64,000 nt of DNA. It comes from a virus. Below, one piece after another: positions 1 to 64,000 of the stretch (positions within the stretch are counted from its first letter, which is position 1; every line of letters starts with the position of its first letter). The stretch lies in the IMG/VR virus record IMGVR_UViG_3300027702_000001, one strand, 5' to 3'. The notes under the pieces were generated by a model. The model saw nothing but the letters and a program-made list of their open reading frames with translations. It was not told where the DNA came from and did not search any database. The position numbers were made by a program, and so were the translations under genes.

Positions 1-59
1 ACAAGTTTAAGCAAGAAATCGAAGTTTTCTTGTGCTTCTTCTACAGATACTCTAATCAT
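1..59 (-). CDS. Partial ORF running off the window edge; N-terminus resembles Phd/YefM-type proteins
   Basis: Hand translation MIRVSVEEAQENFDFLLKL; only 19 residues visible. Confidence 0.35.
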   Translation of the reverse strand, partial: MIRVSVEEAQENFDFLLKL

Positions 60-64
60 TGTTT

Positions 65-214
65 TTAGTGGTCGTGGTCATCAAATGGATCGTCAAGTCC
101 CTCGTTATCGAAGAACCCTTTGTAGACACCATAGAGAACAAACATCACAACGATAACCATAATGGAGATCGGAAAGGTGATGTTTGGATCAGCGTTGTAG
201 TGAGGGATCATCAT
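65..214 (-). CDS. psbN: PsbN-like photosystem II assembly microprotein (49 aa)
   Basis: Hand translation MMIPHYNADPNITFPISIMVIVVMFVLYGVYKGFFDNEGLDDPFDDHDH: one TM helix plus C-terminal L-x-DPFDDH motif typical of PsbN; ATGA overlap with upstream ORF; absent from ORF track. Confidence 0.65.
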   Translation of the reverse strand: MMIPHYNADPNITFPISIMVIVVMFVLYGVYKGFFDNEGLDDPFDDHDH

Positions 215-414
215 AGCAAATAACAAATAGATTCGGTGTCAACTGCGCCTTGGACATTAGTTACGGATTCTCGGAATCCTTCTGCTCCTTCTTCGGTGAA
301 CTGATACCGAATCTTTTCAATGTTTCCATCACTAACTTGTATGGACAGGGTGCGTTTCGGAAAATTGATCCAAACATAATCAACGTACAGGTGGTCTAGG
401 TACTCGTCAGTCAT
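211..414 (-). CDS. Hypothetical protein
   Basis: ORF track 211..432; likely start MTDEY at 414 by ATGA coupling. Confidence 0.5.
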   Translation of the reverse strand: MTDEYLDHLYVDYVWINFPKRTLSIQVSDGNIEKIRYQFTEEGAEGFRESVTNVQGAVDTESICYLL

Positions 415-566
415 TTGTATGTAGGATAGCAATCGATAACTTGCAGACCATACATAGATGCTGCGGTTTGACGTGCCTCTTGTGCAGAGAACACTTCGTC
501 AATTATAACACGTTTGATTGGACCGTTGGGTCTACGAAGAAGAACTTCGTACTTCCTTGCAGGCAT
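411..566 (-). CDS. Hypothetical protein (51 aa)
   Basis: Hand translation MPARKYEVLLRRPNGPIKRVIIDEVFSAQEARQTAASMYGLQVIDCYPTYK; stop overlaps next start. Confidence 0.5.
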   Translation of the reverse strand: MPARKYEVLLRRPNGPIKRVIIDEVFSAQEARQTAASMYGLQVIDCYPTYK

Positions 567-596
567 TGAATTCTTGTGACTGACCTTAGTATAGCA

Positions 597-3053
597 CTAA
601 TTCAGCATAATGGGTAGTCCAACGAACTGTGCTAGACCACCTGTGCAACCTGCTGTGTAGACTCCAGTTCCAACTGTATATGCCATAGCACCGTTGTTGA
701 CAGTGTTTAGGATGGCACCACCTGCTCCTGTAACGAATTCTCCGATACCACCTTTAGGTGTTTTAACCAGAGTCAAGTGACCACCACCTGTACCTGTAAC
801 TAGATCCACCATACCCCCAGGTTGTCCTGTACACTCAGCAATACGAACGTGTGCAGCAGGGAGAGGTGATGTACCTGCTCCTGATCCACAGATAGTAAGG
901 TCAAGACCTTTGATCATTGTGCATCTACCTGTCAATCCAGGGATTACATTAGTCATTCCGATGTTCTGGAAAATGACATTGTTAATAAACTCAGACTTCC
1001 ACGCTGCTTCATTGATGATCTCACCAGAAACAGTGTTCATTAATGTTGTACACTTATTATTAATTGCTGAAGCGTTGAAACTCAACTCATTGTGAGCATT
1101 CAATTTGATATTTGCTGCTTGAATCTGATAATCACCCTCATAAGCAACGTTATAATCTGATGAATATGTTTGTGCTGCTTTGGATTGCTTTGCACCTGAT
1201 GCAGGTTCACCCGTCTTTGGATCTGTCTCAACATTTTGTGAGAGGTGAGTATTGAATGCTCCACCAACCTCAAGGTTGAAATCACCCATAACTTTGAGGT
1301 TAAGATCACCCTCAACAGTCAGAGTTTTATTCTTCTTGACAGTCTTGCAATCATCTCTACCAATGATCTTTGTATCATTTCCAGGGACGTTTGTATGTTG
1401 GTCACCCAACACGGTGGCGATCACAGTCTGACCACCTGCGTGCTGAACAATAGTTTTCTCTTTTCCTGGGGTGTTGTCTTGAATAGTTTTTGCACCGTTC
1501 AAGAATGATTCTGCTTGTGTAGCATATACATCAAGATTCGTGAAAAGATTACTGAGGTAACTTCCCTTCTTCTTATTGTTTTTTCCACCACCAGTATAAA
1601 CAGTTACCTCTTCTTCTAAGAAGTCTGGAACACTAGCACACGTCGTTGTACCCAACAAGGGCATCCAGAATTTAATTTTCGGTCGTTTAATCTTCCTCCC
1701 GCAATCTCTGTTTCCAAACAGTGCTGCAAGGATACCAAGAATGATTGAAACAAGTGATTGGAAGTTTAACTTAGAGAAATCAAATTCAAAAAGAGTATCT
1801 AGTGTACCTTTAATTTTACGAGCAACACCAGTTGCATTCTTTGCCATAGCAAGTGCTGATGTGATCTTATTAGCAACTCCAGAAACTTTACCAATAGCAC
1901 CTTGAACCTTACCAATAACTGCGTTAACTGTATCAGTAACTTTATCAGCAAAACCACCGACAACTTTAGTAACTACCTTGCCTGCAATATCATTGGCGAA
2001 TCCACTAATATCTCCAAGTGCACTCTGAAGTCCTTTGATAATATAATTTGCTTCGAAGTTACAGAACAAGTTGGTAATGAAGTCTGCAAGTTTTAGGATT
2101 GAAGAGATAACTCCTGTAGGGACAACATTACTAATAGCAGACATAATCTTATCCATAATTGCCTCGATGCCTTTTGCAAGCATCTGTTTCAAGGAACTTA
2201 GGATACCAGTCATAGCAGAAGAAACATAGTTCTTGATGCCTGTCATCGATTCATTCATCACATCGTTGAAAACCTTCTTACCAGTAATCAATGAAGTGAG
2301 ATTACCATCTAAGTCAGTCGCGAGTGTGCCGCTAAGATTGCCGAACTCTGTCAGCATTCTTTGTAGGTCTTTTTCAAAACCGTCCCCACTTGGACCGACC
2401 GCTCCATCAGCAACACCTTGTGCTTCTGCAGGAACCTTAGTAGGGTTTGTGTATGGATTTCCAGGTAGTTGTTGCTCTAGGATTGAAAGCAATCCTCTAG
2501 ACTTTTCTTCACCACCACCCTCGTCACCAACCTGTTGACTTGGATCTACGTTAAATGAAGTACCTTGGTGTGAAACTTGTCCTTTTACATCTTTTGATGC
2601 AGGTGGCATTGAATCATCGTCAAGTGCCTCATCATTAGATGCAATAGTAGTTGCACTGATCTTCTCATCTGACGTAGGTGTAGTATCTCCCGTTTTGGGA
2701 TCACTCATACCACGGAATCCACGAAGGGATCCCATCACAACAGGAAGTTGTGCTTCTTCACCATCTAAAAAGAAACCTAGAACCTGTGCACCAACCTGCA
2801 GTTCAGTCTTAGTACCAGTATTCTTGATACCTGCCTGATCTGTAGGAAGCATAACAACTGCCCACGGTAAATCTGCAGTAGGGACTTTATCAAGATACGA
2901 TTCACCGCCAGCACCAGTGTACCAACCGACAATACGCACTTTGACCCTACCGATCATCTGAGGATCTTTAATAGACTCGACTTCTCCGATCCACCAAGTG
3001 AACCCGTCGCGTCCCATTACATCAGATTTTCCGATAGCAGCAGTTAAACTCAC
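597..3053 (-). CDS. gp5: Baseplate hub/central spike protein gp5 (no lysozyme domain evident)
   Basis: N-terminal OB-fold signature FTWWIGEVESIKDPQMIGRVKVRIVGWY...LPWAVVMLPT...GFFLDGEEAQLPVVMGS; C-terminal beta-helix-like repeats (DTKIIGRDDCKTVKKNKTLTVEGDLNLKV). Confidence 0.9.
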   Translation of the reverse strand: MSLTAAIGKSDVMGRDGFTWWIGEVESIKDPQMIGRVKVRIVGWYTGAGGESYLDKVPTADLPWAVVMLPTDQAGIKNTGTKTELQVGAQVLGFFLDGEEAQLPVVMGSLRGFRGMSDPKTGDTTPTSDEKISATTIASNDEALDDDSMPPASKDVKGQVSHQGTSFNVDPSQQVGDEGGGEEKSRGLLSILEQQLPGNPYTNPTKVPAEAQGVADGAVGPSGDGFEKDLQRMLTEFGNLSGTLATDLDGNLTSLITGKKVFNDVMNESMTGIKNYVSSAMTGILSSLKQMLAKGIEAIMDKIMSAISNVVPTGVISSILKLADFITNLFCNFEANYIIKGLQSALGDISGFANDIAGKVVTKVVGGFADKVTDTVNAVIGKVQGAIGKVSGVANKITSALAMAKNATGVARKIKGTLDTLFEFDFSKLNFQSLVSIILGILAALFGNRDCGRKIKRPKIKFWMPLLGTTTCASVPDFLEEEVTVYTGGGKNNKKKGSYLSNLFTNLDVYATQAESFLNGAKTIQDNTPGKEKTIVQHAGGQTVIATVLGDQHTNVPGNDTKIIGRDDCKTVKKNKTLTVEGDLNLKVMGDFNLEVGGAFNTHLSQNVETDPKTGEPASGAKQSKAAQTYSSDYNVAYEGDYQIQAANIKLNAHNELSFNASAINNKCTTLMNTVSGEIINEAAWKSEFINNVIFQNIGMTNVIPGLTGRCTMIKGLDLTICGSGAGTSPLPAAHVRIAECTGQPGGMVDLVTGTGGGHLTLVKTPKGGIGEFVTGAGGAILNTVNNGAMAYTVGTGVYTAGCTGGLAQFVGLPIMLN

Positions 3054-3071
3054 AGCGATATATAGTTTTTA

Positions 3072-3206
3072 TTATTTAGCAAGTGACTCAACATAGTTAT
3101 TAAAACTCTCTGACATACGGTGATAACCGCTGCCAATATAAATTTGTCCTGCCACAACAGCAACAGTACAGAGTCCCCAAAAGATGTAGTAAGGTGATGA
3201 TTTCAC
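3072..3206 (-). CDS. Small single-TM hypothetical protein (44 aa, GTG start)
   Basis: Hand translation MKSSPYYIFWGLCTVAVVAGQIYIGSGYHRMSESFNNYVESLAK. Confidence 0.45.
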   Translation of the reverse strand: MKSSPYYIFWGLCTVAVVAGQIYIGSGYHRMSESFNNYVESLAK

Positions 3207-3226
3207 TTGATGAAAATGCTTTTTCT

Positions 3227-3385
3227 TCATTGACGTGGATAATAAACTTCAACAAATGAGTTGCACTTAGGACAACTCAGATTAGTAACCATAGAATACT
3301 CCGACGAGGTGACTGGATAGTCTTCTTCATCGAGACTATGGTCACCTCCCCAGATTAACTCAGTTTGGCAATGCCAACAATTCAT
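3227..3385 (-). CDS. Small Zn-ribbon protein
   Basis: MNCWHC...CPKC two CxxC pairs; ATGA-coupled to upstream ORF. Confidence 0.6.
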   Translation of the reverse strand: MNCWHCQTELIWGGDHSLDEEDYPVTSSEYSMVTNLSCPKCNSFVEVYYPRQ

Positions 3386-4071
3386 TTGATGTATTTGTTT
3401 TTGAGTAACCACTTCCTTGTGAGAGGAGTGGGTGAGTAATGTTCCCACATAGGAGTATTTGATGCACAGACTTTAAGTGCTTGTGCAGTCATACCCTCTG
3501 TGTGCCCTGCCCAAAACGCTTCCTTTTCCCAAGGGATTGCCGAGGGTTGTTGGAAATACGTTTTCTCTGCCATATTCTGCCACATTTTAGGAACTTGGTC
3601 CTCTGGGTGAATAATAGCGATCAATGAATTGTTAAGGGTACCTGCCATACAATCCTGAGCAGCGTGCCAACCTTCGTGCCTGACTACTGCCATAAACACG
3701 TGAGGACGACTGACGTGTGCCTCATTTAGATAGAAATGATTACTCACAGTATGGTAAACACCTCTATGTCCAACAGGAAAATACTTTGGACTTGCAATAT
3801 AAACGTTAATTCCTAATTTGTCAAATGATCTTGAAAGACTATTAAACTCTTCTCTAACTGTATTGAAGTTTTGGTTAGAAAAAATCTTTTGTACATCGTC
3901 CGTATTACGGACTCTCTTTACATCTTCAGTACACTCCTGCAGGAGCATACATCCCATAGCATCATTTGTAAACCATCCTTTAGTAATTTTACCTTCAATA
4001 GGTTTTGGTAGGGGGTTTGCTGCTACAGGTAAACTCAAACTCAACAATGTCGCCAATAGGACATTACGCAT
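3382..4071 (-). CDS. Secreted putative zinc metallopeptidase
   Basis: Signal peptide MRNVLLATLLSLSLPVAA; HExxH motif VRHEGWHAAQDC; downstream EKEA. Confidence 0.6.
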   Translation of the reverse strand: MRNVLLATLLSLSLPVAANPLPKPIEGKITKGWFTNDAMGCMLLQECTEDVKRVRNTDDVQKIFSNQNFNTVREEFNSLSRSFDKLGINVYIASPKYFPVGHRGVYHTVSNHFYLNEAHVSRPHVFMAVVRHEGWHAAQDCMAGTLNNSLIAIIHPEDQVPKMWQNMAEKTYFQQPSAIPWEKEAFWAGHTEGMTAQALKVCASNTPMWEHYSPTPLTRKWLLKNKYIK

Positions 4072-4693
4072 ACGAAATCCATCCAGTTACAATTAGTTTT
4101 TCTTCATTTGGTGCGGGGTTACCGTGATGGATATGTGTCCAATCTACAGGCCACAACAGGGTTAAACCCTTTTCTGGTTGAATCTGTAGGTCTTGATGAA
4201 CCCATTGTGTATCACCACCTTCCTCCACGGTGTTTAGGTAGGTCATCCAGACAAGATGTCTGAACGATGTGGTCTTATTTGAACCCACTCTTTCGCAGTG
4301 GGGTTGTGTAAATGCTTGCCCTGGTTCATACTTCTGGATATTGAATGGTTCGATAACCTCCAAATCCGCCATTTTTGCCCAGGGATATTGATCGACGTAC
4401 AATTGAATGCACGCTTGTACCTCATCCAAATAATTTGTAATTCTCGGATCTTTGATCCAAGATGGAACAGACATATCCGTGGAGTTCTTGATCAGTGGAT
4501 CAGTTCCACCACTATATTCACCAGGGACTTTGGCAAGATAATCACAGGTGTTGTAAAAATCCACTACACCGTCAATGATTTCTTCTTTTATTTTGCCACC
4601 TGCAATAAACGATTGTACTGCTGCCATAATAATAGATGATAGGTTATTAGTCTTCATAAACCAGACATTCTGGTTCTGAAGGGTTTTGATCAC
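4064..4693 (-). CDS. 2OG-Fe(II) oxygenase
   Basis: NIQKYEPG..PHCE, MTYLNTVEEGGDT, WPVDWTHIHHG, KLIVTGW. Confidence 0.85.
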   Translation of the reverse strand: MIKTLQNQNVWFMKTNNLSSIIMAAVQSFIAGGKIKEEIIDGVVDFYNTCDYLAKVPGEYSGGTDPLIKNSTDMSVPSWIKDPRITNYLDEVQACIQLYVDQYPWAKMADLEVIEPFNIQKYEPGQAFTQPHCERVGSNKTTSFRHLVWMTYLNTVEEGGDTQWVHQDLQIQPEKGLTLLWPVDWTHIHHGNPAPNEEKLIVTGWISYA

Positions 4694-4874
4694 AATAAAG
4701 TTCTAGGTAAGTAGGATCGTGATGATCTCCTGCTTCAATTTCCTTTTTGTGATGTTCTGCGTAATCTTCCAAGTCGTGAAGTTCGCCCTCGATGTGACGA
4801 CGAGTCTGAGGACTTGTCTGTGGATTATCGAGAATCTCTTTATCTTTTTGAATGTGGTCTTCGATGTTTTTCAT
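4647..4874 (-). CDS. cp12: CP12 Calvin cycle inhibitor
   Basis: C-terminal CP12 motif LELYCDQNPSEPECLVYED. Confidence 0.85.
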   Translation of the reverse strand: MKNIEDHIQKDKEILDNPQTSPQTRRHIEGELHDLEDYAEHHKKEIEAGDHHDPTYLELYCDQNPSEPECLVYED

Positions 4875-4884
4875 TAGGTCTCCT

Positions 4885-6252
4885 TTATGAGGTTACACTA
4901 TCTTTAGATAGTTGTAAGTGGGTAGTTAATCCAGTAGGACTATAGTCGTGTTTTAGTCCTACGACAAGATAACGTCCCGAATATACAGGATCCAATACAG
5001 TTCTTTCCTCTACGTTAGAAGATGCAGGAATTTTACATTGAATTACCATACCGACAGCCAATGATACATTACCTGGGATGGTTATGTCAAGTCTTATGGA
5101 GTTAAGTAACTGCCATCGAGAATACGAGTATGAACTCGCTGCGATGGTATCATTATCCATATTTCCTGCAGTATCGGTTCCATCTTGAGACGTTTTCGCA
5201 TTCTTCATTCCAGGTAGAGCACGGATTTTAACTCTGGTAGGTTTTTTCTCATCAAAGTATGCTTCCTTGATCTTAGGAAAAGGGAAAGCATCATTAAGTG
5301 TTTCTGCCTGTCCAAATACCTCAAGTAATGATTGAGTCCTTGGCGGTGAGATTGAACCAGAGGGTCCACTCTTTCCACTCCCTGCTGTAGGGAGATTACC
5401 TGAAGTGAGTGCAGGTGCTTTAACACCGATAACGGTATTTACATATGCACCAGTTCGCATTTTTTCCAGATGGTTGCCCTGATCTGGATAATTCATACTT
5501 TCGATACTGTAAGCATTATACTCGGCATTGCCGACATTTGCTTGTTCATATGTGAACGTCGGGATAGTTCCCTTGTTCATTAATTCTCCCTTGGTAAGAG
5601 TATCTATAGTATTAAAATAGAACCCATTCTTGTTTTCAAAGAACAAATATCCTGCCTTGTTGTTTTCAGATGAAACAATTTTATCAGAAATATATGCAAT
5701 AACATCAAATGGTCTCCAAGAGGGAGATATAAAATTGAAGTTACCTTTAGAACCTTCGTACGAATATTTCCGTCCAGATGACTTCAAAAACTTATCGACA
5801 ATTTCTTTTACGTGAGTTGATCCAGTCTTATATCTAAATGCTTTGAACACTCTATTTGTTTCATTGTTATATGCTTCTGGTGAAACTGTAAATATCACAT
5901 ATGATTGTGCTCTTTCAGATTTAGTTACCGCACCAATCTTAAAAATACGTTGTCTGACGATTAGAGGTTGATCTGGAGCACTATCTGACTCTAGTTCTAG
6001 TTGGATAAATTCATTACCAGTTAGATCAGAAATCAAGTCAATAGTGTCCATTATCGCAATCTCCATTCTGACCGAAGGAGAATCAATAGACTCAATGTAA
6101 TTAAATCCAGGGCAGACACCTCTAATATCTACTGCCTTTCCCCCGTCAGGTGACAGTTCCTGAATCTTTTCTGATGGAACATAGTCATCTGCCAAATACA
6201 GATTAAACTGTTTAATTTTATACCCTTTTGCTTGGTACGTTGATTCAGACAT
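4885..6252 (-). CDS. Baseplate hub protein (gp27-like)
   Basis: 455 aa within the tail module; FNYIESIDSPSV...G.EFI N-terminus, YLFFENKNGFYF and C-terminal ITIPGNVSLAVG..SGRYLVVGLKH typical of hub proteins. Confidence 0.6.
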   Translation of the reverse strand: MSESTYQAKGYKIKQFNLYLADDYVPSEKIQELSPDGGKAVDIRGVCPGFNYIESIDSPSVRMEIAIMDTIDLISDLTGNEFIQLELESDSAPDQPLIVRQRIFKIGAVTKSERAQSYVIFTVSPEAYNNETNRVFKAFRYKTGSTHVKEIVDKFLKSSGRKYSYEGSKGNFNFISPSWRPFDVIAYISDKIVSSENNKAGYLFFENKNGFYFNTIDTLTKGELMNKGTIPTFTYEQANVGNAEYNAYSIESMNYPDQGNHLEKMRTGAYVNTVIGVKAPALTSGNLPTAGSGKSGPSGSISPPRTQSLLEVFGQAETLNDAFPFPKIKEAYFDEKKPTRVKIRALPGMKNAKTSQDGTDTAGNMDNDTIAASSYSYSRWQLLNSIRLDITIPGNVSLAVGMVIQCKIPASSNVEERTVLDPVYSGRYLVVGLKHDYSPTGLTTHLQLSKDSVTS

Positions 6253-8279
6253 CAGAACAGATTACTCAGTACACTAGCGGATTCAGCAACTCTACCAAAC
6301 CTACTAGACAAGAAGTCAGTCGCTGGATTGGGTCTACCTTTTTGTACAACAGGGGCACCGCCACCACCACCTGAACTAGTTTTAGCAGTAGGTAGTACGA
6401 TTGCATCAGCAACCATAGTCTCTATACTAGAATTTAGGTCCTCAGTCTTGACCTTAGTGGCAATACTCTTGATATTTGCAACTGTTTTGCTAATAATATT
6501 ACCAGTTCTTTCTTTAAGTGCAGGTGGCATAATATCAACAACCCTATTCACAACACCACCAATATTCTGTGCAGCAACATTGATATGTGGTTGCATAAAG
6601 TTCATTGCTGCCTGTGCACCTGGGGGTAGAGTTGCCGATCCCATTGCTGTCCCTATACCTTTCAACATACCACCAAATGAATATCCTTTATATTGTCCGT
6701 AATTTGATGGGGGTAGTGATGAAACTGCTGTTGACTTTTTAGATCCGAAATCAAAAGGAACTGTACCACCCATAGAAAATCCAGGGACTTTATATCCTGC
6801 AGAAGTTGCTTGTTGAATTCTTCTACTAGTAAGTCCAGGGTCTTTCTTAGTATGAGGGGTATTAAATGGAACAACAAAACCCCCAGAGGATCTTTGTGCC
6901 ACATATTCAGTTCCGTGTCCGATAAAGGATACAGACTTACCACCATCGAGTGATACTGGGTAACCTGATTGTGGTCCAGAGATCCAACCACCATTCGACT
7001 TCTCAGGTAGAACTGCAGTCTGTGGTCGAATCAGACCACCTATTGACATCTCTTGTTGTTCTTCTGCGTTATCTGCTGCTGCAGCGTCCATTCTCTCCTG
7101 CACCCCAGGAATCATCTTGAGGAAACCAGTCAACCCTTCGATCATTTTGATCAGTGGGAAGAATGCCGCTTTACCCATAAATTCGGCAAACGACAGTAAT
7201 TTAGGTAGATGTGGTTTGATCGCATCTACTATCATCTGCAATGGAGGACCCACTGCTTTGAAAAGTTCTGAAATTGCCTCTCTTAAAGGTTTAAAGAACG
7301 TGTCAAGTGTCTCCATCATAAAGTCAAATGCTTCCTTAATAGTATTGAAGAAATTACCAACTATAGGTCCAAGGAACTTGCCTGCCTCTTTTCCTAGTAA
7401 TCCACCAACAGCGTTACCAATCAAACCACCGATAGGACCTGCAATCTTATTACCGATCATACCAAGTGCCATAGCACCACCACCTGCACCAATACCAGCA
7501 CCTCTCGCCGCTGCCATCCTATCTTCTTCAACACCGTCATAGTTCTCTGCTACATCCTGATATGCCAAGACTCCCTGTGTGCCTGCTAGTGCTAACTGAC
7601 CCAGAGGGTTGCCACCAAGGAATTTACCCAGATTCAGGATACCTTTACCAATGGTACTAATAATACTGGTAAATGCTTGGATAGTTCCAATAGGATTCTT
7701 CAGGAACGATAAACCTGCTAATACAGCAAGTCCTGCACCAAGCATTTTTGCTGCTGCTTGGAATCTAGTCCATCCATCACTATCTTCACCAAATAACTCA
7801 CCATATTTCTGTTTCCACCAATTTATCGTGTCTCCAATCCACTTGAAGAACCCACTTACCATCTCAAACGCTTTTACTATCTTCTCTCGATTCTCTTTCT
7901 TAGATAACCAATTGAGTGCACCGAATAGGAACAGGTTTTTAAGGAACTTCATCAGATAGTCCATAAATCCCAAACCAGCACCCTTTGTGGCACTGATTGC
8001 ACTATCTGCAGTATCTCCTTTTGCTTCTATCGCTGCTTCTCTTTGTCTGTCTGCTTGAAGAGCAGCAAAGCGGCGCTGCTCATCCATAAGTCTTTGTTGT
8101 GCTACTTGGTTCTTCTTCAGTGCAAGACCAATACTATTTACAGTCGCTCCTAGGGAATTAATTGCTTTAACTGTCGGGACGAAACCTGTGGTGGTAAATG
8201 TTTTTTTACCGACAGTCATCTGTGCACCATCTGCCTCTTTAGGTGGTGTGACGTATTTGTATAGTCTTATCTTACTCAT
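6252..8279 (-). CDS. Tape-measure-like/baseplate hub tail protein (paralog 1)
   Basis: Coiled-coil N-terminus, Gly/Ala-rich glycine-zipper segments, xxGG repeats; position between gp26/gp51 and hub gene. Confidence 0.55.
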   Translation of the reverse strand: MSKIRLYKYVTPPKEADGAQMTVGKKTFTTTGFVPTVKAINSLGATVNSIGLALKKNQVAQQRLMDEQRRFAALQADRQREAAIEAKGDTADSAISATKGAGLGFMDYLMKFLKNLFLFGALNWLSKKENREKIVKAFEMVSGFFKWIGDTINWWKQKYGELFGEDSDGWTRFQAAAKMLGAGLAVLAGLSFLKNPIGTIQAFTSIISTIGKGILNLGKFLGGNPLGQLALAGTQGVLAYQDVAENYDGVEEDRMAAARGAGIGAGGGAMALGMIGNKIAGPIGGLIGNAVGGLLGKEAGKFLGPIVGNFFNTIKEAFDFMMETLDTFFKPLREAISELFKAVGPPLQMIVDAIKPHLPKLLSFAEFMGKAAFFPLIKMIEGLTGFLKMIPGVQERMDAAAADNAEEQQEMSIGGLIRPQTAVLPEKSNGGWISGPQSGYPVSLDGGKSVSFIGHGTEYVAQRSSGGFVVPFNTPHTKKDPGLTSRRIQQATSAGYKVPGFSMGGTVPFDFGSKKSTAVSSLPPSNYGQYKGYSFGGMLKGIGTAMGSATLPPGAQAAMNFMQPHINVAAQNIGGVVNRVVDIMPPALKERTGNIISKTVANIKSIATKVKTEDLNSSIETMVADAIVLPTAKTSSGGGGGAPVVQKGRPNPATDFLSSRFGRVAESASVLSNLF

Positions 8280-8282
8280 AGT

Positions 8283-10802
8283 TTATAAACCGTGGAATCC
8301 ACCCATACCTGTTAGAGAATAGTCACTAGGTGATGTGACCGTTTGTGCTCCTCCCACACCAGTCTCTGAGAGAATAGTTTTAATAATTGGTTGGAATACT
8401 ACCATTGAGGATCCATCTGCAGAACTTAGTTCGGTATCTTGTTGTTGAGATGACCGTGTTAATTCACTAGTCTTCGTACTATTTAGATCTGTTGGTCTTA
8501 TTTCTCTATTGTCAGGACTAGGTGAAGGTCCAGTGCTCAACTGTTTTGCACCTTTACTGATAGCAACTCTTATAGTTTCTGGCATCACCGCTTTATATTT
8601 TTTCACAAAATCCTTATCTTTCTTATTACCTGCAGTACCACCGAGAGTCACACCGACACAACCTGCAGTACCATTGTCATTAATATCATTATGAAGTTGA
8701 ATTGCAGATCTCTTACCAATAACACCACCCATATTGTTAATAAAGGTAGACCAAGTTCCAATACCACTTACATATGAGTGTTCTGCAAATCCAACAAGAG
8801 GATACTTACCATCTGGTAAAGGATAAAGAGCACCAGATACGTTTCTTCTTTGTGATTGTGATGTACCTGCTGTACTATATTGACCACTAATCGCTTCCCA
8901 CTGACCAACCTTTCTATTCTTACCATCAAACAGACGTAGCACACCAGTAGCACCATCACCGTGTCCTTGGAAATCTAAACGTCCTCCTTTTGGTACAGGA
9001 CTATCATCTTTACTGACACCTTTCTTCGCTACAAATGGATCATCGACCATAGAAGTTTGAGGTTGTGCCATCTCAAACTGTGCCAATGCTGCCCTAGCAC
9101 TCTCTGCTTTCTCTTCAGCGAACGGTATTAAAACATTCTCCCAGTGCTTCGCTTTTTCTTCGTTGGTTGAACCCAAACCATTCCAGTGTCCATTACCAAT
9201 GTGCATACCTGGGGCACCATTTGATGTCCAGATAACTCCGTCAACCATTCCCCAGACAGATCTAGCACCACCTTCACCATTTGCAATTCTTTCTCTTATT
9301 TCTTTGAGTTCATTCTTCAATCTCTTCACGTCATAGTCTTCATTCACTACCTGTGCTGTTGCCTTTTGACCATCAGAACCAATGAGTCTTGTTATAGTAT
9401 TCCCTGCTCCTGAAACGAAGGATCCAACATTATTAATTGCCCAGATCGCTTTCTCAAATATCCAGACAATACTATCTAACGCTGCCTTAGCAGCAGGACC
9501 AATAATATAGTCCATCAAACCTTGGAAAGCAGCACCTGCAATAGGTGCAATAAACTCAAGCACCATATCAAGGACGTGCTTCAAAGGTTCAAACAAATCT
9601 TGTATTGCTGTTGCAACTGGTTTTACAAATGCATTAAACATTGGTAGAGCAATATTCTTAAAGAAATCTCCAAGAGGTTTCAGAATAGGTTCGATTGCCT
9701 CTCCAAGGAACGCTCCAATCTTATCTCCAAAGAACCCACCTAGAACACCACCCACAATAGGTGCAAATGGTCCTAGGACAGGTGTTAACAGTGCAGTGAC
9801 CGCAACTGTACCAATGGTGGCACCGATACCTCCACCTGCTGCCACATTCATACTGTCACCAGCAGCGAGTCTGGATCCAAATGAGAGTGCACCTGCAAAT
9901 ATACCTCCACCAACACCAGATCGCATAAAGCGACCCATACCTGTCATACCTTTAAATCCTGCCCTTCCTGCAATACGACCACCGAATCTTGATTTAGATG
10001 CATTGCCACCAAATCTTCTAGCATATCTCTGTCGTGCTGCCTTCGATGCATTACCAGACCTAACACCTCTAGGTGGTCTTTTTGGTCGAGTATTATTCTT
10101 TAAGAAATTATTTTGATTTACTTTCTTTGCGTTCTTTGCGGCAGTGGTACGATTAGTTTTAAATAATTTTGATAGTTTGCCAATATCTCCTGCCAACTTC
10201 CAGGGCATTAAAATCCTACTTGCCAACTTGAGCGCGGCGAGACCCCCTACAACTTTCAGCGCCCTCATTAAGTAACTGTCGTTCCCATCTGGATCGAACA
10301 GTCCATCGTATAGAGTTCGGAAACCCCACGCTCCGACTTTCCAAACAGTTCCTAACCACTTACCAATCCATTCGAACCCAGTCCGAACCGCCTCTTTGTT
10401 TTCCTTCTTAGACAACCAGTCTAATGCAAAGTATGTACCAAGAGTTGTAGCAAATGCAATCAGTGGTTCTATTAATGGTCCTAGGAATCCAAAGAGACCA
10501 CTCCCACCACGTTTTGAATATCCTCTTGAGTTCGCCTCTTTTTCTATCTCATCAGTTGCTTGCTTCTCAATCTTATTTTCTCTCGCCCTGTCCTGTGCTA
10601 GAGATTTTCTCCCTTGCACAGCGTACGCTGCATCAAGTCGTGCTTGGTGTCCTGCTGTGAGAATCTTACCAACATCGGTGACAGTATGTCCCAATCGGTT
10701 GACCGCTAGGGTCATTGACATTGCAGGATCCTTCTTGTCCATACCAGAGGTAGTGACAGGAATAAAGTTTCTTATTGATAACTTGGGTGCTGCTTTTGCC
10801 AT
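8283..10802 (-). CDS. Tape-measure-like tail protein (paralog 2) with C-terminal L,D-transpeptidase-like (Tlde1/DUF2778/YkuD) domain
   Basis: Same N-terminal architecture as downstream paralog; C-terminal PLPDGKY...AIQLHNDINDNGTAGCVGV catalytic His/Cys motif. Confidence 0.6.
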   Translation of the reverse strand: MAKAAPKLSIRNFIPVTTSGMDKKDPAMSMTLAVNRLGHTVTDVGKILTAGHQARLDAAYAVQGRKSLAQDRARENKIEKQATDEIEKEANSRGYSKRGGSGLFGFLGPLIEPLIAFATTLGTYFALDWLSKKENKEAVRTGFEWIGKWLGTVWKVGAWGFRTLYDGLFDPDGNDSYLMRALKVVGGLAALKLASRILMPWKLAGDIGKLSKLFKTNRTTAAKNAKKVNQNNFLKNNTRPKRPPRGVRSGNASKAARQRYARRFGGNASKSRFGGRIAGRAGFKGMTGMGRFMRSGVGGGIFAGALSFGSRLAAGDSMNVAAGGGIGATIGTVAVTALLTPVLGPFAPIVGGVLGGFFGDKIGAFLGEAIEPILKPLGDFFKNIALPMFNAFVKPVATAIQDLFEPLKHVLDMVLEFIAPIAGAAFQGLMDYIIGPAAKAALDSIVWIFEKAIWAINNVGSFVSGAGNTITRLIGSDGQKATAQVVNEDYDVKRLKNELKEIRERIANGEGGARSVWGMVDGVIWTSNGAPGMHIGNGHWNGLGSTNEEKAKHWENVLIPFAEEKAESARAALAQFEMAQPQTSMVDDPFVAKKGVSKDDSPVPKGGRLDFQGHGDGATGVLRLFDGKNRKVGQWEAISGQYSTAGTSQSQRRNVSGALYPLPDGKYPLVGFAEHSYVSGIGTWSTFINNMGGVIGKRSAIQLHNDINDNGTAGCVGVTLGGTAGNKKDKDFVKKYKAVMPETIRVAISKGAKQLSTGPSPSPDNREIRPTDLNSTKTSELTRSSQQQDTELSSADGSSMVVFQPIIKTILSETGVGGAQTVTSPSDYSLTGMGGFHGL

Positions 10803-10975
10803 TAAAGTGACTGGTGTTGTCCCGCCTGCTGGCGTTGTCTTGCCTCTTCTTCACGTAAGTAACGCATCAAGAGGTTCACATAAACATCCCTTTCCCACGG
10901 CATCATATTTTCAAGTTCTGTGAGACTATACTTATGATGTTGCATCAAAGCAAAATTAGTCTCATACATATTCAT
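10802..10975 (-). CDS. gp51: Baseplate hub assembly catalyst gp51
   Basis: Hand translation MNMYETNFALMQHHKYSLTELENMMPWERDVYVNLL; directly after gp26; absent from ORF track. Confidence 0.85.
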   Translation of the reverse strand: MNMYETNFALMQHHKYSLTELENMMPWERDVYVNLLMRYLREEEARQRQQAGQHQSL

Positions 10976-10995
10976 CAACGAATCGTGCGCTAGGG

Positions 10996-11700
10996 CTACG
11001 CGAAAAAACTTGCTAGTCCTTCGAGTAAGATTGGTGATGTAACTTCGGTCTTCGGATTGAAAACCTCAATAGTATGGGAGAGTTTAGGCATAGTTTCAAA
11101 GAACTTCTGGACTAAAGCAAACTGTTGTGAGTTCATATTTTCATAGAATTCAACTAGTTCTTTAGTTGTAGAATCTTTTCCTTCATATACATCCTCACCT
11201 TCAGCAATACTTTCAGTACAACTAGCAGCGAGTTTGAATAGATCGTCTACACCTGGGTTGTCAACGAGATTATTCTTCACAAACACATCCAAGGATGGAT
11301 ATTTCATAGTGATGGTAACTTCATCGGTGACTTTGAGAATGGTGGTATGTTCCTTAGGAATTTGTACCTTAACTTCATCAAGGTTGACTTCAACATCAAC
11401 TTGAGTCTTCTCATCATCAGGACAAGTGATTTTAAATTCACTCACCTCACCAACAGATTTACCACGGATTTTAAGAAAGAGATATTCAATATCGAATGTA
11501 GCAAGATCGTCAAGTTTCTTGAGGTTGGTACAATTCTTGATAATCTCTTTCACCGCTTTGATCATCTCTTTGTTATCCTGTGTTTCCATAGCAAGGTAAA
11601 GAAGTTTCTCTTCTCTCACTAGGAATGGTCTATAGGTAACCTTTTGACCACGAGGAAGCACGCATTCATAATCTGGAATGCTCAGTTTGGGTAAAGGCAT
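10996..11700 (-). CDS. gp26: Baseplate hub subunit gp26
   Basis: MPLPKL..P.YE...KVTYRPFLVREEKLL...FDIEYLFLKIRGKSVGE. Confidence 0.9.
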   Translation of the reverse strand: MPLPKLSIPDYECVLPRGQKVTYRPFLVREEKLLYLAMETQDNKEMIKAVKEIIKNCTNLKKLDDLATFDIEYLFLKIRGKSVGEVSEFKITCPDDEKTQVDVEVNLDEVKVQIPKEHTTILKVTDEVTITMKYPSLDVFVKNNLVDNPGVDDLFKLAASCTESIAEGEDVYEGKDSTTKELVEFYENMNSQQFALVQKFFETMPKLSHTIEVFNPKTEVTSPILLEGLASFFA

Positions 11701-11729
11701 CGTGTAAAATTACAATTCAGTAAAACTAT

Positions 11730-12455
11730 TTAGACCCCGACGTAGGTCCTTAGATCATTATCGTCGAGAACACTATCTATATTGTTTATAACCTTTTCTT
11801 TGGTCCAACCATTTACCTTGTCCTGTTTTGTAGTAAATCTATAACGCTCAAACTTAAACTGTACATCTAATCTAATTATTTCTGAATTACTATTACCGAA
11901 GGTCATTGTACCTAGGTTGAATGGATATGCTCCAGTGAATCTCCAGACACCAACTGCTTTATTTAAACGTGTTTGATATGTCTGTCCTTTCTTCTTAGTC
12001 TTCACAACAAAGTTAGATCCTCTCTCCCATTTCCTTACAATGATGTCACAAATATAATCATCATAGAAACTGACTCTGTTCTCACCATCAGGTGCAATAG
12101 AATTCATCCAAGTCTCAAAGAAATCTCTATGCCACTGGTTCTTTGTCACTAAGAATGAGATTGCTAGTTCATTAGGTGTCTGTCCTGTTACATATGATCT
12201 TTGAAGACCAAAGTTCTGAGTGTCTCCAGTCGTCAAGTTTCTTGAAGGGATAGTAACTTGATCAGCAAAATAATTTACAGCGTCATAATATTCTCTTCCA
12301 TATGCAATCGTCCCACCACCATTAAGTGCTGCAGATCCTAGAACACCAGGGAATCCGACCTCTACTGAGTAAAGATTACCACGGGAAGGTTCCCACGCTC
12401 CCTTAGCAACAAGGTCTGTGAATGATCGAAATGAATTAGGTGCTGCGTATGACAT
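11730..12455 (-). CDS. Tail tube (gp19-family) protein, likely gp54 tube initiator
   Basis: R.NLYSVE, VTIPSRNL, FFETWM, YDDYICDIIV, GAYPFNLG..TFG, LDVQFKFE motifs. Confidence 0.7.
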   Translation of the reverse strand: MSYAAPNSFRSFTDLVAKGAWEPSRGNLYSVEVGFPGVLGSAALNGGGTIAYGREYYDAVNYFADQVTIPSRNLTTGDTQNFGLQRSYVTGQTPNELAISFLVTKNQWHRDFFETWMNSIAPDGENRVSFYDDYICDIIVRKWERGSNFVVKTKKKGQTYQTRLNKAVGVWRFTGAYPFNLGTMTFGNSNSEIIRLDVQFKFERYRFTTKQDKVNGWTKEKVINNIDSVLDDNDLRTYVGV

Positions 12456-12910
12456 TAGAGTCTCTTTAATACTAACGATGTTGGTACGGGTATGTTTCTT
12501 CCGTTGACAGTGGTTACAAATTCTTCAGAGGGAATCAAACCAATATCTGCCCACTCAGAGTTTTCAATGCTGTAATAGGGTGATAGAACATTACTTCGCA
12601 AGTATTTATGCAGAGTAACGGGAGGTGGTGACGGGGTGAACCCTGAGACCCGTGCTTGAGGTGGTAGATAGTGTACATTAGCACCCCAAAAGTGGTTCGC
12701 TGACTCACCTATGACATACACCAAAGGATACTTATCCCAGAACTGATACTTCTCTGCATACTCTGCTGTGTACTGGAAAGTACATACTCCTCCCACAGCA
12801 GGACCATCTATGCCACGACCTGACAGGTAGAAGAACAACTGACTCCTCCACCAAGAGGGTGACTGTGCTTTATAGTTTGCTAGATCTCTTAGATCTTGAT
12901 AGACGCTCAT
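12455..12910 (-). CDS. gp2: DNA end protector protein gp2
   Basis: FWDKYPLV...FWGANVHYLP motif; adjacent to gp4. Confidence 0.75.
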   Translation of the reverse strand: MSVYQDLRDLANYKAQSPSWWRSQLFFYLSGRGIDGPAVGGVCTFQYTAEYAEKYQFWDKYPLVYVIGESANHFWGANVHYLPPQARVSGFTPSPPPVTLHKYLRSNVLSPYYSIENSEWADIGLIPSEEFVTTVNGRNIPVPTSLVLKRL

Positions 12911-13341
12911 ACTTTGAGTTCTTTTTCTGTGAGTATCATAAATTTCATCTTACGATCTGCACAATACTCACGTGCTGCCTTCCACTTCGCCTGATTGACT
13001 CCGTACGTGGCAATCTCTGTCAATAATCTCTTAGTCTTCCTACCTTTTTTAGGTGGAAGAGTTTGTGCCTTGGGTTTTACCTCCACTATATATTTAGTAG
13101 TACCAGAGGAAGTTCTTCCTTTGATGTAGAAATCTGGAAAATATCTGTGTATTCTATTGTCAATAGGTGAAACATAGGGAATGATTATCTCCTCTGAACC
13201 CCATTCGATGACGTTCTCATTCTTATCGCACCACACCATTAATTTACGTTCCCACAAACTTCTATAAATAATATTCGTAGGGTCACCTTTGTATTTTCCT
13301 GGGTAACTAGGTCTGAACCTTCCAGAATAACTTCGCTGCAT
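12907..13341 (-). CDS. gp4: Head completion nuclease gp4
   Basis: SYSGRFRPSYPGKYKGDPTNIIYRSLWERKLM...HRYFPDF...VEVKP. Confidence 0.92.
   Translation of the reverse strand: MQRSYSGRFRPSYPGKYKGDPTNIIYRSLWERKLMVWCDKNENVIEWGSEEIIIPYVSPIDNRIHRYFPDFYIKGRTSSGTTKYIVEVKPKAQTLPPKKGRKTKRLLTEIATYGVNQAKWKAAREYCADRKMKFMILTEKELKV
13263..13270 (+). promoter_or_regulatory. T4-type late promoter (TATAAATA) for gp48-gp53
   Basis: Exact TATAAATA about 70 nt upstream of the gp48 ATG. Confidence 0.7.
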
Positions 13342-14430
13342 ATGACTACCCCACTAGTTTACCCAAGAACATTGCCATCCGACGTACTCGGATCGAGACG
13401 TGAGATCTCTCGCGAAGATACTTTTGCGACTAAACTCGTAGATTATCTTAAGATTCAAGTGTACGATCCTCAACAGGGTGGTAATCCTTATACTTATGTA
13501 GGCAACGACGGTAAACCCGTAGCAGAACCTTTTAGAAGTGCATCTGATGCAGGGTTAGTTGGTAATGTATTTTTATATTTACCTAATGGTTTACAAGAAA
13601 ATTATACAGCGATGTATAATGAAACCACTTTAGGTGCAGCAGGTCTTGGTGCTATGAAAGCAGCAGGCAATCCGACTCAAGACAATGCTGTTAATACTCT
13701 ACAAGAAACAGCAGGAACTATAAAACCAGAGTTTTTAATGAACTCAATCTCATCTGCTGTCGGTGCAGTTAACTCCACACTAGGTGCAGGTGGAGATATT
13801 GATGGTAATGCTTTGTCTGCTATTGCAACTAAGAAAATATTCAACCCATACCAAGAAGTTACATTCAAAGGTGTGGCATATAGAAACCATACATTTAACT
13901 TTAAGATTGCACCACGTAATGCTAAGGAAGCACGAGAAGCACTAGGTATATTCCAACTCCTTCGTTATGCTATGCATCCTACGATGTCTGGTAGTAATGC
14001 TGATGCGATCAAGAAAATGTTTCAGTTAGGTCTCACCAGTGATGATGAAGCAGTTAGAAAGCGTACAGAAGATGCATCGAATGCTCTTTCAACAGGGAAT
14101 GGTACTGATGTAGGAACTCTGAACAACGCTAGGTTCCTAAACATTCCAAACTATTTCAGACTCGGTATTGTTCGTGTCAAAGCACAAGAGACTGAGAGTG
14201 GTGATGATCTTAGGATTACAGGCAATGGTGGTATGCTCAAGACTATTCACTCATTCCCTTCCAAGGTTGTACTTGAGAATCTACAGTTGAATACATCACC
14301 TGACAACTTTATGAATACTTTGAGAGATATTACTGATAATACTTGGGACTATGGTCCAGTTGCATATACAATGACTCTCACCTTCAAGGAAACTCAATTC
14401 CTTACTTCAGATATGTTCGCAGGAGGTTAA
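13342..14430 (+). CDS. gp48: Baseplate tail tube cap gp48
   Basis: LYLP..LQENY, NPYQEVTFKGVAYRNHTFNFKIAPRNAKEA, MTLTFKETQFLT. Confidence 0.85.
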   Translation: MTTPLVYPRTLPSDVLGSRREISREDTFATKLVDYLKIQVYDPQQGGNPYTYVGNDGKPVAEPFRSASDAGLVGNVFLYLPNGLQENYTAMYNETTLGAAGLGAMKAAGNPTQDNAVNTLQETAGTIKPEFLMNSISSAVGAVNSTLGAGGDIDGNALSAIATKKIFNPYQEVTFKGVAYRNHTFNFKIAPRNAKEAREALGIFQLLRYAMHPTMSGSNADAIKKMFQLGLTSDDEAVRKRTEDASNALSTGNGTDVGTLNNARFLNIPNYFRLGIVRVKAQETESGDDLRITGNGGMLKTIHSFPSKVVLENLQLNTSPDNFMNTLRDITDNTWDYGPVAYTMTLTFKETQFLTSDMFAGG

Positions 14431-14433
14431 ACA

Positions 14434-15396
14434 ATGGCATACTTCAAATATTTACCTAATGTATATGTAAGAAACAGAACGTTCCTTAATGGTTCCCATC
14501 CATATGAACTGACTGTTAATATCTTCCGTCGTATTAAGATCCGAGATCTATACAAAGGAGAACTCTTAGGGTTCACTAAGTATGCTATCAAAGATAACGA
14601 ACGTCCTGATCAAGTTGCAAAGAAAGCATATGGTGATAGTGGATTGGACTGGATTGTGTTACTTGTGAACAACATCATCAATGTAAACAATGAATGGCCA
14701 GTAACAAGAGAGGACCTTTATAATATATGTGTAGACAGATTCGGTACTGTAGATAGTGTTCATCACTATGAAACTAAAGAGATTAAAAATAGTAATGGTG
14801 ATGTGATTCTACCCGAAGGTCTTCAAGTCAATGAGAATTTTCAGTACATCAAACCAGATGGTACACTGACTACTAAGTTTGATTCTCGTAGACCTATCAG
14901 TAATTATGAAACGATGGATGAAGAGAATGAATATAAACGTCAGATCTATTTGCTACGTGGTGCATACATTGATGACTTTGTGAATGAGTTCAGAAGACTC
15001 AGTAAGTATCTACCTAGTGATGAAGTAGATTCTGAAGGCAATAAGAAAACCCCTACCACATTGGCAGAGGAGTTCATTGGTATCACTAACTATAGAAAAC
15101 CAAGTCAGAGCACAGCGTCAACTGGTTCTGCACGTGGTGGTGGATCATCTACTGCTCTCATTGCATCTGGTGGTGGGTCAGGTACTGCAGGTGTTGCAGC
15201 AGTAATACAAGAAGTAACTACTGGGACTAGCAGTACAGGTACAACAAGTAATAGCACTACATCATACAATACAGAGACAGCAAGCAGCAGTTCGTCATCA
15301 TCTAGTTCTAGTTCTTCCTCGTCTAGTTCTTCTTCCTCTTCTAGTTCTAGTTCTTCTTCATCATCTGGATCCTCAGGTGGATATGGAGGATATTAA
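14434..15396 (+). CDS. gp53: Baseplate wedge gp53 with Ser/Gly-rich C-terminal tail
   Basis: MAYFKYLPNV, RPDQVA..YGD..LDWIVLLVNNI, VHHYET. Confidence 0.88.
   Translation: MAYFKYLPNVYVRNRTFLNGSHPYELTVNIFRRIKIRDLYKGELLGFTKYAIKDNERPDQVAKKAYGDSGLDWIVLLVNNIINVNNEWPVTREDLYNICVDRFGTVDSVHHYETKEIKNSNGDVILPEGLQVNENFQYIKPDGTLTTKFDSRRPISNYETMDEENEYKRQIYLLRGAYIDDFVNEFRRLSKYLPSDEVDSEGNKKTPTTLAEEFIGITNYRKPSQSTASTGSARGGGSSTALIASGGGSGTAGVAAVIQEVTTGTSSTGTTSNSTTSYNTETASSSSSSSSSSSSSSSSSSSSSSSSSSSSGSSGGYGGY
15283..15375 (+). repeat. Poly-serine low-complexity tract (tct/agt/tca codons)
   Basis: About 30 consecutive Ser codons in the gp53 3' end. Confidence 0.85.
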
Positions 15397-15638
15397 TGCT
15401 TTGTATTGAAGGAGCACAGTCACTAAAATTAGAGTGTGCCCTTCGTGAATTGGGGTTTGTAGATATAGGTTGGAAAACTGTAGCACACGCAGGTATATTC
15501 TTTGTGCAACCAGTAGGAGTTCCTGATGTACCAGACGGAGATCTCCTAGGATTTCTTGTGACTATTCCATACGCAGAATGGCGGCGTCCTAAACTTAAGA
15601 CGACCGCCAAACTTGCTTTAGATTATGCTCTAGGTTAG
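15396..15638 (+). CDS. Hypothetical protein
   Basis: ORF track; TAATG coupling to gp53. Confidence 0.55.
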   Translation: MLCIEGAQSLKLECALRELGFVDIGWKTVAHAGIFFVQPVGVPDVPDGDLLGFLVTIPYAEWRRPKLKTTAKLALDYALG

Positions 15639-15928
15639 AAACACCAACCGTTTTTCTTGTAGAAATAACACGGTGTTCCGTGTTCGTTATGCTTATTAGG
15701 TGTGAAGAAATCACCGTGACCATAATGATAGTGGTGGTGATGACGATGTTGATGCCTTCGCTTAGGAACTGGTGTGTACCAACAGTTCCAAGTCTCAAAC
15801 AATTTATCGTAAGTGCAATGTGAGGGTTCAACCTCATAGTTACCACTTCTCAACCGTGGTGCACGGTGGTGTGCCATCGCAGGTGTTGCGACAGACAGTA
15901 GCAGTAGTGCAATGGCAAATTTCTTCAT
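15635..15928 (-). CDS. Secreted His-rich small protein
   Basis: Signal peptide MKKFAIALLLLSVATPAMA; RRHQHRHHHHYHYGH; four Cys. Confidence 0.6.
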   Translation of the reverse strand: MKKFAIALLLLSVATPAMAHHRAPRLRSGNYEVEPSHCTYDKLFETWNCWYTPVPKRRHQHRHHHHYHYGHGDFFTPNKHNEHGTPCYFYKKNGWCF

Positions 15929-15937
15929 AGGGTTCCT

Positions 15938-16855
15938 TTACTCTTCTTCTGCTAGTTTAGCAAAGTATGAGAGAGTGTCATCCTCACCTGTGTCACTTGT
16001 TGAAGTGGACACTTGTTCTGTCCAAGATGGTCCTGCTGTAGCACTGATAGTAGGAGCAGGTCCACGTCCTTCAGACTCGTCTTCAAGAGACTCATCAACC
16101 TGCAGAGCAGCAGTCTTAGGACCAAGCACAGACTTCAAACGTGCCTCAAGTTCTTCATAAGACTTGAATTGATCTGGTGAAGTGAACGATGCAAGATCGT
16201 GTGCCTGACCATAAACCTCTTCAAGTTTATCATCTTCGAAACCACCCAAAGTTTGTGGTGAAGTGAACGTTGAGTCATCGTAGTTCCAATAACCTGCAAC
16301 CTGCTTGATCTTCAACTTGAAGTCAGCACCCTTCCAAAGATCGAAAGGATTGAATGCGGGTTCTGGATCGTAATCATTCTCATTGGGTTGCATCTTTGCC
16401 ATAATCTTGTCAAAGATACGCTTGCCATACTTATAAAGAAATACTTTCCCTTCGTTCTCAGGATTCAATGGATCCTTTACAACGTAGATGTTACTGTAGT
16501 ACGACAGTTTACGCTTTTGCTTACGTGCGATGTCCTTATCAGACTCGATACCAGAATTCCAAAGTGAAGAGTTCAGTGCAGAGACTGGATCCTTCTGTCC
16601 AAGAGTGGTAAGAGAGTTCTCGATGAACCAACCGCCAGGTCCTTGGAATGCGTGACTCCAAACCTGTGCCCAAGGAAGTTCTGCTCCCTCAGATTCTGGA
16701 AGGAAACGGATCACTGCGAATCCATTACCTGCTTTGTCTACCTGTGGTTTCCAGAAGCGTTCATCAACCTTCTTTCCACCGCTAGACATTTTCTCAATTT
16801 CCTTGGTCAAGTTAGCGAACTTACCTGACTTCTTTTTAAGATCTGCGAATGCCAT
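15938..16855 (-). CDS. gp32: Single-stranded DNA-binding protein gp32
   Basis: MAFADLKK...RFWKP..DKAGNGFAVIRFLP...HAFQGPGGWFIENSLTTLG; acidic tail; start placed at 16855. Confidence 0.95.
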   Translation of the reverse strand: MAFADLKKKSGKFANLTKEIEKMSSGGKKVDERFWKPQVDKAGNGFAVIRFLPESEGAELPWAQVWSHAFQGPGGWFIENSLTTLGQKDPVSALNSSLWNSGIESDKDIARKQKRKLSYYSNIYVVKDPLNPENEGKVFLYKYGKRIFDKIMAKMQPNENDYDPEPAFNPFDLWKGADFKLKIKQVAGYWNYDDSTFTSPQTLGGFEDDKLEEVYGQAHDLASFTSPDQFKSYEELEARLKSVLGPKTAALQVDESLEDESEGRGPAPTISATAGPSWTEQVSTSTSDTGEDDTLSYFAKLAEEE

Positions 16856-16914
16856 TTGTATTAGTGTTAGTGTGTGTTGTGTGATTGTACTACCCATATA
16901 GGGTAACGTACTAT

Positions 16915-17256
16915 TTAGTCGTTGTCAAGGTGTTGCTTACGCATATCCTTGAGTTTTGTCTCCATATCATCAAGAACTTCATTGATGTGCTTGCCTCCAG
17001 AATACATCTCTGAAAGCGTATCAATTTTGAACTTGATGTCTGCTGCCTCCTTGTCCTGATGTGCCATCAGAGCAAGTCTAGCATAGAAAACCTTTTGTTT
17101 GGCGATCAGTTCTAGAGTTCCCTCTAGGTGCTCTCGCCTGCCTGCATCATCTAGTTCAGTAAACTTTACTGATAGTTTTGCTAATTCGAGATAGAGTTTC
17201 TCCATCTCTTGTACTTCACCACGTACGACTTCTGATTCGTAAAATGGATTGGTCAT
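16915..17256 (-). CDS. Conserved cyanophage protein (DUF1825-like)
   Basis: FYESEVVRGE...Q..FYARL; usual neighbour of gp32. Confidence 0.6.
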   Translation of the reverse strand: MTNPFYESEVVRGEVQEMEKLYLELAKLSVKFTELDDAGRREHLEGTLELIAKQKVFYARLALMAHQDKEAADIKFKIDTLSEMYSGGKHINEVLDDMETKLKDMRKQHLDND

Positions 17257-17498
17257 ATCGGTAGGACTCCCCTTGATGTTCGTTTAACATAGTTTAATTC
17301 TTGGGCATTAAACTTTATCTTATCCTTCAGCGGTTTGCTGATGAGTTTGTTGACAGTATCCACCTCAATGTCAAGATCATCGCAGACAACAATGACTGCA
17401 TCAATATAGTTGACAAGACCGTTGCTGTTTTTGACAACATCTTCAACAGCAGCAGAAAATTTCGCTTGTGTCATAAATTTGTCTTTGTATTCCTTCAT
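17253..17498 (-). CDS. gp33: Late transcription coactivator gp33
   Basis: KFSAAVE..V....NYIDAV...DIEVDTVNKLISKPLKDKIK.NAQELN. Confidence 0.85.
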   Translation of the reverse strand: MKEYKDKFMTQAKFSAAVEDVVKNSNGLVNYIDAVIVVCDDLDIEVDTVNKLISKPLKDKIKFNAQELNYVKRTSRGVLPI

Positions 17499-18166
17499 TG
17501 TAGTTTATCCTGCATAAATTCGTTGATGTATTCAACAAGTAGTTGGTAATAATAATCAAGGTCTGTCTTCTGAATGATCTGCATAGATCCTTCTTCAGTG
17601 GAAATAATAGTTACAATACTATCAACCTTGACACCACACCGCTCGTAATACATCACAGCGTATGCAGTTTCTTGAACAAAGTAGTTCTCGATCCAGGATT
17701 CCTTCTTGGGTTTAGTAGAAGTTTTGAAATCAATGACTGATAACTTACCTTCATACTCAGCAATGCAGTCTACTCGACCTGCTATGCGAAGGTGATCACT
17801 GTAAAGAGGACTTTCAAGAAGATGAATGTTATTAATGTTGTTGAGAGTATCCTTAGCGGTTTTAAACATAAAACTTGCTAGTGGATTCTTTTCATCAAAC
17901 TTGACAGTTTCATTCTTCAGGTAACATTCTACCATACTATGAAACTTATTGCCACGTGAGGAAGCACGACCTGAGATCTTGTTTGCTTCCTTCTCACCAA
18001 CCCTCTTCCTCCACTTCATAATTTTGTCCTTAGTCCTGTGACTAGTGACTGTAGTGACGGATGGATACCATTTGTTTTCACCAACTTCATAGAGACGAAG
18101 ACCATTACTCTTGGTAACAGCATTCATCTCAGTCAGTGGAACTGGAGGTCCCACTAAGTTAAACAT
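17495..18166 (-). CDS. PD-(D/E)XK exonuclease
   Basis: YPSVTTV, RGNKFH, AGRVDCI, IDFKTS motifs. Confidence 0.85.
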   Translation of the reverse strand: MFNLVGPPVPLTEMNAVTKSNGLRLYEVGENKWYPSVTTVTSHRTKDKIMKWRKRVGEKEANKISGRASSRGNKFHSMVECYLKNETVKFDEKNPLASFMFKTAKDTLNNINNIHLLESPLYSDHLRIAGRVDCIAEYEGKLSVIDFKTSTKPKKESWIENYFVQETAYAVMYYERCGVKVDSIVTIISTEEGSMQIIQKTDLDYYYQLLVEYINEFMQDKLQ

Positions 18167-18168
18167 AA

Positions 18169-18921
18169 TTAAAATCCTAGATTGATTTTACTGATTAGAT
18201 ACTCACGTACCAAACCAGAACGCACGATGTCTTCGATACCAAATTCTACGCAGTCAAACGAACTCATTGTTTGAATGATCTTCATAAAATCTAGGACACC
18301 ATTTTTTTCATTTGTTTTGATGAGGTCAGACTGTGTGTAGTCACCTGCAAAGATGATCTTACAGTTCTCTCCCACCCTAGTAATTATACTATCAAGTTCG
18401 TGAAAGTTCAAGTTGCTGAACTCATCGACGATAACAATACAATTATCCATCGTGACACCACGGATGAATGATGTTGACCAGAATGAAATAGTTTCCTGTG
18501 CTCTAAGATTATCGTAAAGCATTTCGAATGCAGCATCATCTGGCATTTCGAACATATACTTTACCATATTCTTGTAAGGAATCTGGTATAGGTTTGACTT
18601 GTCTTCGTGGTCACCTGGAAGGAAACCAATCTCTCTTGTGGGTACAAGAGAACGAACCATATAAACCTTTTCATATGCATTAGAAGGTTCTAGAACCTCC
18701 TTGAGTGCCATATAAAGACTGATAAATGTTTTACCAGTACCTGCTGCACCGTGAAGGCATAAGTTTTTACCTTCAGCATAAGACTTGAAGACCCGCTCCT
18801 GATTAGTGGTGATGGGTTCAATCGTCTTAAGATGTTCTTGATTGATTGGTTTCTTTCTTCGCATCTGTTTCGCTGATCGTGAAAAGGATGAGACAGGTGT
18901 CTTTCTCTTGCGTTGTGGCAT
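18169..18921 (-). CDS. phoH: PhoH-like ATPase
   Basis: Walker A GAAGTGKT, VRSLVPTREIGFLPG, SFIRGVT, DEFSN, GDYTQSDL. Confidence 0.95.
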   Translation of the reverse strand: MPQRKRKTPVSSFSRSAKQMRRKKPINQEHLKTIEPITTNQERVFKSYAEGKNLCLHGAAGTGKTFISLYMALKEVLEPSNAYEKVYMVRSLVPTREIGFLPGDHEDKSNLYQIPYKNMVKYMFEMPDDAAFEMLYDNLRAQETISFWSTSFIRGVTMDNCIVIVDEFSNLNFHELDSIITRVGENCKIIFAGDYTQSDLIKTNEKNGVLDFMKIIQTMSSFDCVEFGIEDIVRSGLVREYLISKINLGF

Positions 18922-18924
18922 AAT

Positions 18925-19155
18925 TTAGGTAAAGCGACTAAGGTTCGCTGCAGGGTGATCTGCTTGGATCTTTTGCATCACGTTTTTGAATCCTTCGGAC
19001 TGTTTAGGTTTACCATAGACAGTACCGTTGTGTTGGTTCCCTAAGTATCTTTCCAACTCAGGATGTTCTTCTTTGTATTTATCCAGATCTTTGATCGACA
19101 TAAAATTGGATGTGATCTCACCTGATTCTTTGTTAATCCATTCGTAGGTTGGCAT
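18925..19155 (-). CDS. Small conserved protein (FmdB-like MPTY N-terminus)
   Basis: MPTYEW..KESGE; typical position upstream of phoH. Confidence 0.6.
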   Translation of the reverse strand: MPTYEWINKESGEITSNFMSIKDLDKYKEEHPELERYLGNQHNGTVYGKPKQSEGFKNVMQKIQADHPAANLSRFT

Positions 19156-19198
19156 CTATCTTAGAATAATGTGGGTGTTGAGGGTAACTTTATATAGG

Positions 19199-19435
19199 TC
19201 ATACCCAGTCGTATGTGGCATCGTCTGGGAACTCTTCTATCATATCATACGGACCATCTAATTTACGTTTGTAATCTCTTTCATCCAAGACCTCATTGAT
19301 AAGTTGTTTAAGTTCAACCTTCAATGCATCAGATAAAAGATTCATTTCGTTCACCTTCATAGGTGGGATGGCATCTCTTTGTGCTTGTATGTCGGAGGTT
19401 GTTCCACCTCCTGCTGACATTGCTTGTGTATCCAT
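19199..19435 (-). CDS. Hypothetical protein
   Basis: ORF track; coupled to upstream stop. Confidence 0.55.
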   Translation of the reverse strand: MDTQAMSAGGGTTSDIQAQRDAIPPMKVNEMNLLSDALKVELKQLINEVLDERDYKRKLDGPYDMIEEFPDDATYDWV

Positions 19436-20031
19436 TATCTAAGGTCAAGAGTTTTAGTGTGAACACCGAACAATCCTCTGATAAAAATATTAAAAGAGAG
19501 ACTCATTCGTGGTGTTAGATTTGTACCTTGTGGTACATAGTGTACTAGATGTGAGGGAAAAATACAAATCATACCTTGTTGAGGGGTAACTTTGTATAGA
19601 GAACTGTTGTACATATTCCAACCGTCAATGTCTGGTTCGATCATCTTGTACTGATTCTTATTGAAGATCAATTCGGATGATCCCTCAGGTGCTGTTAGGA
19701 ATATGACACCACTAAACATACTATTAGTATGATCGTGGGAGTCCGCTGCTTCACCATCATTCAGTTTACTGATCCAAGAATTAGTAACTTGGATGTCGTA
19801 CTTCTGACTGATACCTTGGACAGCATACACATACTGTTTGATGTGGTTGTTTGTCCATTCGACAAATCCTTTAGGCATTCTAGCAAGAATGTTAGGGTCT
19901 TGCGTTAGTGCTCCACCGCTAGGTACTTTACTGAATGAAAAACCTGACACTAGCGGAGTAACGTCAGGCATCTTACCATCATTATCAATATAAAGAGGTG
20001 ATGAAAACAATGGAACAACTTCCATCGGCAT
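19435..20031 (-). CDS. 2OG-Fe(II) oxygenase (TIGR02466-like)
   Basis: SW....HDHTNSMFSGVIFL, IFPSHLVHYV, RMSLSFN. Confidence 0.85.
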   Translation of the reverse strand: MPMEVVPLFSSPLYIDNDGKMPDVTPLVSGFSFSKVPSGGALTQDPNILARMPKGFVEWTNNHIKQYVYAVQGISQKYDIQVTNSWISKLNDGEAADSHDHTNSMFSGVIFLTAPEGSSELIFNKNQYKMIEPDIDGWNMYNSSLYKVTPQQGMICIFPSHLVHYVPQGTNLTPRMSLSFNIFIRGLFGVHTKTLDLR

Positions 20032-20750
20032 CAGTCAATCCTCAAGCAAGGTTGTAGATCATCCCAGTAACTCTCATCAACACAGTTACAATCCTCATCA
20101 GGACACCAGTCAAGAGCAGCAGAAATGATAGGGAACTGACAGATGAAGTGATTCTTCACGGTGTCAGCAATCTTTTTATGTTCTAGTTGCGTACCATTCT
20201 TCTCACGTAGTTCAATGTAATGGATCCAGTTACGAAGATTACCTGTCATATACAAACGAGTTGGTGTCGCAAGAGGTAGCACAAATCTTGCTGACTCTTT
20301 TGCAATACCATCTTGAACCATCTGTTTATACAGGTCCATCGACTCATCAAAATGTTTACGGACTAGAATCTCATACTTTTGTTTAGTGAAATCATCAATG
20401 TCATCGATGGAATTCTGTCTGTTCTTTGTATCCTGTCTGCGTAGTGCAAACAAAGGGATTTCATTTTCAATCTGTGATGCATCTGCATAACGTTGAGAAA
20501 ACTCTTGAAATGTAAACGACCTGTGCCTCAGAATCTGGGCAGCGATTGCTCTAGTCGTTGTGATCTCAAGAGTCATACTTGCTTGCTCAAATACAGACCA
20601 GTGTCCGTGCTTGATACAGTAACTCAGCAACCCAGAAATCTTAGGGTTGTCTTGATTTTTAGGGTTGCTCACACGAGCGATGTATCCAATAGTCTTTTCA
20701 GCATCAGGTGTGACGGAGACTAAGCATACCTTGGTAGGGTCAGTCGGCAT
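20031..20750 (-). CDS. thyX: Flavin-dependent thymidylate synthase
   Basis: HGHWSVFEQ, QILRHRSFTFQEFSQRYA, ESARFVLP, GNLRNWIHY. Confidence 0.95.
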   Translation of the reverse strand: MPTDPTKVCLVSVTPDAEKTIGYIARVSNPKNQDNPKISGLLSYCIKHGHWSVFEQASMTLEITTTRAIAAQILRHRSFTFQEFSQRYADASQIENEIPLFALRRQDTKNRQNSIDDIDDFTKQKYEILVRKHFDESMDLYKQMVQDGIAKESARFVLPLATPTRLYMTGNLRNWIHYIELREKNGTQLEHKKIADTVKNHFICQFPIISAALDWCPDEDCNCVDESYWDDLQPCLRID

Positions 20751-21006
20751 TAGTAATAAACCTAGTTAGTACAATCATATAAAATGCGTGCAGATAATTT
20801 AGTGCCTTTAGTCCAAAGAGGTACGGCATTAAACCATTCCAACACACCATCAGAAGTAGCGGTCCAAGGAGGAAAACTCCAATGAACTTCCCAACTTGTT
20901 CGGGAGTGACTTCATATTCTTTCTTGGCATCATCAGAGTCTTCTTTGTTAAGACCCCTGATGTATGTCATTTTTTCTTGCCAGGAGGTTGAGGGTTTGGA
21001 TTCCAT
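20740..21006 (-). CDS. Hypothetical membrane protein
   Basis: Hydrophobic FIGVFLLGPLLLMVCWNGLMPYLFG segment. Confidence 0.55.
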   Translation of the reverse strand: MESKPSTSWQEKMTYIRGLNKEDSDDAKKEYEVTPEQVGKFIGVFLLGPLLLMVCWNGLMPYLFGLKALNYLHAFYMIVLTRFITNAD

Positions 21007-21221
21007 AGTTTAGGTGAGATGCGTCCTTGGGTTTGATCAAACCTTTGAAACTTTTTTTTATACTTATCGTAGTAGTGATCAAAGATTCTACCTGTATCAC
21101 CCATCGCTATATCATACTTGGGTTTGTCGGTCTCGTCAAGATAAGTAACAAGATACGAATTGTTTGGAAGCGTCCGATCGTTACCTGCTTCTAGTGGTAC
21201 GTTCTCTTTGATTAATTTCAT
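20967..21221 (-). CDS. Hypothetical protein
   Basis: ORF track; coupled to upstream gene. Confidence 0.55.
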   Translation of the reverse strand: MKLIKENVPLEAGNDRTLPNNSYLVTYLDETDKPKYDIAMGDTGRIFDHYYDKYKKKFQRFDQTQGRISPKLWNPNPQPPGKKK

Positions 21222-21670
21222 TAACCGTTCTGACTCCGACCACCCCAGTTGATAGTTGGGAACGCTTCACTCACAACATTTTTTGTGATACGAAATTTCT
21301 TGTGCAGTTTCTTATCCTTTACAAGACAGAGGATTGCTGCTTCATCTTTGTGCAACCCTTCACACATTTGAATAAACATATTCTCACGTGTCATCTTGTT
21401 GATGTTTTCTGCACCACCCTTGATGAAGTAATAGAACTTACGTCCTTCTTTCTCTAGAAGTGTATGCTCTGTTCCTTGGGGTGCATCGTTTGGTCGGTAA
21501 GGTACTTCACCTTCTGGTACGATGGACTGTACAGACTCATCAAAGTTCCAGATGAACAATGACCTGAGTGACTGTGAGTTATTTTCTTGAAGGATTTTTA
21601 CCTTCTCTGCTTTTGTTTTAGCGTTGTGTGCTTTCTGCAGAATTTCAGAAATCATAAGTTTGAATGCCAT
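21221..21670 (-). CDS. Conserved T4-like hypothetical protein downstream of rnh
   Basis: ISEILQK..AKTKAEKVKIL...PEGEVPY...RENMFIQMCEGLH.DEA. Confidence 0.7.
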   Translation of the reverse strand: MAFKLMISEILQKAHNAKTKAEKVKILQENNSQSLRSLFIWNFDESVQSIVPEGEVPYRPNDAPQGTEHTLLEKEGRKFYYFIKGGAENINKMTRENMFIQMCEGLHKDEAAILCLVKDKKLHKKFRITKNVVSEAFPTINWGGRSQNG

Positions 21671-21672
21671 AG

Positions 21673-22542
21673 TTAAAAGTCTCCTATTTGTTGGAGCAAA
21701 TCATTTAGTTCGTTGTCTACAAGATACTTCCACACGTACTTACGTGCAGGAGGATTAAAACTCTCATAGGTATCTATAATCTTTTCTTCAACCTCTTTTG
21801 GGATACAAGAAAAGTCTATCAGAGTTTTGTTTCTTTCGTAGTTCTTTTTGTTTTCCTCAGGGATGTAGTCTAAGTTCTGTACCCAGACATCGATCTTCTT
21901 ACGTGCCAGAGGGCGCTGTCTGCGTCCTTCTAGGAGGCAGGAGTCGTCGGATAGGACGTTGGGGATTCCGTCGCTCCTATCGCCTTTGAGGATGTGCTCA
22001 GAGATATAGATGTGAGGGTCTACACCGTTCACATATTTCTTGAGACAAGGATTGTACTGAGTAACAAACCTAAAGCGTTGTAGTTGAATGAAATCTTTAT
22101 CACCAGATAGGATCAAAACTTTCTGAGCAGGTTGCATATTGTTTTGCAATCGTATGTTCTTAAGACCTTGATCTTTAACAAGGATTGCAATGATGTCATC
22201 TGCTTCTGCTCCATCAACCTCAACAACTTTATAAGGGAGTGACTCTCGAAACTCATCCTTAAGTTTGTTTAGTAGATCGAAGATGTTGTTCCAATTATGT
22301 TTGGATTTTTCTCGGTCCCTCTTTCTCGTACCTTTATAGTACGGATAGTATTCACGTCTCCAGTAATGTTTACTGTCATAACAAAGGACTAACTCACCAT
22401 ACTCTTTCCGAAACTCGTGCCTATAATTACGCAACGAGTTAAGGATCATATGGCGAACCAGTCCTTCTTGTAGTTCCTCAGATTGTGTCAAACTAACCAT
22501 AAGATTAGCGATCATTACCTGATTCATATCGACCAGGATCAT
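21673..22542 (-). CDS. rnh: T4 RNase H / 5'-3' exonuclease
   Basis: ILVDMNQ, YWRREYYPYYK, EADDIIA, ILSGDKDFIQLQ, GDRSDGIPNVLS. Confidence 0.93.
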   Translation of the reverse strand: MILVDMNQVMIANLMVSLTQSEELQEGLVRHMILNSLRNYRHEFRKEYGELVLCYDSKHYWRREYYPYYKGTRKRDREKSKHNWNNIFDLLNKLKDEFRESLPYKVVEVDGAEADDIIAILVKDQGLKNIRLQNNMQPAQKVLILSGDKDFIQLQRFRFVTQYNPCLKKYVNGVDPHIYISEHILKGDRSDGIPNVLSDDSCLLEGRRQRPLARKKIDVWVQNLDYIPEENKKNYERNKTLIDFSCIPKEVEEKIIDTYESFNPPARKYVWKYLVDNELNDLLQQIGDF

Positions 22543-22545
22543 AAC

Positions 22546-22776
22546 TTAGTCGTCGTCTTCAGCATCCAGTATATCATCATTCTCTGTGAATTTCAAGTAA
22601 AGCAGTTCGGTTTGATCTACGTTACCCTCTTCGTCTAGCATCTCAGGATGTGTGATTGACTTTGCATAGGCAGCGTTGTCGATGTATGCATCAATGTAGT
22701 CTTTCGCTGTCCAAGTTACCAGTCCACCAATTAGGAATGATCCTATGATTGCGAAGACATATAATGCTGTTTCCAT
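22546..22776 (-). CDS. DUF2973-like membrane protein
   Basis: N-terminal TM; HPEMLDEEG....LLYLKF motif; ATG start at 22776. Confidence 0.55.
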   Translation of the reverse strand: METALYVFAIIGSFLIGGLVTWTAKDYIDAYIDNAAYAKSITHPEMLDEEGNVDQTELLYLKFTENDDILDAEDDD

Positions 22777-22837
22777 CGGTCTCTCCAAGTAGTGTGAACA
22801 AAGGGTGCAATTTAGAGACCTCCTATAACGCTATGAT

Positions 22838-22845
22838 TATTTATA
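22838..22845 (-). promoter_or_regulatory. T4-type late promoter TATAAATA
   Basis: Exact motif on minus strand about 60 nt upstream of the ATG at 22776. Confidence 0.65.
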
Positions 22846-23089
22846 GAAGACCCTGGGATCTAAACTGTGTGATTGTTTCATTGCAACCACCAGTCCTCTT
22901 ACCATCAACGATTAGTTGTGGGAATGTAGCACTACGACCAAACTCTTCCCAGAATTGTGGACGTGTAAAGTTGACATCAAGTTTTTGTTCTTGGAATTTC
23001 CATCCTTTCATCTCGTAGAGTTTCTTAATCTTAACACAGAAAGGGCACCCGTCACGAGTGTAGATAATAGTAGAGTCAGGCATTGTCAT
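22841..23089 (-). CDS. nrdC: Glutaredoxin
   Basis: CPFC active site, TFPQ, GG motifs. Confidence 0.9.
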   Translation of the reverse strand: MTMPDSTIIYTRDGCPFCVKIKKLYEMKGWKFQEQKLDVNFTRPQFWEEFGRSATFPQLIVDGKRTGGCNETITQFRSQGLL

Positions 23090-23097
23090 TAGAGAAT

Positions 23098-23121
23098 AAA
23101 AAAGGGAGCACTCTGCTCCCT
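23098..23121 (-). terminator. Rho-independent terminator
   Basis: AGGGAGCA GAG TGCTCCCT followed by T-tract on minus strand. Confidence 0.75.
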
Positions 23122-23145
23122 AGTATCTATTATAGTAAGTAAACC

Positions 23146-23514
23146 TTAGAAAGCGTACTTAACTCCGAGTTTACCACCGTAACCAGTGTCAACAGTCTCG
23201 CTAGTGAGGAATGAAACTTCACCATATACTCCAACTGCCTCTGAAACAGCAAGTCCAAGACCTGCCTTACCTGAGAACTCAGTGTCGCTGTCAGCACCGT
23301 CTACAGCGATCACAGATGGACCCGCTTGCACGTAGTATGAAGCAGAACCAGTAGTACCTTCGTACCCCACGTGAAGATCTGTAGTGGCACCAGTGTAATT
23401 TGAACCAGTCCATCCAGCGTTTGTTTCCACGTTAACGTAGGGTCCTGCAAGGACCGCAGATGGGGCAGCAATAGCAGTTGCAGCGGCAAGAGCAGCGAAT
23501 GCAGATTTGATCAT
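23146..23514 (-). CDS. Small outer-membrane beta-barrel-like protein
   Basis: Signal peptide, alternating beta strands (DLHVGYEG, YYVQAGP, GVYGEVSF), C-terminal GVKYAF beta-signal. Confidence 0.7.
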   Translation of the reverse strand: MIKSAFAALAAATAIAAPSAVLAGPYVNVETNAGWTGSNYTGATTDLHVGYEGTTGSASYYVQAGPSVIAVDGADSDTEFSGKAGLGLAVSEAVGVYGEVSFLTSETVDTGYGGKLGVKYAF

Positions 23515-23579
23515 TTAAAAAAACTCCTTAAAATTAGTGTGAACGATTCGTGATGCGATACGATTCGGGCACGAATGAT

Positions 23580-23587
23580 TATTTATA
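23580..23587 (-). promoter_or_regulatory. T4-type late promoter with 5' leader hairpin
   Basis: TATAAATA then ATTCGTG...CACGAAT stem, then AAGGAG SD before the OMP gene. Confidence 0.7.
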
Positions 23588-23610
23588 CACAACTTTGTTT
23601 CATTGTGTAA

Positions 23611-23695
23611 CGGAAAAGGTGGGATTCGAACCCACGGATGCCTTCACATCGCTGGTTTTCAAGACCAGTGCCATCAACCACTCGACCACTTTTCC
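23611..23695 (-). tRNA. tRNA-Ser(TGA)
   Basis: GGAAAAG acceptor stem, CTGGT CT-TGA-AA ACCAG anticodon arm, long variable arm, GGTTCGAATCC T-loop; no encoded CCA. Confidence 0.92.
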
Positions 23696-23883
23696 TTGTA
23701 TTGAAATAACCCAGAGCGATCATACACCAAACGGTAGTTATCTGTCAACACATAGTGTCCTGTTATGTCGCTTCCATCACAATGGTACCCATAGGAGACT
23801 ACGGACTCGTAAACCCCATCAATACAGAACTTTTTCTCTTTATTCTCCAAATAAGAATGGTAATATTCGTCAAGATTGAGCAT
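23674..23883 (-). CDS. Hypothetical protein
   Basis: ORF track; 3' end overlaps the tRNA 5' end. Confidence 0.45.
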   Translation of the reverse strand: MLNLDEYYHSYLENKEKKFCIDGVYESVVSYGYHCDGSDITGHYVLTDNYRLVYDRSGLFQYKEKWSSG

Positions 23884-24055
23884 TGATTTCTCCCAATTTC
23901 TTGTGGCAATACTCTACTAATTCGTCACGATAATTTAAGAGTTCATCGTAACATTCTTGGTTGTGTGCACACGCTCTGAGTTTAGAATCAGGTTTGTGCA
24001 GACTCTCTATCAGCAGTGTCATCCCCCGAATCTTTTGATCCTTCGTTGATGGCAT
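23870..24055 (-). CDS. Hypothetical protein
   Basis: MPSTKDQKIRG...; later ATG chosen. Confidence 0.5.
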   Translation of the reverse strand: MPSTKDQKIRGMTLLIESLHKPDSKLRACAHNQECYDELLNYRDELVEYCHKKLGEINAQS

Positions 24056-24257
24056 CAGTGGTGTCCTCCTGTGTGGGTTTCGTAACATTATATAGGGTTT
24101 GGTCCAATCTTGCAACCTCCCCTAAGGGTGACTTAAAAAACTTTCTGATTTTTTTAAGTTTCTTTTTTGCCTTCGCTTGATCTCCAGACTTGAGTGCTCC
24201 TTTAACAGCATCCAACTCCATCTTAGATTTCATAAAGCGTCTGTCCCAGTAGTCCAT
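23988..24257 (-). CDS. Hypothetical protein
   Basis: ORF track; TAATG coupling to upstream large gene. Confidence 0.5.
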   Translation of the reverse strand: MDYWDRRFMKSKMELDAVKGALKSGDQAKAKKKLKKIRKFFKSPLGEVARLDQTLYNVTKPTQEDTTDAINEGSKDSGDDTADRESAQT

Positions 24258-27200
24258 TAGTAAGTATCTTTGATGATTATATTGAACTGCCTAACCTGTG
24301 TAGGTTGATAAGGCGTCCTATTACTATACCATACCGTGCTCGTTTTGTCGTGCATTGATTGGTAGATTGCCATTCTAGCATTACGTTTGAATCTAGCGGT
24401 GGTGGCATCACGTACAAGAACTTTCTGAGGTAGGTTGTTTTGACTAGGGAAGTAAGGAGACGATGGTTCATCACCATCAGTAATCTGCAATTGCTCAGGT
24501 GGCCACTGAACATTAATCACATCTTCCTTATCATATCTCTTACCGTAATCAAATACTTGTGAGATTCTTACCATACCAAACCATCCATACTTGTCAAACT
24601 TATACGCATCACCAGACTCATAGTTGTCCTGACGTGTAACTCTAATCCTCATTCTAAAACGTAGTCCTTTCCTATCCTCGTAGTCTGTTGCGAACACCAC
24701 ATCATTACCTGCTGTAGTTTGTTCCAACCAATACTGATGGAATGATGTTGCATTTCCATTCTCATATAAGAAGAAACTCTGGAAGATCTCATTCATATTA
24801 ACTGCATACTCATTACCTGTAGTGCTCTGGTTGTTTACCACAGTCACATCTGGTTGTCTAGGAATTGTTATGTCACCATATGCACCAAGAGCAATGTCTT
24901 GAATCATACCTTGCATTTCAGAAGCGTCAGGACATTGATCACCATTGATCCCAGTCACTTTGAATCCTATCTTATAGAAATCAGGACCAACCCAATTGAT
25001 ACCATCATATCCATTTTCATCTTGATTGAAATACTCATCCTGATCTTCAATCTTCAGATTAAATTCATCACCAACTTTAAAACCACCCACACCCCAGTCT
25101 TCAATACTATCAAGGTACCATCTGACATAATACTGGTATGCATCTTCAACAAGATACTTGAGTCTCACTGAGAATCCATTCTTTGCGACGACATCAACGT
25201 AACCTATGTCACCATCACCCATTTCTTGTGCAATATCTCTACCATTAATGATCCTACATCTCTGTGATGCTCTCTCAGGATGATTCAAATAGACGTTTGC
25301 TGCTTGATCCACTACCTTATTTGTTATTACAGTTGTATAATCTTCCTTATCTGGGTCAGCATCCAAGTGATTATTCCAAACAAATAACTGACCACTGACA
25401 GGTAGACCACACGGTTCAGTAATCGCAGGACCTGATTGTGGTTGTCCCTCTGCTTGATCTTTACTGTCAGTTCCATAACTGTGTGACTGTGTAAGTAAAT
25501 TGACAGTCCAAGTGTTGACGTATGTACCTTCCGATTCGTCTCTGATTGCGAATGCAGGAGATGCTTTTCCGTTGTAGTGTCCTGTATTAATTGACTTAAT
25601 TTTAAACACTAAGTTGTCTCCCTTCTCCACATCAAAAGTATGTAAGACAGCACCGATCCTTTTCCATTCAGATACTAGTGATCTCTCTTCATAGATTACA
25701 TTACCATTTAATTTAAGTTGCCAAGTAAACTTAGTACAGTCACCATAACCTGCAGTCATACCACCGTGTGATCTGATCGTTAGTGTTGTAGATTTTGCAA
25801 TCTTAACTCTCTGTACTCTGTTAATACTATTTGCATAGTCACCCTTACATTTACCACACTCCCACGTGTCAGCACCTGTCTTAGGATGTTCGTGATAGGA
25901 ACCACATTCTGTACGAACCAACATCACATCACCAAATGACCCCTTCCTAAATGCTTTCTTCTCACAGTCATCTTGTACGTTGATGTTTGCCATAACTGGT
26001 TGAGCAGGTTCAGCGAACACATAACATTCAATACCTTCGTAGTAGTATTCACTTTCACCATACCCTACTCTATATGATATACGAACATCGTTATAGTCCT
26101 CATCACCATCGAACAAGTCTTCCCAATATTGCCAAACATTATCTGGCCACTTAGTCTGATCCCTTTTATCTGGATTCAATCTCCTGTCTGAGAAAAATAC
26201 ATATCCTTTTTGTTTAGGATGACTGTTCTCATTAGTGGTCCATCCAGGACCGTGTGTATTGTTGTGTGCTGAGAATGTGATGTCATCACCAGTGTTTGTA
26301 CCACCATTATTACCATCAGGAATTATAAAGAACCCAAGATTACAAGGCATATAAGAATTGATCTCGTCTCTAGGAATCTTTCTATGGAAAGTACCCGATG
26401 CATCAGTAGCATTACTTAGAAGAACCCGACCGAAGATAGGTTCATTGTCTGAGTTGGTTACATACCATCCAAAGGTATTCTCATAGGAAGCACCACCACG
26501 TCGTACGTTAAGTTGAATCTTAAGTGCAGACTCAGCGGGGGTTTCAAACCTGAATATATTATTCTTGAGATCTGGTGCGCTCGCTACATTACCAAGTGAT
26601 TCAATTGAATACTTGTGATCATTACCCTCAAAACTATAGTAACGATGTAGAGGTGCAGGTTTCTCTCCCTCCATCAGTTCTGAAATCATATCTTCTGCCT
26701 CTCTATATCCATAGAAAAGAATCTCATCACGTGGTTGGTAACCACCATCATCTAGGTCACCACTCTCACCTGCAATATCAGATACCAACTGAGTGTCTTG
26801 TCTAGATGCTGAGAAAGTTCTATGTACTGAAACACTACGTCCTGTATTTGATGGGACTACGTTGCCATAAAATGATACACCTACCTGCTGATAACCTGCA
26901 TCAGGTGTATCTGAAAGACTATACCTATGATCTCTACCAATATTATTATTACCTAAGATAGAAAACCTTGCGTTGGCATCATTACCATCATTGTCTTTGA
27001 ATGCAATCGACTTGTTGTCACCATAGTTCTTATCATTGTCAACAGAATATCCAGAACCAGATAGACCTGAGTAAGAAATACTATGGTCCCCAGGTGAGAG
27101 TGTGATTGCTATTGTTTGCTTTCCTTTCTCCCCAACTCTAGTAAAAGTAGTTCCACTAACAGTAACAGTATCTACAGCAATGCCTGCTGTTCTAGGGTTA

Positions 27201-27907
27201 TCATCCCACTCAAAATGAAAAGATATTGTTTGAGAAGTATTACCAGTAACAGTTACAGTGTTGGCACCATTAAAGATAGCATCCCCTGCAGTGCCCATAC
27301 CTTTTCTCATTTCAAATATAGGTGCTCTTTCGGTAACACAATTTCTGATACAAACCATATTGGTTGTACCATACGTTGCTTTAGGAACGAATGAATCACA
27401 GTCTGCCTGAGGTGGTTTCCACGCACCACCAACATAGGGTCTGAAGAAACAGTCAAGATGATTCTGAATACATTCTTGAAGTTCTAAGTTCTTATCGTCG
27501 TCGCATTCTATAGTCGCACGAGATGCATTAGTTGTCCCTGGTGGAGAGGTACAAACCTTACCACTATCCTCATCATCTCCAGTAGGAATATCAAATAATA
27601 TGTCAGGAGTTAGAAAGGTACTCATTCCAAGACCAACAATCTGTTCTAACAGAGGGTCCCACGGAATGTGAACAGGAGGTGGTAACGGTGCCTCAGGTGT
27701 ATCAGGAAAGTTTGGTGGCAGAAGAGTACCACCATCGCCATAACATTGACCTAGAAGATCTTCTACAACGTTGACCAATGTATTAGGTGAAGCACCACCC
27801 CCAGGCGCACCAGTACCACCCCCTCCAGACTGGACTACCTCCTGTTCTTCGCCAGAGTCCTCAGGGTCACAATTTCTACTAAACCAATGGTCGTTTTGTA
27901 TAGTCAA
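24257..27907 (-). CDS. Large multidomain putative virion/fibre protein (1216 aa) with DUF4114-like domain
   Basis: ASYENTFGWY...FFIIPDG...QYWEDLFDGDEDYND; HRYYS..DHKYS repeats; Cys/Gly-rich beta character. Confidence 0.6.
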   Translation of the reverse strand: MTIQNDHWFSRNCDPEDSGEEQEVVQSGGGGTGAPGGGASPNTLVNVVEDLLGQCYGDGGTLLPPNFPDTPEAPLPPPVHIPWDPLLEQIVGLGMSTFLTPDILFDIPTGDDEDSGKVCTSPPGTTNASRATIECDDDKNLELQECIQNHLDCFFRPYVGGAWKPPQADCDSFVPKATYGTTNMVCIRNCVTERAPIFEMRKGMGTAGDAIFNGANTVTVTGNTSQTISFHFEWDDNPRTAGIAVDTVTVSGTTFTRVGEKGKQTIAITLSPGDHSISYSGLSGSGYSVDNDKNYGDNKSIAFKDNDGNDANARFSILGNNNIGRDHRYSLSDTPDAGYQQVGVSFYGNVVPSNTGRSVSVHRTFSASRQDTQLVSDIAGESGDLDDGGYQPRDEILFYGYREAEDMISELMEGEKPAPLHRYYSFEGNDHKYSIESLGNVASAPDLKNNIFRFETPAESALKIQLNVRRGGASYENTFGWYVTNSDNEPIFGRVLLSNATDASGTFHRKIPRDEINSYMPCNLGFFIIPDGNNGGTNTGDDITFSAHNNTHGPGWTTNENSHPKQKGYVFFSDRRLNPDKRDQTKWPDNVWQYWEDLFDGDEDYNDVRISYRVGYGESEYYYEGIECYVFAEPAQPVMANINVQDDCEKKAFRKGSFGDVMLVRTECGSYHEHPKTGADTWECGKCKGDYANSINRVQRVKIAKSTTLTIRSHGGMTAGYGDCTKFTWQLKLNGNVIYEERSLVSEWKRIGAVLHTFDVEKGDNLVFKIKSINTGHYNGKASPAFAIRDESEGTYVNTWTVNLLTQSHSYGTDSKDQAEGQPQSGPAITEPCGLPVSGQLFVWNNHLDADPDKEDYTTVITNKVVDQAANVYLNHPERASQRCRIINGRDIAQEMGDGDIGYVDVVAKNGFSVRLKYLVEDAYQYYVRWYLDSIEDWGVGGFKVGDEFNLKIEDQDEYFNQDENGYDGINWVGPDFYKIGFKVTGINGDQCPDASEMQGMIQDIALGAYGDITIPRQPDVTVVNNQSTTGNEYAVNMNEIFQSFFLYENGNATSFHQYWLEQTTAGNDVVFATDYEDRKGLRFRMRIRVTRQDNYESGDAYKFDKYGWFGMVRISQVFDYGKRYDKEDVINVQWPPEQLQITDGDEPSSPYFPSQNNLPQKVLVRDATTARFKRNARMAIYQSMHDKTSTVWYSNRTPYQPTQVRQFNIIIKDTY

Positions 27908-28142
27908 CTTCTGTTCTAGGAACTAGTTTTAGGTATTTAGTAGCGGTTTCTTCGGGTGGATTCCAATGTCGAATGACTCCGCTGATAATAAAACAGTTAG
28001 TGATAAGGTAACTGAGAAATAGAATGGTCCGTACAAGAACAATGTGGTTATCATATTGTTCTGTTTTGTCGTCGGAAAAACTCCCGAGTGAATACTTCCA
28101 GACATCCCAAATTTTTTTAATCATATAGTATCTATATGCCAT
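27879..28142 (-). CDS. Hypothetical membrane protein
   Basis: WKYSLGSFSDDKT..YDN...TM; likely start at 28124. Confidence 0.6.
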   Translation of the reverse strand: MAYRYYMIKKIWDVWKYSLGSFSDDKTEQYDNHIVLVRTILFLSYLITNCFIISGVIRHWNPPEETATKYLKLVPRTEVDYTKRPLV

Positions 28143-28167
28143 AAAAAAAGACCCCTTTCGGGGTCTT
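28143..28167 (-). terminator. psbA terminator
   Basis: AAGACCCC GAAA GGGGTCTT plus T-tract. Confidence 0.85.
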
Positions 28168-28193
28168 GAGAGATCAATATTTAACTGATTAAA

Positions 28194-29288
28194 TCAACCA
28201 ATAGAAGGTGCAATCAAAGCAACAGGAGTTGTCTCTGCAGCAGCAAGATCTAGTGGGAAGTTGTGAGCGTTACGCTCGTGCATAACTTCCATACCAAGAC
28301 CTGCTCTGTTAAGAACATCTGCCCAAGTTGGAATCACTTTACCAGATGCATCAACAACCGACTGGTTGAAGTTGAATCCGTTCAAGTTGAATGCCATTGT
28401 GCTCACACCCATTGCAGTGAACCAGATGCAAACCACAGGGAATGCAGCAAGGAAGAAGTGAAGTGAACGTGAGTTGTTGAATGAAGCATATTGGAAGATC
28501 AAACGACCAAAGTAACCGTGAGCGGCAACGATGTTGTAAGTCTCTTCTTCTTGACCGAACTTGTAACCGTAGTTCTGAGATTCAGATTCTGTAGTCTCTC
28601 TGATTAGAGAAGATGTAACTAGAGAACCGTGCATTGCACTGAATAGAGAACCACCAAACACACCTGCAACTCCGAGCATATGGAATGGGTGCATTAGAAT
28701 GTTGTGCTCTGCTTGGAACACGAACATATAGTTAAAAGTACCTGAGATACCAAGAGGCATCGCATCTGAGAAAGAACCTTGTCCGAAAGGATACACCAAG
28801 AACACAGCGAATGCTGCAGATACTGGTGCTGAATAAGCAACACAGATCCAAGGACGCATACCTAGACGGTATGAAAGTTCCCACTGACGACCACAGTATG
28901 CTGTGATTCCGATAAGGAAGTGGAATACAACGAGTTGGAAAGGACCACCGTTATACAACCACTCATCTAGAGTTGCTGCTTCCCAGATTGGGTAGAAGTG
29001 TAGACCGATAGCGTTTGAAGAAGGGACAACAGCACCAGAAATGATGTTGTTACCATACAAAAGAGATCCTGCAACAGGTTCTCTGATGCCATCGATGTCC
29101 ACAGGTGGAGCAGCGATGAACGCGATAATAAAACAAGTAGCAGCGGCAAGCAAGCAAGGAATCATCAAGACACCGAACCAACCGACATAGATGCGGTTGT
29201 CAACGCTTGTGACCCAGTTGCATAGTTCGTCCCATCCTGAGAGGAGACCACCACGCTGGCGAGTAATAGTTGGACTTGAAATAGACAT
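28194..29288 (-). CDS. psbA: Photosystem II D1 protein, uninterrupted
   Basis: [38 protein letters not shown]. Confidence 0.99.
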
Positions 29289-29304
29289 TGAAATTAGGGT
29301 AGGT

Positions 29305-29395
29305 ATGAGTGCAGGGAAACACTAATAAGATATTCCTTCGCCACCCTCAGGCGGAGGTATTAGAGACGTAATTTATACTCCCTATAGGTCTCGGT
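29305..29395 (-). ncRNA. Structured psbA leader, probably the PhotoRC-II motif
   Basis: GAGAC...GTCTC stem enclosing TATAAAT, followed by CCTCCGCC/GGTGGCG..GG pairing; family name recalled, not searched. Confidence 0.55.
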
Positions 29396-29451
29396 TGGAG
29401 GGGAGTAGTAGTTGTAGAATTGTTTACATTCCGTAACATTCAACACTATGT

Positions 29452-29481
29452 ATAATACATCGAATGTTCAAGATTTGTCAA
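29452..29481 (-). promoter_or_regulatory. Sigma70-like promoter upstream of psbA
   Basis: TTGACA-N18-TATTAT. Confidence 0.65.
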
Positions 29482-29641
29482 CCCCTTGTGCCAGTTGTTC
29501 TTGTGCCTTAACCGCTTTGATATGACGGAGCGTTGCGAAAGCATAGTTGATCTCTTCCTGAGTATAATTCTCAGGATGCTTCATCGCATTAGTAATCAGA
29601 CGTTTGGCGATCTTTTTGTTTGTTAGTGATTTCGGTGTCAT
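29468..29641 (-). CDS. Hypothetical protein
   Basis: MTPKSLTNKKIAKRLI...; later ATG chosen. Confidence 0.45.
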   Translation of the reverse strand: MTPKSLTNKKIAKRLITNAMKHPENYTQEEINYAFATLRHIKAVKAQEQLAQGVDKS

Positions 29642-29861
29642 AGTAGTATTCCAGATAGAGAGATGATAATTCGTGAGTGAATAATTCAGAATCAATTTTG
29701 TCAACTTCCATCAGTCTCTTGTACTGTCCACTACTCATAACCCAATCACAAAAATCATAATGTTTATTGGTAAGTTCTCCTTTCCAATTAACACATCTTT
29801 GCAATAGAGTTGCTCTATACTCCATCATTTCATCGGAGTATCTCCAGTCATTAGTTACCAT
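29589..29861 (-). CDS. Hypothetical protein
   Basis: MVTNDWRYSDEMM...; later ATG chosen. Confidence 0.5.
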   Translation of the reverse strand: MVTNDWRYSDEMMEYRATLLQRCVNWKGELTNKHYDFCDWVMSSGQYKRLMEVDKIDSELFTHELSSLYLEYYYDTEITNKQKDRQTSDY

Positions 29862-29932
29862 CGGGAACCATCCTAACGTTACAATAATATGGTACATAAG
29901 GTTTCGACATTTCGCAAACCTTTGTATAGAAA

Positions 29933-30487
29933 TTACCCTTTAATTCCGATAAACCCGAGTAGTTTCTCAAAGTGACCCACTCGTCTTTGATTTGAACTTG
30001 AAGATTGAACTTTTTCATCAGCGGAGACTTTTGATAGTCGATCCAGGTAATTATATGTATATGTTTTTCGTGGTCCTTCTACTCCCCAACCCAACCATCG
30101 GTATGCTGCACGATGATACTCATCGTAGGTACGACCAGGGATTTTCCACGTCAGTAGTGCTTGTTGAAATTGATTTTCGTTTGACATATAACGCAACTGT
30201 CCCTCGAAGGACGATGGATTCAATCCATACTTAGCACAGAACATTCCAAGTCCTGCATAGCGTGACTCACTTGTCCATTGAATCAAACCATACCCACCCT
30301 TGTGACAGTCTTGCCAGTCAACAAGGTCACCACCTTCACAAACATTAGGAACAAACTTTGATTCCTGTTTGATGTTTGCCATAACGACAGAAAGCGCCAG
30401 AGGATCACCGATCCCTTGACGCTGCTGTAGATACTGTAATGCTCTCGATTCATTGAAAGAGCACGTTGCACAGATCCATTCAATCAT
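29933..30487 (-). CDS. Phage tail lysozyme-like muramidase (Phage_lysozyme2-type)
   Basis: MANIKQESKF..N, GGYGLIQWT...RY, GQL.Y motifs. Confidence 0.75.
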   Translation of the reverse strand: MIEWICATCSFNESRALQYLQQRQGIGDPLALSVVMANIKQESKFVPNVCEGGDLVDWQDCHKGGYGLIQWTSESRYAGLGMFCAKYGLNPSSFEGQLRYMSNENQFQQALLTWKIPGRTYDEYHRAAYRWLGWGVEGPRKTYTYNYLDRLSKVSADEKVQSSSSNQRRVGHFEKLLGFIGIKG

Positions 30488-30692
30488 TTGTTAGAACTAG
30501 GAAAAACTTCGTCTGGTCAACTGGTGCATTCTCATAGGATGAGATGTCACCATATTCTTTGTGGTCTTTGTATCCTACCATCCTACCTTTTGTATTCTGC
30601 AGTGCAGGCATAAAGGCAATCAAGAAGAACACAGCAGGAGCACCAACTAGTAGTGCACCACCAATAACATAGTACGTGAGAAGTTCAATCAT
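30480..30692 (-). CDS. Hypothetical membrane protein
   Basis: N-terminal hydrophobic helix. Confidence 0.6.
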   Translation of the reverse strand: MIELLTYYVIGGALLVGAPAVFFLIAFMPALQNTKGRMVGYKDHKEYGDISSYENAPVDQTKFFLVLTND

Positions 30693-30837
30693 TTCGTTTT
30701 TTAATAACGATTACATTTTCAGAATTGACTACACCAAGACCGAACTCCAGATGGTCGTCGGGTTCCCAACACAACTCTTGATAGAGGGCATTGAGTTTTT
30801 CCATATCCTCCCATAACTGGTCTGGGTTCGGTGCCAT
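30685..30837 (-). CDS. Hypothetical protein (50 aa)
   Basis: Hand translation MAPNPDQLWEDMEKLNALYQELCWEPDDHLEFGLGVVNSENVIVIKKRND. Confidence 0.5.
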   Translation of the reverse strand: MAPNPDQLWEDMEKLNALYQELCWEPDDHLEFGLGVVNSENVIVIKKRND

Positions 30838-30868
30838 AGTAATACGTTTGCTGAACGTATTTATTCTA

Positions 30869-31051
30869 TCAGAATAATCCGAAGAACATATGTCCAGTTA
30901 ACAAATCAGAACAAGCAGCAGCGACCAAACCGATCATTGCTAGTCTACCGTTCCAAGTTTCTGCCCAAACCTTTTGTGGTTCGATGGCGACTGCCTTGGC
31001 AGAGACTTGTGCGCTCTGCTCAGGGACTGAGAATTGTGTGTTGGTTCTCAT
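30869..31051 (-). CDS. hli: High-light inducible protein
   Basis: AETWNGRLAMIG ExxNGRxAM chlorophyll-binding motif. Confidence 0.92.
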   Translation of the reverse strand: MRTNTQFSVPEQSAQVSAKAVAIEPQKVWAETWNGRLAMIGLVAAACSDLLTGHMFFGLF

Positions 31052-31052
31052 C

Positions 31053-31160
31053 CTAAAAAATTCCTGGGATGATTTGTCCAGTTGTAACGTAAGCGCCTAC
31101 TGCTGCTACGAAACCGAGCATTGCTGCCCATCCATTAAATCTTTCTGCTTCTGGTGTCAT
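31053..31160 (-). CDS. hli: High-light inducible protein (35 aa)
   Basis: Hand translation MTPEAERFNGWAAMLGFVAAVGAYVTTGQIIPGIF; absent from ORF track. Confidence 0.92.
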   Translation of the reverse strand: MTPEAERFNGWAAMLGFVAAVGAYVTTGQIIPGIF

Positions 31161-31182
31161 TGTGAGTCTCCGATAGGGTGAA

Positions 31183-31269
31183 TTAAGAAAATACGAACGG
31201 AAGTCCGTTAGTTGCTGTGTAACCTAGCACAGCGAGGAAGGTGATCTGAGGAAAAATTGATTTGATCAT
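31183..31269 (-). CDS. 28-aa hydrophobic micropeptide inside the hli cluster
   Basis: Hand translation MIKSIFPQITFLAVLGYTATNGLPFVFS. Confidence 0.4.
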   Translation of the reverse strand: MIKSIFPQITFLAVLGYTATNGLPFVFS

Positions 31270-31273
31270 TGGA

Positions 31274-31471
31274 CTAACCAAGGATTCCAAAGAAAAAGAA
31301 GTTTCCTGTTGCGATGTAGGAAATCAAACCTGTGGTAAAACCAAGCATTGCAAGTCTACCGTTGAGTTTTTCAGCAACTTCGTTGTGAGTAACTGAAACA
31401 TCCATAACCTGCATCCTAGGTTCTTTAGCGAAGATGTTCTGTCTGCCGCCCTGTTCTGTGATAGTAGTCAT
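31274..31471 (-). CDS. hli: High-light inducible protein
   Basis: AEKLNGRLAMLGF motif; TITEQGGRQNIFAKEP N-terminal extension. Confidence 0.92.
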   Translation of the reverse strand: MTTITEQGGRQNIFAKEPRMQVMDVSVTHNEVAEKLNGRLAMLGFTTGLISYIATGNFFFFGILG

Positions 31472-31496
31472 TGATCAAGTATTAAGAACTGTTACA

Positions 31497-31525
31497 ATTA
31501 TATAGGGATTGTAAACTTTTGTCAA
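31497..31525 (-). promoter_or_regulatory. Consensus sigma70 promoter for the hli cluster
   Basis: TTGACA-N17-TATAAT exact. Confidence 0.8.
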
Positions 31526-31547
31526 CCCCCAAGTCAGAATTCCTTGA

Positions 31548-31787
31548 TTACTGTGACGAAACTGTATCACGTTCGTAACAAGGGACACCTGCAGGGTCCA
31601 ACCACTTGGTGTATTCGAAGTCTTCGATAGCAGTCATCATCTGATCCATATTGTCACAGTAGTACATCGTCTGGTAACGCTCTGTGTACTCATTGAACTT
31701 AAGGATCCTGCAATCTGGTTTGCCATTGATCTCTAGTTTTCCACAGGTGACATACTTGTAAGGATAACGTTCGTGGATAAGGTCCAT
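31548..31787 (-). CDS. Hypothetical protein
   Basis: ORF track. Confidence 0.6.
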   Translation of the reverse strand: MDLIHERYPYKYVTCGKLEINGKPDCRILKFNEYTERYQTMYYCDNMDQMMTAIEDFEYTKWLDPAGVPCYERDTVSSQ

Positions 31788-31819
31788 AGAATTTGTTTAA
31801 CTGTTATTACTATACACAT

Positions 31820-31843
31820 AAAAAGACCCTCTTGTCGAGGGTC
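31820..31843 (-). terminator. Terminator overlapping a sigma70-like promoter
   Basis: GACCCTC GACAA GAGGGTC TTTTT; TCGACA-N18-TATAGT. Confidence 0.7.
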
Positions 31844-31854
31844 GGTGTGCCACT

Positions 31855-32055
31855 TTAAAATGTGGGTCCAATATCTAGTGCAAGATTGTCTACGAAGAGT
31901 TCATAATCCTCGTCTGGGTCTCCGAAGAACTGGACACCAACAGACTCATAATATCTGAACAAACGTTTGAACAGAGATGGGTTCTCGTAATCAAGCGCGA
32001 TGTCTCCGTTAACAACATCCCTCAAATAACTGAGGTCTCTCTTACTGATAGGCAT
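31855..32055 (-). CDS. Hypothetical protein
   Basis: ORF track with SD (GAGG) upstream. Confidence 0.6.
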   Translation of the reverse strand: MPISKRDLSYLRDVVNGDIALDYENPSLFKRLFRYYESVGVQFFGDPDEDYELFVDNLALDIGPTF

Positions 32056-32096
32056 AATGCTACCTCGTACTACTAGACTGTAATCCCCGAAGGGAA

Positions 32097-32170
32097 CGGG
32101 TCAGGCAGGATTCGAACCTGCGACCGACTGCTTAGAAGGCAGTTGCACTAATCCACTGTGCTACTGACCC
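32097..32170 (-). tRNA. tRNA-Arg(TCT)
   Basis: GGGTCAG acceptor stem, ACTGC CT-TCT-AA GCAGT anticodon arm, GGTTCGAATCC T-loop. Confidence 0.92.
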
Positions 32171-32177
32171 ATCTTCG

Positions 32178-32336
32178 CTACTGTTTTTGTAGTTGAGCAA
32201 TACGCTCTGCGATAATCTCCGCTTTGAGTAGTTCGTTTTCTGCTAGATGTTCGTGCATCTTGTCAATCAAAACCTCAAGTGTAGATGTGAGAAATTGATT
32301 GTCAGAATCGTAATCATCCGTTTTAAAGGAGGACAT
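32178..32336 (-). CDS. Hypothetical protein
   Basis: MSSFKTDDY...; later ATG chosen. Confidence 0.5.
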   Translation of the reverse strand: MSSFKTDDYDSDNQFLTSTLEVLIDKMHEHLAENELLKAEIIAERIAQLQKQ

Positions 32337-32371
32337 TGTTCTTGCCTTCGAACTACAGAGCATACTATATA

Positions 32372-32848
32372 TCAGGTTTCGTCTGAAGTCAAGGGGTGCG
32401 GGAAGTAATCTTTCCTGTAGTACCTGCCTAGAATGTTGGAGTTGTAGAACGCAGGTCTTTTTGATCCGTCAGACTCTGTGAGGACACCGTTGATGAAGAG
32501 TTGCTTTGTCTCTTCATAGTTTGTTTTACCTGGCGTAAGGTGTAGGGAGAGTATTTCTCTTTTGAATGCTCCACGTCCGAGGAGTTTAATATCTTCAGTA
32601 AGTTCAGGACAACTGCCGTAGTATTTTTTCCAGTCGCTTTCAGTTGTAACTCTCCTAGTCTTACCTCTAGGTTTTCTTTTTGACCAGAAATATTTCCGTC
32701 CGATATATTGCTTGCCACTTTGAAGGTTTGTAATCCGATAGACAAAACCGAAATAAGGGTCAATGTTCTCAGATAGAAAAGGGGTTCCTTCAAATATCCA
32801 GGGGTTCTCATAGTCAATCGCAGATCCCGTCTTCGTCGTTGATGTCAC
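32372..32848 (-). CDS. GIY-YIG family endonuclease
   Basis: FGFVYRITN..SGKQYIGRK, YYGS, REIL..H. Confidence 0.8.
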   Translation of the reverse strand: MTSTTKTGSAIDYENPWIFEGTPFLSENIDPYFGFVYRITNLQSGKQYIGRKYFWSKRKPRGKTRRVTTESDWKKYYGSCPELTEDIKLLGRGAFKREILSLHLTPGKTNYEETKQLFINGVLTESDGSKRPAFYNSNILGRYYRKDYFPHPLTSDET

Positions 32849-32981
32849 GATAGGTTGTAACTCTGTCAGTATCCGAACTACTTATACGGAATGCAGATGT
32901 ATCGGAATAGACTTCAGACTTTAGTTCTGCTAGTGCTATCTCAATGTCGTGGATGAGTGTCTTTAGATTTTTCTTTTGCAT
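32814..32981 (-). CDS. Hypothetical protein (55 aa)
   Basis: Hand translation MQKKNLKTLIHDIEIALAELKSEVYSDTSAFR...EDGICD. Confidence 0.5.
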   Translation of the reverse strand: MQKKNLKTLIHDIEIALAELKSEVYSDTSAFRISSSDTDRVTTYRDINDEDGICD

Positions 32982-33062
32982 TTAGGTAGGTCCTGTTGTA
33001 ATCCCCCAGTAACATAACAAGGAGATGGATGAGAATAAAGCAATTGCTTTGACGTAAATCAT
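32982..33062 (-). CDS. Possible 26-aa hydrophobic peptide
   Basis: MIYVKAIAYSLIHLLVMLLGITTGPT; coupled to neighbours. Confidence 0.3.
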   Translation of the reverse strand: MIYVKAIALFSSISLLCYWGITTGPT

Positions 33063-33229
33063 TGATTCACTTCTTCGGGTGTTCCTATCATATCAAACTT
33101 TGTGATTCCGTGGTCCATTTTGAGGATACGCTCAATATGTCCCTTCACTTCCCAAGGAAACTTCGTCTCCGCTTCTACGAAAACTTCACCAACATCAGGG
33201 ATGTTTACTTTTTGCTTCCAGAGTTTCAT
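33059..33229 (-). CDS. Hypothetical protein (56 aa)
   Basis: Hand translation MKLWKQKVNIPDVGEVFVEAETKFPWEVKGH...; ATGA coupling to talC. Confidence 0.5.
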   Translation of the reverse strand: MKLWKQKVNIPDVGEVFVEAETKFPWEVKGHIERILKMDHGITKFDMIGTPEEVNQ

Positions 33230-33894
33230 TCGTCAACGTGCAATTGTTCTTGTAGTTGTGCCCAGTCTTTTTCAAATCTTTCTAGACCATTGTCTGTCAA
33301 GATATGGTTGTACATTTTATTGAACACTTGATATGGCATAGTCACAATGTCTGCTCCTGCATCAAAACAACGTGCGACTTGGTGCACTTCGCGTACAGAT
33401 GCAGCAAGGATCTCTGTCTCTACATCGTGCATACGATAGACTCTAGAGATTGCTTGGACTAGTGATATACCTGAGAAAGAATTGTCATTCAGTCTGCCAA
33501 CAAAAGGAGACATCATAGATGCTCCTGCCTTTGCAGCGAGGATTGCTTGTGAGACTGAGAAGATTAGGGTTACGTTGGTACTGATACCATCGGAGGAGAG
33601 ATCACCACAGGCAATCAGTCCCTCCCTTGTACAGGGAAGTTTAACTGTGATGTTGGGGGCAATACTATAGTATTCATTTGCTGCTTCAAGCATTTCTTCT
33701 GCTGTATCGCCCATAACTTCTGCAGAGATTGAAGCATCCCAAGAAAAAAGATCACTGATTTCTTGGATCACGTCTCTAGGTTTCCTACCTGCCTTCAACA
33801 TAAGAGAAGGGTTAGTAGTTACACCATCAATGAGACCAGTTTCCATTGCGTGATGGATAAGTTCGGGGTCCGAACAATCTAGAAAGATTTTCAT
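33226..33894 (-). CDS. talC: Transaldolase (TalC/FSA family)
   Basis: KIFLD, GVTTNPSL, ITVKLP, TNVTLIFS, SPFVGRL. Confidence 0.95.
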   Translation of the reverse strand: MKIFLDCSDPELIHHAMETGLIDGVTTNPSLMLKAGRKPRDVIQEISDLFSWDASISAEVMGDTAEEMLEAANEYYSIAPNITVKLPCTREGLIACGDLSSDGISTNVTLIFSVSQAILAAKAGASMMSPFVGRLNDNSFSGISLVQAISRVYRMHDVETEILAASVREVHQVARCFDAGADIVTMPYQVFNKMYNHILTDNGLERFEKDWAQLQEQLHVDE

Positions 33895-33935
33895 TCGGGT
33901 AGTACCTTATTATGTTAATATTATATATCCTAGCA

Positions 33936-33962
33936 TAAAAAAACACCCTTGAAAAGGGTGTG
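33936..33962 (-). terminator. Terminator of the riboswitch operon
   Basis: CACCCTT TTC AAGGGTG plus 7 T. Confidence 0.75.
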
Positions 33963-33974
33963 CGTTTCACGAAG

Positions 33975-34133
33975 TTATTTGACCGAAGTGTTTTGATTGA
34001 ATGACAAGTTTAACTTTACCCATTTGGCATAGTACACTCCCCGATAGCAAAGAAAGGCGAATACCTTTTCGGGGTTGTGCTTCTCCTCGTCATACTCTGG
34101 CAACCCATAATCTATTGAGATCTTGAGTCGCAC
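33975..34133 (-). CDS. YRG-motif microprotein (DUF4278-like), 52 aa, GTG start
   Basis: Hand translation MRLKISIDYGLPEYDEEKHNPEKVFAFLCYRGVYYAKWVKLNLSFNQNTSVK. Confidence 0.55.
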   Translation of the reverse strand: MRLKISIDYGLPEYDEEKHNPEKVFAFLCYRGVYYAKWVKLNLSFNQNTSVK

Positions 34134-34137
34134 GGTC

Positions 34138-34245
34138 CTAACCCCACTGGTGCAAGAATTTTACTTCTGCATAGATTAAGGTTAGGAACGTGGCAGACCC
34201 CAATGTTATGAGTCCCACCACCATTATCGGCGATGATAGATCCAT
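34138..34245 (-). CDS. 35-aa single-TM microprotein
   Basis: Hand translation MDLSSPIMVVGLITLGSATFLTLIYAEVKFLHQWG. Confidence 0.5.
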   Translation of the reverse strand: MDLSSPIMVVGLITLGSATFLTLIYAEVKFLHQWG

Positions 34246-34246
34246 C

Positions 34247-34390
34247 TTAACTCTTTGATGCGAACTTGCGTTCAACTTTGATGCCTCTGTACATCAACTC
34301 GTAGTTACGGTTTGATGATGCTTCGGCAAGTACCTTTGCTTTGTACTCTTTTGCGTTATACTTAACGCCTCTGTAAGTGATTAGTTCCAT
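34247..34390 (-). CDS. DUF4278-like microprotein (47 aa)
   Basis: MELITYRGVKYNAKEYKAKVLAEASSNRNYELMYRGIKVERKFASKS; two YRG motifs; AGGAG SD. Confidence 0.75.
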   Translation of the reverse strand: MELITYRGVKYNAKEYKAKVLAEASSNRNYELMYRGIKVERKFASKS

Positions 34391-34424
34391 TGAATTACTC
34401 CTAAAGTAGTTGGATTTTTAGGTC

Positions 34425-34671
34425 CGTTCCTTTAGTCGTTTGCGTCCCACGGACATTGAGGAGTTGCCTCCTTAATGGTTTGAACGATCTCAACCTTTAC
34501 CTGTTCAGATAATTGTTCGTGCTTAGCGACTCTACCTAACAGTACAGCAGCATCTACACAATGGAGATCTGAATACGCTAAAAGCATTAGATGCATTAAC
34601 ATAATTTTGGTCCAAACATAGGGATGAACGCTCCGTTCCGCGACTTACTTGCGTCTCTTGCGAGATGAACG
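34425..34671 (-). ncRNA. Tandem glutamine riboswitch-like aptamers (glutamine-II/downstream-peptide type)
   Basis: Aptamer 1 CGTTC-A-TCTC(GCAA)GAGA-CGCA-loop-GAACG; aptamer 2 CGTTC-A-TCCC[insert]GGGA-CGCA-loop-GAACG; directly upstream of the DUF4278-like gene. Confidence 0.75.
34432..34602 (-). CDS. 56-aa ORF nested inside aptamer 2
   Basis: Hand translation MLMHLMLLAYSDLHCVDAAVLLGRVAKHEQLSEQVKVEIVQTIKEATPQCPWDAND. Confidence 0.6.
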   Translation of the reverse strand: MLMHLMLLAYSDLHCVDAAVLLGRVAKHEQLSEQVKVEIVQTIKEATPQCPWDAND

Positions 34672-34697
34672 TATGGATATGATAACATATCCTGTAT

Positions 34698-34704
34698 TAT
34701 TTAG
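34698..34704 (-). promoter_or_regulatory. Late promoter variant (CTAAATA) upstream of the aptamers
   Basis: CTAAATA followed by perfect hairpin GGATATG TTAT CATATCC. Confidence 0.55.
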
Positions 34705-34758
34705 CAATGTTTTTCTTTTTGTAACGTTTCCTTTTGGTACGGTACTGTTGCTGAGTTC

Positions 34759-35388
34759 CTATGCCTTTATCTCGTTTAAGATCCCGCTTAAGTTGCCTGA
34801 GGAACTTAAGATGTAGTTTAAATTGATTATGCATCGATAGTCATTGTACTGCGGATTACTGCTCGCGTGAAAATTGTGACCATCAAAGATAACAAACCTT
34901 CCTTGACGTGGTTCGATCTTAGTTTTCATCGTCAGTTTTTTACGTGATCCATCATACGTTTCATTGAAGAAGAACGTAGGACCATCCGAGTCATTCACAT
35001 AATACAACAACGTCATATGTGGAAAATCATAATCCACGTGTGGTGTATGGTATAAATGCTTTGACTCTTTTCTAGTTAATAGATTAATTTTGATACGTCT
35101 GAACTTTTCAAAGTCTCCAAGTTCATCGGAAAAGTTTTCAGATATATGTTTCCACAAAGGTTCGACAACAATATCCCAAGCGTGTTGGGAAGAGATCTCT
35201 CCTTGATTGTTTACTACTGTGTGTTGAAACTGAGGATCCTCCCCCGACATTTCATCGGGGATAGAATCATTGAACTTAGGATCATACCCAGTTGTTTCAG
35301 TAATCATATACCAAGGCCAATAAGGACTATTCAATAGTCTTGCCTTGATGGGTTCCGACACAGAGGTCGGGACTTCACCAATAAACAT
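34759..35388 (-). CDS. 2OG-Fe(II) oxygenase
   Basis: HTPHVD, TLLYYVNDSDGPT, FDG..FHASS, RCIINLN. Confidence 0.85.
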   Translation of the reverse strand: MFIGEVPTSVSEPIKARLLNSPYWPWYMITETTGYDPKFNDSIPDEMSGEDPQFQHTVVNNQGEISSQHAWDIVVEPLWKHISENFSDELGDFEKFRRIKINLLTRKESKHLYHTPHVDYDFPHMTLLYYVNDSDGPTFFFNETYDGSRKKLTMKTKIEPRQGRFVIFDGHNFHASSNPQYNDYRCIINLNYILSSSGNLSGILNEIKA

Positions 35389-35390
35389 AA

Positions 35391-36584
35391 TTAAAGTTTG
35401 AATCCAGAGAATGTATCTTTTTTAATGTCTTGTTTGATTGCTCCTACAACATAGGATTCGATCTCAGTTTCCTGTGGTGCATTCTGTTGACCTTTAGAGT
35501 TCAACCAATGATTTGTCCAAGGAAGTGGATTGTTTCTAGCAGGAATATCGTAGATAGGATCGATACCGATTGCCTTCATCCTACGATTAGCAGTCCACTC
35601 AACATATTGTCCAAGAAGTTTAGCATTGAGTCCGATCATAGAACCATCTCTGAACAGATACTCTGCCCAATCCTTCTCTTCTTCTACACAACGTTGGAAC
35701 ATTTCCAAAACGTTCTGCTTTTCTTCTTTGATGATGTCGATCATATCAGGATCATCACCTTCCTTCCACTTGTTCAAAATATTCTGAGTAAGTACAAGGT
35801 GCTGTGACTCATCGCGTGCGATAAGTGAAATGATCTTAGCAGATCCTTCCATCTTTTTAAGTTCACCGAATCCAAAAGAGCAAGCGAATGAAACATAGAA
35901 GCGAATACCCTCAAGGATATTCACATTCATAACTGCTCGATAGAGTCTACGCTTGAGTTCTTTCTTCTCCCAGAATGCAGAAGGAGAATCTTTCCAGTCT
36001 TTCTTCCACCAATTACCTTGACCCCATTCCTGAGCGTAGTTGATAAACTCATCGTATGCTGAAGTAACACTTGAAGCACGTGCGATGATCTTCTCGTCAT
36101 CAAGAATAGTATCAAAAATCTCCTCAGGGTTTGCATAAACATTTTTGATAATGTATGTATAGGAACGACTATGGATCATCTCCATAAACTCCCAAGCGAT
36201 CATCGCAGACTCAAGTTCAGGTAGTGAGCAATATGGAATGAATGCCATCCCAGGACCACGACCTTGTACAGAGTCCAAGAGGATCTGGTACCGTAGATTG
36301 CTCGTAAAGATGTGCTTCTGTGCATCAGATAACTCTTGAAAGTCAGAGCGATCCTTCTGGAGAGATACCTCTTCGGGTCTCCAAAAGAATCCTAATTGTG
36401 AATTGGTTAGTCTATCAAAGACAGGATACTTAGCACCATCATACCTCTGGACCCCAAGAGGTTGTCCGAAGAACATTGGTTGCTTCTTTGTATCGTGTTT
36501 TGATTTATTAAATACTGTAATTTTGTCGATGCCTGTTTTCTGGTTGGGATCTCCGTCGGAGATTTTAAACTTTGCAACTGTCAC
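35391..36584 (-). CDS. nrdB: Ribonucleotide reductase class Ia beta subunit
   Basis: FFWRPEE, LDSVQGR, EMIHSRSY, LEGIRFYVSF, RDESQH. Confidence 0.97.
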   Translation of the reverse strand: MTVAKFKISDGDPNQKTGIDKITVFNKSKHDTKKQPMFFGQPLGVQRYDGAKYPVFDRLTNSQLGFFWRPEEVSLQKDRSDFQELSDAQKHIFTSNLRYQILLDSVQGRGPGMAFIPYCSLPELESAMIAWEFMEMIHSRSYTYIIKNVYANPEEIFDTILDDEKIIARASSVTSAYDEFINYAQEWGQGNWWKKDWKDSPSAFWEKKELKRRLYRAVMNVNILEGIRFYVSFACSFGFGELKKMEGSAKIISLIARDESQHLVLTQNILNKWKEGDDPDMIDIIKEEKQNVLEMFQRCVEEEKDWAEYLFRDGSMIGLNAKLLGQYVEWTANRRMKAIGIDPIYDIPARNNPLPWTNHWLNSKGQQNAPQETEIESYVVGAIKQDIKKDTFSGFKL

Positions 36585-38880
36585 AGTCTTCCTCTGCCTC
36601 CAATAGTTCGTTTACTAGTTGATCTACGTTGTTTGTAATTTGTACTGTTGGTTCTTCCTCACCATCTTTCTTATTGTCATAAGTGTTCTGGTAGTAGGAT
36701 GTTTTCCAACCGTATTTGTATGTGTTCAATAGGTCCATTGCCATAACGGAAGAGGGTACTTCGTTATCGGGATAATTTCCTGGATTATAACTCCAGTTGC
36801 CACTGATTGCTTGGTCGAAGAACTTTTGCATCACAGCGACGATTTTAATATAACCTTCATTAGAAGGCATCTCCCATAGGAGAGTGTACTTATTTTTCAA
36901 GTACGGAAAACCTGGAACAATCTGCTTAAGAGGTCCCTTCTTTGATTTTTTAATGGACAGGTAGTCTCTAGGTGGTTCGATTCCATTGGTTGCATTTGAC
37001 ACAACGGAACTGCTCTCTGAAGGCATCTGTGCGGACAGAGTGCTGTGCCTGAGTCCGAACTGTTTGATAGATTCCCTAAGACTATTCCAATCATATTCGA
37101 GTTCTACGTTAGAGATTTCATCTACTTCACTCTTATATGTATCGATAGGAAGAATTCCATCGGCATACTTTGTGTGTTGGAAACCTTCACAAGCACCCTT
37201 CTCCATAGCGATAGCATTGGATGCCTTAAGTAGATTGAATTGGAACGACTCAGATAGTTTATGAACTAGATCCCAAGCACCTTGATCAGAATAATTATAA
37301 CCATTCTTAGCAAGGTAATGTGCTAGTCCAATGTAACCAACACCAAGTGATCTACGTGCAAGAGTAGAACGTTCTGCTGCCTTAACAGGATACTTCTGAT
37401 AGTCAATTAGTTCTTCAAGACCACGTACTGCAAGGTCACATAGTTCCTCCATCTCATTGAGGTTACGAAGTTTACCTACGTTGATAGCAGAGAGGATGCA
37501 CAATGCAATCTCACCACCATCATCATCAATGTGAGAGATAGGATCTGTAGGAAGAGTGATCTCCTGACAGAGGTTACTCATATTCACCTTATCCTTAAAG
37601 GAAGAGTGAGAGTTACAGTGATCGATATTCATAATGTAAATACGACCTGTCTCTGCTCTCTCTTTCAATAGGGAGAGGACAATTTGCGATGCATCAACGG
37701 TGCGTCTAGCAATTTTTTCGTCCTGTTCGTACTTCTCATAGAGAGCATCGAAATCATCAGTCCCAAAAGCATCATATAGACCAGGGACATCGTGAGGACT
37801 GAATAAAGAGATCGTTTCATTCTGAATGAATCTTTCATAGAACAGTTTACTGATCTGAATACTATAGTCAAGTTTTCTTACACGGTTATCTTCGGTACCC
37901 TTGTTGTTTTTAAGAACAAGAATATCTTCTATTTCTTGGTGCCAGATAGGAAAGTGAACTGTAGCAGAACCACCTCTGATACCGTTTTGCGTGCAGCAAC
38001 GTACAGTTGATTCAAACTTTTTGAGGAAGGGGACCACACCTGTGTGTTGTACCTCTCCACCTCTGATTTTAGAGTTGATGCCACGGATTCTACCTGCGTT
38101 GATGCCGATTCCAGCACGTTGTGCGACGTATTTACCAATAGCCATATCACTGCTAAAGATACCATCGAGGGTGTCATCAACATCAACGAGAACACAAGAT
38201 GCAAATTGACGAAGTGTTGTCCGAACTCCCGCGAGCACTGGCGTTGGGAGGTTGATTTTTCCTTTGGAGGTTGCTGTGTAGTAGCGTTGTACATACTCTA
38301 GTCGAGAATTTTTTGGGTAGTCTTGAAAGAGTGTTGCCGCAACCATAATGTACATATACTGGGGTGTCTCATAAAGAACTCCAGTGCTTCTATCCTGTAC
38401 CAGATACTTATCTACGATTTGTCTCAACCCTGCAAAGGTGAAACCCATACAGCGTTCGTGATCAATATAACTATTCAGACAATCCCACTCTATAGGACTA
38501 TACTTATTTAGGATACTACCATCATATACTCCTGCGTCTACACAGCGTTGTACGTGGTCTTGGAGGTGTGGGTAACCAATCTCGTCTGCCCACTCTGGAA
38601 AGACCTGCTTGCGTACGTTAAACAGAAGGAGACGTGCTGCTACATATTGATAATTTGGAGCGTCTAAATCGATTAGATCGCTTGCTGAGCGAATAAGAAT
38701 ATCTTGGATTTCTGATGTCTTGATGCCATCAAAGAACTGTAGGTTGGCATTCATCTCAACTTGTGATTCACTTACACCAGTGAGACCATCACACGCTAAC
38801 TCAACCATCTTATGTACCTTGTCAAGGTTGAGAGGGACGGCGGTACCGTCTCTTTTAATTACGTTCATACTTTCTTCCAT
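36565..38880 (-). CDS. nrdA: Ribonucleotide reductase class Ia alpha subunit
   Basis: ATP cone VIKRDG, PTPVLAG, FASCVL, SNLCQEI, CILS, MPSESSS, KTSYY. Confidence 0.97.
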   Translation of the reverse strand: MEESMNVIKRDGTAVPLNLDKVHKMVELACDGLTGVSESQVEMNANLQFFDGIKTSEIQDILIRSASDLIDLDAPNYQYVAARLLLFNVRKQVFPEWADEIGYPHLQDHVQRCVDAGVYDGSILNKYSPIEWDCLNSYIDHERCMGFTFAGLRQIVDKYLVQDRSTGVLYETPQYMYIMVAATLFQDYPKNSRLEYVQRYYTATSKGKINLPTPVLAGVRTTLRQFASCVLVDVDDTLDGIFSSDMAIGKYVAQRAGIGINAGRIRGINSKIRGGEVQHTGVVPFLKKFESTVRCCTQNGIRGGSATVHFPIWHQEIEDILVLKNNKGTEDNRVRKLDYSIQISKLFYERFIQNETISLFSPHDVPGLYDAFGTDDFDALYEKYEQDEKIARRTVDASQIVLSLLKERAETGRIYIMNIDHCNSHSSFKDKVNMSNLCQEITLPTDPISHIDDDGGEIALCILSAINVGKLRNLNEMEELCDLAVRGLEELIDYQKYPVKAAERSTLARRSLGVGYIGLAHYLAKNGYNYSDQGAWDLVHKLSESFQFNLLKASNAIAMEKGACEGFQHTKYADGILPIDTYKSEVDEISNVELEYDWNSLRESIKQFGLRHSTLSAQMPSESSSVVSNATNGIEPPRDYLSIKKSKKGPLKQIVPGFPYLKNKYTLLWEMPSNEGYIKIVAVMQKFFDQAISGNWSYNPGNYPDNEVPSSVMAMDLLNTYKYGWKTSYYQNTYDNKKDGEEEPTVQITNNVDQLVNELLEAEEDCDSCKV

Positions 38881-39863
38881 TGAGATAATTTTAATTTTGC
38901 TTGTAATCCTTGATAGGTATTTGATTCTACCAGGGTTTGTACGTTGTGTCCAGCAAGAACCATATCATTAAGATCCTTTTGTTGAATGCCTGACGGGAAG
39001 ATTACTACTTTGTAACCTCTGTCGATGGTGCTTGAGATCCTGTCGGTGATTTGTTTGTTACGTGGTTCGTTATCAAAAACATAAACACAATCGCTCCAAC
39101 CAAGCGACCTAGGATCAAGATCGGACCCACACATAGCAGCACCGTTTTCCAAGAAGAGGGAATCAAACGGTCCTTCCACGAGGTAGACTGGTTTTTTTGG
39201 ATCAAGTCTGTCTTGTCCAAAGACCTTTGGTTTGTTTTCATTATAAAGAATGGTTATATAACGGAGTCTGGAATTTGGCATTAGGGATCTACCCTGTACA
39301 CCAAACCATTGTCCGTCTTTATCAATTAACGGAATGATGATACGGGGTCTATCATTCTGGAGATTGTCAAATGTATGCTTCTGCGAGTTGATGTACTCTT
39401 TGAACTTATCTGCATAGTAGATGAGGTCGAGTTTCGACCCTGTAATGCCTCTTTGTTCAAGGTACTTTCTTGCGGGATGTTCATTATTTAGACTAGAAAT
39501 ATTTGGAAGGTTAGTCCCTGTTTTAAATACTGGTTTTGCTTTGAAGACATCTGGATTTGGATTGGCAACCCGTGTTCTTTTGCCTGTCAATCCATCCTTA
39601 TATCGTTCTAAAACATACTCTTCGTATATGTCTCTTGCTTGTTCTTTTAAGAAGTTGCCAAGAGTTCTCCCTACCCCACAGTTATGACACTTAAAGATAA
39701 TGTCATTCTGTTTGGTAAAGAAATACCCTCTCGCTTTAGATGCCTGCTTCTGGGAGTCTCCACAGTAAGGGCACCTAAAATTATAGAGGGTTGATTTCTT
39801 TTCTTTGAACTTATCAAGTCTTGACCCGACAATACGGGCGTACTTGATGTCAATGAAACTCAT
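38865..39863 (-). CDS. gp61: DNA primase gp61
   Basis: FRCPYCGDS..CHNCG Zn finger, EGPFDS TOPRIM, DNEPRN. Confidence 0.95.
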   Translation of the reverse strand: MSFIDIKYARIVGSRLDKFKEKKSTLYNFRCPYCGDSQKQASKARGYFFTKQNDIIFKCHNCGVGRTLGNFLKEQARDIYEEYVLERYKDGLTGKRTRVANPNPDVFKAKPVFKTGTNLPNISSLNNEHPARKYLEQRGITGSKLDLIYYADKFKEYINSQKHTFDNLQNDRPRIIIPLIDKDGQWFGVQGRSLMPNSRLRYITILYNENKPKVFGQDRLDPKKPVYLVEGPFDSLFLENGAAMCGSDLDPRSLGWSDCVYVFDNEPRNKQITDRISSTIDRGYKVVIFPSGIQQKDLNDMVLAGHNVQTLVESNTYQGLQAKLKLSQWKKV

Positions 39864-39875
39864 TCCAACTTAAAA

Positions 39876-40259
39876 TTATTGATCGACGCTTCTAATGATA
39901 CTTGATTGATTGGTTCCTGTCAACACAGGTTTTATAATGTTCTGCCCTAAAGGACTAACAAGGAAACTTATGACACTGAGAGCACCGAAGATGGACCACA
40001 TCTTCTTCTCCATCATCCTGATCCTGTCATCTACCAGTCGGATGTCTCTCTCACATCCTTTCTTGATACTATCTGTTTCTCTATTGAGATCTGCGTGTAT
40101 CCTATCTATCTTTTCAAACAAAACTGTGTCTACCTGATCCTGTTTGCTGAGTTTTTCATTATGCACAGCAAGAAGTTGACCCATTCGTACAGAATTTTCC
40201 TGTAACGAATCGACCACCCGTTCGAGGCGTTCAATTATGGCGCTGTTAATGTCTGACAT
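39876..40259 (-). CDS. Coiled-coil protein with C-terminal TM
   Basis: ERLERVV..., MEKKMWSIFGALSVISFLV. Confidence 0.65.
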   Translation of the reverse strand: MSDINSAIIERLERVVDSLQENSVRMGQLLAVHNEKLSKQDQVDTVLFEKIDRIHADLNRETDSIKKGCERDIRLVDDRIRMMEKKMWSIFGALSVISFLVSPLGQNIIKPVLTGTNQSSIIRSVDQ

Positions 40260-41405
40260 TTACATTGATGCTTGTCGTTTTTCCCAATAATAATGTAGCA
40301 CTTGAGCAGGAAGCATCCGTGTAATTTTTACACCCTTCAACTTCTCAGGTCTGTAGATTTTACGAAGTCTAATCTTAACATCAGCAGGTGATTTACCTTG
40401 GAATATAAATTCAACATCTTCCATCTGCACTAGGAAAGATAAGTATCTTGCCTCAGTGGACTCACAAACTTTATTTATACCATCTGGAGATTTCTTACAT
40501 TTTGCTTTCTTCTTTGTCAGACCACCCTTGCCTTTCATCTTCTTCATAGTACCACCCAACGGTTGATCCATACCTGCGGTAGGTCCGTTCTCATCAGCAT
40601 CAGAGGAGAATCCTGCTCCATCTGCTCCTGATCCTGTACTCATTGTAGGTGCATCTTCGTGCACAAACTTCATACCCTTGGTTGCTTTATCCTTAAGTGC
40701 TTGACGCTTCTTAGGATCCATATTCTTTTCATAGTCTGCTAACTTCTTAGCATAACTAGGGTTATCCATTTTCTTTATTTGCTTTCTGTCTTCCTTGTCA
40801 GGTCCTGTATATACTGCTTCACTTTTGACACCACGCTTTGCCTTATGCTCTTCTCTTCTCTTAGAAATCATCTCACCTCTCTCTTCTGGAGGAGCAGCGT
40901 TACCACCCTTACCAAATTTTCTTTTGTTTCTAATAGATGCTTTGCCATAAGTTGAAGCACCTGCCTCATACTTTGCTTCAACAACAGCGCGAATTTGTTC
41001 TTTAACTTCTTTCTTCTTCTTATCTTTCTTATTGATACTACCTACTCTGGTATTACTATGTGATGTTCCACCTGGGGTTCCAGAGAACATCAGAGAACCA
41101 CCAACACCATAACTTTCTTTATGTTCTTTACCTGGCATCACTGTACCATCAGGCATCTTATGTGCATTCTTCTTAGGACCATAGGTGATACAAGGATCTT
41201 TACCACACCCACAGTTCTTTGTCTTCTCTTCCCCAATCTTCTGAGGTAAATTCTTTTCTTTTGTTTTAGCAAACTTATTAACTGCCTTCGCTCCCATATC
41301 ATTTGCAGCACGCTTCAACTCAGGCGATGGGTTATCCATCTCTCCCTTTTGGGTGGCACGTACCATACCCATAAATTTTCTTTGTGCTACAGACTTTGCA
41401 GGCAT
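40260..41405 (-). CDS. Lys-rich modular putative internal virion protein (DUF3008-like N-terminus)
   Basis: MPAKSVAQRKFMGMV..QKG; short modules separated by x-x-E sites. Confidence 0.6.
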   Translation of the reverse strand: MPAKSVAQRKFMGMVRATQKGEMDNPSPELKRAANDMGAKAVNKFAKTKEKNLPQKIGEEKTKNCGCGKDPCITYGPKKNAHKMPDGTVMPGKEHKESYGVGGSLMFSGTPGGTSHSNTRVGSINKKDKKKKEVKEQIRAVVEAKYEAGASTYGKASIRNKRKFGKGGNAAPPEERGEMISKRREEHKAKRGVKSEAVYTGPDKEDRKQIKKMDNPSYAKKLADYEKNMDPKKRQALKDKATKGMKFVHEDAPTMSTGSGADGAGFSSDADENGPTAGMDQPLGGTMKKMKGKGGLTKKKAKCKKSPDGINKVCESTEARYLSFLVQMEDVEFIFQGKSPADVKIRLRKIYRPEKLKGVKITRMLPAQVLHYYWEKRQASM

Positions 41406-41776
41406 CAGAGGTCACTCAATTGTTTACTTACGGATGGATCAACTTCCACATAATCTAGTGTCCCACATCCAGTTTCGGGGTATCTATTTAAGTACACCAA
41501 ATATGTTTTAAGGATGTCCCAATATTGTTTGTCAACCTTATAGACCAACAAAGGTATTGCAGCATCACCAAACACATTGAATAGTACGATCAAATGATTC
41601 AGTATTAAATGGTTACGAAGAACCCCAGTCTTAATGTATCTCCCGAAGAGACGCTTCAAATACTTGAAGCGCATCATATCTTCTAGGAAATCATCGTATG
41701 TTACTGACTGGGGATTATCGTAGTGTTTCATAGCGAACATCATAAAGTTGTCCGCTGTGAGTGTATTCAAATTCAT
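41405..41776 (-). CDS. Conserved T4-like hypothetical protein
   Basis: FAMKHYDNP...F.EDM.RFKYLKRLF...LILNHLIVLFNVFG. Confidence 0.75.
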   Translation of the reverse strand: MNLNTLTADNFMMFAMKHYDNPQSVTYDDFLEDMMRFKYLKRLFGRYIKTGVLRNHLILNHLIVLFNVFGDAAIPLLVYKVDKQYWDILKTYLVYLNRYPETGCGTLDYVEVDPSVSKQLSDL

Positions 41777-41794
41777 TACAAAGAGGGTTTATTA

Positions 41795-42616
41795 TTATGA
41801 ACTGAAGGTCAGTGCACCTGCGCCATTGGAAATAACTTCCTCTGTACCACCTGCTGAGGTGATTTTAACGCGATACTTGTAACCATCAAGGGCATCACTA
41901 GCAAGTCCACTGTAAGCAAGAGTTGCTGTAGTGAAGTCAGCGTATGTAATACCTGTGTCAAGGGAAGCACTGACATTGGTCCATCTAGAACCAGATGCCT
42001 TCTGTCTCTGCCAGACATAGACAAGTGCTCCTGGGGTACCAGTTGTGCTTGTAGTAACTGCGAATGTTCCTGCACCTGAAGATGAGGAAGAGTTAGCGGG
42101 TTGACCTGTGATAGTCACAGCAGAAGCAACGTCTGCTACCACTGTATCATCAGCGTCGTCACCAGCAGCACCAGCAGTCGCGTGAACGAATGCAAGACAC
42201 TCTGCCTTGTGACGTGTGTCACCTGCTGCAGTTGTGTATGTGTTATACAACCACCAACCAGGACCTGAGATACCACGAGACTTGTTCTCTGCTAGTACCA
42301 TCTCTGTGGTATCAACAAACACTAGGTCATATGACACGGTGTCTCCACCTTTGATGACATACTCGGCGACTGCTTTAGGAGGTGTTCTCCTTACAGCACC
42401 AGACAAACCTGCGTTTGTGCTACCTGCATATACTTTGTGCAATTCAATTGCAGTTGTACTTGTAACTTGTTTGACGATGTAAGCGACGTTTGCCAATTCC
42501 AGAACATCGCCGACAACAACCGTGTCTGCGGCATTCTTAGTAACTGTTGCGTCACCATTAGTGACTGCGACATTATTGGAGAACGTTGCTGCGTCGATTT
42601 TTCCGAAAACGGACAT
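41795..42616 (-). CDS. Virion structural protein (Ig-like C-terminus)
   Basis: Late promoter upstream; GPGWWLY..Y..RHKAE; ITGQP..YVWQRQ..YKYRVKI. Confidence 0.65.
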   Translation of the reverse strand: MSVFGKIDAATFSNNVAVTNGDATVTKNAADTVVVGDVLELANVAYIVKQVTSTTAIELHKVYAGSTNAGLSGAVRRTPPKAVAEYVIKGGDTVSYDLVFVDTTEMVLAENKSRGISGPGWWLYNTYTTAAGDTRHKAECLAFVHATAGAAGDDADDTVVADVASAVTITGQPANSSSSSGAGTFAVTTSTTGTPGALVYVWQRQKASGSRWTNVSASLDTGITYADFTTATLAYSGLASDALDGYKYRVKITSAGGTEEVISNGAGALTFSS

Positions 42617-42646
42617 CTTAATTTACTCCGAATGTTTCCTATATTT

Positions 42647-42654
42647 TATTTATA
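42647..42654 (-). promoter_or_regulatory. T4-type late promoter TATAAATA
   Basis: Exact motif about 30 nt upstream of the ATG at 42616. Confidence 0.7.
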
Positions 42655-42695
42655 CAAACACGAAAGGGACCCGTAGGTCCCTAGTGTCTGAGAGA

Positions 42696-42890
42696 CTAAC
42701 CCTGTGATGGGAATAGTGCTTTCTCAAGTGCCTCAACTAGTTGGTCATCAACAGTGTTGTCGGTTCTTGATACTGCTTTCTTTGCTAATGAGATGATCAA
42801 TTTCTTAATCAAGTCATCGATATTATCTGGAATCTTATCAACTGCTGCGTCGATAATTTTGATTGCGAAAGGTAGAAGGAATTTTGTCAT
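42696..42890 (-). CDS. Hypothetical protein
   Basis: ORF track; followed by GGGACC TAC GGGTCCC hairpin. Confidence 0.6.
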   Translation of the reverse strand: MTKFLLPFAIKIIDAAVDKIPDNIDDLIKKLIISLAKKAVSRTDNTVDDQLVEALEKALFPSQG

Positions 42891-42926
42891 AATTAATAGA
42901 GAGAAACCTACTCTATATATGTGCGG

Positions 42927-43316
42927 TCAAGACCCCAGTCCTCGACCCTTGTCATAGTTATCCTTTCCACCGTATCGTGCTACCACATTAGTATAATCTT
43001 TGGTGGTTTTGAACCCACGTTTCTTAGCGTCTGCAGCAGTCGCTTTCTTTTTGTCTGCCATTGCTTTGTACTTACCAGTACCTGCATCAGACTTAGCACC
43101 TTTTGCTTTCTTCTGCTGACCAGTAGGTTTACCGTGCATCTGACGAATCATCCGCTTGACGTTAGATACAGCAGACTTACCCGACCCACCTTTTTGAGTG
43201 GGGGTTCCTGCAGCAGGAGTATTGAGACCAGTACGACCAGGGACACGTCCAGTGGACTTGCCAGTTTCTTTCTCGTAACGATTCAATTCACTGATAAATT
43301 GCTTGAAGGATTGCAT
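42927..43316 (-). CDS. Basic putative internal head protein
   Basis: N-terminus MQSFKQFISE resembles the T4 capsid-targeting sequence. Confidence 0.6.
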   Translation of the reverse strand: MQSFKQFISELNRYEKETGKSTGRVPGRTGLNTPAAGTPTQKGGSGKSAVSNVKRMIRQMHGKPTGQQKKAKGAKSDAGTGKYKAMADKKKATAADAKKRGFKTTKDYTNVVARYGGKDNYDKGRGLGS

Positions 43317-43762
43317 TAGTGTTTATGCGATTCAACAATAACCAAATCTAGGTCAGTGACAGGAACGCTACTATACATTTGTTCTGCCTCATCTACGATG
43401 TCGTAGTGAGTAACAGCGTGAGTATGTCCATACTCATCAGGTTCTGCCATCTCTGCCAAGGTGTGTGCCTCAGGAATTGTATAGCACAGACCATACTCAG
43501 CGTGCTCAACATACTTAGCACAGATATGGGATTTCTTTCCCATTGCTTTGGCAACGGTCTTCCTACGATTCAACAGATACTTATCTGATTTATCGTGGTC
43601 ACCATCGTTGTCAATATCCTTGTCTTCTTTTCCGACAGGATCGAGTTTCTTTTTAGATGCTTCTTTCAGTTCAGCAAGTTCTGCCTGAAGAAGTGCGCGG
43701 ATTGACTCTTTCATCAGTAATTCCTTCTTGGGGTTGATAATAATTTTTGTTTTTTTACCCAT
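43316..43762 (-). CDS. Putative internal virion protein
   Basis: LDPVGKEDKDIDNDGDHDKSDKYLLNRRK module. Confidence 0.55.
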   Translation of the reverse strand: MGKKTKIIINPKKELLMKESIRALLQAELAELKEASKKKLDPVGKEDKDIDNDGDHDKSDKYLLNRRKTVAKAMGKKSHICAKYVEHAEYGLCYTIPEAHTLAEMAEPDEYGHTHAVTHYDIVDEAEQMYSSVPVTDLDLVIVESHKH

Positions 43763-43763
43763 T

Positions 43764-45740
43764 TTACTTTCCGAAGTTAGGGAAGTTCTTCTTGAATAAT
43801 TCAGATGCTTCCTTGTGCTTACCTTTGTTGGTAAGATCCTTAGTTTGTTTAAGGACTGCTCTCTTCTTTAGTTGTTCGGGTGTTGGTTCTTCCATAATCT
43901 GTTTGTTGTAAGCAAGTCTGTCTCTCCAAGACGCTGCATCAGGTTGGCGTGCCTGTGCATTGTCGTGGTCGTAAGTTTCTTGCTGCATTTGCATAAGGCG
44001 ACGTACCTTATCTGTTCTTGTTTCGTCCATAGTAGACTCTTCTCCTAGTTTTCTTGCGAGTTTATCAGACCCTTTAGAGATTGCTCTTGAGGTTTTACCA
44101 ATAACTTTTTTACCAAGATTACCTGCCGCTTTACCAGTTCGCTTAGCAGCGCCTACGCCAGCGCCGACTGCTTTTTTAAGACCTCTGCCGACTGCACCTG
44201 CAGCACGACTGAGAAGAGATCTCTTTTTGGTACCAGTCTCTGCTGAACCACCTGTTGAGGTAGGTGCAGATCCTGAAGAGGATGGAGAAGATGATCCAGA
44301 AGATGATCCACCTGATGAACCTGATGATCCACCTGATGAACTTCCAGATGATGATGAACTAGAAGCAGAACTTCCTTTGAGACCACGCTCTCTGCCTTTC
44401 TGGAATTCAGATTTAGCAGAGGACGCTGCACGTTGTGCTAGACCACTAGCATAACCTGCTCCTCTTACTGCTCCTTTTGCTGCTCCCTTAGCACCTGCTT
44501 TAGCAGCAGATCCTGCCTTAGCAAGTCCTTTCTTTACGATAGAACCTGCCTTGGAAGCAGCATTTTTCATACGCTCTACACGCTTGCCTCTAGAGATACG
44601 CTTTGCACTATCTTTAGATGCTTTTACAGCAGAGTCGTAATAATCTTCGGTGAGCAATTCGAATCCGTCCAAGATGCCGAGTGCTTCATTTAGATTCTGT
44701 TCTGTATCGAAATCTAAAAGTGCCTCTACAACAACATCTTGTAGGTCCTGCTCTGTAAGGATGTCAAACTCGTCACCGAGTTCATCTACAACATCCCATA
44801 CCCATTCCTCGTTAGCGGGTACACAGTTAGGAACGTCTTTACCGTTCTTCTTCTTGGTACCTTTAGCAACGTAACCGTCCCAACACGTACTAGCGCCGAC
44901 GTTTTTACGTGCTTGCTTAAGTCCTTCTCCAACCACAGTTTTAGGAGTCGCACCTTTTGCTTTAATAGATCTTTGATTCTCGCACTGAGGATCAACGGTG
45001 GACTGCTTTTCCTTAGGTGTGTCGATCTTACTTGATGCAGCACTTGGTTTGTTGTTAAGTGTTGCTGCATTAGCAGACTCCTTGAACTTCACAGGCATTG
45101 ATACTGTACCTTTGCCTGGAACATACTTAGTAGTTCTTGGATTCTTAGGATCGTCAGACTTAAAATCTTTGTGAATTTTATCATAATCTTTTTTAGACAT
45201 CTCTAACGCTTCATTTTTACTCTTAGCATTAGAATGATGTGATGGATCACCAAAAGCAGGGTTGTTTCTGTACTCTGGTTTCTGTTTCTTTTGTGCTGCT
45301 TCTAGTTTCTTTGCCTTTTTATCAAGGTAATCTTTCATAGCACCACCTGCCTTACCAGATCCTTTGGTAATACCATATGCACTACCTTCTTCTACTGAAG
45401 ATGGAGTTCCTGGTGCTTCAACTTCGTGCTCAATCACTTTACCATCGGCATCCTTCTCGTGATGCTCAACGTTTAGGGTCTTAGGATAATCCTTGTCACC
45501 CTTCTTAGCAGGTTCTTCACCACGCTTGCGCTTAGCGTGAATATTTGCCCAAAGACCTGCCTTACCTTCGATAATAACTTCAGCAATTGCCTTCTCAGTT
45601 GGTGTGACAAGACGCTTCTCTAGATAGGCATCACGTGCCTCTCCAGTGTAGTTATGCTCTGCGTATTCAACAACGTAAGTTACTGATTGTACGTCTGCTG
45701 GTGAATACTTCAGCAGTTTCGAAGTAATTTTTAAATCCAT
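43764..45740 (-). CDS. Large modular Lys/Ala/Ser-rich putative internal virion protein
   Basis: Modules GLWANIHAKRKRG, CWDGY..KGTKKK.GK.VPNCVP; late promoter variant upstream. Confidence 0.6.
   Translation of the reverse strand: MDLKITSKLLKYSPADVQSVTYVVEYAEHNYTGEARDAYLEKRLVTPTEKAIAEVIIEGKAGLWANIHAKRKRGEEPAKKGDKDYPKTLNVEHHEKDADGKVIEHEVEAPGTPSSVEEGSAYGITKGSGKAGGAMKDYLDKKAKKLEAAQKKQKPEYRNNPAFGDPSHHSNAKSKNEALEMSKKDYDKIHKDFKSDDPKNPRTTKYVPGKGTVSMPVKFKESANAATLNNKPSAASSKIDTPKEKQSTVDPQCENQRSIKAKGATPKTVVGEGLKQARKNVGASTCWDGYVAKGTKKKNGKDVPNCVPANEEWVWDVVDELGDEFDILTEQDLQDVVVEALLDFDTEQNLNEALGILDGFELLTEDYYDSAVKASKDSAKRISRGKRVERMKNAASKAGSIVKKGLAKAGSAAKAGAKGAAKGAVRGAGYASGLAQRAASSAKSEFQKGRERGLKGSSASSSSSSGSSSGGSSGSSGGSSSGSSSPSSSGSAPTSTGGSAETGTKKRSLLSRAAGAVGRGLKKAVGAGVGAAKRTGKAAGNLGKKVIGKTSRAISKGSDKLARKLGEESTMDETRTDKVRRLMQMQQETYDHDNAQARQPDAASWRDRLAYNKQIMEEPTPEQLKKRAVLKQTKDLTNKGKHKEASELFKKNFPNFGK
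44260..44375 (-). repeat. Ser/Gly low-complexity repeat
   Basis: gatgatcca/cctgatgaa repeats encoding GSSSGSSGG-type tract. Confidence 0.75.
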
Positions 45741-45761
45741 CTGTCGAAAATTTGCGTAATA

Positions 45762-46934
45762 CTATTTAGTCTTTCTGAAATCACTGAACTTCTTGACTCC
45801 CTGCCCAGGTGTCATTGCCTGAACTGCTTGTCTGTATGTATCAGTGCCGATCTTCCAATCGTTACCACTACCATCGTCTGCTGACTTGTGTAGTTCTTTG
45901 ACTTCCATAATAGAAGACAACCAAACGTTGAAGCGATAGTTTTGTGGAGTCTCAAAGATTACATAATTAGTTCCTTTCTTTACGATTGTTCCTCTTACAC
46001 CTGTATCTAGGTGCTCCACTATAGAACCAACTGTAAAGATTTTTTCTTCGAAGAACGCTTCACGAAGATTTTCCTGATCCAACTTAGGAGCGATGTTCCA
46101 AAGTTCAGAAACCTCTTCTTCCTGTTCTTGTTCTTGAATACCCATACCTGCACGAACTTCCATCATTAGTTGTTCAGCAAGTTTCTTTGCTTTGCTAGGT
46201 ACACCCTGAGCAAAACTTTCGAGGTCTCCTGATGCTGCAAACGCTCGCATCTTAGAAGCACTCATACCTTCTACACCCTCTGCATCAGGATCTCTTTCTC
46301 CTGCAGACATTACATTCAGTGTTTCAAATTCATATGCCTGACCATTGTACTTCTCAAGCAATGATTTGAATTCTGATACTCTATCAGAACCAACAACCAT
46401 CGTTACTTCTGAGTAACCCTCTTGATTGAGGTTAGAAAGTACATTGAAGATGTTAGACATATCGCCATCGTTGACGATAGCATCAGAATGATTTGGGAAC
46501 ATCTTTGTCATAAAATCAATCTTAACATCAGGTTCCAATGGATTCTTTTTAGGATCCACAGTACGTGATGGATAGATTCTATAACTATCAGCACCCTGTT
46601 CAGCAACAGTGTTCAATAATTTCTCGTGACCAACAGTAGGAGGATTGAAACGTCCAAAGGTTAGAGCAATATGTCCTAGACCTTCACCGCTTTCAATATG
46701 CTCATCTTCTGCTGCACCTTGATTCGCTCCATTCTGTGCTTGTTCTGCCTCTTTACCTGATACAGGCACAAGACGATTCCCTCCCTCAGACTTAGCAACA
46801 ATGTTACCTTGCCTATCAGCATAGTAACCGTGCCCTGCGTGTTGGAGTCCTCTCTTAGCAGCAACTTCACCTGCAGCGGTGCGTGCCTCAGTTATAAACT
46901 GACTGAACTTCATTGATATACTAGTGTTTTCCAT
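45762..46934 (-). CDS. HxGH nucleotidyltransferase (cytidyltransferase/NMNAT-like)
   Basis: TFGRFNPPTVGHEKL, VVGSDRV, SAGERDPD, MSASKMR; second ATG at 46913 gives MKFSQFITE. Confidence 0.85.
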   Translation of the reverse strand: MENTSISMKFSQFITEARTAAGEVAAKRGLQHAGHGYYADRQGNIVAKSEGGNRLVPVSGKEAEQAQNGANQGAAEDEHIESGEGLGHIALTFGRFNPPTVGHEKLLNTVAEQGADSYRIYPSRTVDPKKNPLEPDVKIDFMTKMFPNHSDAIVNDGDMSNIFNVLSNLNQEGYSEVTMVVGSDRVSEFKSLLEKYNGQAYEFETLNVMSAGERDPDAEGVEGMSASKMRAFAASGDLESFAQGVPSKAKKLAEQLMMEVRAGMGIQEQEQEEEVSELWNIAPKLDQENLREAFFEEKIFTVGSIVEHLDTGVRGTIVKKGTNYVIFETPQNYRFNVWLSSIMEVKELHKSADDGSGNDWKIGTDTYRQAVQAMTPGQGVKKFSDFRKTK

Positions 46935-46943
46935 TTCTATTTA

Positions 46944-48137
46944 TCACCCCCAATTTTTTTCTACTGTGAAGTTCGCTCTAGAGAACTCCAAACGGTCTAC
47001 AATTTTAAGTGCAGAACCTGATTTGATTGCCACAAAACCTTCTGGTGCAGTCACTCTGTAACCGTTATCAGTCTTAATATAGGTACCAATGTCTTTGACT
47101 TTGTTGAGTTGTTTGATGATCACCGCTTTAGCAGCAGTGATATTCATATAAGATGCAACAGTCATATAGACAGCACGTCCGTTTTGCTTCAAGAATTTCA
47201 TACCATTCTCTTTAATAGTGGCATACTTTTTCTTGGTTGTCTCTTGCTTCTTCAGACTGATCTCTTTATCAAGTGCTGCTGCATAGAATGCAGAGAATCC
47301 TAGTGCAACTTGCTGTGCATTTGTGATAGGTTTACCAGTCCTAATAAATGAGTTGAAATATACCTTGAACATAGCAGCAAGCATAAACTTACCTTCACCA
47401 CTAGTCTGTAGGATGTCTAAGAATCTAGATGCTTGCTTGAGAGAACCCTCTGCACGGTTAACTAACAGATCATACTTACTTCTCTCTGTAGGTTTGAATG
47501 TAGAAGCACCTGTAGCGTCAGTAAAGTTTGAAGAGAATACTGCAACGTTAGGTGTGCCCTGCATTCTTCTTGCATCTACACCAAATCCAGGTTTCATATC
47601 CCTGAGTGTAGGACCACCAGTGTATGTGGTATGAAATACAATACCAAGTTGACTTGTTGCTACCTTCTTACCCATAGGTGTGTTAACAGGTACAGCATAT
47701 GTGATGGTATTTGGCATAAAAGTATGACACTTCTGACCATTCATCGTCTTTGTTGATACATCACCTTTCGTGAACAATAAATCACCCTGCAATACACCAT
47801 TCATAGGTACCTGAGGGAGGAGACGCAAGCACATCTTTAGTTTCTTTGCCAGTTCTCCACTGTAATAACTATCAACATCCTCATCATTCATACAAAGTTT
47901 TGGCATCTTAGCGAAGACACCCTTAGTACCAACAAAAAACCTACCAGTTGAGGGATGTTTACCACAAATAACAGCAGGAGCACCGTCCCACTTAGTAGTA
48001 ACACCGACACCTGATGCAGGTTCAGTCAGCATCTTGCCCAGTTCCCTGAGAAATGCAATGGCATTGTGTCCACCTTTGGATCCTTGGTTCAAGATGTCAT
48101 CCTCGATGTGTTCGAGGTGAGTATTCTGCTTTGCCAT
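46944..48137 (-). CDS. Ligase-fold nucleotidyltransferase (DUF6267-like)
   Basis: NTHLEHIED; motifs KWDG, LQGDL, PEGFV, LKIV. Confidence 0.7.
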   Translation of the reverse strand: MAKQNTHLEHIEDDILNQGSKGGHNAIAFLRELGKMLTEPASGVGVTTKWDGAPAVICGKHPSTGRFFVGTKGVFAKMPKLCMNDEDVDSYYSGELAKKLKMCLRLLPQVPMNGVLQGDLLFTKGDVSTKTMNGQKCHTFMPNTITYAVPVNTPMGKKVATSQLGIVFHTTYTGGPTLRDMKPGFGVDARRMQGTPNVAVFSSNFTDATGASTFKPTERSKYDLLVNRAEGSLKQASRFLDILQTSGEGKFMLAAMFKVYFNSFIRTGKPITNAQQVALGFSAFYAAALDKEISLKKQETTKKKYATIKENGMKFLKQNGRAVYMTVASYMNITAAKAVIIKQLNKVKDIGTYIKTDNGYRVTAPEGFVAIKSGSALKIVDRLEFSRANFTVEKNWG

Positions 48138-48144
48138 ACCTATA

Positions 48145-48975
48145 TTATACCTCGTATCGGATCACAATGGCATTCTGACGGACACCTGTAACTTTGTCCT
48201 TACCCCTGCCCTTCAGTGACATTCTGACACCTGCCACTTTCATCACATCTCGGACTGCCTTCTCGTCAATAGGTTTGACACCTGCTTCAGTGAGTAAATG
48301 GGTTGCTGCTCTGTCGTCATTGTTGAATAACATAGAACCTGTCATACACTCGTGTGTCAGATTATATTTGAAGCAATCATATGCCTTAGCACCATCAGGT
48401 TTTGACTTTGAACCTAGCACTTCTTGTAACTGTTCGTTCAATCCACCTGACTTTTTAATATCTGATAACACCTTTTTAGCAGTAGGTTGATCAACTGTAC
48501 CCTTTGCGTTCTCACATTTGTTATTAATCCTTTCCAAGATCAACTGTAAGTAACCAAGTGTCTGTGCATCTTGCTGTCCACCGCCACATTGTTTAGCAGT
48601 CTTTGCTAATACTTTTTGAAATACTTGAACTGACTTATCGATACCTGCTGAGGTCAACTGATAAGATTTACCCCACTTCATAGAGCATCGGTATGTCGTA
48701 CCACCTGACTTAAACATAATGTCTGTCTTTGGTTCTTCTCCACCACCAGACATTTTCTGAAACGATTGATAATATTTTTGTCGTGCTTCAACGTTATTGC
48801 TAGGTGCCATTGATTCGACAATTCGGTCAGCAGTGGACCGAATGTCATTGGGGATGCTGTTTATACGACCTGCTGCATCTTCATAGTCCTTTTGATTATC
48901 CGCATTCTTATTGATGATCTTACTCGTTGCCGAGTACATCACTGCGTGTTCAAATTGTAACCCTTTGTTTGCCAT
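48145..48975 (-). CDS. Restriction-endonuclease-like PD-(D/E)XK protein
   Basis: GLQFE, EPKTDI..., CSMK motifs. Confidence 0.5.
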   Translation of the reverse strand: MANKGLQFEHAVMYSATSKIINKNADNQKDYEDAAGRINSIPNDIRSTADRIVESMAPSNNVEARQKYYQSFQKMSGGGEEPKTDIMFKSGGTTYRCSMKWGKSYQLTSAGIDKSVQVFQKVLAKTAKQCGGGQQDAQTLGYLQLILERINNKCENAKGTVDQPTAKKVLSDIKKSGGLNEQLQEVLGSKSKPDGAKAYDCFKYNLTHECMTGSMLFNNDDRAATHLLTEAGVKPIDEKAVRDVMKVAGVRMSLKGRGKDKVTGVRQNAIVIRYEV

Positions 48976-48997
48976 CGTGGGAATACTTTTTAAGTAT

Positions 48998-49528
48998 TTA
49001 TGAAACCCAATCAGGTTTACGTTCTGGCAAACGTAGATAGTTATCTTTTACCCAAGGTTTTGCAGCGATATACCTTCTATATGCAGTGAAGGTATCTATT
49101 GATTGATCTTGTTTGAACTCGTCGAACATTGCTCTGACGAATGGAGTAGGATGTTTCCCACTACGACCCGTAGGATCACCTGTAGGAAAGATTTTACTAG
49201 CGTGTTCAATGGTGGATTGACAAGAGTGGATTTTGCCATAGCGTAATGTGTATTCATTGCACAGTGCGAGACCGTGTGTGATTAACCATCGCCAGTTGAG
49301 TACAAAACTGTTTGCCCATACTGTACAGGGATGATTGCGAAAGGCACCCTTATCTGTTTTGTAAGGAGTACCGTCAAGTTTTGGTAGGTCACCGAAACCG
49401 TGACCCCACTTCTCTGATCCGACAATAGAAAGCATCTGACAGGTTTCTAGTGGCATCTTGACAATATGTTTGTCAGGAAGCACTCTGGCAGATGCTATTG
49501 GATCAGGGTCCGTAACGAAGATATTCAT
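48998..49528 (-). CDS. Pyrimidine dimer DNA glycosylase (DenV-like)
   Basis: MNIF...A..LPDKHIVKMPLETCQML, HPCTVW, EYTLRYGKIH. Confidence 0.8.
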   Translation of the reverse strand: MNIFVTDPDPIASARVLPDKHIVKMPLETCQMLSIVGSEKWGHGFGDLPKLDGTPYKTDKGAFRNHPCTVWANSFVLNWRWLITHGLALCNEYTLRYGKIHSCQSTIEHASKIFPTGDPTGRSGKHPTPFVRAMFDEFKQDQSIDTFTAYRRYIAAKPWVKDNYLRLPERKPDWVS

Positions 49529-49553
49529 AGACCTGATTATGTGTGGTGTGTGA

Positions 49554-49718
49554 GGGAGGTTGGATTACTGTGTACCAACAAAAGATGGGCATTACTACAG
49601 AGTAAATACATCTTTGCCTAAGACCCGATTGGTAAATCGATTCTACTTTCGTAGCAGCACCACCTGTGTCTTATCACCTTAACCAGCAATATGCCAGTAA
49701 GTTTATTCAGTCACTCCC
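49554..49718 (-). ncRNA. Large structured RNA, probably the manA motif
   Basis: GGGAG/CTCCC closing stem; internal helices TAAGAC/GTCTTA, CTAC-GAAA-GTAG, CGATT/AATCG, AAAGATG/CATCTTT, GTTGG/CCAAC; no ORF; family name recalled, not searched. Confidence 0.65.
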
Positions 49719-49747
49719 AGTAAAAGAAGCGTCCCTCTCTTACAAAT

Positions 49748-49785
49748 ATATCATAGCATAAAAAAAGAGAGTGTCAAGCACTCTC
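49748..49785 (-). promoter_or_regulatory. Terminator overlapping a sigma70-like promoter
   Basis: GAGAGTG CTTGA CACTCTC plus T-tract; TTGACA-N16-TATGAT with extended TG. Confidence 0.65.
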
Positions 49786-49811
49786 AGCGATCCATCTCGA
49801 ACCAAACTTAT

Positions 49812-50093
49812 TTAGCGTTTCTTCCACCTGGGTAGGTAGAATATTGCGAAAGAACTCACCCAAAAAACTGCTAACGCTGACAAATGGATGATTCTATTTG
49901 GATTAACAATGAGACCGATAGTCACGAGTGCAATCCAAGTATAATCTAAAGTACCGTGAAGTCGATACCAAACATTCGATCCTAGTTTTTTAATGATGTC
50001 ATCTCTTCGTCTGCCGAACCACGGTGATACGTGGCGCATCATAACAAAACCCTCATTCAAAAACATAAGGGTGAAACCAATCCAGAAAATCAT
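49812..50093 (-). CDS. Hypothetical membrane protein
   Basis: Three hydrophobic segments. Confidence 0.6.
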   Translation of the reverse strand: MIFWIGFTLMFLNEGFVMMRHVSPWFGRRRDDIIKKLGSNVWYRLHGTLDYTWIALVTIGLIVNPNRIIHLSALAVFWVSSFAIFYLPRWKKR

Positions 50094-50311
50094 TTAGTTT
50101 CTTCTATTGCCTCCTTAATAATATTCTTAAGTTGTCTTCCTTTTTTCTTACTGAGTCCAACTGATGAATCAATCTTTACTTTGACCCAGTAGAGACCAAT
50201 AAGAACAAGTAGAAATGGAATAGATTCTTCCCAAGAGATTGCATTCCACGCATTTGCTGCTTGACCAAGCATTGCAACTGTGTCTGGTGCAGCGAGCATA
50301 TCTGTACCCAT
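50090..50311 (-). CDS. Hypothetical membrane protein
   Basis: Single TM. Confidence 0.55.
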   Translation of the reverse strand: MGTDMLAAPDTVAMLGQAANAWNAISWEESIPFLLVLIGLYWVKVKIDSSVGLSKKKGRQLKNIIKEAIEETK

Positions 50312-50877
50312 TACCTGTCCCCCTTCTTACGGTTTTCAGAACGAACAACAGTAAACTCACCCTCAGGATAACGTGTTGCAAGTTTAACTGAGTTACGGAA
50401 GGTAACCTCGTCAAGAGTTACACCGAGTGCAATACAAGCATTCGCGACATACCACATAATATCACCAAGTTCTAGGATAAGATGTTCTTTGTTGTCATCA
50501 TTCCAGGGTTTACCTTGGAACTTAAGTTTCTTAACGATCTCCATAAATTCACCACCCTCAGCAACAAGACCAGAGGCAGCAGTATCAAGACGCTCAATGT
50601 CACAACCCTCACCTTTGAGAGTTTCATAACGTTCCATCAGTGCATCAAAATCTTTTGACTCTTTACTGGTGGTCAAGTTTACAAACTTAAAATACTCAGC
50701 GTAATCAACTTCAAAGGGTTCCTCTGTTTGTCCCTTTTTCTTACGTTTAGCAGCAACCTTTTTACCTGCCACTCCTTGAGGTTCTTGGAATCCTTTCGGG
50801 ATCTGTTCAGCAGGGTTGGAGAAATCCTTCTCCGTCACCTGTGGATCATCACGAAATTCTGCTGTGTTTTCAGTCAT
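50311..50877 (-). CDS. mazG: MazG-like pyrophosphatase
   Basis: GLVAEGGEFMEIVKK..FQGK, ELGDIMWY. Confidence 0.9.
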   Translation of the reverse strand: MTENTAEFRDDPQVTEKDFSNPAEQIPKGFQEPQGVAGKKVAAKRKKKGQTEEPFEVDYAEYFKFVNLTTSKESKDFDALMERYETLKGEGCDIERLDTAASGLVAEGGEFMEIVKKLKFQGKPWNDDNKEHLILELGDIMWYVANACIALGVTLDEVTFRNSVKLATRYPEGEFTVVRSENRKKGDR

Positions 50878-52253
50878 ACTTTGAAATCATTAAAGTTTTG
50901 TTTAGAGAAGGATAGGATGTCAGATGCATCAACTGTCTCTTCTGGTGCTCCAGAATCAACAATCTTCTTTTGTTCTTCACAATCATACAGACGCATCTTC
51001 GCCCTGTCAACTCCTACAACGAATCTCTTGTTCACTGTAGGATCATTATATCTATTCTTAAGTTGTTTCACCATAATCTGATTCAACTCTTCCATCTCTT
51101 CAGTAGAGATCAGAGCAATCATAAAGTCTGCAGTAGCAGGGAGTCCAAATGACTCCGAAGTATCTGTCAGGTCAACATCAGAATTGCCATACCCACTACG
51201 AGTAGTTTGAGTAGCGGATACGATAGGGACATTATGTTCACCTGCAAGTCCACGTAGTTCTTCAGCAATAGATTTAACAAATGTGTACGAGTTAACTATA
51301 GCACCTTTGTATCTTGATGAGTTACAAATGTTAAGGTAATCGACATAGATGATGTCTGGTACAAATGATTTCTTAATAGAAAGTTCTTGCAGCAGTGCCT
51401 TGAAGTGTCCTACGTGTGCAGATGCAGTAGGGTATTCTTTGATGATAAGACGACCCTTTGTTTTGTTATTAACCTTTTCAATCTTAGAATCAAACATTGG
51501 TTTAGGCAATGTCTCCAATGATTGAATTGGAATGTTCATCAAGTTAGCATCAATACGTTCAGCGATCTTCTCCTCTGCCATTTCCAACGTGATGTATAGC
51601 ACGTTTAGTCCTGCAGAAAGATTAGCAGCAGCACAGTGACACATAAACAAAGACTTACCAACACCTGTACCTGCAAGTGCAATGTTCAATGTCTTCTTAG
51701 ATAGACCACCTTTAGTAATCTTGTTGAGTAACTCAATATCAAAAGGAATCTTTTCTTCTACTCTATGATAGAACTGATAACGTTGATCAGCATCATCGAT
51801 GTAGTCGTGACCAACAGAATTATCAAAAGAAACTGATAGTGCATTAGACAAGATACTTGGAATAGCATCACGTCCCATTGTTTCAGAGTTACCATCAGCA
51901 ATCTGAATAGACTCAAGAAGTGCATTGTAGATAGCACGATCACGACACCACTTCTCTGAGGTAGTTACTAACCAATCGATCTCGTGTGGTTCTTCAGTCA
52001 TATTTTCAAGAGAGGTCTTTAGTTCAGAGAACGTAGTCTCGTTTAGATCTTCTCTTGATTCAATTTCAATACTCAATGCTTCCTTTGAAGGGAGAGCATC
52101 GTATTCCATAAAATATTTTGCAAGTTCATCGAAGATAATTTTGTTGTTGTAATCTTCGAAGTATTCTTGCTTGATGTGTGGAAGTGTCTTACGTGTAAAA
52201 TCCTGATTATGAATCAAGTTTGATACTACGAGTTCTTCTACAGAATTAGACAT
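50874..52253 (-). CDS. gp41: Replicative helicase gp41
   Basis: AGTGVGKS, ITLEMAEE, VDYLNI, ATQTTR, SESFGLPATAD. Confidence 0.96.
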   Translation of the reverse strand: MSNSVEELVVSNLIHNQDFTRKTLPHIKQEYFEDYNNKIIFDELAKYFMEYDALPSKEALSIEIESREDLNETTFSELKTSLENMTEEPHEIDWLVTTSEKWCRDRAIYNALLESIQIADGNSETMGRDAIPSILSNALSVSFDNSVGHDYIDDADQRYQFYHRVEEKIPFDIELLNKITKGGLSKKTLNIALAGTGVGKSLFMCHCAAANLSAGLNVLYITLEMAEEKIAERIDANLMNIPIQSLETLPKPMFDSKIEKVNNKTKGRLIIKEYPTASAHVGHFKALLQELSIKKSFVPDIIYVDYLNICNSSRYKGAIVNSYTFVKSIAEELRGLAGEHNVPIVSATQTTRSGYGNSDVDLTDTSESFGLPATADFMIALISTEEMEELNQIMVKQLKNRYNDPTVNKRFVVGVDRAKMRLYDCEEQKKIVDSGAPEETVDASDILSFSKQNFNDFKV

Positions 52254-52803
52254 AGTGGATGTACGTTCCCGCGATGTATTTTGCGTTAGAGATTGCAGGT
52301 AGTCCTGCGTGAGGATATGTCCACGTGGGTGGGAACACTAACAGTCTACCACGTTTAGGAGAAACTTTCATATGTTTGAATTCAGTTTCTCCACCCTCTT
52401 CAACATCATTAAGATACCAGAATAGTACGAGCATTCTTTTAGCAGACTCGTGGTCACCCACATCGACGTGCCATTTGAATTGATCTTCTGAATCTGGATT
52501 GTATCTCTTGATCCTAAACTGTTCAAGTGATGTCTTCATAGGAAAGTATTTCCTACAGTCACACTCATCCATATATCGTTGGATGAAATCGTGAGCAGAC
52601 TGAATCAATGCTGATTGGATTATGTCCCAATCTTTATGTGATTTCTTCTCAATGTGTTCAGTGATATTAAATTGTGCGAAGGTAGGACGACCATCTCTGT
52701 CCCAAATATCGAGTTCTTCCATTTCGAAAAGACGAATGGCATTCTCACATACTTCTTTAGAGATGGCATCATCATAAACCTTGATAAAAGATTCAAGATC
52801 CAT
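52246..52803 (-). CDS. 2OG-Fe(II) oxygenase (prolyl-4-hydroxylase-like)
   Basis: [30 protein letters not shown]. Confidence 0.88.
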
Positions 52804-53812
52804 ATGCGAATTCCTTCTTTGCTGCTTCTTCCAACTTATCCATTATTTCTGGGGTGAAGTATTTCTCAGGATCCTTGAGAATAACAGAAGGGAAGACGCT
52901 AGACTCCCCAACAACAACGCGATTACCCTTGCGTTCAAATACTCCATACTTCTCACCCAACTCCAATAGTCCGTAATACTTGTCAAGTCCCCTTGAGTCA
53001 TAGAATAACCTCGTTTCTACTTTTACATTTTCTTTAGTGAAGCGTGACTTGGCAGTCAAACATTTGATAATATTACCAACGATCTCTTTGTTAGAGTCAC
53101 GTTCTTTAGATTTACTCAAGAAAATAATTGTACTGGCAGCATACTTAAGACCAGATCCTCCACCCATTTCTTTGGTGGGAACATATGCACCTACCACATC
53201 ATATGTATGGTTAGTAACGATGAGTGGTACATTACAACGACCTAGTTCAAGAGTTAGAACACGGAAGATTGCTTTCACAACCTGTGCTCTAGTCATATCC
53301 CTAGTCTCTTTACCTTCCTCACTATCAGATACTTCCTTAGAAGTAGAAAGCATACCGAGTGAGTCAAGACAGAACATCATAGGTTTCCTATCTTCCTCCT
53401 TCATCTTGGAGTAGTTCTTCAATGTCTTGAGTGCCTGTGTTCTGAACTCTTGTACAGTTGTAACAGGAACAACAGCAACACGATTAGCATCAATACCACG
53501 ACTGGTCAGCATATCTTTGGAGACAGCAGACTCAGATTCGAAATATAATACAATACCGTCAGGATTAGAATCCAGGAAACTACGAACGACACTAAGAGTA
53601 AAAAAAGTTTTTCCAGTGCTTGATTCTCCTGCAATAGCGGTGATTTTGTTTGAAGGCAAACCTCCATAAATCGAACCACTAACAAGGGCATTGAATATAT
53701 GAGACCCAGTGTCAACGAAAGAAGTAACGTCGCCTGCAGCAACCCCGTCACTAACGACTGAAGCGTAGTCATTGCCAATGTCGCTGATAATGTCTTTTAA
53801 AAATGATGTCAT
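52793..53812 (-). CDS. uvsX: RecA-like recombinase UvsX
   Basis: [28 protein letters not shown]. Confidence 0.96.
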
Positions 53813-56286
53813 AGGAAAAATTCGTCTAGGTTAGCAATCTTCTCTGCCTTCCAATTAATAGTATCCATAATAACCTGTAATGGATCAAGGAAACTCTTCT
53901 GGAATTGTAGATCATAATCTATGTACTTGTCAAGACCAAATTCTTTCGGCAGAGTCTGAAAGAAACTTACCACGTTCTCTTGGATTTTGTTTGGGGTCTT
54001 TAAATAGAGGAACTTTACCTTCTCCCCCTCTTGAATTAGAGGATACTTGTGAGTCAATTTGTTCTTCTTGTTATAGAAATTATATAAGAGTGCTCCTCTC
54101 ACGTGGATAGGAGTACCCTTTGAGTATATTGTAGCAGGGTTTGAGAACTTTGACAGACCATTACACCCACGTGGGAATGCAACATCCTCTGCGTTTAGTT
54201 TCTCAAACCTCTCTCTGAATTCTGCGATGAATTCTTGGGTATCCTGTTCGGTACCATTCATAATAACTTTCATAGCATCCTTAATTGCTGTCCTACAGGC
54301 AGCAGGTGTGGATGATTTAACTGCCTCAATGCCCATCATCTTGATCTTAGGTTCAGTAAACCTAACTCCTTCGATGTCATAAGCGTTGAGAATGTATCTT
54401 TTCTTGGCAGTCCATATACCTTTGTTGGCAATGGTCTCCCTCTTCATCTTCATTTTTTGGTCATACGCCGAAACGTACGTCGCGAGTTCCGAGTAACTTT
54501 TATCAATGTAGGGTTCAATCTTCTCTTGGCAGATCTTGTCAAGTATCCCCACAACTGCGTCTTTATCGCCACACTTACTACCAAAAAATTTATCAACAAG
54601 AGGTCCAAGGTTAAGATAGATTGAGTCAGTGTCAGATGCAATGACATAATCCTCCTTTTCCGTGTTGAGTAAGTTATTTAGGTAATCATTCATACGATTC
54701 TCAATCCAACGGATTGAAACCTGACCAGAAAGAGTGATTGCTTCAGCATTCGCTAGGTTAAAATACCTAAAGTATTGGTTACCAATAGCACCATATGCAG
54801 AGTTCAATTGAATCTTTCTCGCCATCTGTATGTTATTGAAGGCAGAAATATCATCCTGTAACTTTTTGTTACCTGTCTTCTCAAATTCTTTCTTCGCTTG
54901 AATCATCTTCTTCTTAAAGATCACACGTTCATCGTAGATCTTCTGCATCATCTTGGGTAGAAATCCTTGGATGTCTTTCCTGTACTGTGCTCTGTTGGCA
55001 CACACACAGTAATCTCCACTGATTTGTACTTCTCTGTTGAGCAGTCCATCAACACTGGCGGTGGGGTGTCTTGTATCGATGAGGGTCTCAGGCGAAATAT
55101 TATACTGCATAATGAGATGAGGATACAGAGAGTTAAGGTCAAACGAAACAACCCAATCGTAGAGTCCTGGTTTGGGTTCTTTGACGTATGCTCCTGCGTA
55201 CTTGTCGTTCTTGGTGCTCTCTTGTCTTGGGGGGACACAGATTTTACGCTCCTTCAGATAGTTGTAGATGAGTGTATCCCACATACGAACCTGAGAATAA
55301 ACATCCTCGAAGTTTACCTTGGCATCGTATGCCATCACGACAGCAAGTTCCAGTAGTTTCATCTTGTGTTCAAGACGATCTACTAGTTCAACGTCAATGA
55401 TGTTGTATTCAACGAACTTCTGCCAGTCATCAGTATAGAATGCTTTGAAGTTCTCAAACTCACTGTGATCTAACTTACGTTGATCTAGTTCGACAAACGC
55501 AATGTGATCCAGACGATATGATTCCTGATTGGTATATGTAAACTTTCGGTATAGATCAAGGTAATCCAGAATGCTTACTCCAAGAATGTTGTAGGACAAA
55601 TTCCTACGACCCTTGATGTAAACCTCACGCATATTAACTTTGTTCCAAGGTGATAATGATTTTTGCCACTTCTCACCTAGCACACGTTCAATGCGACGAC
55701 AGATATAGGGGATGTCGTACAGATTACAATTCCAACCAGTCACCACATCAGGAGTGTTCTCTACCCACCAAGAATGGAAGTCAGTCAACATCTCCTGTTC
55801 AGTCCAGAAGCAACGATACTCAGTATCAATCTTTGCTTCACGGGTTCCCCAAGTGATGAACTTACCACTAGAAAGATCTTTAATAGTAATAAGAAGCATC
55901 TCCTCTTGACACGCTTCGGTATCAGGGAAACCATTCTCGCAAGCAACCTCGATGTCAATCGTATAGATCTTCATCTGCTCAAGGTTTGCCCTCATATCCT
56001 GAGGGTATTTCTCTGAGATCCATTGATATACAAATCGTTCGTAACCGTGCACCTCAAAACCTTCAACACCTTTATACTTCTCGATGAACTCACGAGCACG
56101 TTTAGCACCGTCTTGTTTGACAGGTGCCATCTTCTCGCCATCAAGAGTCCTCCACTTACCTTTCGGTGATGGAACATACAGCGTTGGTTTGATGATTTCC
56201 TTATACGAAATAGGGACACCATCCTCATACCCTCGGCAGAGAATAGCGTCACCTAGCAGTGTTACGTTTGTATAGACTGAACTCAA
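53809..56286 (-). CDS. gp43: DNA polymerase family B gp43
   Basis: IDIEV exonuclease, [27 protein letters not shown]. Confidence 0.98.
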
Positions 56287-56519
56287 AGCGCCTTCTTGTA
56301 GTTGGTTACGGTCTCTTCAGACGGTTCAACTATAGTCAAAACAACGTCGCTTGTCAAGAAGATGTCACGTTGATCTGTGTAGTAGGGATACTTTTCATAC
56401 TTCCCATCAGTAATCATCATACAGTCAGAGATAAGGTATGATGGTTCCTCATCTAGTTCTGTGACTGCACCCATTAGGTGCGTGTGATCCTTAAGAAGGA
56501 TTAGTTTCAGTGGTTGCAT
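56283..56519 (-). CDS. Hypothetical protein
   Basis: ORF track; coupled to gp43. Confidence 0.6.
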   Translation of the reverse strand: MQPLKLILLKDHTHLMGAVTELDEEPSYLISDCMMITDGKYEKYPYYTDQRDIFLTSDVVLTIVEPSEETVTNYKKAL

Positions 56520-56841
56520 TTCCTTTGATACAGGTTTTCCATTTCGATTCCACCTCAGGGTGTGGATTGTAGATTGTAGCGACGTTGCTCAATACTACTA
56601 GTGTAGCATTATTTTTGGAAAGTGGAATCCAAGGGAATAGTTCCAAGTTCAAGTCGTTAATTTTTTGTGGTGTTTCTTGGGTACCCTCGAACAACATTTC
56701 TGCTGCAGCGTGTAGATTCACTTGATAAGGATCCTTCATAAGGTATCCAATAGGGGAATAGGATTTCTCCTCAGGGTACGCTTCTTGAACATCAGCGATT
56801 ACGTCCTCGCCATTGATCATTCTTACGATTTTTACGGTCAT
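56491..56841 (-). CDS. Conserved Sm-like T4 hypothetical protein
   Basis: VKIVRMINGEDVIA...LFPWIPLS. Confidence 0.6.
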   Translation of the reverse strand: MTVKIVRMINGEDVIADVQEAYPEEKSYSPIGYLMKDPYQVNLHAAAEMLFEGTQETPQKINDLNLELFPWIPLSKNNATLVVLSNVATIYNPHPEVESKWKTCIKGNATTETNPS

Positions 56842-57031
56842 AATTTTCAGTTAGGGTATTGTAAACACCACGAACAATGTTTGCGAATGACTTATGTACA
56901 TCCACATTATGTTCATCGTTAATCATTCTAGCATATCCTAGAACCTCGTCAACATATCTGGTTGGAACATCGAGTGTGATCGATTCATAATCGTCGCTCC
57001 CCCTCGGAGCGCAGTTCACATAGTGATTCAT
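56792..57031 (-). CDS. Hypothetical protein
   Basis: ORF track with GGAG SD. Confidence 0.5.
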   Translation of the reverse strand: MNHYVNCAPRGSDDYESITLDVPTRYVDEVLGYARMINDEHNVDVHKSFANIVRGVYNTLTENYDRKNRKNDQWRGRNR

Positions 57032-57046
57032 AAAAAAACTCCATAG

Positions 57047-57069
57047 AAAAAGAGACCCGAAGGTCTCTT
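57047..57069 (-). terminator. Rho-independent terminator
   Basis: AAGAGACC TTCG GGTCTCTT plus T. Confidence 0.8.
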
Positions 57070-57088
57070 CTGTTGTACATTATGTATG

Positions 57089-57265
57089 CTACCAGTCATC
57101 AGCATATGTTGAGCAGTCATTCTTATTACAGTATTGTTTCACCCAACCGTGAACATCAGTTTCGTAATGAAGATGTGCTTTTGTATGAACAAACTCAATG
57201 AACCCTAAGGACCCACCAATGATTAAAATCATATGGACTATTGGGTTCGATAGCAATTTTTTCAT
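57089..57265 (-). CDS. Hypothetical 58-aa single-TM protein
   Basis: Hand translation MKKLLSNPIVHMILIIGGSLGFIEFVHTKAHLHYETDVHGWVKQYCNKNDCSTYADDW. Confidence 0.5.
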   Translation of the reverse strand: MKKLLSNPIVHMILIIGGSLGFIEFVHTKAHLHYETDVHGWVKQYCNKNDCSTYADDW

Positions 57266-57277
57266 TTGTCATAGCGA

Positions 57278-57718
57278 CTACTCAATATTATATACCTTTC
57301 TCTTGTGACTGTCAGGTACAATTTTATTAAGTTCTATGGTCAAAAGACCATCTTTGTAATCGACGCTGCCAAGTTTTACATCATCAGAGAGTGTGAATGT
57401 CCTTGCAAAGGTACGTTTCGCTACACCTTTGTGTAGGTATCCTCTGTGGTCATCGTTCTTCTCTTTGACTGTCCTGATTGATAGGACGTTAGTTTCTGTT
57501 GCGACCTCGAACTCATCCTTTCTGAATCCTGCTAGTGCTACTTCGATCTTCCATTTAGTTTCTGACTCTTTGATCAGGTTGTATGGAGGGTAGGATTTTG
57601 TCTCGTGATCTGCTAGTGCTCTTGACTCTAGTCTGTGAAAGATATTGTCGAGTCCGACTGAGTATGACCTAGATGCCTGTAAGATTTTATCTAGATCACT
57701 TGATGTGAATTGATTCAT
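57278..57718 (-). CDS. hsp20: Small heat shock protein Hsp20
   Basis: YPPYNL, IEVALAGF, HKGVAKRTFARTFTL, GLLTIEL; start at 57718 after AGGAG. Confidence 0.93.
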   Translation of the reverse strand: MNQFTSSDLDKILQASRSYSVGLDNIFHRLESRALADHETKSYPPYNLIKESETKWKIEVALAGFRKDEFEVATETNVLSIRTVKEKNDDHRGYLHKGVAKRTFARTFTLSDDVKLGSVDYKDGLLTIELNKIVPDSHKRKVYNIE

Positions 57719-57744
57719 TTGTACTGCTCCTTTAAAGCGAGAGT

Positions 57745-57780
57745 TTGGTGTTGTCCCCGAAGGCGACACAATTATTTATA
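57745..57780 (-). promoter_or_regulatory. Late promoter plus UUCG hairpin leader of hsp20
   Basis: TATAAATA then TGTGTCGCC TTCG GGGACAACA. Confidence 0.65.
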
Positions 57781-57840
57781 GTCATAGCAATGGATCACAG
57801 GTACGGTTAAAACGGTATCATATGTACAGTTTTCTCGACG

Positions 57841-57847
57841 CTAAATA
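57841..57847 (+). promoter_or_regulatory. Late promoter variant CTAAATA
   Basis: About 30 nt upstream of the plus-strand operon at 57879. Confidence 0.55.
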
Positions 57848-57878
57848 GGCTAGATGAATTAATTACCTATTTAAAAAG

Positions 57879-58379
57879 ATGAAAAGAGCAGCGATGCTTT
57901 TCGTAATGACTTTGATGACGGCACCTGCATATGCCGATGTTACACATAAACTATCTTCTTCAGTGCAACTCACAGTTGATGCAGCGGCAACCAATGTTCA
58001 ACGTGTTGGGTCAACTTATAGTATTAGTGGAAACAATGTGACCACACAATACACACCTCAAGGTGGAAGTGCTACATCATCTATTGGTAGTCTTACAGTC
58101 TCATCAGGCGTTGGAGCGATTCCAACGTTGTCAGCGACCCAAGCGACTGCAGGGGAAAGTTTCAGCTTTACTCAGTCATTCTATCAAGGGGACGCTTTAG
58201 GTGGTGCTGCACCGACTGTTGGTGAAGTACATAACTTCAGTAACCAGACATCGACTGCTGCTGGATCTGCTGGATCTCTTGCTGGTACTGTGGATTCCAG
58301 TTCAACCACTGCGGTAACTGCTGGTGGAGCGGGTACAAGTGCTGTGGGTCAATTTGTCAGCGAAATCACCATCCGATAA
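57879..58379 (+). CDS. Secreted Ser/Thr/Gly-rich beta protein
   Basis: Signal peptide ...TAPAYA|DVTH. Confidence 0.7.
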   Translation: MKRAAMLFVMTLMTAPAYADVTHKLSSSVQLTVDAAATNVQRVGSTYSISGNNVTTQYTPQGGSATSSIGSLTVSSGVGAIPTLSATQATAGESFSFTQSFYQGDALGGAAPTVGEVHNFSNQTSTAAGSAGSLAGTVDSSSTTAVTAGGAGTSAVGQFVSEITIR

Positions 58380-58814
58380 ATGAAAAGAATAGTTGCTACA
58401 TTGGCACTGTTATCTTTCGCTGGAACTCCAGTGATAGCAGTGCCTGTAGTGCCTAATTTCACTCAAGGATCGATGACGTCTCACACTGAGACTACTTCTA
58501 AGGTGACTGAGACAATAAATTCTATGGACTATGCTACTGGTTGGGTTTACTCAGTAAGTGGTACAAATGTAAAACACGATGGTTCATCTATGACACCAGG
58601 TGTCAGTGAACAATCTCAAACTATTGATGGTGTGACTTCAAAATGGACAGGATTAAACGTAAATCAAAAACCAAACTGGACCCAAAATCAAGTGGGCAAT
58701 GCATTCCAGTTCACAGAAACTTATTCTGGACCAGGACTCCAGAATCAAACAATTATTCAGAGGGTAACAGAGGTAACAAGCGTCACAGACACAACCTCAA
58801 TCTTCCAACAATAG
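58380..58814 (+). CDS. Secreted Thr-rich protein
   Basis: Signal peptide; VPVVPNFTQGSMTSHTET. Confidence 0.7.
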   Translation: MKRIVATLALLSFAGTPVIAVPVVPNFTQGSMTSHTETTSKVTETINSMDYATGWVYSVSGTNVKHDGSSMTPGVSEQSQTIDGVTSKWTGLNVNQKPNWTQNQVGNAFQFTETYSGPGLQNQTIIQRVTEVTSVTDTTSIFQQ

Positions 58815-59704
58815 GAGCACTTACCTTTGCACTACTTGCACCACAGATAGCACACGCATCTGATATTGGTGGTGTGTCTGCTACTGCATCTCCAATCGCG
58901 AATAGTTCAGGCTCAGTGACCAATCAGGCAATTCAGGTTTTACAAGGTCCATATATTACTAATACTTATGGGGGTGGTATTCAATGTCAAGGTAGTACAC
59001 TTAACATCACACCATTTGTCACTGGTAGTGCATCTGGACAGAAACCTTGGGAAGATGAATGGTGGGATAATGTATATGATATGCGTGATCAAGAAGGTGC
59101 TACTGATGTAAATGGTGCTGTTACAGGAGATGGAGTGCCCGATAATCCAGGAAATATTTTATATAAAGTTCCTGTAAGAACAGGACAGAAGGATACATAT
59201 AACCTATCTCTTGGTGTAAGTGCTACGTGGTCTATTCCACTTGATAAGAAAGCACAAAACGATTGTAAGAGAGCAGCAGAAACACAGAATGATATGCAGA
59301 GACAACTGATTGCTAACAAGCGATTAGATTTTGAGATCGCGAGATTAAAAAATTGTGGTGAATTGATTCAGAAGGGAATCACCTTCCACCCCAAGTCACC
59401 TTATTATGCAATATGTGCCGACGTTATGGTGAACAACGTGTCATATATCAAACCACACGTACATTCAGTTGAACAAAAATCTACCTCTTCTTCATCTTCC
59501 TCAGTTCGCGAAGTGCCCGTGTCCTCATCCGCTGATGATCTCGGCGGTCCCTTTGAGATTGGAGACGTGGAGTCTTTCCAAGAGCAATCGAAATCTTCGT
59601 TATCGTCTTCTTCACAACAGGTTTCACCACTTTCAAAAGAAGATCAACAATCGGTTTTGCGAGCAGTGCAGAGGTGGCAGCGACAGCAGCAATCGAACCA
59701 GTAG
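58643..59704 (+). CDS. Secreted/membrane-anchored protein; true start uncertain
   Basis: Internal signal-like segment KRHRHNLNLPTIGALTFALLAPQIAHA; SSGSVTNQAIQVLQGPY; LKNCGEL..GI.FHPKSPY..C. Confidence 0.65.
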   Translation: MDRIKRKSKTKLDPKSSGQCIPVHRNLFWTRTPESNNYSEGNRGNKRHRHNLNLPTIGALTFALLAPQIAHASDIGGVSATASPIANSSGSVTNQAIQVLQGPYITNTYGGGIQCQGSTLNITPFVTGSASGQKPWEDEWWDNVYDMRDQEGATDVNGAVTGDGVPDNPGNILYKVPVRTGQKDTYNLSLGVSATWSIPLDKKAQNDCKRAAETQNDMQRQLIANKRLDFEIARLKNCGELIQKGITFHPKSPYYAICADVMVNNVSYIKPHVHSVEQKSTSSSSSSVREVPVSSSADDLGGPFEIGDVESFQEQSKSSLSSSSQQVSPLSKEDQQSVLRAVQRWQRQQQSNQ

Positions 59705-60251
59705 TAACTATTAGTCCTGCATTAGGAATGTTCTCTGTTATCTGCTGAGTCACAGTCAAAGGTTCAGTAACCTCAATACATTCTTTACCGACAAGTTCGT
59801 ACGCAACTATCTTCTTATTACCCTGTAGGATCTTTCCTATGGGGTTTTTTAATTCTTGTGTCCTAGTAGGACATTCTGTACTAGGGATGTCTGGTACCTT
59901 TGTCTCTGGTACATTCAGTTCTGGTTGATCATTCTCAAACTTAGGTGGCACTACAGGAGGTGCCTCAAACTTTAGATCATCCTTGTTATAGTCCATCGCA
60001 CTATAGGATGGTACACCTGCATCACAATATATCCTTGCTCCACTATCATCGTCAGCAACTAAGTTACTATTCTTACCATCATCAGATGGATGTGCTTCTA
60101 CACACCCAGGCATATCAACAATAGGTACTCCCACCTGTGTAGTTGCAGGTGCATAGATTGGGATTGCTTGAGGTACACTATTGATCCAGTCGTAATTCTG
60201 AATCTCAGGTATCTCCAGTTCCCTCACTCCGATCTCTGGAATCTCTGTCAT
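59481..60251 (-). CDS. Pro-rich membrane-anchored hypothetical protein
   Basis: MTEIPEI...PGCVEAH..CDAGVPSY; TM-like AVAATSALLAKP; basic tail. Confidence 0.6.
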   Translation of the reverse strand: MTEIPEIGVRELEIPEIQNYDWINSVPQAIPIYAPATTQVGVPIVDMPGCVEAHPSDDGKNSNLVADDDSGARIYCDAGVPSYSAMDYNKDDLKFEAPPVVPPKFENDQPELNVPETKVPDIPSTECPTRTQELKNPIGKILQGNKKIVAYELVGKECIEVTEPLTVTQQITENIPNAGLIVTTGSIAAVAATSALLAKPIVDLLLKVVKPVVKKTITKISIALGKTPRLQSQRDRRDHQRMRTRALRELRKMKKR

Positions 60252-60465
60252 AATCTGAACTAATGGAAATAGACCAACCGTCTTCACCGAAGACTCCTTC
60301 TTCGATTACTCTAGGTAAGTTACGTTCTTTATCTCTTTTATCTAGTGCTTTGTGATACTCATCGATCTCTGAGTCGAGTTCGAGATTAAATTTTAGCAGT
60401 CTCAACCACATCAAAAGTTTCTCAAGGTAATACTTAATTAACTTTTTGAGGAAGGGACCTATCAT
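60205..60465 (-). CDS. Hypothetical protein
   Basis: ORF track. Confidence 0.45.
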   Translation of the reverse strand: MIGPFLKKLIKYYLEKLLMWLRLLKFNLELDSEIDEYHKALDKRDKERNLPRVIEEGVFGEDGWSISISSDYDRDSRDRSEGTGDT

Positions 60466-61016
60466 TCAGTCATCTCCTCTTCGCAGTCATTCAGACTGAG
60501 AGCAATCTCTCCACCAATGTCTGCACCTTTGTTACCACCAAATAGAGCAACACCACCTGCGAGGATTGGACCAACAAACGGTATGCCTGATAAGGCAGGA
60601 GCAGCAGCGGCACCCATACTAGCGCCTACTATTGCACCGCTTTGTTCTCCACCACCTTCCGCCTTGATACATTCTAGTTTCTTGGCAGTTAACTTTCCCA
60701 CTCCGTCAGCGGAATTACCTCCCAGATGAAGAGATCCATCCATAGTGTATTGATTTGACTTTCTGATATTAGTTTTACCACCAATACCAAAGAATCCATT
60801 CTTCTTGTCAACGTATGTATCTTTACTCATCACCTTTGGATCATTACCTTTGTAACTAATCCGATAACCATCTTCTGATACATATGCATCATAAGAACTA
60901 TAGGGTCCTACTGGAGGATTTAATGTTGGAAGTGTTTGTTTGTTTGCAATCAGACCGATCATTCCGATGTGTGCTACACCGAATAATACACCTGCACTAA
61001 CAGCGAACCATTTCAT
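60462..61016 (-). CDS. Membrane protein with glycine zipper
   Basis: N-terminal TM; GAIVGASMGAAAA...GGVALFGG..GADIGG. Confidence 0.65.
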   Translation of the reverse strand: MKWFAVSAGVLFGVAHIGMIGLIANKQTLPTLNPPVGPYSSYDAYVSEDGYRISYKGNDPKVMSKDTYVDKKNGFFGIGGKTNIRKSNQYTMDGSLHLGGNSADGVGKLTAKKLECIKAEGGGEQSGAIVGASMGAAAAPALSGIPFVGPILAGGVALFGGNKGADIGGEIALSLNDCEEEMTE

Positions 61017-61255
61017 TACATTCCTGGGATAGATGGTTTAATTGGGGGCATCGCAGGACCACTAACATCAGGAATCATATCGTCCATCATATCAGGAACG
61101 ATTCCACCTACTGCTTCGACAACCAAATTGGTTAGTCTTTCTCTTGCCTGTTCTGCAACCTTGTCTCTGTTGGCGTAACCATAAACTAAAGCGCCAGTAA
61201 CTACACCAGCGAACACAAAGTTAACTACAACGAGTCCGTTAATAATTTTTTGCAT
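61016..61255 (-). CDS. Single-TM hypothetical protein
   Basis: N-terminal hydrophobic helix; Pro-rich tail. Confidence 0.65.
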   Translation of the reverse strand: MQKIINGLVVVNFVFAGVVTGALVYGYANRDKVAEQARERLTNLVVEAVGGIVPDMMDDMIPDVSGPAMPPIKPSIPGM

Positions 61256-61257
61256 AA

Positions 61258-61704
61258 TTACATCTCATACTTTTTAGGATCAGTTTCGGTAGTTATTTTC
61301 AAAGGTGCTTGTTCGACACGAATGACTTGTGCTGGTGCAGTTTGTGATGCTGCAGCAATCAGTCTTTCCATATCTGCCTTTGTTATCCCATTGCCACCAC
61401 CGTTAGCAGCACCATTACCATTGTTCTTTTTGGCGGTTTGGACCCCGAAAGTCGCTAAAACCCCAGTGAAGACGCTGGCTATGAAAGTTGGATCGAGATC
61501 CTGTTCGGGAAAGTTGAGTGCCTTAGGCAGGTCAACGTACGCTAAAGTGAGGATACCACCAGACCAAACAAGAATACCAAGTCTCACGAAAGTAGATAGA
61601 ATCGCGAGTTGTTCTTCCTTATCTTCTGATGCCTCCTTTAGGCGACCAAAAAAACCTTTTGGTTTCTCTGGTTGTTTTTTCTTTTCTTCTTCTGCCATAG
61701 TCAC
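61258..61704 (-). CDS. Two-TM membrane protein
   Basis: STFVRLGILVWSGGILTLAYV and DPTFIASVFTGVLATFGV. Confidence 0.7.
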   Translation of the reverse strand: MTMAEEEKKKQPEKPKGFFGRLKEASEDKEEQLAILSTFVRLGILVWSGGILTLAYVDLPKALNFPEQDLDPTFIASVFTGVLATFGVQTAKKNNGNGAANGGGNGITKADMERLIAAASQTAPAQVIRVEQAPLKITTETDPKKYEM

Positions 61705-61726
61705 TATGAAGGACTACTATATATAT

Positions 61727-62149
61727 CTACTCTGCGACCTGACGTTTCTTACCGATATTATATTTAGACTCTAAAATCCAGTCACCCTTGTCCTTGTAAG
61801 AGATAACCTTGATCTGATTCAATGGTGCAAGTTCACCAAGTTCTTCATCAACAACATCTACAAGTCCCCAGTCGGACAGTAGTTTAGTAATTCTGTTACG
61901 ACGTTCTACATCGTTAGAAGTTAGGTTCGCGTGCTTTCCGTCCAACGCAAACAACTCTTTAAAGTGTACGATATAATACTTGCCCTTCTTATGAAGAATA
62001 TGACAACTCTGAAATAATTTCTTTTCCTTTCTCGATGCTACACCGATTCTGGTAAGCGTCTCTCTAACTTTCAGAAAATCATCTGGTTGTTTAAGACTAA
62101 CTTCGACCATAATATCGGGTGACCAAGAAATCTCGATCTCACCTGCCAT
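61727..62149 (-). CDS. regA: Translational repressor RegA
   Basis: DDFLKVRETLTRIGVASRKE..LFQSCHILHK.GKYYIVHFKELFALDG. Confidence 0.96.
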   Translation of the reverse strand: MAGEIEISWSPDIMVEVSLKQPDDFLKVRETLTRIGVASRKEKKLFQSCHILHKKGKYYIVHFKELFALDGKHANLTSNDVERRNRITKLLSDWGLVDVVDEELGELAPLNQIKVISYKDKGDWILESKYNIGKKRQVAE

Positions 62150-62549
62150 TGGTTTTACCTCCAGTATTCATTTTTAATTTAATCAATTCAATCTGATCGT
62201 TGGTCAGAATACGAAGTGCATCCCGTGCTTTTTCATCTGAATACTTAAAGTATTTTTTGATGAGGTCAAGATTATCAACCTTGTCCTTACGCTGCCAAGG
62301 AGAGAAACGACGTTTCTTTCTCAGACTATTTAGATAAAATGAATATTGAAGATCATTATCAAGTTGGTGAAACTCATTGAGAGCATTGGCATATAGCACA
62401 GTCTCTTTGAATCCACTAAAACATTTGTTGACAATGTATGGAGGATACTTCCTCATCCAGTCTTCACCACGTTCACGAAGATCTTCTTTAGTGAAATTGA
62501 TACTGTTTAAGTAATCAGTTAAAGGGTAATCCTTGTGGTGCTTTGACAT
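62139..62549 (-). CDS. gp62: Clamp loader small subunit gp62
   Basis: LTDYLNSIN..K, YPPYIVN, QYSFYLNSLRKKRRFSPW. Confidence 0.9.
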   Translation of the reverse strand: MSKHHKDYPLTDYLNSINFTKEDLRERGEDWMRKYPPYIVNKCFSGFKETVLYANALNEFHQLDNDLQYSFYLNSLRKKRRFSPWQRKDKVDNLDLIKKYFKYSDEKARDALRILTNDQIELIKLKMNTGGKTNGR

Positions 62550-63354
62550 AGTTGGTGATGAGAAGTTCTTTACGTTTTGATTGTGCAGCGTTGTAACCGC
62601 CTGTAGATCTCATTGTATATGTGAGATCCCATTCTGTCTGTTTGTGATTTGGAAACAGACCACGAGTATTTTCATTTGAATTATAGGTGATCATCCATTT
62701 GCAGGTAGACTCATTACATACACTTGCAAACCTTTGATGATCAAATCCTTTGTGCATAGAACCTTTAGTTCCATACAGGAAATCTTTGATGTCGTATGGA
62801 GGATCTAGGAAACAGAATACATCCTTATCATCAGTCATCAATTCTGAATAGTCATCGTTAGTGATTTCCCAGTGCTCAATGATCTGACCATAGTGTGCAA
62901 GTTTCCTGATTCCTTTCTTACTGAAGTTTGATACTGATGCCTGCTTAGAAAATGAACTGTTCTCTGTCAGTCCAGAGAATGAACACTTATTAAGAATGTA
63001 AAAGTAAACTGCCTGTTGAAACTCAGAGACATTTGCAATGTCTGCTTTACATTTCTGAAAGAGTTCTTTTGCTTTAACCTCATTGTCGTGATGATTCTTG
63101 ATTGTCATCAGAGTATCACTCAATTCGTATCCACGATCTTGAAGTTGTACCCAGAAGTTATACAAGTAAAAGTAAGTATCATTCACCCAGACAGGAGTGT
63201 CAGGATTCTCTTTTGAGAAATAGATTGCCATAGAACCACCACCTAAGAATGGTTCACGAAACTCTTTCACATAATCAGGAAACTGTGGGTACAATTTTGC
63301 AGCAGCACGTGACTTCCCACCAGGATAGCGGAGGGGAGTTTTGTAGGATTTCAT
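62515..63354 (-). CDS. dam: DNA adenine methyltransferase (Dam-type)
   Basis: PLRYPGGKS, EPFLGGGS, ND, DPPY; start placed at 63354. Confidence 0.92.
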   Translation of the reverse strand: MKSYKTPLRYPGGKSRAAAKLYPQFPDYVKEFREPFLGGGSMAIYFSKENPDTPVWVNDTYFYLYNFWVQLQDRGYELSDTLMTIKNHHDNEVKAKELFQKCKADIANVSEFQQAVYFYILNKCSFSGLTENSSFSKQASVSNFSKKGIRKLAHYGQIIEHWEITNDDYSELMTDDKDVFCFLDPPYDIKDFLYGTKGSMHKGFDHQRFASVCNESTCKWMITYNSNENTRGLFPNHKQTEWDLTYTMRSTGGYNAAQSKRKELLITNYVKAPQGLPFN

Positions 63355-63355
63355 C

Positions 63356-63529
63356 TCACTGTACTGAAAAGTCATACTCAATAGTAATTACCTTACACGA
63401 TTCACCCATAGAATTCACTCTGGTTGATGTATGCATTATACCACCGATTCTATCTGAAGCATACTTAATGTCAGCAATAATTTCTTTTTCCAAATCCTCG
63501 TAAGGATCGTAGTGCTTGTCAATTCTCAT
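63356..63529 (-). CDS. Hypothetical protein
   Basis: MRIDKHYDPY...; later ATG chosen. Confidence 0.5.
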   Translation of the reverse strand: MRIDKHYDPYEDLEKEIIADIKYASDRIGGIMHTSTRVNSMGESCKVITIEYDFSVQ

Positions 63530-64000
63530 TAGGGTTTGGTTGCATAACAGGATCATCTTGAACCAACTTGATGTTGGTCATATTTTGTCCAAAGGGTCCG
63601 AAGTTAATAGGACCAGTTGGAAGTGCATTCCACGCAATATTTGCACGGAACATATCACCCACGTGAGGTGTTGAAAAATGAATTAACCAACTTGGCCAGA
63701 CTACCAGTGTCCCAGGACGCCACTCAGGGGCGCTACAAGCGTTCTTATATGCTGAGGATACTACTTCCATCTGATTGTAAGAACGGACCCAACAGGGGTC
63801 TTGGAACTGCGTTGGGTGACCTTCAGTTAAATTGAAGATACCTGACCAGTATGAAAGAGGGTGTCTGTGTGGTTGATGCATCCCTTCAGAGTGTGGCATC
63901 GATACGTTGCCCCACATCATAGAGATTTCAAACTTACCCCACATCTCAAACTCTTGATCAACCTTAATCTCTTCTAGACATTCTTCGATCCAAGTTGTAA
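63519..64000 (-). CDS. 2OG-Fe(II) oxygenase (TIGR02466-like), 5'-truncated by the window
   Basis: HQPHRHPLSYWSGIFNL, VVWPSWLIH, RANIAWN; frame stays open to the window edge. Confidence 0.8.
   Translation of the reverse strand, partial: TTWIEECLEEIKVDQEFEMWGKFEISMMWGNVSMPHSEGMHQPHRHPLSYWSGIFNLTEGHPTQFQDPCWVRSYNQMEVVSSAYKNACSAPEWRPGTLVVWPSWLIHFSTPHVGDMFRANIAWNALPTGPINFGPFGQNMTNIKLVQDDPVMQPNPNEN

Follow-up and report, generated by a model that had tools for sequence, protein, structure and literature searches.

Between the ribonucleotide reductase genes and talC on a stretch of cyanophage DNA lie three open reading frames (ORFs) of fewer than 60 amino acids each. The locus raises the question of whether frames so short are genes, whether a glutamine-sensing RNA governs them as one unit, and what their products might do in the cyanobacterial host. 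The stretch that we analyzed, hereafter the window, comprises 64,000 nt of viral DNA (IMG/VR record IMGVR_UViG_3300027702_000001) whose closest DNA matches are T4-like cyanomyoviruses of Synechococcus and Prochlorococcus; all features discussed here lie on the minus strand. We consider it likely that this T4-like cyanomyovirus has a self-contained transcription unit of ~740 nt whose coding body is positions 34390-33975 and in which a host-type promoter, aptamer 1, aptamer 2 around a gene that we call ORF-A, the genes ORF-B, ORF-C, and ORF-D, and a terminator follow one another in minus-strand order. An initial annotation had proposed a riboswitch-led microprotein operon at this position. Our analysis supports that proposal and adds a fourth conserved gene of the same unit, ORF-A, which had been overlooked; the layout of the operon is well supported.

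Relatives of the locus were sampled in two ways. A 25-base block between ORF-A and ORF-B, identical across all phages first aligned and belonging to the 3' half of aptamer 2, was used as the query in a search of viral contigs, and it is invariant in at least 120 contigs that represent 110 distinct loci (L numbers below). A second sample was picked solely by the protein encoded downstream of the block and yielded 55 distinct upstream regions, 54 of which carry the block or a close variant.

Genomic setting and transcription

The operon had been placed beside talC and the nrd genes, which is accurate with one refinement. On one side it is followed by talC (33226-33894; E 1e-55), while on the opposite side a 2OG-Fe(II) oxygenase gene (34759-35388) intervenes before nrdB, with nrdB and nrdA lying beyond it. 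The order nrdB, small ORFs, talC is also annotated in the phages S-SSM4, P-TIM40, and S-SSM5, and the RefSeq label of the ORF-B homolog in the latter two is "DUF4278 domain-containing protein". Gene neighborhood is the one basis for linking the operon to dNTP synthesis, a link that the initial annotation had drawn. Other features of the region include a 56-aa ORF directly 3' of talC (33059-33229) with no Pfam match, and Rfam searches of the window also returned a manA RNA, a PhotoRC-II RNA, and two tRNAs. In P-TIM40 (L002:2019-2213) the interval from the DUF4278 gene to talC is occupied by a manA RNA (141.7 bits), which replaces ORF-C and ORF-D; the manA RNA of the window sits elsewhere (49549-49742).

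A sigma-70-type promoter (34679-34707; TTGCTA, 17 nt, TG-TATCAT) ends seven bases before aptamer 1, and 75 of the 110 related loci have a counterpart that stops 7-9 nt short of their first CGTTCA. The -10 box of the window promoter is located inside an inverted repeat (34692-34675). The same arrangement was observed in 71 of the 75 loci, where the arms of the repeat vary yet stay complementary (e.g., GGTC-TATAAT-AGACC). The repeat may serve as the operator of a dimeric regulator. At the other end, the terminator reported initially was recovered as an intrinsic terminator (33936-33961, or 33943-33961 as stem plus T-run) with an 8-bp stem, a 3-nt loop, and a T-run (fold z-score -3.05).

Two metatranscriptome contigs of 692 and 684 nt, from two marine runs belonging to different studies, cover positions 33959-34650 and 33968-34651 with 0 mismatches, and in the same two runs talC and the oxygenase gene are without cover. 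These RNA contigs fit a separate, well-expressed unit. Logan contigs of this kind cannot prove RNA ends, and their 5' ends (34650-34651), which lie some 20 nt downstream of the predicted start, may be break points in the assembly graph at a repeat common to several phages.

Coding potential of the small ORFs

The three ORFs following the aptamers were found on the minus strand with the contents first ascribed to them: ORF-B (34247-34390) encodes 47 aa with two YRG motifs, ORF-C (34138-34245) encodes a 35-aa transmembrane peptide, and ORF-D (33975-34133) encodes 52 aa with a single YRGxxY motif, YRGVYY. It might be argued that they are chance frames within a structured non-coding leader or trailer, given that every ORF is shorter than 60 aa, that ORF-C has no database family, and that ORF-D has a GTG start. 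We regard this as highly improbable. ORF-B and ORF-D match phrog_5049 (E 1.2e-20) and phrog_6192 (E 7.2e-24), respectively, and ORF-B, ORF-C, and ORF-D each form a conserved family over many cyanophage contigs (alignments A6, A9, and A8), with motifs kept and gaps of whole codons only among 16-19 diverse sequences per family. When each of the four ORFs is compared with its closest relative, substitutions fall mainly at third codon positions, and several RefSeq phage records list homologs of the small ORFs as genes.

The initial annotation described two DUF4278-like proteins, and profile comparison upheld this for ORF-B, with a weak case for ORF-D. ORF-B matches Pfam DUF4278 (PF14105) with 24.1 bits (E 4.8e-5), slightly under the gathering score of 25.3 bits, and all 19 family members match the profile at E up to 0.01, the best at 1.2e-9. 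Most near homologs in a large protein collection, encoded on phage-sized contigs, carry a precomputed PF14105 label, and the neighbors of ORF-B in the Atlas are DUF4278 clusters. Because the family matches PF14105 and its near homologs are labeled accordingly, we assign ORF-B to DUF4278. Both of its YRG motifs are invariant in the family alignment (A6), the first having the form YRGxxY and the second YRGxxV. An AlphaFold2 model of moderate confidence (pLDDT 69) folds the protein as a hairpin-helix-hairpin with the YRG motifs at the turns. A Foldseek search of this model against the PDB gave no structural neighbor (nothing below E 5), and PDB sequence-profile searches with alignments A6, A7, and A8 returned chance matches only; NCBIfam and PADLOC held no match for any of ORF-A to ORF-D.

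A double-YRG protein is encoded by the first ORF 3' of aptamer 2 at every locus examined among the 110. Two types were identified, the 47-aa type of the window (23 distinct sequences) and a 54-55-aa type that starts with MNTL (78 distinct sequences), of which 22 of 24 members tested match PF14105 (best E 6.5e-5). In the MNTL type (55 aa; L020:8451-8615 and about 78 other loci), His18 and His43 are invariant and Cys47 is nearly so. This set of residues may form a metal site, which would be absent from the window-type protein.

ORF-C encodes a predicted single-pass membrane micropeptide, 35 aa from its ATG, with one hydrophobic span (best 19-residue hydropathy window 2.03). It belongs to a conserved membrane-peptide family, with members of about 30 aa, that is found in 30 of the 110 loci and is characterized by the motif (L/I)(I/V)Y(G/A)E..LL with invariant Tyr and Glu. 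The protein-family libraries searched gave no match, nor did tblastn against phages, probably due to low-complexity masking. The ORF-C homolog of S-SSM4 (NC_020875; L001:1924-2016) is unannotated in its RefSeq record.

ORF-D was found in 19 of the 110 loci, 17 of which also carry ORF-C. The window's copy has no Pfam match, while 4 of 16 relatives match PF14105 weakly (best E 0.0055). Profile-profile comparison with hhalign aligned ORF-D to DUF4278 at 82-84% probability over the YRG segment only, and in an exhaustive search the ORF-D profile recruited one true DUF4278 protein (P0181; E 2.5e-7). Taken together, these sequence comparisons suggest a weak and distant tie to DUF4278, through the YRG segment only. 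The AlphaFold2 model of ORF-D (pLDDT 68) is mostly helix, which is at odds with a hairpin reading of the YRG motif, and the Atlas search gave no usable match. Matches of the ORF-D profile to DUF5122 beta-propeller repeat proteins were set aside, since they look like a resemblance between repeated hairpins and not kinship.

Predicted tandem aptamers and an enclosed gene

That aptamers precede the ORFs, as was initially proposed, is indicated by sub-threshold Rfam matches together with strong comparative evidence. Aptamer 1 (34634-34671) is a complete local aptamer in which P1 is formed by CGUUC (34671-34667) and GAACG (34638-34634), and the P1a hairpin UCUC-GCAA-GAGA (34665-34654) is followed by the core CGCAAGUAAGUCGCG. 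Its Rfam scores are 24.9 bits for Glutamine (34630-34673; gathering score 35) and 24.7 bits for Glutamine-II (34627-34674; gathering score 33). Neither aptamer of the window attains the gathering score of its Rfam family (RF01739 or RF01704), and the split aptamer 2 is unscorable as one piece. S-SSM4, P-TIM40, S-SSM5, and S-SKS1 carry the aptamer-1 element in the syntenic position, again with sub-threshold Rfam matches. P1a of aptamer 1 covaries: among 48 distinct compact forms the mean stem is 5.75 bp, compared with 2.76 bp after permutation (0 of 2000 permutations). With P1 (CGUUC:GAACG), the P1a helix, and the conserved purine-rich core all present and supported by covariation, we interpret the element as a putative glutamine riboswitch.

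Directly 3' of aptamer 1 is the 5' half of aptamer 2 (34617-34630), which reads CGUUCA-UCCC, a bulged U, and AUG. Its 3' half (34424-34451), reading CGU-GGGA and then CGCAAACGAC-UAA-AG-GAACG-G, is found 170 nt away at the end of ORF-A. ORF-A (34432-34602; 56 aa) matches phrog_504 (E 9.8e-19) and has two conserved Cys residues and the C-terminus WDAND. The whole gene sits in the P1a loop of aptamer 2, and the 3' half of the aptamer doubles as its last five codons and stop. Among 91 distinct homologs, the ORF-A stop coincides with the UAA or UGA of the aptamer in 90 and the WDAND ending is kept in 84; with codons drawn at the frequencies of the window, GAC-GCA-AAC-GAC would be chosen with a probability of about 0.028 per lineage.

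Aptamer 2 is split by an ORF in 96 loci, and in nine others the same two halves form a compact, ORF-free aptamer with a tetraloop-sized spacer. These compact forms score 30.9-34.1 bits against Rfam Glutamine, with one tandem reaching 41.4 bits. The long-range P1a pairing shows compensatory change across 143-203 nt, the combinations in the sample picked by downstream protein only being UCCC/GGGA (26), UCCU/AGGA (4), UCUA/UAGA (2), GAUU/AAUC (1), and CCCC/GGGG (1). An internal CGTTCA (34488-34483; a 15.9-bit Rfam match) was considered as a partner within aptamer 2 and rejected, as it is not conserved in relatives. Some RNA-contig joints skip 171-174 nt between the aptamer-2 halves; splicing was rejected as their explanation, the joint sides measuring only 24-29 nt, and the joints are consistent with other phages in those samples having aptamers of the compact, ORF-free form.

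Enclosure of a gene is also seen in aptamer 1, which is split in 31 of the 110 loci (L018:7821-8018, L021, L028, L036, and 27 others) by an ORF of ~66 aa. Its product has a hydrophobic N-terminus and two Cys residues, and hhalign relates it to ORF-A at 78.8%; by this sequence comparison it is a likely ORF-A paralog. The stop codon of the 66-aa ORF pairs with bases beside its start codon, at the base of the aptamer stem. Pairing in these split forms is consistent throughout (UCU with AGA in 14 of 14, UCC with AGG in 17 of 17), and none of 2000 permutations gave a stem as long as that observed.

The two aptamers are interlocked. The 3' P1 strand of aptamer 1 is complementary to the 5' P1 strand of aptamer 2, forming a potential inter-aptamer hairpin in which the inter-aptamer pair is G:C in 99 loci, is changed to a compensatory C:G in five, and is mixed in none. 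Because these P1 strands are complementary and change together, both aptamers would compete with their joint hairpin. Five loci (L043, L064, L066, L076, and L081) carry GCAACG and CGUUGA, which keeps the inter-aptamer hairpin and leaves both P1 helices mismatched; the aptamer fold is therefore not always favored. These loci may represent detuned or disabled switches.

A 7-codon mini-ORF (34596-34619) starts at an AUG that is conserved in other phages, and its stop overlaps a shifted ORF-A start (ATGTTAA). The mini-ORF is specific to the lineage of the window and L005-L010, and in the window lineage ORF-A has no obvious Shine-Dalgarno sequence.

Expression platform and predicted regulation of ORF-B

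Aptamer 2 ends 33 nt 5' of the ORF-B start, and the expression platform (34401-34436) consists of a 6-bp occluding helix in which CUAAAG (34436-34431) pairs with CUUUAG (34406-34401). The first strand belongs to the core of aptamer 2 and holds the ORF-A stop, while the second overlaps the ORF-B Shine-Dalgarno sequence UAGGAG (34403-34398). The helix is present in minimum-energy folds of the leader. It is pair-compatible in 109 of the 110 loci, with a covarying pair that is A-U in 55, G-C in 42, G.U in 12, and A.C in one; loci with a UGA stop have CUUCAG in place of CUUUAG as the partner strand.

Experiments have shown that glutamine riboswitches of both host types act as ON switches, ligand binding presumably displacing a structure that masks the ribosome-binding site (PMC6212724; PMC6698751). 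By analogy, a switch that turns ORF-B on at high glutamine is plausible. At low glutamine, the CUAAAG/CUUUAG helix would hide the ORF-B Shine-Dalgarno sequence; once glutamine binds, those nucleotides would become part of the folded aptamer, leaving the site free. ORF-B would then be translated, followed by ORF-C and ORF-D through translational coupling, which is suggested by the intergenic gaps of only 1 and 4 nt (the ORF-C ATG begins one base past the ORF-B stop, and ORF-D starts 4 nt past the ORF-C stop). Ribosomes terminating at the ORF-A stop, which lies in the helix, would open it as well, so that ORF-A translation would be a second input.

The same geometry could be taken to mean that the helix is a coupling device only, that translation of ORF-A is all that ORF-B synthesis requires, and that glutamine acts upstream, on ORF-A alone. 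In 90 of 91 homologs the 5' strand of the helix includes the ORF-A stop, and a ribosome terminating there must melt the helix. However, the same covarying helix is kept in compact forms that have no ORF-A (e.g., L020, L034, and L045), in which only the aptamer can open it, and coupling therefore cannot be its sole role; we judge the coupling-only explanation to be unlikely. We favor the ON switch for ORF-B, and we tentatively hypothesize a two-input translational gate, new for riboswitches, in which ribosome traffic on the loop gene and glutamine binding would jointly determine production of the YRG microproteins and membrane peptide, which in turn might re-wire host nitrogen assimilation through the glutamine synthetase (GS) or PII network.

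Relation to known glutamine riboswitches

The arrangement has precedents in cyanobacterial hosts. In Prochlorococcus MED4, PMM1846 (the Yfr6 ORF) exemplifies the host glutamine-II (Downstream-peptide, RF01704) and DUF4278 pairing, in which the aptamer lies directly 5' of a short YRG/DUF4278 gene, as in the phage. ORF-B likewise answers to the description of a short repeated-YRG protein encoded directly 3' of a putative glutamine aptamer. The host and phage aptamers have in common a CGCA-type core and a GGAACGG 3' strand, and the phage switch is likened to the host one, which is translational and ON (PMC6212724). The phage version differs in that it consists of two interlocked tandem aptamers, both scoring under the Rfam gathering threshold, in that its aptamer closes around a 56-codon gene, and in that its target gene heads a three-gene micro-operon with a membrane peptide.

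The gifB leader of Synechocystis, a type-1 aptamer (RF01739) that controls IF17, resembles the phage element in its P1 (CGUUC:GAACG) and P1a hairpin, in governing a DUF4278-containing protein, and in the presumed opening, by the ligand, of an inhibitory duplex at the ribosome-binding site. In contrast to gifB, the phage aptamers are without the P3 hairpin of the type-1 consensus and have CGCAA in place of CGGAA, and the phage protein corresponds to the DUF4278 part of IF17 only, without its IF7-like GS-binding C-terminus.

Records already exist of cyanophage matches to glutamine riboswitches and of DUF4278 genes in phages. The glnA RNA matches in cyanophages (e.g., S-CREM1, PMC9964418) and the RefSeq DUF4278 proteins of P-TIM40 and S-SSM5 represent the same element, gene family, and nrdB...talC neighborhood, with the RNA or the protein given singly in those listings and entries. 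In the searchable literature we found no account of the constant pairing of aptamer and DUF4278 gene in phages, of the three-gene micro-operon with a membrane peptide, of the covarying expression platform, or of a gene nested in an aptamer. The last of these indicates that one loop of a metabolite aptamer can accommodate an entire translated gene, which bears on the interplay of riboswitches and translation.

Potential roles of the YRG microproteins

ORF-B and ORF-D are probably viral versions of the host's riboswitch-coupled YRG microproteins, which would act on host nitrogen-status signaling when glutamine is plentiful. A more specific proposal casts ORF-B, and perhaps ORF-D, as inactivating factors of the IF17 kind, which would bind host GS and inhibit it at high glutamine. 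ORF-B belongs to DUF4278, a domain found in IF17, is preceded by a putative glutamine riboswitch as gifB is (PMC6212724), and is small and basic (11 K+R vs 5 D+E), as inactivating factors are; moreover, Klähn et al. suggest the same role for short host homologs. Nonetheless, we consider GS inhibition doubtful. DUF4278 is the N-terminal moiety of IF17, which aids stability and is dispensable for GS inactivation, and the residues critical for GS binding reside in the C-terminal IF7-like part that is missing from ORF-B (PMC6316151, PMC6212724), whose 47 aa are covered end to end by a DUF4278-type alignment with no IF7-like C-terminal region. Searches of ORF-B against Pfam, NCBIfam, and PDB sequences gave DUF4278 only, with no family or structure of GS-inactivating factors. 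Furthermore, IF-type control of GS had previously been excluded for marine picocyanobacteria, the hosts of the phage, although co-evolved partners were left possible (PMC6316151).

Another potential mechanism is mimicry of the PII (GlnB) T-loop, whereby YRGxxY hairpins would compete for PII partners or modifying enzymes and uncouple host nitrogen signaling. The motif occurs in 355 of 429 Downstream-peptide ORFs and is identical to that of PII (Weinberg et al. 2010, Additional file 1); it is found in ORF-B, as the first motif, and in ORF-D, and YRG falls on a hairpin turn in the ORF-B model. Yet the likeness is limited to these six residues, the second ORF-B motif is YRGxxV, and no match to PF00543 was obtained at E up to 10, so that we view PII mimicry as distinctly unlikely. 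We return to the broader reading of ORF-B and ORF-D as viral counterparts of the host microproteins, which probably act on nitrogen-status signaling.

Among the genes of marine picocyanobacteria that still lack an explanation, those for riboswitch-coupled YRG/DUF4278 microproteins rank with the most abundant. That the phage owns copies under predicted glutamine sensors of its own, together with a conserved membrane peptide and a second YRG protein, suggests a module worth hijacking in infection, and a search for the target could make use of this small and highly expressed cassette. If it is true that the proteins act on GS or PII, they would constitute a new class of viral auxiliary regulator in ocean nitrogen metabolism.

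As a separate observation on the host side, the DUF4278 gene SYNWH7803_RS10040 was one of the genes up-regulated at the earliest time point in a cyanopodovirus infection of Synechococcus WH7803 (PMC7885011).

Follow-up and report, generated by a model that had tools for sequence, protein, structure and literature searches.

Does the leader of a small-ORF operon in a cyanophage carry two glutamine-sensing RNA cores, and if so, how are they folded together and which gene do they serve? The locus lies on the minus strand of what we call the window, the whole 64-kb stretch of T4-like cyanomyophage DNA that was analysed, between a 2OG-Fe(II) oxygenase-like ORF and talC. The window also encodes nrdB, two tRNAs (32097-32170 and 23611-23695), a manA RNA (49549-49742, minus strand, 179 bits) and a PhotoRC-II RNA (29322-29417, minus strand, 74 bits). 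A sequence-only reading had described the locus as two glutamine-II-like aptamers in tandem, with loops that kiss each other in competition with sequestration of the Shine-Dalgarno (SD) sequence of a DUF4278-like gene. Type-2 glutamine riboswitches occur in marine picocyanobacteria, which are the hosts, ahead of short DUF4278 ORFs (PMC6698751). In what follows, A1 and A2 denote the first and second CGUUCA, B1 and B2 the first and second GGAACGG, L1 the AGUCG loop of unit 1 and L2 the CGACU loop of unit 2. S2 is the stem CURAAG:CUUYAG, which reads CUAAAG:CUUUAG in the window. ORF1 is the enclosed 56-codon ORF, ORF2 the DUF4278 gene and ORF0 an extra upstream ORF of some relatives. The features of the window are as follows.

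34679..34707, minus strand: sigma-70-like promoter TTGCTA-17-TGnTATCAT; predicted RNA start about 1 nt before the first CGUUCA
34666..34671, minus strand: A1, CGUUCA, 5' strand of the aptamer P1/pseudoknot helix; invariant in relatives
34654..34665, minus strand: core 1 hairpin UCUC-GCAA-GAGA; three of its four pairs covary in compact relatives
34646..34653, minus strand: core 1 linking strand CGC plus AAGUA (junction); aligns with CGGAAGUA of Rfam Glutamine
34641..34645, minus strand: L1, AGUCG, one strand of the inter-core helix (P3 in the outer fold); covaries with L2
34633..34639, minus strand: B1, GGAACGG, 3' helix strand of core 1; pairs with A2
34621..34630, minus strand: A2, the second CGUUCA plus a UCCC tail; provides the 5' strand of core 2 and abuts the ancestral start codon of ORF1
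34596..34619, minus strand: window-specific uORF of seven codons, MFGPKLC; starts at the ancestral ATG right after CGUUCAUCCC
34432..34602, minus strand: ORF1, 56 aa, T4-GC 430, phrog_504; inside the core 2 stem
34441..34448, minus strand: GGGA plus linking strand CGCA of core 2; GGGA is the 3' strand of the stem closing ORF1, and the segment overlaps the ORF1 codons Trp-Asp-Ala
34434..34438, minus strand: L2, CGACU, partner of L1; consists of the last base of an Asn codon, a full Asp codon and the U that opens the stop codon
34430..34435, minus strand: first S2 strand, CUAAAG, including the ORF1 stop UAA; its CU is also part of L2 and its G part of B2
34424..34430, minus strand: B2, GGAACGG, distal 3' helix strand; invariant, the partner of A1 according to RNAalifold and the Rfam type-1 model
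34412..34425, minus strand: possible small hairpin GGA..UCC within the S2 loop, to which G-C, G-U and A-U variants lend slight support
34398..34406, minus strand: second S2 strand, CUUUAG, overlapping the ORF2 SD AGGAG; its third pair covaries with the stop codon
34247..34390, minus strand: ORF2, 47 aa, DUF4278-like (IF17-like), phrog_5049
33943..33961, minus strand: terminator-like hairpin with U tract; closes a run of four small ORFs

Relatives of the ORF0 class carry TTGACT..TATAAT at the same distance from CGTTCA as the promoter of the window. ORF2 is most likely the gene under the control of the element. It matches Pfam DUF4278 (PF14105) with 24.1 bits (E 4.8e-5), below the gathering score of 25.3, and RefSeq gives the DUF4278 annotation to its homologues in P-TIM40 and S-SSM5. 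Two further small ORFs lie between ORF2 and the terminator (33975-34275, minus strand), one encoding a 45-aa hydrophobic peptide of no family and the other a 52-aa protein with the motif YRGVYY (phrog_6192, E 7e-24).

The locus was found by blastn in 429 phage records. In fifteen loci from different genera, unit 1 always stood directly upstream of a 53-61-aa ORF (T4-GC 430), followed by a DUF4278-type ORF, and it scored 20-31 bits at this same place in all 15. Pattern scans of IMG/VR brought the total to 205 distinct parsed cyanophage loci, for which counts do not represent independent events, as the sequences are related and some loci were gathered with patterns that fix certain motif bases. 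Among these, a compact class of 37 loci (31 distinct sequences) has an ordinary hairpin in place of ORF1.

Two cores of the glutamine-riboswitch type are indeed present. The half-motif ACGCA-N6-14-GGAACGG occurs exactly twice in the 64-kb window, where shuffled sequences lead one to expect 0.01 copies, and the pocket bases CGUUC, CGC and GGAACGG vary little or not at all among the 205 loci. This conservation holds in compact loci, which lack ORF1 and hence its coding constraint. The CGC linking strand and the long-range C:G pair that it forms with the G after GGAAC, a type-2 trait, are found in both units (paired in 31/31 and 30/31 of the compact relatives), and the CGC of unit 2 is kept in 199 of the 205 loci. 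Six loci (L138, L141, L156, L175, L176 and L196) have CGAA or CGGA instead of CGCA as the second linking strand; core 2 thereby loses its long-range C:G pair, and in some lineages the inner core may thus be degenerate.

Together with Rfam scores below threshold and a stop codon inside S2 that suits coupling, these few loci would be in line with a loss of glutamine sensing, the helices serving only translational coupling of the small ORFs or mRNA stability. We regard such a loss as very improbable, since the pocket bases of all 205 loci, including compact loci without ORF1, are invariant or nearly so.

Unit 1 was laid out in the window just as the sequence-only reading had it, with CGTTCA (34671-34666), a hairpin (34665-34654), CGCA (34653-34650), AGTCG and GGAACGG. 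For unit 2, the 3' half was borne out (CGCA, CGACT, CTAAAG and GGAACGG are present), while the proposed 5' strand, CGTTCA at 34486-34481, was not. This hexamer is part of Ile-Val-Gln codons and is followed by AACC, which is unable to close a stem with GGGA; among the 162 ORF-containing relatives it is found in the window only, the others reading GTTGA or ATTGA. A local aptamer 2 spanning 34488-34421 can thus claim the presence of the hexamer and an Rfam match of 15.9 bits (E 1.7), and against it stand a strand seen in 1/162 relatives, the missing closing stem and the codon explanation, so that we give it next to no credence. The boundaries of aptamer 2 had accordingly been misplaced: comparison of relatives identifies the second CGUUCAUCCC, at 34630-34621 on the minus strand, as the conserved 5' partner, and the 56-codon ORF lies in the stem. 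From the plain hairpin that compact loci have at this position, it follows that A2 forms the 5' side of core 2, with ORF1 being cargo in its stem.

Judged by its sequence conservation, the cargo is a real gene. ORF1 is open in 160 of the 162 ORF-class loci, where the 157 distinct proteins all retain C, R, E and C residues and the motif WDA-D, and it matches phrog_504 (E 1e-18) in an alignment that begins only at ORF1 residue 5. Relatives start ORF1 at the ancestral ATG. Relative to other phages, the window seems to have gained about 26 nt here, and the UAA of the uORF overlaps the in-frame ORF1 AUG (UAAUG).

A second gene can occupy core 1. The local 5' strand and hairpin of core 1 are missing in 54 of the 205 loci, 34 of which have a confirmed in-frame ORF0 preceded by CGTTCA. 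In this class (L006, L024, L094 and about 45 other loci), an ORF0 of about 66 aa (..GWHMSCERFLQ..KSKVEGQC..) replaces the core 1 hairpin. In the 34 loci, the sequence just ahead of the ORF0 ATG covaries with the ORF0 stop codon, as UCUU/UAA, UCUC/UGA and UCC/UAG. ORF0 and ORF1 are, from their profile comparison, probable paralogues (hhalign probability 89.6%, E 1.9e-6), and an aptamer core with its nested gene may therefore have duplicated as a whole unit. Another small ORF, ending in ..SIRRWKNSL* and helix-turn-helix-like, lies between the core 1 GGAACGG and the second CGUUCA in L059, L077, L099 and L110, so that B1 and A2 pair at long range instead of as a local hairpin; the inserted ORF may be mobile.

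The pairing of the two loops, AGTCG with CGACT, was upheld by strong covariation. Across the 205 loci we counted AGUCG:CGACU 109 times, AGUCA:UGACU 55 times and AAUCG:CGAUU 17 times, along with the rarer pairs GAUCG:CGAUU (7), AGUCU:AGACU (3) and AUUCG:CGAAU (3). This amounts to four Watson-Crick pair types at two positions with a true mismatch in at most 4 loci, and every variant pair was found in several architecture classes. Variation at L1 positions 3 and 4, which face the fixed GA of the Asp codon, was found in 0 contigs of IMG/VR. The single outlier to the loop-loop rule is L011 (Synechococcus phage S-SSM7), in which both linkers contain GCCGAC, ORF1 ends in WDANAD and the AGUCG:CGACU complementarity is not evident.

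Two more helices covary around A2. The B1:A2 hairpin is GAACG:CGUUC in 197 loci, CAACG:CGUUG in 8 and mixed in 0, with a variable loop (GAG, GAGC, GAU, GUUC and others). The tail of A2 is paired to the tetranucleotide that precedes the second CGCA, as UCCC:GGGA in 147 loci, UCCU:AGGA in 15, UCUC:GAGA in 5, UUCU:AGAA in 4 and others, which gives six Watson-Crick types for the stem that closes ORF1.

How do these helices combine into one fold? Matches of the window to both Rfam glutamine models were seen, and all of them fell below the gathering scores: unit 1 reaches 24.9 bits with Glutamine (RF01739, type 1; gathering score 35) and 24.7 bits with Glutamine-II (RF01704, type 2; gathering score 33). 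Glutamine-II scores of the relatives range from 20.1 to 29.5 bits, all below 33. In contrast, the compact relative L199 scores 46.2 bits with the type-1 model (gathering score 35), which aligns it from A1 to B2 and takes L1:L2 as P3. Unguided RNAalifold on the 31 compact sequences yields one nested fold with A1:B2, both hairpins, L1:L2 and B1:A2. On the compact alignment, the nested structure has 99.2% of cells paired and 8 pairs changed on both sides, and 0/500 shuffles were as good; an alternative structure containing S2 fits the same alignment at 98.5%. In single-sequence folding, the MFE of the window has a z-score of -2.29, and the MFE structures of three compact relatives (two with A1:B1 plus S2, one nested) are not decisive.

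Compared with the type-1 class, whose example is the Synechocystis gifB/IF17 leader (PMC6212724), the phage element shares CGUUCA, a hairpin, CG-AAGUA, P3 and RAAGGAACG. The hairpin of core 1 follows CGUUCA directly, with a sequence and length that vary highly among relatives. P3 of type 1 lies between CGxAAGUA and GAAGGAACG, where the phage has L1:L2, which in the window encloses about 195 nt. The strands of P1, CGUUC:GAACG, which in type 1 closes a three-way junction, are present and invariant, and thus without covariation; both RNAalifold and the covariance model choose A1:B2 for them. The gifB leader is also alike in standing upstream of a DUF4278 gene and in having, beside the 3' strand, a helix that is able to cover the ribosome site. 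The phage RNA differs in that its P3 is without a capping loop and bears a second core and, in the window, the 56-codon gene, and in that, as in type 2, C-G replaces the long-range G-C; the type-1 model misses the window.

With the type-2 class (RF01704, PMC6698751), the element has CGUUCA, P1, CGCA and GGAACGG in common, and a pair of the C19:G41 type is possible. Unlike type 2, it has no local 8-bp P2: neither unit has a local P2 flanking GGAACGG, and P2 comes from the other unit. A local 3-bp P2 for unit 1, CGC:GCG, was rejected as it is broken without compensation in the GUCAC and in the AGC or AU loop variants. The A33:G42 pair at the interface of pseudoknot and P2, 99.5% conserved in type 2 (PMC6698751), is lacking in unit 1, which reads C-GGAACGG-A. 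Unit 2 has an A before GG, with A at position 42 in the window and G there in 151 of 205 relatives. S2 has P2 topology for unit 2 and covaries, yet it carries a 17-nt insert.

These comparisons bear on the possibility of two ordinary tandem type-2 aptamers, in which A1:B1 would act on ORF1 and A2:B2 on ORF2, with L1:L2 as a shared P2 and B1:A2 as a ligand-free anti-aptamer. Such an arrangement would account for the common order of both units (CGUUCA, hairpin, CGCA, linker, strand, GGAACGG), the CGC kept in each, the canonical P2 topology of S2 in unit 2 and the MFE choice of A1:B1 plus S2 in two compact relatives. As A1 and B2 are invariant, covariation does not separate A1:B2 from A1:B1 and A2:B2, and what favours A1:B2 by covariation is only the 8 loci with doubly compensated B1/A2. 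In these, CAACG:CGUUG is combined with canonical A1 and B2, so that A1:B2 and B1:A2 are perfect, while A1:B1 and A2:B2 are each mismatched by C-C and G-G. Together with the preference of RNAalifold and the Rfam type-1 model for A1:B2 and the lack in unit 1 of the type-2-defining A33:G42 pair, this makes two ordinary tandem aptamers unlikely.

We therefore favour, as a structural model, a nested and interlocked fold over two independent kissing aptamers, because the B1:A2 hairpin covaries and the RNAalifold and Rfam type-1 alignments agree; the helix described as kissing would then be P3. In the nested fold, A1:B2 would form P1 and L1:L2 would form P3, and the core 1 hairpin, the UCCC:GGGA stem, L1:L2 and B1:A2 would all be compatible with each other. 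It would thus correspond to a type-1 glutamine riboswitch whose P3 bears at its tip a gene and a second core in permuted order. The strands might also be swapped, with A1:B1 and A2:B2 giving two type-2-like aptamers that share L1:L2.

The proposed pairing of CTAAAG with CTTTAG beside the SD is a real helix, S2. Its third pair, in CURAAG:CUUYAG, is A-U in 105 loci, G-C in 67, G-U in 23 and A-C in 0, and tracks the ORF1 stop codon, TAA occurring with U and TGA with C or U (Fisher p 9e-33). In the window, CTTTAG lies at 34406-01, the SD AGGAG at 34402-34398 and the ORF2 ATG at 34390 (all minus strand), and S2 reaches only the first two bases of AGGAG. Since S2 shares CU with L2 and G with GGAACGG, S2 and the aptamer fold compete. 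Hence, of the suggestion that loop kissing competes with SD sequestration, the competition stood, through the two shared nucleotides, and the side-by-side independent aptamers did not. All helix energies lie between -4 and -7 kcal/mol, and such weak helices would fit a balanced switch.

Based on these findings, we consider it likely that the leader of this phage operon is a composite glutamine riboswitch, made of two copies of the core in a nested fold with S2 as the competing stem, and acting as an ON switch. When glutamine is low or absent, S2 would form and hinder ribosome access to the DUF4278/IF17-like gene. When glutamine is present, the aptamer fold would take up CU, RAAG and GGAACG, S2 would be barred and ORF2 would be translated. 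The ON direction from glutamine to ORF2 is presumed by analogy with the host, where glutamine riboswitches ahead of DUF4278 genes are ON switches (PMC6212724); the type-2 structure paper likewise proposes that ligand binding frees an occluded ribosome site (PMC6698751).

The direction is uncertain because a further pairing, CCUAAA:UUUAGG (-3.5 kcal/mol, in this lineage), could mask the SD again after S2 opens. The CCTAAA just 3' of unit 2 (34422-17, minus strand), to which the sequence-only reading had drawn attention, is there in the window, whereas as a conserved element it fails, being lineage-specific and lost in TGA-type loci. If CCUAAA or UCC captured the freed UUUAGG, glutamine would lower ORF2 translation or leave it unchanged. 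In keeping with this, the CCUAAA pairing appears in the MFE structure of compact L199 alongside the nested fold, and in the RNAalifold structure the GGA within the SD is paired to UCC. However, CCUAAA is missing or mismatched in TGA-type loci, where the partner reads UUCAGG, its pairing has no covariation support, and the host riboswitches cited above are ON switches, so that an OFF or neutral switch seems rather improbable to us.

In the composite ON switch, translation of ORF1 would intervene as well. Because the start and stop codons of ORF1 abut the closing stem, its translation and the folding of the RNA must compete; ribosomes on ORF1 must melt the closing stem, L2 and S2, and ORF1 translation thus competes with sensing. 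Ribosome passage could thereby reset the sensor and couple ORF1 to ORF2. We speculate, with somewhat less than even confidence, that the element as a whole is a strand-swapping two-site glutamine sensor with stems that enclose translated genes, in which partner exchange would give a sharp response, ribosome passage through ORF1 would reset the sensor and open the SD of the IF17-like gene, and the phage would time a glutamine-synthetase-directed factor by host nitrogen status.

Other RNAs offer partial parallels. Tandem riboswitches, such as glycine riboswitches and the tandem glnA RNAs noted earlier (PMC2864571), likewise have two physically linked sensor cores per leader and one expression platform; in contrast to these, the phage cores are interlocked by Watson-Crick helices, can swap strands and have an ORF between them. 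Homing-endonuclease ORFs sit in the loops of group I introns. There too, a protein gene occupies a peripheral loop of an RNA with a functional fold, whereas in the phage the RNA that harbours the gene is a riboswitch belonging to the same mRNA, and the start and stop codons adjoin the closing stem. The inter-core junction GGAACGG-CGTTCA gave no tandem in a sample of 401 cyanobacterial genomes, where its 17 matches were about as many as those of a reversed-pattern control, and a scan of genome contigs was dominated by chance, with no real tandem among the matches listed (at least 120).

Phage matches to glutamine riboswitches have already been published (PMC9964418, PMC9004378). One of them, a 99-nt 'glnA' match in S-CREM1 (44 bits; PMC9964418, Table 4), is much longer than the 53-position model and might represent this composite element, with the match running through both cores. 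A full-text literature search found no paper that describes two cores interlocked in this way or genes lying within the stems. On comparative grounds, the element thus appears to be a variant of a known riboswitch class in a layout for which we found no published description.

Riboswitches are normally compact 5'-UTR elements; in this one, a stem surrounds an entire gene, and the first sensor core has a second one built into it. The arrangement is found widely among cyanomyophages of both marine and fresh waters and is missed by Rfam thresholds, and covariance models of glutamine riboswitches must permit very long insertions, because such elements otherwise go unannotated. The locus would also provide a natural test case for the interplay of translation and ligand sensing on one RNA. 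The small protein whose translation the two cores probably control together resembles an inhibitor of glutamine synthetase. Given the resemblance of the controlled gene to the glutamine-synthetase inactivating factor of the host, the finding would bear on how phages read the nitrogen status of the cells they infect.

Follow-up and report, generated by a model that had tools for sequence, protein, structure and literature searches.

The locus and its features

The window analysed here, a 64,000-nt stretch of viral DNA (IMG/VR record IMGVR_UViG_3300027702_000001), is from a T4-like cyanomyovirus. Its minus strand carries a manA RNA (49549-49742, 179 bits), a PhotoRC-II RNA (29322-29417, 74 bits) and tRNA genes at 32097-32170 and 23611-23695, together with the small cassette described below. 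Upstream of the cassette on this strand lie a 2OG-Fe(II) oxygenase-like ORF and then an ORF that we take to be nrdB, the counterpart of which is annotated in relatives as the RNR beta subunit, and a talC-like ORF lies downstream. A first-pass annotation of the window had placed a complete 56-aa gene inside the P2 stem-loop of the second of two aptamers, and its coordinates and letters for the ORF, the TCCC/GGGA strands and the final codons are all correct on the minus strand. Every element of this leader, checked by coordinate in the window, lies on that strand. In 5' to 3' order, the features are as follows.

34679-34707, minus strand: promoter-like site (TTGCTA, 17 nt, TATCAT, extended TG)
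34634-34671, minus strand: sensor unit 1, with CGUUCA at 34671-34666 and the hairpin UCUC-GCAA-GAGA at 34665-34654
34646-34653, minus strand: unit 1 junction, CGCAAGUA
34641-34645, minus strand: AGUCG of unit 1, the 5' strand of a shared P3
34634-34639, minus strand: GGAACG of unit 1
34631-34634, minus strand: GGAG, made up of the final G of GGAACG and the GAG linker; probable Shine-Dalgarno sequence for the nested gene
34621-34630, minus strand: 5' half of unit 2 (CGUUCA 34630-34625, UCCC 34624-34621), invariant or changed from C to U only in 77 sequences
34596-34619, minus strand: 7-codon upstream ORF (uORF) MFGPKLC, read from the sequence
34432-34602, minus strand: nested gene, phrog_504, of 56 aa (53 aa in most relatives)
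34425-34448, minus strand: 3' half of unit 2, within the final codons and stop of the ORF: GGGA 34448-34445, CGCAAA 34444-34439, CGACU 34438-34434 (3' strand of P3), AAAG 34433-34430 and GAACG 34429-34425, with GGAACG at 34430-34425
34401-34435, minus strand: helix covering the ribosome-binding site (RBS), CUAAAG 34435-34430 with CUUUAG 34406-34401, from covariation and the minimum-energy fold
34247-34390, minus strand: DUF4278/IF17-like 47-aa YRG peptide, the putative regulated gene, from profile searches
33943-33961, minus strand: terminator-like hairpin and U run, the likely end of a small operon

Unit 1 runs from CGUUCA through a 4-bp hairpin and ACGCAAGUAAGUCGC to GGAACG and is followed by the GAG linker. 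Unit 2 is split: its 5' half (CGUUCA and UCCC) is separated from its 3' half, GGGA-CGCAAACGACUAAAGGAACG (34448-34425), by a gap of 172 nt between UCCC and GGGA that is occupied by the 56-codon ORF. The encoded protein (MLMH...CPWDAND) ends with the codons UGG GAC GCA AAC GAC UAA, followed directly by AGGAACG; beyond unit 2 come CUUUAG-GAG (34406-34398) and the ATG (34390) of the 47-aa YRG peptide. On balance we think it probable that the leader of this small cyanophage operon is a two-unit glutamine riboswitch in which the hairpin loop of unit 2 has been replaced by a complete gene, phrog_504; that the leader would bind glutamine we infer from its sequence and conserved fold. As to the placement in P2, a hairpin that bears the ORF does lie directly 3' of CGUUCA, but the number given to that hairpin depends on the nomenclature used.

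A conserved protein gene within the leader

By tblastn, about 300 cyanophage records contain the nested ORF (44-60% identity), and all annotate it as a hypothetical protein of about 53 aa; its product belongs to phrog_504 (E 9.8e-19, profile positions 2-53 of 53). Among 65 distinct coding sequences, the ORF body has a pS of 0.67, a pN of 0.29 and a median dN/dS of 0.30. Insertions and deletions in the relatives' alignment are multiples of three, synonymous changes occur freely at invariant residues (Cys as TGT 54 and TGC 23 times, Glu as GAA 54 and GAG 23 times), and Arg is written with five codons. AlphaFold2, given 66 sequences, models the protein as a three-helix bundle (pLDDT 84.7). These patterns of substitution mark the nested ORF as a conserved gene on which purifying selection acts, and the claim that a gene lies here, for which a tblastn survey and dN/dS had been suggested as checks, is borne out by both. 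A Pfam search with the protein found no family, Foldseek against the PDB gave no match below E 5, comparison with a protein atlas returned unnamed viral clusters only, and a search for homologous proteins gave only two near-identical clusters, so that the distribution of phrog_504 is drawn here from tblastn and locus scans.

The start of the gene lies against the sensor. In 71 of 77 relatives the ATG directly adjoins UCCC and the protein has 53 aa. The window's clade differs by an additional U after UCCC and by about 21 extra nt; in the window, the ancestral ATG (34619-34617) is kept as the start of the uORF MFGPKLC, the stop of which (TAA, 34598-34596) overlaps the ATG at 34596-34594, Met3 of the nested ORF, as UAAUG. 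The clade has kept a ribosome entry point beside the sensor half despite the changed N-terminus. Relatives at 89% identity (L015-L020) have this 7-codon uORF as well. Together with the preceding G, the GAG linker between the units forms a GGAG that lies 10 nt upstream of the ancestral ATG. All 78 distinct ORF-bearing loci listed have GAG as linker, as against 3 of the 82 hairpin-type loci, most of which have GAU instead (ancestry uncorrected). From its position, GGAG is likely the Shine-Dalgarno sequence of the nested gene.

Double coding at the end of the ORF

The final codons are frozen among distinct homologues (GAC 77/77, GCA 77/77, AAC 70/70 and GAC 75/77), with a pS of 0.03 in the last five codons vs 0.67 in the ORF body. 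Asp is written GAC by 77 to 0 at the ORF's end, whereas elsewhere in the ORF GAT prevails by 68 to 3, and Ala and Asn elsewhere in the nested gene likewise favour codons other than the terminal GCA and AAC. The 3' half of unit 2 within the ORF is identical to the 3' half of units that hold a short hairpin in place of a gene. Because the terminal codons are both frozen and non-preferred, the C-terminal WDAND looks dictated by the sensor core GGGACGCAAACGAC. The first-pass annotation had described the last codons as the 3' half of an aptamer, and this frozen, non-preferred usage at synonymous sites agrees with that description.

A bias also marks the Pro that precedes Trp: CCA encodes it in 34 of 39 cases, compared with 24 of 76 for the other conserved Pro (p 1e-8, ancestry uncorrected). 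With CCA, CAUGGGA is the exact complement of UCCCAUG, so that the start codon itself would be drawn into the stem.

Unsplit relatives and the long-range stem

At least 78 distinct related loci have the same ORF-split unit 2, and in at least 82 others the same cassette has, where the ORF would be, a short hairpin that covaries, giving about 160 distinct loci, a lower bound, among those listed. In viral contigs, a pattern scan turned up at least 120 sites at which the 3' half of unit 2 is joined to CGUUCA through a short hairpin. The flanks of the ORF in the window are letter-identical to those of hairpin-type loci, which places the ORF exactly in the loop of the unit 2 hairpin. Unit 1 can also hold a gene, phrog_6471, and all four combinations of gene and hairpin coexist across many lineages with identical cores. 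Their numbers of distinct loci, among those listed, are:

Hairpin in unit 1, hairpin in unit 2: 64
Gene in unit 1, hairpin in unit 2: 18
Hairpin in unit 1, gene in unit 2 (the window's type): 59
Gene in unit 1, gene in unit 2: 19

The stems of hairpin-type unit 2 covary (UCCC/GGGA, UCUC/GAGA, UCCGUC/GACGGA, UCCAG/CUGGA), and the unit 1 hairpin covaries in relatives as well, its first pair being U-A, A-U, G-C or C-G. Where unit 1 holds phrog_6471, the long-range stem covaries over about 200 nt, taking the forms UCC/GGA, UCCAA/UUGGA, UCCUAU/AUAGGA, UCUCAC/GUGAGA and UCUCAUG/CAUGAGA; matched partners give 4.8 bp vs 3.4 bp for mismatched ones, and the observed helix length was reached in 0 of 5000 permutations (ancestry uncorrected).

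For the ORF-split unit 2, the closing stem of which is only 4 bp in the window, the five P1 pairs and four UCCC/GGGA pairs are standard pairs in 100% of cells among 77 distinct homologues, well beyond what chance would give. The only changes in UCCC/GGGA are from C to U (7 cells among the 77 sequences), each keeping a G-U pair; there is no compensatory change, and a partner-permutation test is not significant (504/5000, ancestry uncorrected). Since the two sides never change together, the case for this pairing is made by conservation, G-U-compatible changes and analogy. The proposal that TCCC and GGGA pair across about 170 nt is thus supported by pairing in 77 of 77 homologues, by the hairpin-type twins and by the unit 1 analogue, but not by compensatory change within the stem itself.

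In one relative (L099), both units, at 556-600 and 741-790, carry the same variant junction AAGCCGACU, which suggests sequence exchange between units.

Family assignment and fold

The window's glutamine riboswitch element was missed by Rfam at gathering thresholds. At relaxed thresholds, unit 1 matches Glutamine (RF01739) with 24.9 bits (E 0.005, gathering threshold 35) and Glutamine-II (RF01704) with 24.7 bits (E 0.0007, gathering threshold 33); the ORF-split unit cannot be scored as one piece by these models. The element escapes the thresholds because a gene fills the aptamer hairpin and the core is encoded by that gene's last codons. Among six hairpin-type relatives scanned, RF01739 scores 38.6-46.3 bits in three, as one aptamer across both units, and 30.9-34.1 bits in the other three, as single-unit matches; Glutamine-II reaches 26-31 bits against its threshold of 33. 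The CGUUCA and GGAACG strands occur in both units and are paired in 100% of 77 and 54 sequences, being invariant and so without covariation. The known junction, ACGGAAGUA in type I or CGCAG..CGA in type II, corresponds in the cmscan alignments to ACGCAAGUA in unit 1 and ACGCAAACGA in unit 2.

Two other pairings were considered and set aside. A CGUUCA inside the ORF (34486-34481), proposed by cmscan as a 5' half (E 1.7), is restricted to the window's clade and is made up by the codons ATC GTT CAA. A permuted pairing of the 3' strand of hairpin 1 with UCCC is at odds with the internal covariation of hairpin 1 (UCUC/GAGA, UCAGAG/CUCUGA) while UCCC stays fixed.

In the cmscan reading, CGUUCA of unit 1, hairpin 1, ACGCAAGUA, a P3 stem and then (U/G)AAGGAACG of unit 2 make up one Glutamine-I aptamer. 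P3 in this reading is AGU/ACU; it encloses unit 2 and extends to AGUCG/CGACU (34645-34641 with 34438-34434), which pairs in every sequence and changes only from A-U to G-U. Inside P3 lie GAACG of unit 1, the linker and CGUUC of unit 2, which could form a hairpin and are perfectly complementary over the 3-nt linker in all loci, followed by the ORF-bearing stem. We propose that, if the units are so interlocked, the nested arrangement creates a second three-way junction, with P3 common to both. Two units are indeed present, as the first-pass annotation had it, but a simple tandem of aptamers is probably wrong, since the Rfam Glutamine model prefers the outer aptamer with P3 enclosing unit 2; the units are probably interlocked through AGUCG/CGACU. 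Covariation cannot separate interlocked from tandem because P1, P3 and the inner GAACG/CGUUC are invariant. Either way, the sensor must close across the ORF.

A helix over the stop codon and the downstream operon

CUAAAG (34435-34430), which contains the UAA stop of the nested gene, pairs with CUUUAG (34406-34401), overlapping the Shine-Dalgarno sequence AGGAG (34402-34398). In 77 sequences, the middle base of the stop codon pairs as A-U in 34, G-C in 32 and G-U in 10 and is unpaired in 1, where the alignment points to a slip, and hairpin-type loci show the same covariation in the RBS-covering helix. This helix is also within the minimum-energy fold of the window's leader. The stop codon had been placed in a loop that might pair with the first aptamer or with the downstream Shine-Dalgarno region. 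It is not in a loop, its U being in AGUCG/CGACU and its middle A in the RBS-covering helix; the pairing with the downstream region, just before the Shine-Dalgarno sequence, is there and covaries. Two bases are common to CGACU and CUAAAG, so the RBS-hiding helix competes with the sensor fold.

Under constrained folding the interlocked fold has -74.3 kcal/mol, the tandem fold -72.8 and the RBS-hiding fold -79.6, so that both sensor-competent folds lie 5-7 kcal/mol above the RBS-hiding one by nearest-neighbour energies. This gap fits a switch but is no proof of one. RNAalifold, which cannot represent pseudoknotted or competing folds, returned unit 1 and the RBS-covering helix.

The 47-aa YRG peptide is phrog_5049 (E 1.2e-20) and matches Pfam DUF4278 with 24.1 bits (E 4.8e-5), just under the cut-off of 25.3. 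The leader was thus found to lie before an IF17/DUF4278-type gene and to carry an RBS-hiding pairing, as is expected of a glutamine riboswitch. In the window 7 nt separate the end of the promoter-like -10 from CGUUCA of unit 1, which makes it probable that the transcript begins at the sensor. Of 163 distinct upstream sequences from relatives, 108 have a TATAAT-like -10 that stops 7-8 nt short of CGTTCA, often with a TTGACT -35. The promoter-like site and the terminator-like hairpin suggest a transcript of about 730 nt that starts from the sensor.

Between the DUF4278-like gene and the terminator, two small ORFs lie on the minus strand at 33975-34133 (52 aa, with YRGVYY) and 34138-34275 (45 aa, TTG start, hydrophobic); a Pfam search with both gave no match. 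In relatives, the TATAAT -10 sits inside a short palindrome before CGUUCA (e.g. GGTCTATAATAGACC); the window's palindrome (34675-34692) reads GGATATGATAACATATCC on the plus strand, where it was flagged as terminator-like. Many relatives (L007:655-715, L010, L011, L014) have an extra hairpin between GGAACG of unit 2 and the Shine-Dalgarno sequence, of the type CGGAUC-ACCC..GGGU-..AAGG with a covarying stem, which is absent from the window.

Alternative readings of the split unit

The alternative that survives best, though we regard it as unlikely, is that the two halves of unit 2 do not pair with each other. CGUUCA-UCCC would then function only in translation initiation on the nested gene and as a strand that competes with unit 1 (through a GAACG-GAG-CGUUC hairpin), the 3' half would serve only the outer aptamer or the RBS-hiding helix, and unit 1 alone would sense glutamine and turn the nested gene on, with the DUF4278 gene following by translational coupling. 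In favour of this reading, UCCC/GGGA lacks compensatory change, and cmscan does join the 3' half of unit 2 to the 5' half of unit 1 as one aptamer; GAACG of unit 1 and CGUUC of unit 2 are perfectly complementary in all loci, and a fold with this inner hairpin and the RBS-covering helix lies only 2 kcal/mol above the minimum. However, the same positions form a covarying hairpin in hairpin-type relatives, the equivalent gene stem of unit 1 covaries over about 200 nt, and the CCA bias stretches the complementarity to the start codon. Unpaired halves would also leave no role for GGGACGCAA, upstream of CGACU, which is frozen at synonymous sites.

Still less probable is that insertion of the ORF disabled unit 2, leaving its halves as relics in a cassette that uses unit 1 and ordinary coupling. 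A translated insert of 172 nt should impede folding, and unit 2 goes undetected by Rfam in the window; relics would nonetheless have decayed, whereas these halves are invariant although the ORF bodies are near synonymous saturation (pS 0.67 vs 0.03), and ORF and hairpin forms coexist in four combinations in many lineages with identical cores. That the ORF is untranslated and its conservation reflects the RNA structure of an enlarged hairpin we consider very improbable, for while the annotated ATG of the window's ORF lacks a strong Shine-Dalgarno sequence, the dN/dS of 0.30, the free synonymous change at invariant residues, the indels in threes, the protein HMM family, the confident three-helix model and a GGAG 10 nt before the ancestral ATG that is strictly tied to ORF presence all argue against it.

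A possible ribosome-gated sensor

If the leader is a two-unit riboswitch with a gene in the loop of unit 2, as we favour, the glutamine-competent RNA would have to close around the nested gene through UCCC/GGGA and CGUUC/GAACG, and would most likely also need AGUCG/CGACU, which interlocks unit 2 with unit 1. Without the sensor fold, CUAAAG would pair with CUUUAG and cover the RBS of the IF17-like DUF4278 gene; folding stabilised by glutamine would free that site, as in ON-type glutamine riboswitches.

Since GGAG and the start lie in the 5' half and the last six codons are the 3' half, a ribosome that initiates on the nested gene or finishes it would exclude the folded sensor. A 30S subunit on GGAG and the AUG would cover CGUUCA-UCCC and much of unit 1, and a ribosome decoding WDAND and the stop would unwind the 3' core, P3 and the RBS-hiding helix. 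Conversely, the folded sensor would hide the start of the nested gene and free the downstream RBS. A terminating ribosome could also expose the RBS of the next gene, and if terminating ribosomes open it in this way, the downstream gene could be expressed without glutamine. From this geometry we infer that the glutamine-bound fold and translation of the nested gene are mutually exclusive, as well as the regulatory role and direction of that exclusion. We tentatively suggest, with somewhat more doubt than confidence, a ribosome-gated sensor, in which the riboswitch folds only while the nested gene is untranslated and its folding hides that gene's start.

Were this so, glutamine and translation would be weighed on one RNA to decide which of two phage proteins is made, and one of the two is likely to inhibit host glutamine synthetase. 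Genes would be swappable in either hairpin, and the riboswitch loop would be a recurrent landing site for small phage genes.

Relation to known systems and distribution

Both known types of glutamine riboswitch are ON switches before IF17/DUF4278 genes, and removal of an RBS-blocking pairing upon glutamine binding has been proposed for them (PMC6212724; PMC6698751). The phage element resembles Glutamine-I (RF01739, as in the Synechocystis gifB/IF17 leader; PMC6212724) in its CGUUCA...GGAACG closing helix with a hairpin after CGUUCA, in its junction ACG(G/C)AAGUA with P3 and then (G/U)AAGGAACG, and in the short RBS-hiding pairing and DUF4278/IF17-type gene downstream. It differs in that the P3 loop holds a second, permuted core (GGAACG-linker-CGUUCA-hairpin-ACGCAAA), in that it can carry a protein gene in one or both hairpins, and, in the window, in a junction C where the consensus has G, with a sub-threshold score of 24.9 bits. 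Likenesses to Glutamine-II (the Downstream-peptide motif, RF01704, of marine picocyanobacteria; PMC6698751) include the CGUUCA and GGAACG pseudoknot strands, the CGCA..CGA junction of unit 2, GGAACG inside the helix that adjoins the RBS, the YRG peptide downstream and the ON-type control that we would expect of it. In contrast to that motif, the phage element scores below threshold (24.7 bits in the window), occurs in phages rather than host genomes and has a gene in its P1 loop.

Two other kinds of RNA combine structure and coding in ways that bear comparison. The Mg2+-sensing leader of Salmonella mgtA contains the mgtL ORF, and translation and folding compete there and jointly set downstream expression. 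In mgtL, which codes for a short sensor peptide, the codon content is important and the ORF lies outside any aptamer hairpin loop, whereas the phage ORF encodes a conserved folded protein within such a loop; the RNAs are unrelated. Phage group I introns carry complete genes in peripheral loops, with helices closing around the gene. Those are ribozymes and mobile elements; in the cyanophage leader, by contrast, the end of the ORF encodes the conserved core of a metabolite sensor.

Tandem glnA RNAs and downstream YRG peptides were described by Weinberg (2010), with nested genes absent from that account, and neither Klahn (2018; PMC6212724) nor Huang (2019; PMC6698751) treated phages or nested ORFs. 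We found no description of a gene inside a glutamine aptamer in the full-text literature, the coverage of which excludes Ames and Breaker (2011). The cassette occurs in at least about 160 distinct loci, compared with only two glutamine aptamers in cyanophage genomes in the survey of McCown (2017; PMC5473149). Aptamers are usually treated as compact non-coding units, and covariance-model scans depend on that assumption. The cassette offers a natural system for studying translation and ligand sensing on one RNA, and hints that phages control nitrogen assimilation in the host by way of IF17-like peptides.

A search of the genomes of 185,579 species gave just 5 records with the unit 2 core (L220-L224), in bins assigned to Synechococcus (a 194-kb contig), Nonlabens (188 kb), Verrucomicrobiales, Euryarchaeota and an uncultured bacterium. 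The likeliest origin of these records is cyanophage contigs that were mis-binned or co-assembled in metagenome-assembled genomes.
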